Source: Octopus bimaculoides
Lineage: Eukaryota
NCBI RefSeq assembly: GCF_001194135.2
Contig: NC_068983.1
Location: forward strand, 16,174,635-16,212,872
Direction: 5' to 3'
DNA length: 38,238 nucleotides
The notes under the pieces were generated by a model. That model was given only the letters and a program-made list of their open reading frames with translations. It did no database searches and was not told where the DNA came from. Positions 1 through 38,238 of this stretch are shown here, in pieces (positions within the stretch are counted from its first letter, which is position 1; each line of letters starts with the position of its first letter). Both the position numbers and the translations under genes were made by a program.

Positions 1-43
1 ATACACACATGCTAGCATGGAAAGCGGACGTTAAATGATGATG

Positions 44-110
<67 letters not shown>

Positions 111-227
111 GCTGATATAATATCCGAAAGTGATTACTAAGATCAACCGTGATGGATATAATACCGTAAATTTCAGACTAACAGAAGCACGAGTGAATCT
201 TTTTCTGACATGTTGTGTCTTAAACGA

Positions 228-600
228 CTCAGTCATTTGACTGTGGCCATGCTGGAGCACCGCCTTTAGTCAAGCAAATCGAACCCAGGACTTATTCTTT
301 GGAAGCCTTGTGCTTATTCTATCGGTCTCTTTTGCTGAACCGCTAAGTTACGAGGATGTAAACACACCAACATCGGTTGTCAAGAGATATTGAGAGGGGG
401 ACACAGATACACAAACATACATATATATATACATAGATACGACGGGCTTCTTTCAGTTTCCGTCTACCAAATCCACTCACAAGGCTTAGGTCGGCCCGAG
501 GCTATAGTAGAAGACACTTGCTCACGGTGCCACGCAGTGGGAATGAACCCGGAACCATGTGGTTGGTAAGCAAGCTACTTACCACACAGCCACTCCTGCA
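228..600 (-). mobile_element. tRNA-derived SINE, family 'B' (internal TA/CA microsatellite)
   Basis: Head with A-box TGGCTGTGTGG and B-box GGTTCATTCCC on the minus strand. Related copies at 20695-21310 (+), 26310-26520 and 26870-27000 (-), and 28290-28360 (+). Confidence 0.8.
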
Positions 601-659
601 AGTTATATATATATCCGACAGATTTATTATTTTCCTTTTTCTCGCATTTTTCTGATCTA

Positions 660-786
660 CAGGGTGTCCACAAAGTCTGGGTACATGGGGATTAACACAT
701 ACTTTAAAAAATTATTATTTCTTATTTTTAATTGTTTATGTTATGATTTTATTTACTCCATGTACCCAGACTTTGTGGACACCCTG
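660..786. mobile_element. 127-bp Tc1/mariner-type MITE
   Basis: Perfect 29-bp TIR CAGGGTGTCCACAAAGTCTGGGTACATGG (660-688 / 758-786). TA on the left, CA on the right (altered TA). Confidence 0.85.
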
Positions 787-2602
787 CATAATGAAAACGA
801 AAATCTTCAATTTCCATTTAAAGGATTAAAAACATAAAAATCAATTTCTTAATTCAACAATCAATGGGAGATAACTCTGCTACTACTGGTTCACTAACGT
901 CGAATTTCAGGTGTTTATATCCGTTTCTAAATCAGTCATGATCAGATCGCAGCGCGCAAAACTTTCTGAAAATTACTTGTATCTTATTTTATTTCGGTTT
1001 TTATTAGTGCAGCCCGCCTGATGGTAAGTCATGTCTCATGCGAACCTTTACTCCCAAAATGTCTTTTCTAAATCTACAGCGGGAAAAGATTTTTTTTTTT
1101 AATCATGCAATGTATGGGAGATAATTGCGCTAATGCTGGTTTACCAACAGCGATTTCTGATATCTTTCATTTTTTTAATTAATTTACATTTATAACTAAT
1201 TTCCTAAAGTATACAATCAGTCAATGATGATATTCACTGCCAGTACAAAGTTAAAATTTTCTCTGTTCAAAGTTTGTCCTAAACGTCAATGCTTATTTTC
1301 CGACTTATAACTTTCGTTTCATACGTCCTGAGTAATATAAAGCTTTCCTTTCATAAGTCCTAAGTTATCTAATAGTTGAAAAAAAAATCGTAATGTGTAT
1401 CATATATAATGCCAGTGAAACACGGGTTAAAATCTGTATTATTGTATTCGTTAAATCTTTCACCGCTAATACAGCTTTCATACTGCCATATAAGTTTGCA
1501 GTCTGTCTTTTACAATAGTTTATGCCCACAGACGAAACAGCTCCCTATATTTCCTGATAACTTCTAAATTATTACTACAATCATATCCAGTAGTCACAAC
1601 TGTGATTAAGAAGTTCGTTTCTCAACCACGTGGTTTCAGTTTCAGTCCACTGCGTGACACCTGTAGTAGTATTTTCTACTATATAGCCAAGAAGCAGATC
1701 AAATAAACGTGCTTGTTAGTTCGTGCATTTCTCGTTTGGCCTGTACGTTGGTTCGTTAATTGTAAACAAACACTTTGTTTTTCAACGGTGTCATTTGCTT
1801 GCAGTCTACTGGGTAATCACATCCGGGTTTCTTGACACGCTGGACGATCTTTGTAAACAAAAGACGCATTCATTCGGTTTCAGTTGGTTCCTGGTTCCAG
1901 TTCTCCACTTAAACATGTCCAGGCTGAATCTTGTCTGATAGGCAACAAACAATATTACCTCCCATGGAAACAAGTAGGGGTTGACTACAGGAAGGGCATC
2001 TGGCCGTAGAAAACTCTGCCCCAATAAACTATCATTTGATCCATTCAAATATGGAAAAGTTGACATTAAAACAATGATGATGATGAATCACCTCCAGCCA
2101 TAATTATCCTACATAAATTAAAGAAATCAACTATCATTTTTTTAAAGCTATCTGAGTAGTTCATGAGTATTCATACTATTAACTATTCCTGTATATATTT
2201 TGCTATAAGTCCAGGTTTCTCATAAGTCTGTTAAGAATTCCATCACCTTATTTTTTTATAACACCATTGTACAGTATTGAGTTCATCCTTACACTTTTCT
2301 TACATATTCAACAAAGCCGCTTCCCAGGTGGAGAGGGGGGGGTTGTTACAAATCAAAATATTTTTGATTGTTACACTTTTTACCTTGGTACTATTCTTTT
2401 TGGATGGGTTGATGCATACAAGCATACGTGTATGTAGACAGATGGTGATGATGGTGGTGGTGGTGATGATGGTGGTGGTGTTGACAATGATGATGGTGAT
2501 GATGCTGACAATGATGAAAACAATAATGAAAACAATGACATTGATCAGGATTTTGACAGGATTTTCCAATGACCCCTTTCGTTATAAATCCAAAGAATTC
2601 AC

Positions 2603-2808
2603 CTTGAAAAGCTCTGGTTGTTCAGCAAAAACATCCTTCACATATTTGTAGTCAATGTAGGCCCAAAGTTGGTCAGGAGAGCAGTGTGACATAGACTCAG
2701 GTAGGAACTGGTTTGGTGTTGTTGCCTCACCATAGACCCAATCCAGCAGGTCATCAAGGGACACACTGTGGTGGATACTATCCTTTTCCCATTGGATTTC
2801 TGAACTTT
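2603..2808 (-). CDS. HSPBAP1: HSPBAP1-like coding exon 2 (ESSEIQWEKDSIHHSVSLDDLLDW...QLWAYIDYKYVKDVFAEQPELFK)
   Basis: tcttcttttgcag acceptor and AAG|gtgaat donor; 206 nt, phase 1/0, compatible with the preceding exon. WAYIDYKY matches HSPBAP1 WAYADYKY. I found no later JmjC exons (HxD motif) in 1-2600, so the gene continues off-window. Confidence 0.85.
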
Positions 2809-3910
2809 CTGCAAAAGAAGACAGAAAAACTGAAGCTGGTTATGATAATGGGTGGTAGTGGCAACAGGATGGTAGTAATAGTGATGGTGGTGGTTGTCAT
2901 CGTCACTGTGATAACAGGGGGGGATACTGTTGTAATGGCTGTAATGGGGGTGATACTGTGTTGTTGGCACTCCGTCGCTTACGACGACGAGGGTTCCGGT
3001 TGATCCGANNNNNNNNNNNNNNNNNNNNNNNNNNNNNNNNNNNNNNNNNNNNNNNNNNNNNNNNNNNNNNNNNNNNNNNNNNNNNNNNNNNNNNNNNNNN
3101 NNNNNNNNGTTTTGGCAGGGTTTTTACAGCTGGATGCCCTTCCTAACACCAACCACCTTATAGGGTGGGCTGAGTGCTTTTACAAGGCACCAGCACAGTA
3201 AAAAAATAAGATAGCTAACTTCTTTGATATAGCCTTGAACGTTAGCTTTGGCTTATTCTACCCATATATATATATGTATATGTGTCTCCTTGCTTTGACA
3301 TCCTGGGATAATAAACTAGCAAATGGACTCTTTCATTTCCAGTCTTCCATAAAAATTTGCTCAGCCATGTGGAAATATAAGCTTGCTAAAAATAGATAAG
3401 GGTTGGAGTCAGGGCATCCAACTGTAGAAAATATGCATCAACAAATTCCATTTGAGCCATGCTCGCATGGAAAAATGGTTGTTAAAACGGTAACCTTGAT
3501 GATGATGATGATGATATTATACCTTTCTTAGTTTTGTCTGAATGTTGTCCAGGTGAGTGATTGCAAGTCTGTTTAATTATATTCTCCATTTAATCAGTTA
3601 TGTTCATTGAATGCTATTGAGATATCATACCCAAGATATTTGATGTTACCTAGAATTTTATATTTTTTAAATGATGTGATGTGAGATATAATTGGTTACT
3701 GTTGTTTAGTCTAAGGTTAGCACAGTTGAGATCTAAGTTTATGATGAAAGGCATTCCAGTCACAATGATCCTATTTTTTGTATATTGGGAGTTATATTAT
3801 CCAATGTAGCCTTCTTTACAGAAGATGGTAGAGTATGAGTTAAAGGAGTTTTGGTTGCTATTTCTAGCAAGTTAAGTATCTGGCAAGAGTCTCTCACTTG
3901 GTGTTTTTAT

Positions 3911-4318
3911 CCCTTTTGTTACCATTGTGGCAATTAAATTTGAAAATAATAGAGTTTAGTAAAATAATTTTAATTATTAAGCTGGTATTTGGAACATAAA
4001 TTGATTTCAAATTCTGGCACAAGGCCAGCAATTTCAGGGGAGGGTATCAATTACATCAATACCAGTGTTCAATTGGTACTTATTTTATCAACTCCAAAAG
4101 GATGAAAGGCAAAGTCAACCCCTGCAGCATATGAACTCTAAAGGTAAAGTCAGAAGAAATGCTACAAAGCAATTTTTCTGGTGCAATAATGATTCTGCCA
4201 GACACCACCTTTATTTGGAATAGAGATTAACAAGAAACTTTGATAGAAGATTCTAATTCGTATCTCTTTAAAACAGGAAGAATCAGAGGCAGTCTCAGGT
4301 AGGTTGGTATCAAAGGGG
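3911..4318. mobile_element. piggyBac-type MITE with a nested family 'C' SINE
   Basis: CCCTTTTGTTACC ... GGTATCAAAGGGG ends. The body resembles 13119-13410; SINE insert at ~4015-4205. Confidence 0.65.
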
Positions 4319-4417
4319 TTTAAAGTGTGATTACCTGTCTGGCTTAGTCAATGACAAGTAAGTTATTTAGTAAACATTGAGGTAGGTGAGGAAGCTGATA
4401 TCCTTTGCAGTACTTAC

Positions 4418-4634
4418 CTTGAAAACAAGGAAGACAACCCAGTCTACACGTGACTGACTTCCCATTCAATAATTTAGCCAGATGACGTGGTTTCCATGAT
4501 GAGGCTGGCCAGTGTGAAATCATGTTACAGAACACTAATGGTCTATTTAATGTAGAAGATTCCACAAGATGTGATGTTGTCAGAATATCCTTTCTACTCT
4601 CTGCAATCCTATTTAGACAGACATTTCCATCCAT
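4418..4634 (-). CDS. HSPBAP1: HSPBAP1-like JmjC protein, first coding exon (MDGNV...LNRPLVFCNMISHWPASSWKPRHLAKLLNGKSVTCRLG..)
   Basis: PLVFCNMISHWPA..W...L..LLNGK resembles the HSPBAP1 segment PAIFCNMVFDWPARHWNAKYLSQVLHGK. Acceptor tttttctctag lies 15 nt before the ATG (exon starts 4649); CAAG|gtaagt donor, phase 1. Confidence 0.8.
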
Positions 4635-5187
4635 AATTCGTTCAATACTCTAGAGAAAAATAAGAACATCATTGGTTTTTAAATCAATCTTTTTGATACA
4701 ATATGGGCGCAACATAGTCACTTGACTTGATTTTAGAATATAATAGTGTTTGAATAAAAAATATAAAAAGAAGTGAGTCCTCTGGATATTACTGCCTTGA
4801 GTCTTAGGACTCATATGGCAGATTATTCAGTTCCCTTGGCATATAAGTGACCAGGATCACAAGATTCCCACTGAATGGGATTCAGGGTTACTCATTTACG
4901 ACTGAGAAGACTGGAACAATGCAAGATAAAGTGTTTTGCTCAAGAACTCAACACACCACCTGGTTAAGAAATTGAAACCACAATCATGCAATTGTAAGTA
5001 CAACACTAGGCCATGTGCCTTCACAATTAATTACAGGCAGAGATTTACTTTGTGTTTAATTTTATATACAGATAAAAGACAAAGTTGACTCCTTATCTCA
5101 GTGGGATTTCATATATCATTATAGCTAAAAGCAGAAACAGATTTTCTGTTAGTAAAATACAGTCCAGCAGCTAAGTTTGTCTCATAC

Positions 5188-5263
5188 CTGTTGACATTAC
5201 AGAAATTCTGTTCTCTTTATCTATTTTTGGTTCTCAAACAATAAATCTCATTTTTGCAGTGGC
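5188..5263 (-). other. Candidate non-coding 5' UTR exon of the HSPBAP1-like gene
   Basis: On the minus strand: ttcatttaag acceptor, 76 nt, strong CAG|gtatga donor. An in-frame TAA leaves ATG 4634 as the start. No transcript evidence. Confidence 0.35.
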
Positions 5264-5499
5264 CTTAAATGAATCAATGTTTTATATTAAAATGAAAAAA
5301 TCAGTGAGACCCATTCACTTGCTAAAATATTAATGTTACTCCAAGTGCAATATTTTAAGCATAAATGTTCTCATTTTCCTAAATGAATGGAGTACCAGAG
5401 ACTAACAGTGTCTTTTCATACACTGTCGCAACATAGTTTACATGAAGTCTTCAATTTTATTTTATTTCACCATAAACTCTATGCATTTGATAATATGGA

Positions 5500-5890
5500 T
5501 CACTTAAAGTGGATGGAACTTGTGGAAGAGCAAGATCCAGGAAGACACGGGATGAAGTACTGAAGGCCTATTTCAAGGCACTGAGCCTTACAAAACAGAT
5601 GACAAAGGACAAAGATATCTGGCGCCTTGCTATACTCAATAAGACTTGCACACCATTGCAGAACTGATATCCGAAACCACCTTGGTTAATGCTCCAAGCT
5701 GAAGAGGGCTTTGTCTTGCGAATTACTTGGTAACCCTGTCGGTGCTGGTTGCACATAAAAGACCTGTACCAATGCCATGTAAAAGGCACCTCTACCAGTG
5801 TCACGTAAACAGCACCTGTGTCGATGCCATATATAAAGCATCTGTGCTGGTACCATGTAAAAAGCACCCAGTACACTCTGTAAAGTGGTT
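5500..5890 (+). mobile_element. RTE-clade LINE 3' fragment (ORF end plus repetitive 3' UTR)
   Basis: 5500-5667 reads SLKVDGTCGRARSRKTRDEVLKAYFKALSL..MTKDKDIWRLA, a decayed RTE GxxGRGRPRKTW C-terminus. It is followed by tandem ccatgtaaaaagcacc units. Confidence 0.8.
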
Positions 5891-6108
5891 CAGCAGTTAA
5901 ACTGACCATAAATATTCTACCTCTTTTATAGATATTTTCGATCTAGTTTGGATTCTTTGCAATCAAATTTGAATTTTTCAAAGGAACTTTGTAAGACAAG
6001 CTAAAACGCAGAAAACGGTAGAAAGTAGGAGTCTCCATCCCCGAAAGAATATTCGATGACCACAAATCAATTCGAAGCTACTTCCCCGAAATTGGTGCTC
6101 AAGCCTTG

Positions 6109-6146
<38 letters not shown>

Positions 6147-6753
6147 TCAAACTACGTCAGCCATAAGGGAATACATGTCTGTCTTATTTAACTCGTCCAA
6201 TGGAGCCCACTGTTACTCGAACTTCGATCTAACCCTGAGCGTGGGACAACAAACTCGAGTTGGATAAACTCGAATAGTAAGCTCTTTAATCTTTATAACT
6301 GTTTTATGAAGTCACTTTTTTTTGTTAAAAAACTGTTCAATTTGTAGCTCCTCAAAGCGAAAGGGCTGGTTCTTTTAATGTCACTTTTGGGTAAAGTTCG
6401 AATAGAAAGCCCAAATAGCATAGTTCTTGAAGGAAAACTCTGCAGCTATCAAGAACTTATGAGCATTACTTTTGCATAATACTATTACTAACAGCAATTC
6501 ACCATACGTAGGCATAAAGGAAAAAAATGAGCTCATACTAATCCTGATATCAAGACCTGCCTGAATGTGTCCACGTGTTATCCAAGACACGTGCATGCCA
6601 TGTACAACAGACAGTCTAGTTAAGACATACCACAGGGGGAGGAAGGATGTAGCATAAACCCGCGCTTTAAAGCAATTTTATGCAATTTTGGGGGGAGGGG
6701 GAGGGGTGAAATTACCCTTATGATCAGCAATTGTTGATTTAAATCAAACAAGG

Positions 6754-6759
6754 TTTATT
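6754..6759 (-). terminator. AATAAA poly(A) signal downstream of the transposase
   Basis: About 100 nt after the TGA and just inside the left TIR. Confidence 0.4.
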
Positions 6760-6858
6760 AGCTATCCTGAGATAAGGCTTTTTAAATTTTCCCAACTGAT
6801 ATTTCTCGAAAAAAAGTTGCAGTTTGTGAAAATGTATAAATTATTTTGAATGAACAGT

Positions 6859-7533
6859 TCAAGCATACGCAAAAAATAGAGAAAGAATGATCTCCGCTTG
6901 TTCAGACAGGTCGACGCAACGGAGCATCTTTTGGTAGAAGCTATCGTAGTGTTCAGGAGTTATTTCATCAAACTTTTCAGATATCAATTGGTAAAGCTCC
7001 GGCTCGTTCTTTGCCTCGCCTTGGATAACCGAGTGTTTCCAAACGGAGAAAATGTTCTCAATTGGGTTTAGGAAAGGCGAATATGGAGGCAGAAAGAACA
7101 TGGTAATGCCAAGTTCCTTAATAGTATCTGCCAGTCCATGATAATGGTGGATCCTGGCGTTATCAAGGATGAAGACAGGATTGTTGGTTTCGTTGTGGGT
7201 GCACCGTTGGTGAATCTCGATCAAACATTCTTTGAACCTTTCTCCGTTTATGTCCGTTTCAAAAACTTGATGAAAAATCATCCCATATCGATTCATGGCT
7301 GCAACAACCGAGATATTTCGGCTGCGTGCAGCCGGAACAGAGATATATAGGGAGTTTCCGAACTGGGCTCGCCCCTTTCTAGGACACGTCACCACTGCAA
7401 ACTCCACTTCGTCGAGGAACACAAAGTTTCGGTCGTATAAATCCTCTGATCGTTGGCAAAACAATTGAGCATATTCCATTCGCAGGTTCAAAGCCCGTTC
7501 ATTGTTTCTCTTCATAGGAACTGTAACGAGAGC
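6859..7533 (-). CDS. Transposase exon 2, DDE catalytic domain, DD34E spacing
   Basis: ttttcatttaag acceptor, phase 0. Motifs FLDEVEF, FILDNARIH and FLPPYSPFLNPIE, with 34 residues between D and E; TGA at 6859. Spliced product is 343 aa. Confidence 0.9.
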   Translation of the reverse strand, partial: ALVTVPMKRNNERALNLRMEYAQLFCQRSEDLYDRNFVFLDEVEFAVVTCPRKGRAQFGNSLYISVPAARSRNISVVAAMNRYGMIFHQVFETDINGERFKECLIEIHQRCTHNETNNPVFILDNARIHHYHGLADTIKELGITMFFLPPYSPFLNPIENIFSVWKHSVIQGEAKNEPELYQLISEKFDEITPEHYDSFYQKMLRCVDLSEQAEIILSLFFAYA

Positions 7534-7743
7534 CTTAAATGAAAAACAGACATGTAAGTGCAAAAACTAAGTGAAATTATAATTTTCTAACTGGCCATAG
7601 TGAATGAAAACCGACTGCGGTTGTATACATGAAATGTGGCAAACCTCTGCATATGTCATTTTCTATTGTTTAAATTCTTATTTCAATGAATACGTTCCCA
7701 CCTCTCTCAAAGAATAAAACGATAAAGGAATGAAAGGGCATAC

Positions 7744-8100
7744 CTTCAATGTGTAGTGGAATTCTTTCAGTACCCTGTCAACACAGCTGATGCTGACTTT
7801 GACTCCGAGCTCCTCTTGAACACGGGATTTGATGTCTTGCAGACGTAGTAAGCAATTAGCATCTACCCATGACAAGATGATCTCTTTCTGTTCATGTGTG
7901 AGAATAGATCTCTTGTCTCCGCCTCTTTTTCTGGCAGCAGAAGAACCAGTCTCGTTGAAACGTTTGATTATGTTCCAAACAGTGGTGTATTTAAGGGAAA
8001 AATGTCGTGCGATATCCTTTACACCCATTCCGGAGCGTGATTTTTCGCAAATTCTTCTTCGTTTGTCGTCGGAAATCTGGGTATAAATCTTTCGGTTCAT
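7744..8100 (-). CDS. Transposase exon 1, HTH DNA-binding region (MNRKIYTQISDDKRRRIC...KDIARHFSLKYTTVWNIIKRF...EFHYTLK)
   Basis: ATG at 8100; paired-like HTH pattern and KRGG linker; AAG|gtatgc donor, phase 0; 119 codons. Confidence 0.85.
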
Positions 8101-8184
8101 GACGAAAATTGAGAGCGTATGTATGCAATGAGCAGAAAAGTTAAATGTAATTGGACAATCAGGACCATCAGCTTTGAATACAAA

Positions 8185-8191
8185 TTTTATA
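8185..8191 (-). promoter_or_regulatory. TATA box (TATAAAA) upstream of the transposase
   Basis: About 90 nt upstream of ATG 8100 on the minus strand. Short motif in AT-rich DNA, supported only by its position. Confidence 0.4.
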
Positions 8192-9897
8192 ATGAACGGG
8201 CTGATAAACATACACGCGTTGTCATTTCACCATTCCCACGTGGACGCATTCAGGCAGGTCGTTATATCAGGATTAGTATGAGCTCATTTTTTTCTTTATG
8301 CCTACGTATGGTGAATTGCTCTTAGTAATAGTATTATGCAAAAGTAATGCTCATAAGTTCTTGATAGCTGCAGAGTTTTCATTCGAGAACTATGCTATTT
8401 GAACTTTATCCAAGAATGACCTTAAAAGAACCAGTCTGTTCACTTTGAGGAGCTGCAAATTGAACAATTTTTTAACAAAAAAAATTGACTTCATAAAACG
8501 GTTAGAATGAGCAAAGAGCGTACTATTCGAGTTTATCCAACTCGAGTTTGTTGTCCCAAACTCAGGGTTAGATCGAAGTTCGAGTAACAGTGGGCTCTAC
8601 TGGACGAGTTAGATAAGATAGACATGTATTCCCTTACGGCTGATGTAGTTTGATTTTTCTTTCTTTTTTTTTTTTTTTTTTTTCTCAAGGCTTGAGCACC
8701 AATTTCGAGAAACTAGCTTCGAATCGATTTGTGGTCATCGAATATTCTTTCGAGGATGAAAACTCCTACTTTCTACCGTTTGCAAACACTTCAGCGCATG
8801 CCTGTTGACCGTTTTCTGCGTTTTAGCTTGTCTAACAAAGTCCCTTTGAAAAATTCAAATTTGATTCAATTTGCAAAAAATTCGGATCTATTTTAAAACG
8901 GGGGCCACAGTTTTCATTAATGTTTTACGTAGTGTTTTTGGTACCGAAAGACTTTCAAACTTCGTATACTTATCTATTTTGTGTTATAGAACAGAAAAAT
9001 ATTTTTGTATTCCAATTTATTTCATGTNNNNNNNNNNGGTACCGAAAGACTTTCAAACTTCGTATACTTATCTATTTTGTGTTATAGAACAGAAAAATAT
9101 TTTTGTATTCCAATTTATTTCATGTAAAAAATTGTCTTATTTCGATAATTTCAACCAATCACTGACAAGTATTCAGTTGTTTGCAAAAAATTCAAATTTG
9201 ATTGCAAAGAATTCAAACTAGATCGAAATCATCGATAAGTTCAAACTAGCGAGAACTGGTTTCTCACATCTCCCCTACAATGTTATTCCAAAAATAGATA
9301 ATCACATCAATGGAATCTCGAAGCTACGAGATAATGCAGGATTAATTCAAAATGATGTGAATAAATAAACTTTAGATTTGATAACGTAGGCAGAAATATT
9401 TAGCTGCAATAGTTTCAGCAACTTCACTTAAGTCGATATTTTTACGAACAGAATGAATGTCTCAGTCTCTCATATTTCCTTAATATATAAATGCAAGGTA
9501 ATCAACCTCTGCGTGATTGTTTGACCACTAGAAGTTGCTACCACATCTCTCAAATAACACCCTACTGTTTTGGTAAAAAAGAAGAGGACACACTAAATAA
9601 TGTTGTCTTATATACCCCTAAAAGGACGGGTTGGTCACGGGTGGAATATCTCTGACCGTACATCTCTTTAACCATAGTTAATCTGGGCAAAAATTTTATA
9701 CATAAAATTGTTGAAGAACAGCAATATTTCGGATAAACAATTAAAACCACCAAACAAAGGAATCCAGTACAACAAATAGCATCGGTATACATACAAGAAG
9801 TGTGGAAATATTTAGGTTTTGTAAAATTATTTACTGTTTTTGCAGATGTGGAATTGAGTTCTTCCCTCTTAAAAGATGTAAACAAATAAGTAGAGGT

Positions 9898-9906
9898 CAC
9901 TTCCGG
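9898..9906. promoter_or_regulatory. ETS/GABP-type motif CACTTCCGG in the PSMD10 proximal promoter, possibly bidirectional
   Basis: Exact CCGGAAGTG match 34 nt upstream of the PSMD10 ATG, in a locally CpG-richer stretch. Confidence 0.5.
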
Positions 9907-9939
9907 TGTTGACGGTAGTGACATCATCGATAAACAAGC

Positions 9940-10041
9940 ATGGCCGGCGACAGCTTTCGAGAATTTGTTATGAATGGAAATTTCACTGAATTGAAGAAAA
10001 TACTTGAAGAAAATAAAGATTTATTGTTGAAGGTGGACGAG
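9940..10041 (+). CDS. PSMD10: PSMD10/gankyrin coding exon 1 (MAGDSFREFVMNGNFTELKKILEENKDLLLKVDE)
   Basis: ATG at 9940; 34 codons end at a GAG|gtaagt donor (phase 0). Resembles the gankyrin N-terminus (human ..SGKLEELKESILADKSLATRTDQ) and joins in frame to exon 2. Confidence 0.9.
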
Positions 10042-11143
10042 GTAAGTACTCGGCGATGTTTTCAAGGTATTATTTCGCTGGTTGTAGGAATTTATAAGCA
10101 ACTACATTGTTACGATGTGTCATAGTATAGCATGAGTAAGCGTTTCCTAATGTTATGCCTAAAACAACAAAGCCAGCTTTATGAGCAATCATTGATACAA
10201 CAGCCACATATTACTTGTGCTTATTTTCATTGCTGCGGTTAAAAAATTAAAGTCTATCCCCACACGAGTTGAACTTAGAACAACGACCTCACCAAACTAT
10301 ATGTGCTTCGACTTTATGAGTTTGAACAATAGAGGTATAATAGTACATTAATATTCTACAGCTGTTCTTGTAAATAATATGTCTCAGCAGACAAGTTTTA
10401 GTTTTTACATTATCCTTTTATTCGAAGCATTTTAATTTTCTCTCTTGAAGAAGTGGGTATATTCGAAACAGCGGCACTCACGTCTCTCTACATTATACAG
10501 ATTTTCTCATCCTATATCCTATACATACCTGAAAATCTGACTCTGAAATAATTGCTAATAAATGTGCTTTTTTTTTTTTCGTGTTTTACATTAGCTATCA
10601 TTCTCCATGGCATTGCTAACTACTAGACTATTTTTTGAGATAGGATGTAAAAAATAAAATCGTCTCTAGCAGATTTGAACCGCTAGACATTGTATTAAGT
10701 ATGATAAAGAAGCAATACGGTTATCTACTACCTATTGAATGTCTATCCTTTCAACTATAGTCATAAAGCCTGATTACATCGACCCCAGTGCTCGGCTGGT
10801 ACTTATTTCATTGATCACGAAAGGATGAACGGTAAAGTCAGCTTCGGTGGAATTTGAAATCAGAACGGAAAGATAGACGAAATGTCACTAAGTATTTGTC
10901 AGGCGGGCAAACGATTCTGCTAACCCGACGCATTCTACTGATTAAATAATAATAATAAACAACTAGGTCTTTATCCGTCTCTACGTTGTCGGTGAAAATA
11001 TTTGTTAATCATGTACGTACCTTTTTTTTTAACAGTAGACTTATATAGTGAAAGTCTCGTTAGTTACTATGGTGACAACAGTCTCTCTCTCTCTCTCGCT
11101 CTCAATAACAACATGATATTGTTGTGAGTCTTTTTAAAGTATA

Positions 11144-11350
11144 TGTTGCATTGTCTTTATGTTGAACTATGTTGAAACACACACACACACAATCAAAAAA
11201 ATAAGTATAGTGTTATATAGTGGAAGTTTTTTTTTTTTTAAGCTGTGTTGTGTTGTCTCTATGTTGAAAGACATAAAACACACAACCAAAAAAATAACCA
11301 TCGTTATATAATGACGGCCTTTTTTCATTTTGAAGCTGTGTTGTTTTGAC
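11144..11350 (+). repeat. Degenerate ~105-bp tandem repeat (~2 copies) in PSMD10 intron 1
   Basis: Recurring tgttg.ttgtct.tatgttgaa...acacacaa.caaaaaaataa...ttatata...aagctgtgttg. Confidence 0.6.
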
Positions 11351-11426
11351 AACTTGCACTTAAAATTCCTGCATTTTTAATCAAAACTTGCTAGTTACAA
11401 TGGTGATGACACTACCTATCTCTCTA

Positions 11427-11466
<40 letters not shown>

Positions 11467-11984
11467 ACTATTTTTTCTCAACAACTTTTTCTCCTCTTTT
11501 TCTAAAAATACATTGTAACATATATTTTGATTCCTCCCCCTCTTTCCCTTACTCTGATAGATGCTGTGACAGACAGACTGACAGAGATCCACTTCTCTTT
11601 TATTATAAGTCCTTTGTTTTCAGAGAAAATGTAATAGTGAATGAATCCGTTGTCCAGTTTAACACTATTACCTAACACCTTGGATACCTTAGCAACATCT
11701 CCATTGCATGCATTCCAGCCACATCTGTTTAAAAACACCCATCTCTCTCCCTTCCATCAGTCGCTCAGATGCTATTAAAGATTATGAGTACTGCTTCTTC
11801 TGCTAACGAAAATAAAACTGAATTGAATCAGCTTTTGTTTGAAAATTCCAGTGGAATTCAAATTCACAAGCACAACTCTAGCCACTACATAGGTTTTTGT
11901 ACATTTTCCATATTTTTTTTTTTTTTTTTGTACATTATCCATATTATTCTTACCACCTGTAATGTTGGGAACTGTAGGTATTAG

Positions 11985-12531
11985 CCTTTTTACTGCAAAC
12001 CTAAATTTCATGGTGCCAGTGGTATGTGAAAAGACATTCGGGCGAGATCGTTGCCAGTGCCGCTGGACTGGCTCCTGTGCAGGTGGCACCTAAAATGCAC
12101 CATTTCAAGCGTGGCTGTTGCCAGTACCTCCTGACTGGCCCTCGTGCCGGTGGCACGTAAAAGCACTCACTACACTCTTGGAGAGGTTGGTGTTAGGAAG
12201 GGCATCCAGCTGTAGAAACTCTGCCAGATCAGATTGGAGCCTGGTGTAGCCACCTGGTCCACCAGTCCTCAGTCAAATCGTCCTACCAATGCTAGCATGG
12301 AAAGCGGATGTTAAACGATGATGATTTCAGTAATGATGATATCTATCACAAACTAGAATTAATATTTACTGCAAGTTACCTTGCCTCAATAATCTTCACG
12401 TATCTCAAAAAAAGATATAGTTTCAAATATGACACATCTCAACAAAAGATAGTTTGGTGTATAAAACTGCTTTCCATAGCTAAGCATAATGAGATTTTGA
12501 GTCGATATATCTGATTTCCACAGTAAAAGGG
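11985..12531. mobile_element. piggyBac-type MITE with a nested RTE tail
   Basis: ttag-CCTTTTTACTG ... CAGTAAAAGGG-ctaa inverted ends. Confidence 0.55.
12010..12325 (+). mobile_element. RTE-type 3' tail copy (family 'A')
   Basis: Same tail sequence as 17097-17339. Other copies at ~1-45, 1985-2085, 3109-3200, 3400-3515, 20490-20650, 21890-21930, 23200-23345, 24885-25170 and 30060-30195. Confidence 0.8.
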
Positions 12532-13118
12532 CTAATCAATTAAAACCTACCATTTGTAAGGTTTTGATTGAACTATTTTGACATGATGAGGCTGGAGAAG
12601 ATAAGGTGGTTTTAGTCAGTTAATCATGATCTGAGCCACTGCTATTGCAACCCAATTATTAAACTAAATAATCTGTATTAATTTGTTAATTGGAAGTGTA
12701 ATCTTCTAAACCTTCTTATCAGGTGGATAAGTAATTGGGAATAATTTTATAAAAAGAAATGTAACCATAAGCCTTCTTATCGGCTGTTTATGAGGAAATA
12801 ATGGTTTCAGCCAGAATAACATTTTGTTGTTGTTGTTGTTGTATAGCCATAGGTCAGTCAGTTCAGCAACTATGTATAAGTCATAGATCAAGTGCTTCAG
12901 ATACACACATCATGTTCTTTGCGGAGGAACAATATTGTGTACTCCAACGTAATGTGTGCAAAATTTGGGTATGTTCACTTGTTTTCCTCAATGTTCCATA
13001 CAGTCTGGTGGTGTCTACAGCAGAGACAGGCAAAGTAGGCTCACTTGAAGTGTAACAACTGTTGTTCCTCTACACTTATCGTTGGTAGTGTGTATCTCAG
13101 TTCAGTGCCTGAGATTAA

Positions 13119-13410
13119 CCCTTTTGATACCAATCTGCCTGATAAGACCATTTCAAGTTGTATGATACCAACTTTCTGTTTTAATTAACACTCTTGTTAC
13201 TGTATTTACTTTGAGATGTTCTGTATTTCTTTCAATTAATTTTAAACATAACAAAGAATTTAGTAAAATAACTTAGTTATCATTAAGCTAATGTTAGGAA
13301 CATAAATTGTGTCTAAGGTTTGGTGGAAGATTTTAATTCAGAACTATTGAAAACAAGACATTTGCACTACAGAGCTAGAGGCAGTTTCAGCCGGCTTAGT
13401 ATCAAAAGGG
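13119..13410. mobile_element. piggyBac-type MITE
   Basis: TTAA-CCCTTTTGATAC ... GTATCAAAAGGG-TTAA: 12-bp perfect TIR with TTAA on both sides. Confidence 0.85.
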
Positions 13411-13559
13411 TTAAAGTTCTAAATACCTGCTTAATAATGACAAAGTTATTTTACAAAATTCTTTATTATATTTGAAATTAATTGAAACAAAGGCAGTGTA
13501 TTTCAATAGAAATATAGTAACAAAAGGGTTATATTATTAATGTTGCTATTTTTGTATCT

Positions 13560-14130
13560 GTGATTTTCATATTTGATGTAGTTATAGGAGTGGTGATGAA
13601 GTGATTGTACAGGAATAGTCCTGCTTAGAACTTGTTGCAGAAACAAATTGTATTGCTCACATATCCAGATAGTCTTTCATGTTGAGTACTTCTTTTTATT
13701 TTTCATCGTAATGTTGAGGTATATGCTGTTTTGTGTTTTCTGTAGTTTTAGGATGCAGAAAGAATTCATGATGGATTTAATGTGTTATTTTTGTAAACCA
13801 GATTGTTTTGTTTGATTGTGTTGACTGAATGTGATAGATGAATGTGCTCTGTGAGCATGTGCCTTTTGATTTTTTTGATTTTTATTATGTCTTCTAATTT
13901 GTGCTGTGAATGTTCTAGAAGTGTTGTATTTTTGTCTTTTGTGTGTGTATGTGTGTTTTATTGAGCATGATGTTTACTTTCACATCAAATACAATTAATC
14001 ATCACTCATTAGTGTTGTTGACAAGAAGGGAGGTGGTGGAGTTCTTAGGCGTTATTTTAAGCCTGTTTGTTATGGGTAGCTGATGTAGGTTTAGTTTTGT
14101 TGTACAGCTATGTCTAGGGAGTGATGGAAG
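13560..14130 (-). mobile_element. Possible highly decayed LINE endonuclease (APE) remnant
   Basis: Strong strand asymmetry (A/C-rich on minus) and scattered APE-like traces (SLDIAVQ, NAH). Many stops; weak. Confidence 0.25.
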
Positions 14131-14625
14131 GATGTGACAGTGGTGGACTGCCCCTATAACTCAAAGAGCCAACCTTGCAACACTGTGTCATGCTAATTCT
14201 GTTTGGGAATTACATTAATGATACAAGTATCTGGGGAATATTCAGCCACTTACACTATAATATAATGAATGAGTAATTCAGTTGATCAAATAATAAAAAT
14301 CCATCGTCAAAGTTCAGGTAGAGTTGGGGCTTAAAAGTATTATGCAGATACATTCATGTTATGAGTCAAATAATGAATGTAAAAATGTTCAAGTTTGACT
14401 GACTCAGCAAGATTGTTTGTTTTTTTCATGACTTCAGTTTTCTTTCTTTTCTCTGTAAAGGGGGACAACTGAATGAAGTGACGTATCATTTTCCAACTGG
14501 GATTGTCCTTTGCTTCTGAATGTAACTGCACAATTTTTCTTCTACCATTGTGTATGTGATGTTGCTCATGTTCATTCTCTCTCTCTCATCATAATATTGC
14601 AGCTTTGATTTCCTTTTCATTACAG

Positions 14626-14724
14626 AGTGGCCGACTTCCATTACACTGGGCAGTTTCACAAGGACACTCCGAAATAGCAGATTATCTTCTAGATCTTGGC
14701 ACACCAGTTGATTTTAAAGACGAG
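14626..14724 (+). CDS. PSMD10: PSMD10 coding exon 2 (SGRLPLHWAVSQGHSEIADYLLDLGTPVDFKDE)
   Basis: tttcattacag acceptor and GAG|gtaata donor; 99 nt, phase 0/0. Ankyrin repeat matching human DSRTALHWACSAGHTEIVEFLLQLGVPVNDKDD. Confidence 0.95.
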
Positions 14725-15239
14725 GTAATACAACTTTTGTTTCGTATTTTACAGAGAGCAAGAGGGAGGGGGTGGAGGAATGGAGTATCATCATTGCTTA
14801 TGAAATAATTAGATAGCTGAAAAAAGATAGCAGGTGTTTTGGGTCACAGAGGAACCTGAAATTCAATAGAATTTTAGAGCTTCCATTGGTCAAATGAACT
14901 GTGCCTCTGCACATGTATGCACAGACCTGAGGATGATCGACAGTTTCCCATGCATGAGAATTCTCTGTTGCACACTATATCTGATTCTTATTATGCTCGT
15001 TTTTTTTCACATCTCGTTGTACTTCATCATTCATGTATTTTAGCATCCAGAGAAGTCTGCTTGCTTCATTTCTTTCCAGCTGTTTCATCTCCCCATTTGC
15101 TGCAAATGTTTTAGCATGTATTAATGCTTCATCAGTGACTCAGTACTCACATTTTCTCCACATATACTCAAACACACGCACGCATGTCAGATTCATATAT
15201 ATTATAAAAAACCTGTATTTTGTTTCCATCTATTTCCAG

Positions 15240-15386
15240 TCAGGATGGACACCTCTCATGATAGCAGTGTCTGCTGGTCGTCCAAAGATTGTCAACAGCC
15301 TTATTCACCGTAGGGCTGACATCAATGCTGTCAACAACAATGGCCAATGTTCTTTACACTATGCAGTCTCTAAAAACAGATATGAG
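15240..15386 (+). CDS. PSMD10: PSMD10 coding exon 3 (SGWTPLMIAVSAGR...QCSLHYAVSKNRYE)
   Basis: tatttccag acceptor and GAG|gtaata donor; 147 nt, phase 0/0. Ankyrin repeats matching human AGWSPLHIAASAGR...CTPLHYAASKNRHE. Confidence 0.95.
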
Positions 15387-16239
15387 GTAATATATTGATG
15401 CTCACAATGTTTGTTTCACAGTCGCAAGGTCCCATGTTTAATCCTACTCTGCATTGTCTTAAGCATGCATCTTTTTGCCATACTTTCAGGTCAGTCTCAA
15501 CCCTGGGAATTAAATTGGGGAGACAGTGAGTGACAATGCTGAATTTTAAAAATTACAAGTAGAGTTCATTTGAAGAGCATCCAACTGGTTCAGCTTGAAG
15601 AGTATGTTAATAGTAAACGTTTCAATGGAATACTTAGCCACCAACACATTAACCTTTCATTTCCTGTACAATAGAGTACTGTACAGAATTGCATGCAACA
15701 TGTGATATCACAAGAAATGTACTAACCTTGTTTATAAGAAGGAAATGTGGAACTTTCTAATATAAGGGGAAAAAACTCTTATCCCGTTTCTATCATTCAT
15801 TTCTGTTTTTTATTGGAATCCTTACAGAATTGGGCTTTTGACTTCGTACACTTTCAGCAGGATGTTATGAATTAATTCAGTTGAGCCAAATAGCTGAACA
15901 CTCATCCTCAATACCATTGAAGATCTGTTTTATTTATGAGTGGATACAATGTATTATGGGTATGCTTTTTTGATGTGTGTGTAACCTGTAGATTGCAGAA
16001 TATTACTTGATTCCAGTTGCTGCTATGATAAGATATTTTTGAAGTGTCTGTTCATAGAGGATGCAAATCTCTTCTGAATGGTATTAGATTTAGATGACAT
16101 CTGATGACAGAAAAATACTGGAAAGTGTTGCAACGTATTATTTGTTGCCTTTATCATATTCATTTATTATATAACCTGAAGGTAATTCCAGATAGACAGT
16201 CCGCTTAAATATTATTTTGGTTTGTTTTTTTTTTAACAG

Positions 16240-16406
16240 ATAGCTGAATGCTTGTTGAACAACAAAGCTGCACCCAATATAGCAGATTGGATGGGCAGCA
16301 CTCCACTACACCGAGCAGCTTCAAAAGGCCACACAAATATTGTTACTTTACTTCTACAGCACAAAGCTAATGTGAACTATGCAGATCGTGAAGGCAACAC
16401 ACCACT
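16240..16406 (+). CDS. PSMD10: PSMD10 coding exon 4 (IAECLLNNKAAPNIADWMGSTPLHRAASKGHTNIVTLLLQHKANVNYADREGNTPL)
   Basis: ttttttaacag acceptor and CT|gtaagt donor; 167 nt, phase 0/2. Matches the gankyrin HRAAAKGN...EGNTPL segment. Confidence 0.95.
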
Positions 16407-16466
16407 GTAAGTTTACATCGACTTTATGATGCAGAGCTCCATTAATTCATTTCAACATTTCATTAA

Positions 16467-16825
16467 CCCTTTTGATACGAATCTGCCTTTGGTTCTATGA
16501 TACAAAGTTCTTGCTATGATTAATTGATCTAAATTAAAACTTCCCATCAAAATTTCATGTTAATTTCTGTTCCAAACATCACCTTAAGAATAACTTCAAA
16601 TTTTGGTCCAAATCCAGCAATATCAGGAGAGGGGTTAAGTAGATTACATCAACCCTGGTACTTAACTTATTGACCCCGAAAAGATGAAAGGCAAAGTTGA
16701 CCTAGGCAGAATGTGAAGACATGAAATACCGCTAAGCATTTCACCCACGTACTAACAATTCTTTTAAACACCACCTTAATAATGACAAAGTTATTTTACT
16801 AAATTCTCCATTATCAATAATATTA
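16467..16825. mobile_element. piggyBac-type MITE (one end clear) with a nested family 'C' SINE
   Basis: Starts TTAA-CCCTTTTGATAC. The SINE is bounded by a 15-bp duplication, caccttaagaataac (16580) / caccttaataatgac (16772). Confidence 0.7.
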
Positions 16826-17096
16826 ATATGCCAACTTTTTGTTTTTGTACGTATGCACCTTTGGTGTGTGTCACACTTACTTTAAAAGAAGTGATTGGTA
16901 AAGTGGGAGAGAAGAGGACAGAGAGACAGTGAATGGTGACAGCATTCGTTTTGTGTTTTTAAATGTTTATCAGTATTTTCAGAGTAGACTGATACATGCA
17001 TCGCAAGAAAATTAGATACATAGATACATACACACATTGTTAAATTAAAAGCGGGAGAGAGGAGGGACACAGAAGAAGTGAGATAGACAGTAGATA

Positions 17097-17728
17097 CATC
17101 ATCATCATCATCATCGTTTAACGTCCGCTTTCCATGCTAGCATGGGTTGGACAATTTGACTGAGGACTGGTGAAACCGGATGGCAACACCAGGCTCCAAT
17201 CTAATTTGGCAGAGTTTCTACAGCTGGATGCCCTTCCTAACGCCAACCACTCAGAGAGTGTAGTGGGTGCTTTTACGTGTCACCCGCACGAAAACGTCCA
17301 CGCTCGAAATGGTGTCTTTTATGTGCCACCCGCACAAGANNNNNNNNNNNNNNNNNNNNNNNNNNNNNNNNNNNNNNNNNNNNNNNNNNNNNNNNNNNNN
17401 NNNNNNNNNNNNNNNNNNNNNNNNNNNNNNNNNNNNNNNNNNNNNNNNNNNNNNNNNNNNNNNNNNNNNNNNNNNNNNNNNNNNNNNNNNNNNNNNNNNN
17501 NNNNNNNNNNNNNNNNNNNNNNNNNNNNNNNCGCCTCGGTGAGGCCCAATGTTCGAAGGTCTTGCCTCACCACCTCAGCCTAGGTCTTCCTGGGCCTACC
17601 TCTTCCACGGGTTCCCTCAACTGTCAGGGAGTGGCACTTTTTCACGCAGCTATCCTCATTCATTCTCACCACATGTCCAAACCAGCGCAATCGTCTCTCT
17701 TGCACACCACTACTGATGCTTCTTCAGT
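17097..17728 (-). mobile_element. 5'-truncated RTE LINE spanning an N-gap, ending in a (GAT)n tail
   Basis: 17532-17728 reads QERRLRWFGHVVRM...EGTRGRGRPRKT*AEVVRQDL. 17097-17339 is a 3' UTR-like segment ending GGAAAGCGGACGTTAAACGATGATGAT. Confidence 0.85.
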
Positions 17729-18370
17729 AGTGGTGTGCAAGAGAGACGATACATAAACACATTGTTAAATCAAAGACAAATAACTACAGCAAATATTAGA
17801 TGCCACTTTCACTTTTCATTATCACACAAGGATAAAATTAACTCGCAAGTGGCTGAGTACTCCACAGACATGCATACCATTGACATAGTTCTCAGGGAGA
17901 TTCAGCCTCACACGGAATATGACAAGGCTGGCCACTTTGAATTACAGCTACAACTCATTTTGGCCAGCTGAGTGGACTGCAGCAAGGTGAAGTAGAGTAC
18001 CTTGCTCAAGAACACAGTGCACCACAGGGAATCATACTCATGACTTTACAATCGTAGGCCAAATACTCCTTAAAATCCAGAAGAGTGGATAAAATGAATA
18101 CCAGCAACATTTGGTTTCAGAACTATGAGACACCAAACTTGATACCATAAAACATCTTGATAGGCTTTCTTACCTGGGTCAATTTATTTCAGTCATTATC
18201 ACAAATGTGAAAATTGTTATTCTTGTAGAGTCACTACAAAGAAATAATTTTGGGGCTTTAAAGAATTTATTTTGATGTATCTAGCATAATAGTCTTGAGA
18301 TTACTCTGTCATATACATTTTTTTTATAATTCACATCCTGATGCTTACATACCCCAGTCATTACATTTAA

Positions 18371-18578
18371 CCTTTCTGATTCCATATTTCTGTTGAAATA
18401 AACTGTGCCTTTGTTTCAATTAATTTTGAAAATAATGAAGAATTTAGTAAAATAATTTTGTTGTTATTAACAACTTAGCATGAAATTTTGAGGGAAAGTC
18501 TTAATTTAGATCGCTTTAAAACAGAAAGTGTGTATCATAGAAGCAGGACTAACCTAAGACAGGTTGGTGGCAAGGCGG
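18371..18578. mobile_element. Decayed piggyBac-type MITE
   Basis: TTAA on both sides; body similar to 13119-13410. Confidence 0.6.
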
Positions 18579-19144
18579 TTAATTCAGGATTTTGAATTTT
18601 ATTTCACCTATATTTTTTAATAGACTTGTACTAATTAATTAAATCAATGCCAGTATATTTTAATTTAATTGTGGCTTCAGATAAAAAGTGAACATTGAAT
18701 CTCTGCTGCCAACTGGGATTGAACTTGTTAATTTTATTGATATCTAAATTGTTCACTTCAAAACAGACATTTTCAATTAATAAAGCTACAATAATTACAT
18801 GTACTGAACTATTGATTGCATACTAATATAATTACACTCATGTACTGAGACTGTGAATTTTATGCTGTAAGCTAGCTACAATTCTTGTCTCAGTCAATAA
18901 ATATATCCAAATAGGTCTTGTCTTTGTTTCATTGTCAAGTAATTTTGTTTGAGAACTCAGACACAAAACTGCTGCTCAACAATTTGTAGATTTAAAAGCC
19001 ATTAATGGATGGGAAATGCAGTTAAGAAAAGCAATAGATATTTTTTTTTTAAAACTACCAATTGTATATTTAATGTCTTCAAAGTCATATTTTTTTTTCC
19101 ATAAAATGTCAATATTTTCAATGGATTTTCATTAAATATTTCAG

Positions 19145-19226
19145 TCATTTGGCATGTGAAGAAGAACGAGCTGAAGTGGCTTACATGCTTGTCAGAAATG
19201 GAGCACTATTGACAATCTTAAACAAA
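19145..19226 (+). CDS. PSMD10: PSMD10 coding exon 5 (HLACEEERAEVAYMLVRNGALLTILNK)
   Basis: atatttcag acceptor and AAA|gtacat donor; 82 nt, phase 2/0. Matches gankyrin HLACDEERVEEAKLLVSQGASIYIENK. Confidence 0.93.
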
Positions 19227-20648
19227 GTACATGACTCTTTCCTTCTTTTTTTTCTTTTTTCTTTTTTTTTTTTGCAATACATGCAAAGTATTGAATGATT
19301 GATAGTAATGATGTAAATTTTGCTTTGCTGAAATTATAGACTGATATAAAGTATTGAGATGTAACAACTTTAAAATATGATAATATAATCTGTCTGTCTT
19401 TATAATACAATAAGTAACACTGAACCAGATGTAGCCAGTAAATTATATTACTATTGCAGAGAAATAGATGAAATTTAACATCTTGTTCTATTTTTTTAAT
19501 ATAAGGTTTTACTTACTGCTTTGTACAGCAAACAGTATAATAAAACGAAATCCATGAGTGCTCTCTCAGATTTTAACTTTCAACACCTAATTCTTGGGAT
19601 GTTATTACCATATTTTCTAGCATATAAGTCAAGTTTTGTTGACTTAAATTTACAACCAAAAATTCCATGTGAAATGCAGCAGGATTTGAAAAGATTGTGA
19701 TGATGTTTGAATGTTTACACTATATGCTACATCTGTTTGTATGCCAGAAAATATGCCATCACAAACGGTAATAACTAGAATCCATAAAAAACAGAACACC
19801 TTGACTTAGAGTAGCATAATAATTTAGTGATATTTTAGGGACTCCATCAGTCAGTGTTTGCCATGCAGCTGCACATGTTTGCACAGGAAAGGCTAGCAGT
19901 TGTCCATGCAGCATGCAAGTCTCCTCTCCATACCACCCATGTTTATCTAAGTGAAAGACTACCAATTTGAGCCAATATAGCCTGGCGCCAGCACTATCAC
20001 AGGCATCACTGTCAGAACACAACCAGAATAGATACCACATCTCATCTGATCCTATGACAGTTTTACTAATCCATCACCCTGGATTGGTACCTTTTCATTG
20101 ACCTCAAAAGAATAAAAGGCAAAGTTGACCATGGCAGGATTTGAACACCGCGCAGAGAGTTGGAACAAACACTACAAGATATCCTAACCAATATTTTTAT
20201 CACTCTGCTCCTTCACCTTTGTAATATAGAACAGTGGTATTGACATCATTGTTTTACTGTCTTTTACCATGCTTGTATGGTTACCATATGTATCCCTGTT
20301 TTTTTGAAGAGGTACACCACTTGTCAAAGGTGACTAAAGGGATTGGTGAGAGGAAGGACATCCAGCTGTTGTTAAGTGGCAGTGGAGGTTTAAAACAAAT
20401 GAATAATGGCATCATTGTTTTTTTTCCTTCTAATCTTTGTTGTGCAATGTTTATATTTCTGTGCATGCATGTCGTGTGTGTGTGTGTATCATCATCATCA
20501 TCGTTTAACGTCCACTTTCCATACTAGCATGGGTTGGATGATTTGACTAAGGACTGGCGAACCAGATGGCTGCACCAAGCCCCAATCTATTCTGGCAGAG
20601 TTTCTACACCTGGATGCCCTTTCTAATGCCAACCACTCTGAAAGTGTA

Positions 20649-20688
<40 letters not shown>

Positions 20689-20694
20689 TATATA

Positions 20695-21310
20695 GGTGTG
20701 GCTCTATAATAAGCAGCTTGCTTCCCAACCACATGGTTCTGGGTTCAGTCCCACCGTGTGGAACCTTGAACAAGTGTCGTCTACTATAGCCTCAGGCTGA
20801 CCAAAGCCTTGTTAGTAGACTTTGTAGACGGAAACTGACAGAAGGCTGTCATACATATATATATATATATGATGATATATATATATATATATGTGTGTGT
20901 GTGTATAATCATCGTTTAATGTCCATCTTCCATGCATGCATGGGTTGGACACTTGACAGGAGCCAGCTAGGTAGGAAAACTATTTTGGCAGGGTTTTTAT
21001 GGCTGGATGCCCTTCCTAACTCAAACTACTCTGCAGAGTGGACTCAGTGATTTTTATGTGGCACTAGCACAGGCAAAGTTAGTTTTGGCATGATTTTTAC
21101 AGCTTATATATATATGTATATATTTATGCGTTTGTGTCTATGTTTGTCCCCCCCCCCAATCACTTGATAACCGATGATGGTACAACTGATAAAATAAGTA
21201 CTAGGATTAGAAAATAATAAGTTCTAGGGTTGATTTCTTTGACTAAAAAACCCTTTAAAGTGGTGCTCCAGCATGGCTGCAATCAAATTACTGAAACAAG
21301 TAAAAGAATA
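20695..21310 (+). mobile_element. Family 'B' SINE interrupted by an RTE-tail fragment (~20908-21105)
   Basis: Both halves align to the 228-600 copy. The insert sits in the SINE's internal (TA)n tract. Confidence 0.75.
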
Positions 21311-21397
21311 TATATCTATGTGTATGTATGTATGTGTGTGTGTGTGTGTATATGTATGTGTATATATTTATTTATTTATTTCTGCTCATTTTTTCAG

Positions 21398-21475
21398 GAA
21401 GAAAAGACTCCTTTAGATCTTGTTCCATTAAAGATCCGTCGCAACTTAAAGAATCTGTCTGATCAAACTATGTAG
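21398..21475 (+). CDS. PSMD10: PSMD10 terminal coding exon (EEKTPLDLVPLKIRRNLKNLSDQTM*)
   Basis: ttttttcag acceptor; EEKTPL matches the human NKEEKTPL; TAG at 21473-21475. The six exons sum to 675 nt = 224 aa plus stop. Confidence 0.92.
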   Translation, partial: EEKTPLDLVPLKIRRNLKNLSDQTM

Positions 21476-21946
21476 CTTGCAAGACACAGAAATTTTCAGA
21501 CATTTGCTAACAATTATGCCAAAATAACAGGCTGATGGAAAACATCGAAATTTCCCTGCAGCTTGTGGTTCCAGTAAAATATGCATTTCATATCTTTATT
21601 TTTCCTTTTTTTATAATCAAAGATGGAAAAGGTATTTATTTATGTATAAATGTAACAAAAGGGTAATTTACTAACAAAATTTAATTTTAAAATTCATTCA
21701 AAAAGAAAAATAACTGGGTAGATATATTTTATTGTTTTATAATCCTCTGAAAATGCTGTGTCAAACTTTGTAAAGCTTGTTTCTCCATTCCTTCTTATCG
21801 GAGTAAAATAATAATATTTCATCAAATGTATCTGAGTTTTCTTCTCCTTTTTTCAAACTGTTTATTTTCTGTCTACTCATCATTATCATTTTATGTCTGC
21901 TTTCCATGCTGGTGTGGGTTGGATGGGTCATGATAGTTTCAATCAC

Positions 21947-22182
21947 TTCTTATTTCTTTATTGCCCACAAGGGGCTAAACATAGAGTGGACAAACAAGGA
22001 CAGACAAAGGGATTAAGTCGAATACATCAACCGCAGTGCGTAACTGGACTTGATTTATCGACCCTGAAAGGATGAAGGACAAAGTCGACCTCGGCAGAAT
22101 TTGAACTCAGAACGTAACAGCAGACGAAATACCGCTAAGCATTTCGCCCGGCGTGCTAACGTTTCTGCCAGCTCGCCGCCTT
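21947..22182 (-). mobile_element. tRNA-derived SINE, family 'C', near-complete copy
   Basis: Head GGCGGCGAGCTGGCAGAAACGTTAG and B-box GAGTTCAAATTC. Decayed copies at ~4015-4205, 10770-10925, 16595-16770, 20040-20180, 24395-24545, 27375-27595, 32720-32850, 34585-34745 and 34905-35090. Confidence 0.8.
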
Positions 22183-22370
22183 GTTTCAATCCCTTCTTAT
22201 TTAGCATTCCTTCCCTCCTAGACAAGTCAGAGGACCGTGTCTGGCCTGTACATTTCATTTTTGGCTTGTTTTCTTCAGCTGGACCAGATAACCAATCACT
22301 GAACAATGTATTACAAAGACAAGAAAATTGACTATTGCTAGGAGAAGGCATGAGGACGGAGCCATTTTAA

Positions 22371-22575
22371 CCTTTTAGCATCTGGCCCAAATATTCTACA
22401 TGTTTTATGTTTAAACTGGCTAGATCCAGCATCTCACACCTACCCAACAATGTCATTCTAAAACTATACAAGCACATCATCAAAATCACAAAGCGACAAG
22501 ATAATGCATGATTAATTCAAAGCAATGTGAATAAATAAGCTTAACATTTAAGAAAGTAATTTGAGCCTTCAAGGG
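22371..22575. mobile_element. piggyBac-type MITE, second family
   Basis: TTAA-CCTTTT ... AAGGG-TTAA. The internal segment is shared with 9255-9385. Confidence 0.7.
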
Positions 22576-23644
22576 TTAAGGCATGGGTGCACCAAGCAAT
22601 TGCCCAGGGCCCTCATGGGTCTATGGGTCCAATTCTGATCCATATATGCTAAATAGTATAGGGCCCAGTGCATTGATTTGCCCTGGAGCTCATAATACTG
22701 TTAAGACAGCCCTGCATAGAGATCAAGTTTGCTATCGTCTCACCTACAAAATTCCATACATAGAGATTCGGAATGTGATTTTTTATTTATTTACATTTAA
22801 TTAAGGAAGAAGAGCAACATCAATGACTCATTTTTTTTTTCACTTCCTCCAAGATTGATGGGAGGAAGTTATCCTCAAACCTCATACCAGGCCTGACCGC
22901 TTATAACAGAGTTTACTCTGCTAAAGAAACCAAAGAACCAAACAGTGACGTTAAATCTGATAAAAGATTAAGTCTACCACCCAAGAGTTGTATCAAATAC
23001 TGCAAAGCATCTTGTCTAAAATTCTAGCAGTTTCGTTAACCCACTATTCTAGACTGGTACTTTATTTTATAAAACCTACAGGGATAAAAAGAAAAATTGA
23101 TCTCAATCAAATTTGAAGTTGGAGCATAAAGAAGCGGCTGGTTGGGCTGTTTCAGAAGAGATGGATTATCACCAGATTTGTATTCAAAAATATTGGTTGT
23201 TAATCTGTGTGGTTACCACATAAAATGCATCCTTGCTGTTGCCATGTAAAAAGCTCCCATGCCTGCGCCACGTAATAGCTCTAGTGGTGGTGCCACATAA
23301 AAAACACCATTTTGTAAAGTGGTTGGTTTTAGGAAGGGCATCTGATATATTGTTTATGCATACTTTGATTTCTCTCTCTCTCTCTCTGCTACTCACTTCT
23401 TTCTCCTAGATATCAATTTTTTGTTGATTTATATCAGCCCCCATTAGTATATACTTTATCAGTCTCAGAAATATGAAAGACCAAGTGAACCTGCTGTCAA
23501 GTATTCAGTCAAATGTTTTTTAATTTCTTGCTTTTTTAAAAATTTTTATTTAATTTCATTTTTTGTAACAGCCCCTGGTCATCTCTGATCAAAATACATC
23601 CCATCTTTTTTTTCTTCACACAACATATATCAAGGATTACACTG

Positions 23645-23945
23645 CCCCATGTGTGGGGCTGCATGACTCAGTTGTTAGAGCTTTGGACTCATGAGGTAGT
23701 GAGTTCATTTCCCAGATCAGGTGGTATGTTGTGTTCTCGAGATAAACACTTTATTTCATGTTGCTTCAGTTCATTCAGCTGTAGAAATGAGTTACGATGT
23801 CACTGGTGCCAAGCTGTATTGGCCTTTGCCTTTCCCTTGGATAATATTGATGGCATGGAGAAGGGGAGGCTGGTATGCATGGGTGACTGCTGGTCTTCCA
23901 TAAACAACCTTGCCTGGATTTGTGCCTGGGAGGGGAACTTTCTTG
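23645..23945 (+). mobile_element. tRNA-derived SINE, family 'D', with a CORE-like domain
   Basis: A-box TGACTCAGTTG and B-box GAGTTCATTTCC, followed by GTGTTCTCGAGATAAACACTTT...CAGCTGTAGAAATGAG (CORE-like by recall). Minus-strand relatives at ~4880-5025, 17830-18070, 19850-20030, 29770-29960 and 34385-34530. Confidence 0.65.
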
Positions 23946-25340
23946 ATGAAATATCATGGTCATTCATGGCTGAAGGGGTTCTTTACCCTTTTCATTGCCC
24001 CATGTGTACTTCCATTCTCAAGAAAATAGGATTGAAGCACTGTTTCTTGCAACTTGAATGGCCACATAAAGGTTCCTTGCACCACCACCTTTGACTTTGA
24101 AATGATTAGTCTTCAATAAAATTATTAACAAATATTTTCGCTTATTCGCTATGGCCTCTATCAGTCAATGTTGAGCAAACTTAGCCAAGATTTTCTTGAG
24201 GAAGACTCGCAGTTGCCTATGCATTTAGGTCTCTCCTCTCTCTGCCACTGAGGTTTATCCATAGGAAAAGGCCTTTCACTTTAGGTTTGGCATTGTTAGT
24301 GTCATCATAAGTGTTGCTGTCAGAATGCTAAGAATTAGAACATAACCACAAGGCATCTCACCTGACCCTCTAACACAACAGTTAAGGCAATCCACCAATG
24401 AGGATGGATATTTTTTTCTTGTCCCTGAAAGAATGAAAGGCAAAGTTGACCTTGATGAGATTTGAACTCAGAGCACAGAGAGTTAGAACAAATACTCACA
24501 ATGCATTGTATCCAAAGCTCTGACAAGTCTGCCTGTTCAGCCTAATAACAGCCAAAGTTTTCTTAAATCACACCATAACTTTAGTATCTTAGAAAAGGGA
24601 TGAGATATGGGACCATGTAGATCAGTGATTCTTAACCTGGTCAGGAATAACCCATTGGAAACATTGTGAATTTATGGGGTGGGTGGAAAATGTTAAGGGA
24701 GCACTATAAGCTAAAAGAGCACTATAAGAGGCACTAAATGTTCAGAGAAGGTTGCAATTTTTTTAGAAAGAAAATGCTTAAACAAAGTGAAATTTTTATA
24801 TTTTAACCCTTTTACTGCAAAAAAGCTTTAGTGAAAGATTGGATGGTCATGTCTGTGAGATCAGTAATGTTCTGGAGTGAAACATCATCATCATCATTAT
24901 CACCATTTAACATCTGACATGGGTTGGATGACTTGACAGGAACTGGCGAAGCCAGGGGCAGCACCAGGTCTCATAGTCTGCTTTGGCTTGGTTTCTAAGA
25001 CTGGATTGGAAGCCCTTTGTAACACATCATCATCATCATCATTTACTGTCCGCTTTCCATGCTAGCATGGGTTGGACGATTTGACTGAGGACTGGTGGAC
25101 CAGATGGCTACACCAGGCTCCAATCTGATTTGGCAGTGTTTCTACAGCTGGATGCCCTTCTTAACACACAGGATATAAAAAAGAAAAAAACAACAACCAA
25201 AAAAGCATGTTTTATTATTGATTTTTTTTTTAATAATTTTTTTTATTACCTAAGGTAATAAAGCAAAGACATTCCATCGTCAGTATTGACCAATGGGGAG
25301 GTGCGTTGACAATACAACTACAGGTATTAGAGTAGCATTA

Positions 25341-25754
25341 TAATTACAATAATAATAATAATAATAATAATTATAACAATAATGTTTTTATTTTCCACAT
25401 GAATAATAATAATAATAAATAATAGTAGTAATAATAATAATTATTCTTATGTAGGGCTTAGAGCCTCATATACAGGGATAATTTGTGACATTCATGCCTT
25501 CCCCAAAGACATTAGTGATGGGTGTGAACAGAATTTCCAACAGTTCCTGGAGTACTAATTCCAGCACCCTGGCACCACCACAGTCAATGTAATAAAAATA
25601 ATATACTGATGATAATAATAATAATAATAATAATAATAATTTTAATGATCATGATAATAACAGTAGTAATGTTAGGAATCATAATTATAACAATTACAAT
25701 TCTTTGTAGTAACAGTATTAGTAGGAGCAGTAGTAGTAATAATAATAATAATAA

Positions 25755-25785
<31 letters not shown>

Positions 25786-25812
25786 CATAATAATAATAAT
25801 GATATAATAATA
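25341..25812. repeat. Two (AAT)n arrays flanking a ~150-bp unique spacer
   Basis: Arrays seen directly at ~25341-25445 and ~25590-25812. Confidence 0.9.
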
Positions 25813-26834
25813 TAAAAACAGTCCAAAAAATGTACAGATGGCATGTGCTTTTAATAGATTCCCTGCCCAACCAATTAGTCAGTCTCTGTGCAGGGGCTGG
25901 AGAGCAACTTGGCAATGTACTGGACACAAATTGATCACACAATCCACACATACATACACACACACTTTGTGTATACATACATACAAATATATATATGTAT
26001 GTATATGTATAGACATGCACACACACACACACACACACACACAACCACTTATGCAAATATACACACGTATGGCACTGAACCAAATAAAATACAAAACAAA
26101 AAAACATAATGTATGGGCAATGGAGGGAGTGGTAGCAGTATTATCATTGCAGTGAAGAGAGGTAACAGGATCATGTTATGAGAAAACACTAAGCATTTCA
26201 GATTAGATATTGTAGTTGGAGTACCTTAAAAGTGTGTGTGTGTGTGTGTGTGTGTATAAGGAATTTTGAAAATACAAACTGAACTGGGCATCATTCATTA
26301 TATATCTTTCTTTCACTTCTTTCAGTTATTGAGTTATGGCCATACTGGGGCACTGCCTCAGAACTCCAGCGCTTGCTTTTTTTTTTTAAGTCTGGTACCT
26401 ATCTCAGTGATGCCCTATAGGTATACTACTAAGTTGTAGGATATAAACAGTCACAGTTTTTTTTTTTATTTTTCAATGTAAAAATAGCATACAGACACAT
26501 ATAAATACACACACACACACATTGGTAATTAATAAAGGATTTCTCCAAACGCTTACCAGTTTGCTGGTATTCAAAATAGGTTATTCAACGGTTAGTATAT
26601 AAATTCAGTAATAATCTTCATATAAGAATTCAGAGATATATTCTATTAGATTTATTCTAAATATATTACTTTTAACCATATATATATATATATATATATA
26701 TAAACAATATATGAGTATATGCATATATATGTACATGTATGTACATACCTTCATCACTGGGTACATGACGTGGCAAAAGAACATGGACAAAATGATAAAC
26801 AAGGTACAACAAACAAGCAGGCCACATAGAAACA

Positions 26835-26877
<43 letters not shown>

Positions 26878-27249
26878 CATACCGGGTTTCTGCAGTTTCC
26901 ATCTACCAGTTACAAACCATTTGCCCAAGATGTCAAGCAGTGGGACCAAACCTTAAATAATATGATTGTGAAGCAAGCATCTTCACTACATGAAATTGCC
27001 TGCACCTACACATACACATTACAAGCATACATACACACTCACAAGTATGTGTGTGTAATTTTTTTTTTAATTCATAATGTATACAATTAAAGGGAACAAA
27101 AGACAATTATAAATTTGATACATTTATGTTCTGTCAAAACACATGTGATGCACAAGTGAGAGCTATATGTATGGAATTTAAACCATGTAAACACTTTGTT
27201 GGTTTCATGAGGACATTGACCAGCTACAATATATATAAATAGAAATATG

Positions 27250-27285
<36 letters not shown>

Positions 27286-28052
27286 GATTTATTGTTGACA
27301 TAAGAATTTAGAAACTTCAAGAGAATATGAAGTAATTCTTTTTTGGAACAGTGAAACTTAGAGACAAAGCTATAAAATAATCCTTTCTACTACATGCACA
27401 AGGCCAGAAATTTTTTTAGTGGGGCAGAGCTAGTCAATTATATTGACCCCAGTGCTCAACTGATACTTATTTCATCAACCCCAAAATGAAAGGCAAAGTC
27501 AACCTCAGTGGAATTTGAACTCACAACATAAAGACATGAAATGTTGTAAAGCATTTTGTCTGGTGTGTTAACATTTCTGCCAGCTTACCACCTATTAAAG
27601 CTTTAAATAATAGCATGTAAAAGTTGGGTTAAGAAAAAGGCCTTTGGATAGGAAAAGTCAAAGGCTGTTCATATACATGTATATAGATATAATTGGTAAT
27701 AATCTATTATATTTTCCTCTTAGTGTTTCTGTTTTCTTTTGGTTAGTATATAACTTCCATCTGGTTTGATCCCAGATTCTTTCCCTGTCAGAATCTCTAG
27801 CATTGTTGTTGATAAACCTGTTGATTTATGGACAATACAAATGTCTGTAACTTCTTTTGAAGTAGACCCTGTGTTTGTGCTATTTTCTTAGCATTTTTTT
27901 CCCCGCAATTTAAACACTATGTGTGAAATAATTCTGAATTTATCTTTTTTATGCTCTAAAGAAAGAGCACTCACAAAATTTGTAACAAGAAAATGTAGCT
28001 AAAGAATGAAATGATTCAATTAAGCCCTTGTTTTTCCATTATTTAAAACAGA

Positions 28053-28276
28053 GTGAGAACCATGTACTGCAATAGCTTGGGATACAAGGGTCCACAACTA
28101 TTTAACACTTTCCCAAAACATCTGAGGGATCGTCATAGAGTGGGGGGATAGAATTTTTTAAGAAACAACTTGACCTCCTGCTATCCAACGTCCCAGATGA
28201 ATCAATATCCAGGCAGGAAACTCAAAAGAACCCAGCAGTGTCAGCCTTCCTCCTTCACCAAAAGCCAATCATGTAG
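28053..28276 (+). mobile_element. Decayed LINE reverse-transcriptase C-terminal fragment (CR1/L2 group)
   Basis: Reads NSLGYKGPQLFNTFPKHLRD, then after a frameshift FKKQLDLLLSNVPDE. This matches the NS...GP.LFN.LP..LR...FK..LD..L..VPD pattern of CR1/L2-group ORF2 ends. Confidence 0.7.
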
Positions 28277-28356
28277 AATTGGCCATTAAAGAGGTGATTA
28301 CACTGGCAGTGCCCCAGCATGGCTGCAGCCTTAGGGCTGAATCTTGTAAAAGAATA

Positions 28357-28389
<33 letters not shown>

Positions 28390-28723
28390 TCTCATCAGTT
28401 ATATCTCAACTAAATCAGGAAGAAGTATTGATGAATGAGAAGTATAATCTTCAAATGATACAGAGGAATAAAGACAGCAAAGAAAATTTCTTGGAGAGCA
28501 TGGTCGCAATTTTTGCATTTTGTGTTCTTTACGTTTTTCTTCAACGTTTCATTTTGTTTTACTTTAAAATATTTAGTTCCAATGGTAATGCCAGTTTGAA
28601 TGGTTCTTGGCTCTATTTTCCACCTTTTCCTCTCAATCTTTACTTTATTATTGTTATTTAGAATATAAATGAAAGAGGTAGGTAAATGTGTATACAGATT
28701 GAAATATTGGTGTATGTATATGT

Positions 28724-28766
<43 letters not shown>

Positions 28767-29299
28767 CACACTCACACATATATGTAGGTATACATGTACC
28801 TACATATAGGTAGGTACACGTATAGCTATACATATATACGTATATATATGGAAAGCTATAAATATATGTATACCTACATGCATAATTATATATATATATA
28901 TTTAGCTGATCTTTGTATCAGTGGGAAGGATATCCTCACTGACTTTTTCTAGTAGTTAATTAACTGAAGAGGATTTGACAAAGAAATTTCATTTTATTCC
29001 ATACACATATCCTGACCATCATAGTTCAAGATTGTGGATTTTATGCTTCCACTGTTGGTCTGTTCTAGGATAGCAATTATTGGTTATGTGGTCCTTCCAT
29101 ATGACATTTAACACAGCACTGAGATTTTGTTGATGGAAATACTCTAAATGTTTGATGTCTCAACAGTAAAGAGTCCATATCTCACAACCATAAGGCAATG
29201 TCTCTATACATACACACACACACATATATATTACATATCTATATATATTTATACAAATATAAAGAAATACACACATACACATTTCTATGTATACCTATA

Positions 29300-29357
<58 letters not shown>

Positions 29358-30652
29358 NNNNNNNNNNNNNNNNNNNNNNNNNNNNNNNNNNNNNNNNNNN
29401 NNNNNNNNNNNNNNNNNNNNNNNNNNNNNNNNNNNNNNNNNNNNNNNNNNNNNNNNNNNNNNNNNNNNNNNNNNNNNNNNNNNNNNNNNNNNNNNNNNNN
29501 NNNNNNNNNNNNNNNNNNNNNNNNNNNNNNNNNNNNNNNNNNNNNNNNNNNNNNNNNNNNNNNNNNNNNNNNNNNNNNNNNNNNNNNNNNNNNNNNNNNN
29601 NNNNNNNNNNNNNNNNNNNNNNNNNNNNNNNNNNNNNNNNNNNNNNNNNNNNNNNNNNNNNNNNNNNNATATATAATGGACTCTCCCATCAGACAACATA
29701 TGAGGTTTCGATAATTTCTTACCGAACTACACAGATGATTTGTTTATAGTGATCAAATGTTTGTGTAGACATAAGGTCACTCCCTCCATCAAATCGACAT
29801 TACCTGTACAAGCGCAACTGGGTGCTACATGTCAGATGTCGAAATGATCGCCGAGCAACATGAAATGAAGTGCTTTGCTCAAGAACACAAAGCAACATCC
29901 AGGCTGGGAATCGAACCCATTATCTCACAATCATGAGTGCAACATCCTAACCACTAAGCCATATATATATATATAGATCATCATCATCATCATCGTTGTT
30001 TAATGTCCATATATATATACACACACACATATAGTTTACTTCAATATATATATATGGCATTGGAAAAGGCAATCAGCCATAAAAAATCATGCCAAAACAG
30101 ATATTGGAGCTTGGCACTTTCTTTTGGCCCACCAGCTCCTGTCAAGCAATCTAACACATGCCACCATGGAAAATGGATGTTAAACAATGATGATGTGTGT
30201 GTATATGTATATATGTTTGTGTGTGTGTATGTTTATTCGTAGGCACAGTGATACCGTTATGAAGTTCATTTCACAGCCATATGGTTTCAGATGAGTTGCC
30301 AATGTGTGGCACCATCATCAAGTGTCTGCTAAAAAAGCCCTGGGCCAATCAATGCCTCATGAATAAATTGTTAGACAGCAAAATGGAGGAAATCCTATTG
30401 AGTGTTTCTGTATTGACCTTGTCACCACTCATAGAAACAGTGACATTTGTTTACAATACTCTGTGTAAACATTGAGTAGTCTGTTGTTTGAAGTAGTAAG
30501 ATAAATATTACTTAGCTTGGAAATTGATGAGGAGAGATAACACAAAGAGTGACCTGTTATAGAAAAAAATCAACCTCAACATGTATTGTCTGCTTCTCGC
30601 AAGTATAGAAATGTGAATACTGAACAATGATAATGATAGAAATTATAGGATA

Positions 30653-30699
<47 letters not shown>

Positions 30700-30909
30700 G
30701 CACACATATTCAGCCTGACAAGCTAGGTTTCTGTAAGAGATCTACAAAACTAAGTTGTATGGGGCTGAATCAAATGATATATATAACTTCTATTATATGT
30801 GTTGAGTGCCTCTCTTTCATTTGTCCACACACCTATATATATACATGCAAACACATATACATACATATCTAAACACATATATACATGTATATACATATTT
30901 ATATTCGTT

Positions 30910-30946
<37 letters not shown>

Positions 30947-30951
<5 letters not shown>

Positions 30952-31566
30952 TGAGTAGAAAGTATATAAGGAGAAGTAAGATGAAAGCAGAGCTAACGGG
31001 AAACTACACAAAAACATAACAGATGGGAAATTAGACAAAGACATGATACATGGAATATTTGCAGCCAAGTTTTCTTCTTCAGTCAATGATGCAAAATATT
31101 ATTGCAGCTTCGTGCCAATTACCATTGATACTGTTCAATTTTGCAGGTGCCAGTGCTTTTTATTAAGCTACTAGGAAAAAGCTAGCGAATGTGTACTAAG
31201 ACAGAAACAAACAAGACATAAATAGAACAAAGAATTATGCATACATAACAGCACAAAGCATATATATATGCATAATTCTTTGTTGTTTTTATATAATGAC
31301 TTGTTTTTTCCTGTCTTAGAACACATTCACTAGCTTTTTCCTAGTAGCTTAATAAAAAGCACTGGTACCTGCAAAATTGAGCAGTATCAATGGTAATTGG
31401 TGTGAAACTGCTATGATATTTTGCATCATTGACTGAAGAAAACTCAGCTTCGAATATTCGGTGTATTGTATCTTTGTCCTATTTCCCATGTTAAGTTTTC
31501 ATCAACTTTCCCATTTGCTCTGCTTTCGTCTAACTTCTCCTTGTTGTATTCTTTCTATTCAACCTT
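30947..31566. repeat. 620-bp fold-back palindrome (arms ~300 bp, loop ~15 nt)
   Basis: 30947-31247 is the reverse complement of 31263-31566. A sampled core segment has 4 mismatches in 79 bp; the outer parts are more diverged. (TA)n tracts lie on both sides. Confidence 0.9.
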
Positions 31567-31602
31567 TGATACATACATGTAGCACAACACACACCTTGTT
31601 TG

Positions 31603-31649
<47 letters not shown>

Positions 31650-33419
31650 CACAATTATATATGTACGCATATGCACACACATATACATAGAACTACATAC
31701 TTGTATATATATTCATATTCATGTATGTTCCCACACTTACTTGTGTGCATCTCTGATTCTTGTAAGAAGCAAGATACCATAAAATATCTTTGCCTGGTAA
31801 TTATGAAATTACTGTCCATTGGTTATCACTAATCCCTGCACATACTGTAATCTATTAATCAATGCTTATACATTGTGCGGCAACCATACATAGTGTGCAA
31901 ATTTAGTGGTCAGTGTTTTACTAAATTGCATTTTTGTCACTTATTGGAATTCTGTGTCCCTGGTACACTTAATACTAAACAGCCCAGCAGTAAAATAAAT
32001 AGTACTCAACAATACAATGTCTAATTGATGTCTGTTCTTTTAGCTTGTACTATTAAGCTAAAATTTTGTAATAGACATGATTGTTAAATAAATTATATCA
32101 CTGTATCCAGTTGGACAACTCAAACAATAAGACCACCATATTCTTTGGTAATGGTAGTGGTGTTGCAGATAAAAAGTAGTTTGAAAATAAAACAAGCTGA
32201 TATTAGCTTTTAAGTAGGTACAGAATCTTTAGCTTAATTGTGCTAATGACAGACTCCCTACACTGCCAATCAACCTGCTTGAGACAGCAGCTGCACTTCC
32301 TTCAAATCACACCCTACTGTCTTTAAAAAAATGATGGAAAGACACTGGATTATGTAGTTCTAGATGTATTGTTTCCTGAAGACAAGACGGCATGCTCTTG
32401 GCTGACCTGAACAAGTTAGATTCATGAGAGCAGGAAAACAGTGAATGCTTGTGTACATTTAATGGAAACTGTTAAAAGTCATCTAACATTGGCACAAGGC
32501 TATAAATATATAGGAGTTGGGAAAGGAAGCTCCAGGAAGGCTGAAAGTTGAAGTCAACTTGGGCAGGATTTGAAACATAGAATTGTAAAAAAAATGCCAC
32601 TAAATATTGCAATATCAACCCTCATGATTACACCCTTACATTGGCACAACTGGTGAGTGGAGAGGCAAAATAGTTGATTTAATCTAAACTCACCCCCCCC
32701 CCCCCATGCTTGAAGGGTATTTGTATTAGCGAATCTGGAAGGATGAAAGTCCAAGACAACACTGGCAGGATTTGAACACAGAATATAATGGGATATCACT
32801 AAATACTGCTAAATACTTTGTCTGGCAATGCTACCATTTCTGTCATCCACTGCTAATATTATCATCATTCTCATTATTAAGATAACACACCCATCAACAT
32901 TTTTGTTACTTTGGACGTGGTAATGGTTTTCTGGCTTACTACCACCAACTGGAACCTTAGGGTGCCTATATCAGAGTCAGCTCTGTCACAAGCATTCAGG
33001 CAAGGTCCCCTGTTTGATTATATCTTCCTCCCTGCTTCCAATGTAGCTCAAAAGCCCTGTAAAAGACCATGGGCACTACCTTCTCCACATGACCAAGAGA
33101 TAAAAAATACAAATGGCAAATGTACATACATCATTGAGAAAAGTATGTACGTATGTGTCTTACTGTATGAATAGATTTTTTTTGAGTGTACAAATTTATG
33201 TGAGACAGAAAAAGAGAATGAAGAGAGATACAGAGAGACAGACAGAAAGACAAAGAAATGGGACAAGGACATCGGAAGATAAAGAGAAAGGAAAAGTAGA
33301 TAGCTAGAGGATAACAGATGTATTGATAGATATGCAGACACACACACACACTTGCACAAAGATGGTTAGCGAGATAAATGAAGAAATAGAGGTAAGAAAT
33401 ACTAATTAACTTCAACAGT

Positions 33420-33551
33420 AAACTGGAACATGAGCAGCAAGGAAATATGAAAACTTGGGACATGAACATCAAAGAAATATGCAAACTTGAAAATGAGCAT
33501 CAAGAAATATGGAAACTTAAGACATGAGCATCAAGGAAATATGAAACTTGG
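33420..33551 (+). repeat. Minisatellite, ~31-bp unit, 4 copies plus a partial one
   Basis: Consensus aaacttgggacatgagcatcaaggaaatatg; units 30-32 nt, directly adjacent. Confidence 0.85.
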
Positions 33552-36500
33552 CAAAATTTTCACAGCAATAATCAAATGGTATAGTAAAAACGTTTTCAGG
33601 ACAAGATTTGAAATTGCCTATACAGGAATATTATCACACTGCTTAACCATAGGGAATATTCAATATTATCACAAGGAAGAGAGAAGCAGGAATTCAGTAA
33701 TGAAACAATATCAAAATACTCTGTTTATATAGATGGATATCAAATAATATTACTAGCTGTCTTGTAATTAGCAAGCTGATTAAGACAGACCAACATTTTT
33801 CTATAAACCAGCCTAATAAACTTGTGAGTGCATACAGGTGTGATGAGCTTTTGAGCAAACTTTGCAGTTTTAACTAATCAGCAAACTAGCTAGCTTTATG
33901 GCTGACATTATTATCTGGAATCTACTGGATGAAAGAGGAAAATAACCAGAAAATTCTGAACATTACATATAACTAATATCTACTTTTCATAAAACCCAAA
34001 AATCTAAATAGTTTATTTAATTCTAAAGGTTCTCTGACGTTGTGATACATTGATGTAACAAATATTTCCACATTTCCAGGCTATTTTATGATAATGAAGT
34101 AAACTGTATCTAACTGGTATGTACTAATGGAGGTTGTAGTTCTTGATTAATGTCCACTTTTACTGGTAGTCAAGAGAAGAACTATTTAATATTTGTCTGT
34201 TGTTTCCAAGAAAAATATTTAGTTCTTACACAGATTTGAAGCTTTAAGAAATATATCACTGTATCAACCAGACTATTGGATATAGTTATATACCCCTAGT
34301 TACAATGCACTTCCTAGCAATGTTGTAGTCTTCAAATGATGCTAACCTACAGACTAGAGAAGCAGGCTAACATTTCCCCTGAACAGGATGCCAGTCTGTT
34401 GCAAGGTTCCCTACTTATAGCTGAGTGGACTGGAGCAATATGAAATGAAGTGTTTCACTCAAAAACACAACACAGTGCCAGTCTGGTAATGAAGACCACG
34501 ATCTTGCGATTGTGAGTGCAACCCTAACCACTAGGCCACAAGCCTTTACTAAAAATATATACATTTTCCAAAATCATGTATAATTGATTCTAACACAGGA
34601 ACAAAGCCAGCCTGAAATTTGAGAAACAGGGGAGGTGATTAAATTGATCCCAATACTTGTACTTTATTTTAATGATCCCAGACGGATGAAAGGTGAAGAT
34701 GATCTTGGCAGGATTTGAACTCAGAACATAAAGAGCCAGAAAAATATATTTAAAAAAAATCATTCCAATGTGATAGTGTCAGAAAATCAGGTGCTAATAA
34801 TAAACCCAAAACTAGTTTAGATGTAATAGATCTGTTTTACTAATATAATCTATGTTTGTTAATATTCCTTCATTATCATCATTATTATTGTTGTAATATA
34901 GATTATTAATACTGGCACAAAGCCAAAAATTTGGGGGACAGGAATACTGATTAAAATTGATTCCAGTACTTGGCCCCTGGAAGAATGAAAGACAAAGTTG
35001 ACCATGGCAGGATTGAACTCAGACTGTAAAGAACTATAACTAAATACTGCAAGACATTGTTCAATATTAATGATTCTGCCAATCCATTGAATATCTTAGA
35101 CATAAAGCTATAACTAAAATAAGGAAAGTGTCTTTTATCAAACACACAACAATGGTGCATAAAGAGTCAGCTCTGGTGGTCATACTCAGTAATAATAATG
35201 GTTTCTATTAATGAACAATTAAGGTAATTTTGTTGGTAAGTGCTATTATTAACTGAAGCAGCTACAATACATTAATCATATTTATTTTAACAAACTCATT
35301 AGAGCAAAATATCAAAGTCAATGTGGAACGGTTTAATCCCATAGCAGTGTGGCTCTTAACAAGATGCATTAATGAATTTGGTGTAGATATCTACAAGTTG
35401 CAGTAGTAGCACTCTGTTCTATTGATTAGATATATAGGGCTGAGTTTAAGAAGATACTAACAAATAAATGTATCTTGAAACAAATTAGTTACATAAATTC
35501 TTTGGTTTAATTATAATGCTTTAATAGTATTATTGCAGCAACTCATGTTTCATGCCCAGTAAAATTTTACTCCACTGGGAATAAATGAAGCATGCTTTAC
35601 TTGACAGCATTCATCATGTTGCTTAAAAAACTAATAATGATTGTGTGTGTGTGTTATGTAGCCAATATAGATGTATATATGACCGTAGGTTTAATAGTTT
35701 TAATCTCTTTAATTCTAAATTAATATTTTCACTTCTATAATAAAATAATTACAAGATAATCTCTATTCTTTGAATGTCATTTCAATTGTATTATTAATCA
35801 TTTTTAAAATTTTTCATTTTTAACATTGAAATGGCTCCTGCCAACATAGAATTCTAAAATATGAATTAGTAAACATGTATGAATAAAACTTCATTTAAAG
35901 TGTAACCCACTACAAAAGGGGCGGAGAGTTACAAAACAGTTACATATTTTTTCTTTCTTTTATATATAAAACACAAATTTACAGCATTGAAGAATAATTT
36001 TGGAGGGCATAAGTTTCATAGAAAAGATAACATCAATTACGCACACTATCTATAAAACACCTAATCATTCTAAAAATTTTTAATTTCAGGCAATAGGCAC
36101 AGCCATTTCTTTCTGGAACAACTATTGTATTCCAAAGATTAAGATATTTCAAGTCAACATGACCAGTAATAGTCAATTGCAAAGGAAATCCCCTTCAAAA
36201 GCTTCCATAACATAAAAATCTTCGAAGAAATTGTTTATCAGGGAGGTTGAAAGAAATTGTTTCACATGAACACTCTAGATCCCCTTCCCCTACATCAGCG
36301 CAACTGTATATTAATAGAAAAACAAGCAGATAGGAGTATAACGATATATAACTTGACCATATGTTCAAACAACAATTCAACATTGTCAATAAGAAAATAA
36401 CAAAAATAAAATCACTTTTTTTTTTCCTTTTTTTCAACAAATAAAAAAGACTAGAGTTGACAATGTCTGCACTTTGAAAGAGTAAGAAAAATACAAAAGA

Positions 36501-37111
36501 ATCCAATTGTTACTTTGCAAGTCACAACCATTAAGACTTTTCTTTTTTTTTTTTTAAATAAAATCATATTTTTTCCCCTTCCACACTTAAACATTAACAT
36601 CACAAACTGCATTCTTAATTGATGGTTCATTTTTTTTTTTTTTGTTGGTTTTAAAATTTTGAAAGAGTGAAAAAGGAGATAATTTTAATAGACAAAACTA
36701 CTGAGGAACAATCCAAACACTACATCAATTATTAATTTATATTCCAACAAACTGTTAGCTGGATCAGGAAAAGTTATTAATAACCCAACCAATTTAAACA
36801 TCTTATCATACTTCAAATCAACCCATTCCATTTGTTATATATATATATTTATCTACATACACAGATCCAATAGTTTCATAAATTTCAAACATTATGCAGT
36901 TTTACATTGCAGCTATTAATATATCAATTAGTATTCAGAAAGAAATTGTAAAAAATAAGGGAATTTCTTTTAAAATATCAACTACAGACCATTTTTTTTT
37001 TCGTTTTTGTTTTTCACAGCCATACCTAGAGTTTTTGTTGTTTTTTTTTTTATGAATAATTTTTCCTGCTTAAATCAAGTATAGATTTGACTCCCAGATT
37101 ATATAGTAATT

Positions 37112-37311
37112 CTACTGAAATATGCCAGGCTCAATTACTTGATCATCCTGCCAGCCTGGTTCATTAATATTTGTAATTAGGTGCCATATTGATGAATATG
37201 AATAATCCACTAAATATTTTAACCCATGTTCTTTAATGAAGCAATTGCATTTCTCTCTGCCTGATACAATTAATAAGGAGGACGACTGAACACAAAATTC
37301 ATTTACAGATT
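37112..37311 (-). CDS. Candidate terminal exon of an unidentified gene (ESVNEFCVQ...HGLKYLVDYSYSSIWHLITNINEPGWQDDQVIEPGIFQ*)
   Basis: Stop-free, non-repetitive frame of 66-80 codons, more GC-rich than its flanks. Possible acceptors give exon starts at 37311 (phase 1) or 37351 (phase 0). I recognise no homology. Confidence 0.3.
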
Positions 37312-37789
37312 CTATATGCAAATAGTGTATGTGTGTAACAATAAGAGAAACCTACAAGAAGGCTTCATCAATCAATTCATTTCATAAGACTTTAGATCAC
37401 TTTCTGATAACATTCAAAACAGTTTGTTTATTATATATGTTTGCATTCTAATGTGCATGTCTATATAGACATATATATAAATATATATATATATATACAT
37501 ACAGGCAAAAGATTGCACTTTTGAATTAATTTGTATACTGATGCACAAGTTCACTTTGTATCATCATAATTCCCTTTTAATGCTAGTCGCCTTGTCACAG
37601 ATTATCTACTTTAGTTTCAGTGTCAAAACTTTTATCTTTGTAGTTTTACATCAGAGACTTTGATAAGAGTGTTGATGATAAAACACGCAAGAACTAGTGT
37701 GCTCGATATTCTCACATTAATTACCTCTCTTGCAAACTAAGGTAGAACCTGCGCCTTGCCTTAGCTTTCAACTGGGGAAGTCTCAAAAT

Positions 37790-37864
37790 ACATATATATG
37801 CATACACATATATAAATACATATACATATATACATCTATATATACATATATATATATATACATC

Positions 37865-37904
<40 letters not shown>

Positions 37905-37948
37905 TTAATACATATATATATCTATATACACATATATAAACACATAAA

Positions 37949-37994
<46 letters not shown>

Positions 37995-38186
37995 CATATA
38001 AATATATATACACACATATATAGATATATATACATATATAAAAATATATGTATATACATATATAAATATATACACATATAAATATATATACACATTTGTA
38101 TACATAAATATATATACACATAGATATAAATATATATATAAATATACACACATATATGTAAATATATATACACATATATATTCACA

Positions 38187-38238
<52 letters not shown>
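37790..38238. repeat. Complex (TA)n/(CA)n low-complexity tract
   Basis: Seen directly. Shorter TA tracts at ~45-108, 20653-20692, 26681-26702, 26838-26875, 28727-28760, 29303-29357, 30914-30946 and 31607-31646. Confidence 0.95.

Follow-up and report, generated by a model that had tools for sequence, protein, structure and literature searches.

Minos, a Tc1-like transposon of Drosophila hydei, has 254-bp terminal inverted repeats (TIRs) and a 60-bp intron (PMC2874221). In pteriomorph bivalves, the TLEWI genes are likewise Tc1-like and contain GT..AG introns, but they are of the DD36E type and have no TIRs (bioRxiv 10.1101/656579). Gambol elements, described from Anopheles and Schmidtea, are of the DD34E type and encode transposases of 337-372 aa (bioRxiv 10.1101/2025.11.06.686975). 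A microsporidian Mariner/Tc1 group falls outside Tc1, mariner and maT and includes a cyanobacterial sequence (Parisot et al. 2014, PMC4202319).

Within the stretch of Octopus bimaculoides DNA that we analysed (38,238 nt in full, hereafter the window), positions 5929-9235 are likely to represent a single inserted copy of a cut-and-paste (class II) DNA transposon that belongs to the IS630/Tc1/mariner (ITm) superfamily. Its overall architecture is the same as that of Minos, with its 254-bp TIRs and 60-bp intron, so the combination of long TIRs with an intron is not a new architecture. However, the TIRs are about 2.5 times longer than those of Minos, the intron is 3.5 times longer and the protein belongs to a different lineage. 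With Gambol, a side-by-side reading of the descriptions gives DD34E spacing and a similar transposase size in common. The element appears to be a new lineage within a well-known class of transposon and no new kind of element.

The element and its insertion site

The window is a gapped, microsatellite-rich scaffold of eukaryotic type, and dispersed eukaryotic repeats flank the element, which measures 3307 nt as assembled and 3209 nt once a duplicate at an assembly gap is collapsed. The features that define the insertion are as follows.

5927-5928: left TA target-site duplication, adjoining the left tip; the paralogous empty site has only one TA at this point
9236-9237: right TA target-site duplication, after the right tip
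22389-22549, plus strand: paralogous "empty site", a dispersed-repeat copy colinear with the left flank, one TA and the right flank

When the unit and one TA were removed, the flanks aligned with 22389-22549 without a gap over 161 nt at 78% identity, 19 nt of which lie to the left and 142 nt to the right of the junction. The element is a real insertion at a TA within a pre-existing dispersed repeat, and the TA, single at 22389-22549, was duplicated on both sides. We also found TIRs, an N-terminal paired-like helix-turn-helix DNA-binding domain and an RNase-H-fold transposase with a DDE/D triad (D160, D243 and E278), all of which are expected of an ITm element. An ITm DD34E transposon with long TIRs and a probable intron, as proposed in the original prediction, is supported, as is the TA duplication.

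No further copies of the element were detected elsewhere in the window, and exact look-ups for other copies with six exon-ORF variants and the 80-aa C-terminal ORF returned nothing usable. A search of the window for Rfam RNA families found none. An ankyrin-repeat exon had one match, of 47 aa, in Logan.

Terminal arms

The arms and the elements within them were mapped as follows.

5929-6583, plus strand: left TIR arm (about 655 nt), with inverted-repeat pairs I1-I6; the tip reads TAGATATTTTCGATCTAG, in agreement with the consensus for relatives' tips
8231-8866, minus strand: inner portion of the right TIR arm, the counterpart of left-arm positions 5961-6583, with the inner TTCGATCTA (8569-8577) and an insert of 33 nt relative to the left arm
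8867-9185: extra right-arm segment without a left-arm counterpart; holds the assembly gap at 9028-9037
9186-9235, minus strand: last 50 nt of the right TIR arm, paired with left-arm positions 5929-5978; the outer TTCGATCTA is at 9219-9227
5937-5945, plus strand: outer TTCGATCTA motif of the left arm, a candidate transposase-binding site
6223-6231, plus strand: left-arm inner copy of TTCGATCTA, located 286 nt further in than the outer copy
6109-6143, plus strand: left-arm run of A (35 nt), with a mirroring right-arm T run at 8654-8683

The two arms (5929 to about 6583 against about 8231-8866 plus 9186-9235) are 92.5% identical over 628 aligned nt, with several indels. As assembled, the right arm reaches about 1005 nt because of the extra 319 nt at 8867-9185 and the 33-nt insert. 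The left tip matches the conserved tip of relatives (TAGGGTTTTCGGATC, TAGGGTTTCCCGATC and TAGAGTTTCCCGACC), which supports these being cognate ends; the right tip reads TCGATGATTTCGATC as its reverse complement and has three mismatches to the left tip within the first 7 nt. We ruled out a compact element nested in a foldback MITE, because the inner arm boundaries have no TA and neither a nested TIR nor a target-site duplication, and the outer tip bears the conserved tip of the family.

The motif TTCGATCTA occurs four times in the window against 0.09 expected, and all four copies lie within the arms. Each arm has two in the same orientation, arranged symmetrically with one outer and one inner copy, and from this position and recurrence we infer that they may be binding sites for the transposase. 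This arrangement of two same-orientation copies, outer and inner, resembles the IR/DR layout of Sleeping Beauty and other IR/DR Tc1 elements, which share a paired-like DNA-binding domain and a DD34E triad with the window element. The spacing differs, at 286 nt in the left arm of the window element and about 165-170 nt in the IR/DR of Sleeping Beauty.

The extra segment begins 50 nt from the right tip and is bordered by an 18-nt direct repeat, AAAAATTCAAATTTGATT, at 8849-8866 and 9186-9203. It is 319 nt as assembled and about 220-320 nt overall. The 88 nt before the gap (8940-9027) and the 88 nt after it (9038-9125) are 100% identical, which looks like an unmerged contig overlap; a real tandem duplication is less likely. 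Because the gap sits in non-coding DNA of the right arm and about 930 nt away from the start codon, it leaves the reading frame and the intron unaffected.

Transposase gene and probable intron

The gene runs on the minus strand between the arms.

8186-8191, minus strand: TATAAA, a possible promoter element 91 nt upstream of the ATG (0.9 per kb per strand)
7744-8100, minus strand: exon 1 (357 nt, residues 1-119), paired-like bipartite helix-turn-helix DNA-binding domain
7534-7743, minus strand: probable spliceosomal intron (210 nt, phase 0, GTATGC...TTTAAG)
6859-7533, minus strand: exon 2 (675 nt including the TGA, residues 120-343), DDE catalytic domain (Pfam DDE_3, 1.3e-28)
6754-6759, minus strand: AATAAA, a possible poly(A) signal 100 nt after the stop (1.2 per kb per strand)

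From the ATG at 8100-8098 on the minus strand, the spliced product is 343 aa long with the junction ..EFHYTLK|ALVTVPMKRN... Its catalytic triad is D160 (7413-7411), D243 (7164-7162) and E278 (7059-7057), and the 34 residues between the second D and the E give the DD34E spacing that is typical of Tc1. The exon 1 product matched the Pfam families HTH_32, HTH_23, HTH_SB and PAX. An AlphaFold model of the transposase (pLDDT 79.8) retrieved the Mos1 transpososome (6e-14), the Sleeping Beauty catalytic domain (1.8e-9) and, for exon 1, the Pax5 and Pax6 paired domains in Foldseek, with target-normalised TM scores of 0.72-0.79 to the Mos1, SETMAR and Sleeping Beauty catalytic domains. The TATA and AATAAA signals that had been described as in place are indeed both present near the gene, but each hexamer occurs about once per kb per strand in the window and they are weak evidence.

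Two reading frames had been predicted to join through the 210-nt GT-AG interval into the 343-aa product, and at the sequence level this holds. Read-through translation halts 21 codons into the interval. Its removal restores the frame and gapless colinearity, and no leftover target duplication or deletion remains. As 51 in-frame GT..AG joins are possible, a join is in itself unremarkable; only the one at 7743/7534 is colinear with homologues, and the spliced protein aligned with 17 uninterrupted homologues with no gap across the junction. The donor, AAG|GTATGC, fits the consensus at -3 to +3 and at +5, and the acceptor has a pyrimidine-rich tract (TGTCTGTTTTTCATTTAAG|G) and ends in AAG, as opposed to the commoner YAG. 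Use of an alternative acceptor at 7567 would lengthen the product by 11 residues. The G+C content of the interval is 33%, compared with 44% for the exons. The AlphaFold model places the junction within a linker of low confidence (residues 117-120) between the two domains. We considered whether the interval could be a mobile "introner" or a duplicated exon piece and dropped both ideas, as it lacks terminal repeats and is present only once in the window, with no match elsewhere in it.

Affinity of the transposase

The original prediction had described the LDE.. and FLPPYSPFLNPIE motifs of the protein as IS630-like, and the comparison agrees, as bacterial IS630 transposases have FIDETGA and FLPPYSPDFNPIE. 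By sequence comparison, the transposase is closer to bacterial IS630 than to either Sleeping Beauty or Mos1. Plasmid-borne bacterial IS630 proteins aligned with 82-91% of the transposase at 26-29% identity and E values down to 9e-28, while the chains of SB100X and Mos1 matched only at E values of about 1e-3 (1.6e-3 over 78 residues for SB100X, 5CR4). Against an approximate Sleeping Beauty reference, identity in the trimmed alignment was 22.9%. In a neighbor-joining tree of 56 sequences, including three real bacterial IS630 proteins and approximate references for Mos1 and, as the only Tc1 member, Sleeping Beauty, the clade of the window protein joined the three IS630 proteins in 44.5% of bootstraps and Sleeping Beauty to the exclusion of IS630 in 1.5%; the deep nodes of this tree are weak. 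The NCBIfam IS630 model, NF033545, scored 158.8 bits over profile positions 5-298 of 299, above its equivalog cut-off of 100 bits. We did not retain this match as proof of IS630-likeness because Sleeping Beauty also passes the cut-off (130.7 bits; Mos1 scored 78.7 bits).

Bacterial IS630 elements share the DD34E spacing, the FLPPYSPxxNPIE motif and the TA target with the window element. They differ in that the window element sits in a eukaryotic context, has a spliceosomal-type intron and far longer TIRs, and encodes its transposase in a single reading frame, whereas some bacterial IS630 elements have a frameshift. With its GT..AG intron, arms of about 650 nt and insertion in a dispersed repeat, it is not a compact insertion sequence of a prokaryotic genome.

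Within this broad affinity, sequence similarity places the transposase in a clade without a family name that is made up of proteins from microsporidia, Marteilia, Octopus sinensis and uncharacterised assemblies. Its closest relatives are Octopus sinensis LOC115231855, Cucumispora, Dictyocoela, Hamiltosporidium, Marteilia pararefringens and ENA/Logan assemblies. The nearest proteins are 44-55% identical over the full length and 64% identical over exon 2, and a collection of 5.8 billion clusters contained none above 55% full-length identity. A search of IMG/VR for possible viral vectors retrieved only distant IS630-like genes at 22-30% identity, or matches of at most 47% over about 50 residues. 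The named relatives are microsporidian and the bacterial matches of the transposase include cyanobacteria; the microsporidian group reported earlier (PMC4202319) may be the same clade.

The closest relatives and the window element have in common the TA duplication, the tip consensus TAG(G/A)(G/T)(T/A)TTYCSGAYC, the DD34E spacing and the FLPPYSPFLNPIE motif. Their arms differ. In the three relatives with readable ends (L001-L003), the TIRs are 70-210 nt long and consist of 3-9 tandem 21-nt units, whereas the window arms are about 650 nt long and mostly unique. Two of these relatives (L001 and L002) are about 1.3-1.45 kb, compared with 3.2-3.3 kb for the window element. The 210-nt interval was absent from all four relatives' loci examined, which have no intron. 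Since the relatives examined are compact and intronless with short TIRs, the intron and the arms of about 650 bp appear to be specific to this lineage.

Alternative explanations

Because the interval is absent from every relative examined and the homologues are uninterrupted, it could be a disabling insertion in a dead copy, with fortuitous GT..AG ends and no full-length transposase made. We regard this as unlikely, although the copy has other damage (the right-arm segment, tip mismatches and substitutions at conserved positions) and GT..AG joins are numerous by chance. The exact GT..AG excision gives both frame and gapless colinearity and leaves neither target duplication nor deletion; the donor and the pyrimidine-rich tract before the acceptor conform to splice sites, and the interval has no terminal repeats or second copy in the window. 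Both exons are moreover free of stops and frameshifts, even though 7.5% of positions differ between the arms, along with several indels. The interval is more plausibly a spliceosomal intron that was gained within the lineage of the element. An intron and an intact reading frame in an element of possibly low copy number would also be compatible with a domesticated, host-co-opted gene like TLEWI, an example of intron acquisition by Tc1-like genes in molluscs (bioRxiv 10.1101/656579). We give this explanation almost no weight, as the long TIRs (about 650 nt), the duplicated TA and the empty-site paralogue show a transposon insertion, and the window gene has DD34E spacing and one intron, while TLEWI genes are DD36E, lack TIRs, contain 2-5 introns and have the character of domesticated genes.

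The right end of this transposon insertion could be questioned in turn as an assembly artefact or chimera, in which the true element ends near 8890 and 9186-9235 derives from another fragment of the same family. The anomalous segment contains the assembly gap, positions 8873-8890 resemble a tip (reverse complement TAGATCCGAATTTTTTGC...), and a global alignment pairs the left tip with them. Such an artefact is nonetheless very improbable. A TA comes after the outer 50 nt, whose match to the left tip is 92-98%; none comes after the inner tip-like sequence, and only an end at 9235 makes the flanks colinear with the empty-site paralogue. In addition, the anomalous junctions (8866/8867 and 9185/9186) lie within contigs, away from the gap, where the 88 identical nt overlap between contig ends.

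Discussion

Because the intron lies within the transposase gene, the full-length transposase would need host splicing. From an unspliced message, the product would instead be a 140-aa protein limited to the DNA-binding domain, and it could compete for the element ends. The transposase itself may bind the sites with TTCGATCTA, of which each arm has an outer and an inner one in an IR/DR-like arrangement, and would then pair the ends, cut, and reinsert the element at a TA.

The copy at 5929-9235 is probably impaired or immobile, given the right-arm segment of about 220-320 nt, the mutated right tip and substitutions at positions conserved in the clade. The transposase departs from the clade at 7 of 84 conserved positions, including G163E, which adjoins the first catalytic Asp. 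With a disrupted right arm, tip mismatches and these seven substitutions, the "complete" of the original prediction was too strong. It is doubtful that the copy represents a recently active autonomous IS630-like DD34E lineage that gained an intron, expanded its arms, became dependent on splicing and encodes a DNA-binding-only repressor. In such a lineage, the ends would have expanded to the IR/DR-like arms of about 650 nt, and the 140-aa product of intron retention might act as a built-in repressor, by analogy with P-element regulation.

If the family is intact and spliced in its host, it would represent a lineage-specific intron gain in a mobile DNA transposon with intronless relatives. It would also add an animal branch, useful for the study of horizontal transfer, to a patchy clade that is common to parasites of aquatic invertebrates (microsporidia and Marteilia), and would give invertebrate genetics one more candidate transposase. 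The argument for a native transgenesis tool has lost force, as transgenic cuttlefish can already be made with Minos and Sleeping Beauty, both heterologous (bioRxiv 10.64898/2026.09.23.753964); this and the defects of the present copy limit its practical value. The public protein set contains only an 80-aa C-terminal fragment from the transposase locus, and the spliced model therefore corrects a mis-annotation.

Boundaries and insertion site of the element

Positions 5929-9235 contain a genuine insertion of an IS630/Tc1-type DD34E transposon with well-defined limits. Its left arm runs from 5929 to about 6583 and is matched by 8231-8866 together with 9186-9235; across 628 aligned nt the two terminal inverted repeats (TIRs) share 92.5% identity, interrupted by indels of 4 to 33 nt, and a TA borders the element at each end (5927-5928 and 9236-9237). 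The originally predicted long TIRs of about 650 bp were borne out in these respects, but the right arm carries a 319-nt extra segment and a 33-nt insert relative to the left.

We joined the left flank plus one TA to the right flank and compared this empty-site query within the window. The joined flanks aligned with 22389-22549 over 161 nt, ungapped and at 78% identity, with 19 of these nt left of the junction and 142 right of it. This stretch is a paralogous empty site and is the strongest evidence for the boundaries of the element. Because the two are colinear, 5929-9235 was inserted as a single unit into a dispersed repeat, with duplication of the TA. One copy of this dispersed repeat surrounds the element (flanks 5629-5928 and 9238-9537) and a second, 78% identical, lies 13 kb off. 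Immediately left of the insertion are 26-nt tandem sub-repeats (5757-5868, consensus AAAAGCACCTGTGCCGATACCATATA), which may resemble octopus repeats; related pieces occur at 23205-23259, 3151-3198 and 17245-17289. Together, the sub-repeats and fragments seem to belong to an abundant repeat of SINE-like type.

The tips of the element are cognate to its transposase: in related elements TA is followed by TAGGGTTTTCGGATC, TAGGGTTTCCCGATC or TAGAGTTTCCCGACC, and at the left end of the window element by TAGATATTTTCGATC. Four copies of the 9-mer TTCGATCTA are present in the 38 kb (0.09 expected), all of them within the arms, with two per arm in the same orientation and symmetrically placed. This arrangement suggests candidate outer and inner transposase-binding sites, as in IR/DR elements. 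The left arm contains a run of 35 A (6109-6143) and the right arm, at the mirror position, an interrupted run of T (8654-8683), so the homopolymer belongs to the inverted repeat itself.

Transposase gene and its probable intron

The transposase gene lies between the arms:

8100-8098, minus strand, start codon ATG
8100-7744, minus strand, exon 1, 357 nt
7743-7534, minus strand, probable intron, 210 nt, GTATGC...TTTAAG, phase 0
7533-6859, minus strand, exon 2, 675 nt including the TGA

The original prediction that two ORFs join in phase 0 over a 210-nt GT..AG interval was confirmed in both coordinates and junction (EFHYTLK/ALVTVPMKRN). The spliced product of 343 aa has the catalytic triad D160, D243 and E278, in which 34 residues separate the second D from the E. 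Pfam searches matched DDE_3 (1.3e-28) and, within residues 1-120, several HTH/paired-box families. With an AlphaFold model built from an 18-sequence alignment (mean pLDDT 79.8), Foldseek retrieved Mos1 transpososomes (6e-14), the catalytic domains of Mos1, SETMAR and Sleeping Beauty (~1e-9) and, for the N-terminus, Pax5/Pax6 paired domains. An 80-aa UniRef/MetaClust singleton (P0200) is identical to the C-terminal 80 residues (6859-7101, minus strand), so the public annotation of the locus holds a fragment only; the spliced 343-aa product was not in the protein collections searched.

TATAAA lies 91 nt upstream of the ATG and AATAAA 100 nt downstream of the stop. Both were in place as originally predicted, but each occurs about once per kb per strand in the window, so they are compatible with a gene without being evidence for one. 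An in-frame ATG at 8211 (minus strand, 8101-8211) would add 37 N-terminal residues with no intervening stop; the TATAAA at 8191 lies downstream of this ATG and homologues with a short N-terminus lack an equivalent, so it is probably unused.

That the two ORFs can be joined is unremarkable by itself, since 51 in-frame GT..AG joins are possible between them. Among these, 7743/7534 is the sole join that gives gap-free, insertion-free colinearity across the junction with 17 homologues. It has the best donor (AAG/GTATGC) and a pyrimidine-rich tract just ahead of the acceptor, G+C is 33% in the interval versus 44% in the exons, and the junction falls at residues 117-120, in a low-confidence interdomain linker of the AlphaFold model. 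Read unspliced, the frame meets a stop 21 codons inside the interval, yielding a 140-aa protein; an alternative acceptor at 7567 would give 11 extra residues.

The interval could instead be an insertion that disabled the gene. The interruption is absent from all four relatives' loci that we checked: an Octopus sinensis locus (L001), two loci of ENA assembly ERZ25067582 (L002 and L003) and a Logan contig (L004) that is frameshifted, yet has no insert at this site. The acceptor is AAG, and the intron is predicted from sequence rather than from transcripts. However, a disabling insertion fits poorly with the restoration of exact colinearity by this one join and with the donor, acceptor tract, base composition and linker position, and the interval has neither terminal repeats nor further copies in the window. 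We consider such an insertion the less likely reading and favour a lineage-specific intron gain as the probable origin of the interval.

Affinities of the transposase

Compared with plasmid-borne bacterial IS630 transposases, the window protein is 26-29% identical, the matches covering 82-91% of its length with E as low as 9e-28, whereas SB100X and Mos1 PDB chains matched at E ~1e-3. The bacterial IS630 transposases read here carry the motifs FLPPYSPDFNPIE and DD34E. The NCBIfam IS630 profile gave 158.8 bits for the window protein. Because a hand-entered Sleeping Beauty sequence also exceeded the cut-off (130.7 bits), this match is non-discriminating, and we dropped it as proof of IS630 kinship. 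The phylogeny proposed with the original prediction was run as a neighbour-joining tree (56 sequences, 335 columns, 200 bootstraps). A eukaryote/metagenome clade received 64% support and grouped with bacterial IS630 in 44.5% of the replicates, as against 1.5% with Sleeping Beauty, so the predicted closeness to IS630-like proteins is favoured but weakly resolved. A microsporidian Mariner/Tc1 group has been described that falls outside Tc1, mariner and maT and clusters with a cyanobacterial sequence (Parisot et al. 2014; PMC4202319); it may be the same clade as that of the window element.

Relatives and known architectures

Among 5.8 billion protein clusters, the best full-length match was 55% identical (ENA) and the best over exon 2 was 64% identical. 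Named matches came from microsporidia (Cucumispora, Dictyocoela, Hamiltosporidium), Marteilia pararefringens and Octopus sinensis (47%), with more distant ones from Hydra and a mite. When 1.84 billion cluster representatives were scanned exhaustively with HMMER, there were 8,979 matches at E<=1e-3, of which 147 reached E<=1e-30; the best of full length came from Marteilia (44%). IMG/VR viral contigs yielded no close relative. The clade is poorly characterised and patchy across hosts and parasites (microsporidia of amphipods and Daphnia, Marteilia of bivalves, an octopus and further eukaryotic assemblies), a distribution that suggests horizontal transfer.

TIRs were compared in the three relatives with readable ends:

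3793-5207, element of L001
~3751-5080, element of L002
~90-5300, element of L003

Their TIRs are 70-210 nt long, formed by arrays of 3-9 tandem 21-nt units (TTTTCGAATCAATATAATAAT in O. sinensis, for example), and the tip conserved among relatives is TA followed by TAGGGTTTYCSGAYC. The window element retains two 21-nt units at its tip and is otherwise expanded. Two of the relatives' elements, those of L001 and L002, are compact (about 1.3-1.45 kb); in L003 a retrotransposon (RVT_1, protease) appears to lie between the arms.

Tc1 and Tc3 carry an intron, and TIRs reach about 460 bp in Tc3 and about 700 bp in Euplotes Tec elements. Minos combines TIRs of 254 bp with an intron of 60 bp (PMC2874221). 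Given these precedents, an intron with long TIRs is no new architecture for the superfamily and is novel only against the element's nearest relatives. TLEWI genes of bivalves also have introns, but are DD36E and without TIRs (bioRxiv 10.1101/656579), whereas the window element is DD34E, with TIRs and a probable intron.

Integrity of the copy

To call the cassette complete was too strong. The extra segment of the right arm (8867-9185; about 221 nt with the gap overlap collapsed) begins 50 nt from the tip and is bounded by an 18-nt direct repeat, and three of the first seven bases differ between the tips. The transposase departs from its clade at 7 of 84 conserved positions (the same in at least 85% of 24 clade relatives), including G163E, three residues past the first catalytic Asp, and R169C; the relatives' own departures range from 2 to 18, which places the window protein mid-range. 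The coding sequence has no stop or frameshift, while the arms differ by 7.5% plus several indels. Neutral decay from arms that matched perfectly at insertion should also have left indels in the coding sequence. We infer that either the arms of the source element already differed or the copy may be younger than arm divergence implies. As it stands, the copy is probably not mobile. Both this and the fact that transgenic cuttlefish can already be made with Minos and Sleeping Beauty (bioRxiv 10.64898/2026.09.23.753964) weaken the suggestion of a native transgenesis tool.

At the start of the extra segment, TTCGGATCTATTTTA (8873-8895, plus strand) lies in the orientation opposite to the right-arm motifs and matches GATCTATTTTA of the L002 terminal unit; it may be what is left of another end, or a 21-nt unit that was rearranged.

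Assembly gaps and surroundings

The scaffold belongs to a eukaryotic assembly of gapped, short-read type, and four N runs interrupt the window (3009-3108, 9028-9037, 17340-17531 and 29358-29668). The second falls within the element, and the 88 nt to its left (8940-9027) and right (9038-9125) are identical; Tandem Repeats Finder reported a 98-nt period in two copies. This identity is probably the signature of overlapping, unmerged contig ends, with a genuine tandem duplication as a possible alternative. With the overlap collapsed, the element measures 3209 nt instead of the assembled 3307 nt. The gap sits in the right arm, where the DNA is non-coding, some 930 nt away from the start codon, so reading frame, intron and protein are untouched.

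No Rfam families were found in the window. TA/TG-type microsatellites are abundant at 25.7-33.5 kb, where ORFs read YIYIYI.. and CVCVCV... An ORF at 15033-15398 (plus strand) holds an ankyrin-repeat exon (GWTPLMIAVSAGRPKIVNSLIHRRADINAVNNNGQCSLHYAVSKNRYE), with a 47-aa Logan fragment (98% identity) as its sole database match; it probably marks a host gene about 6 kb away from the element.
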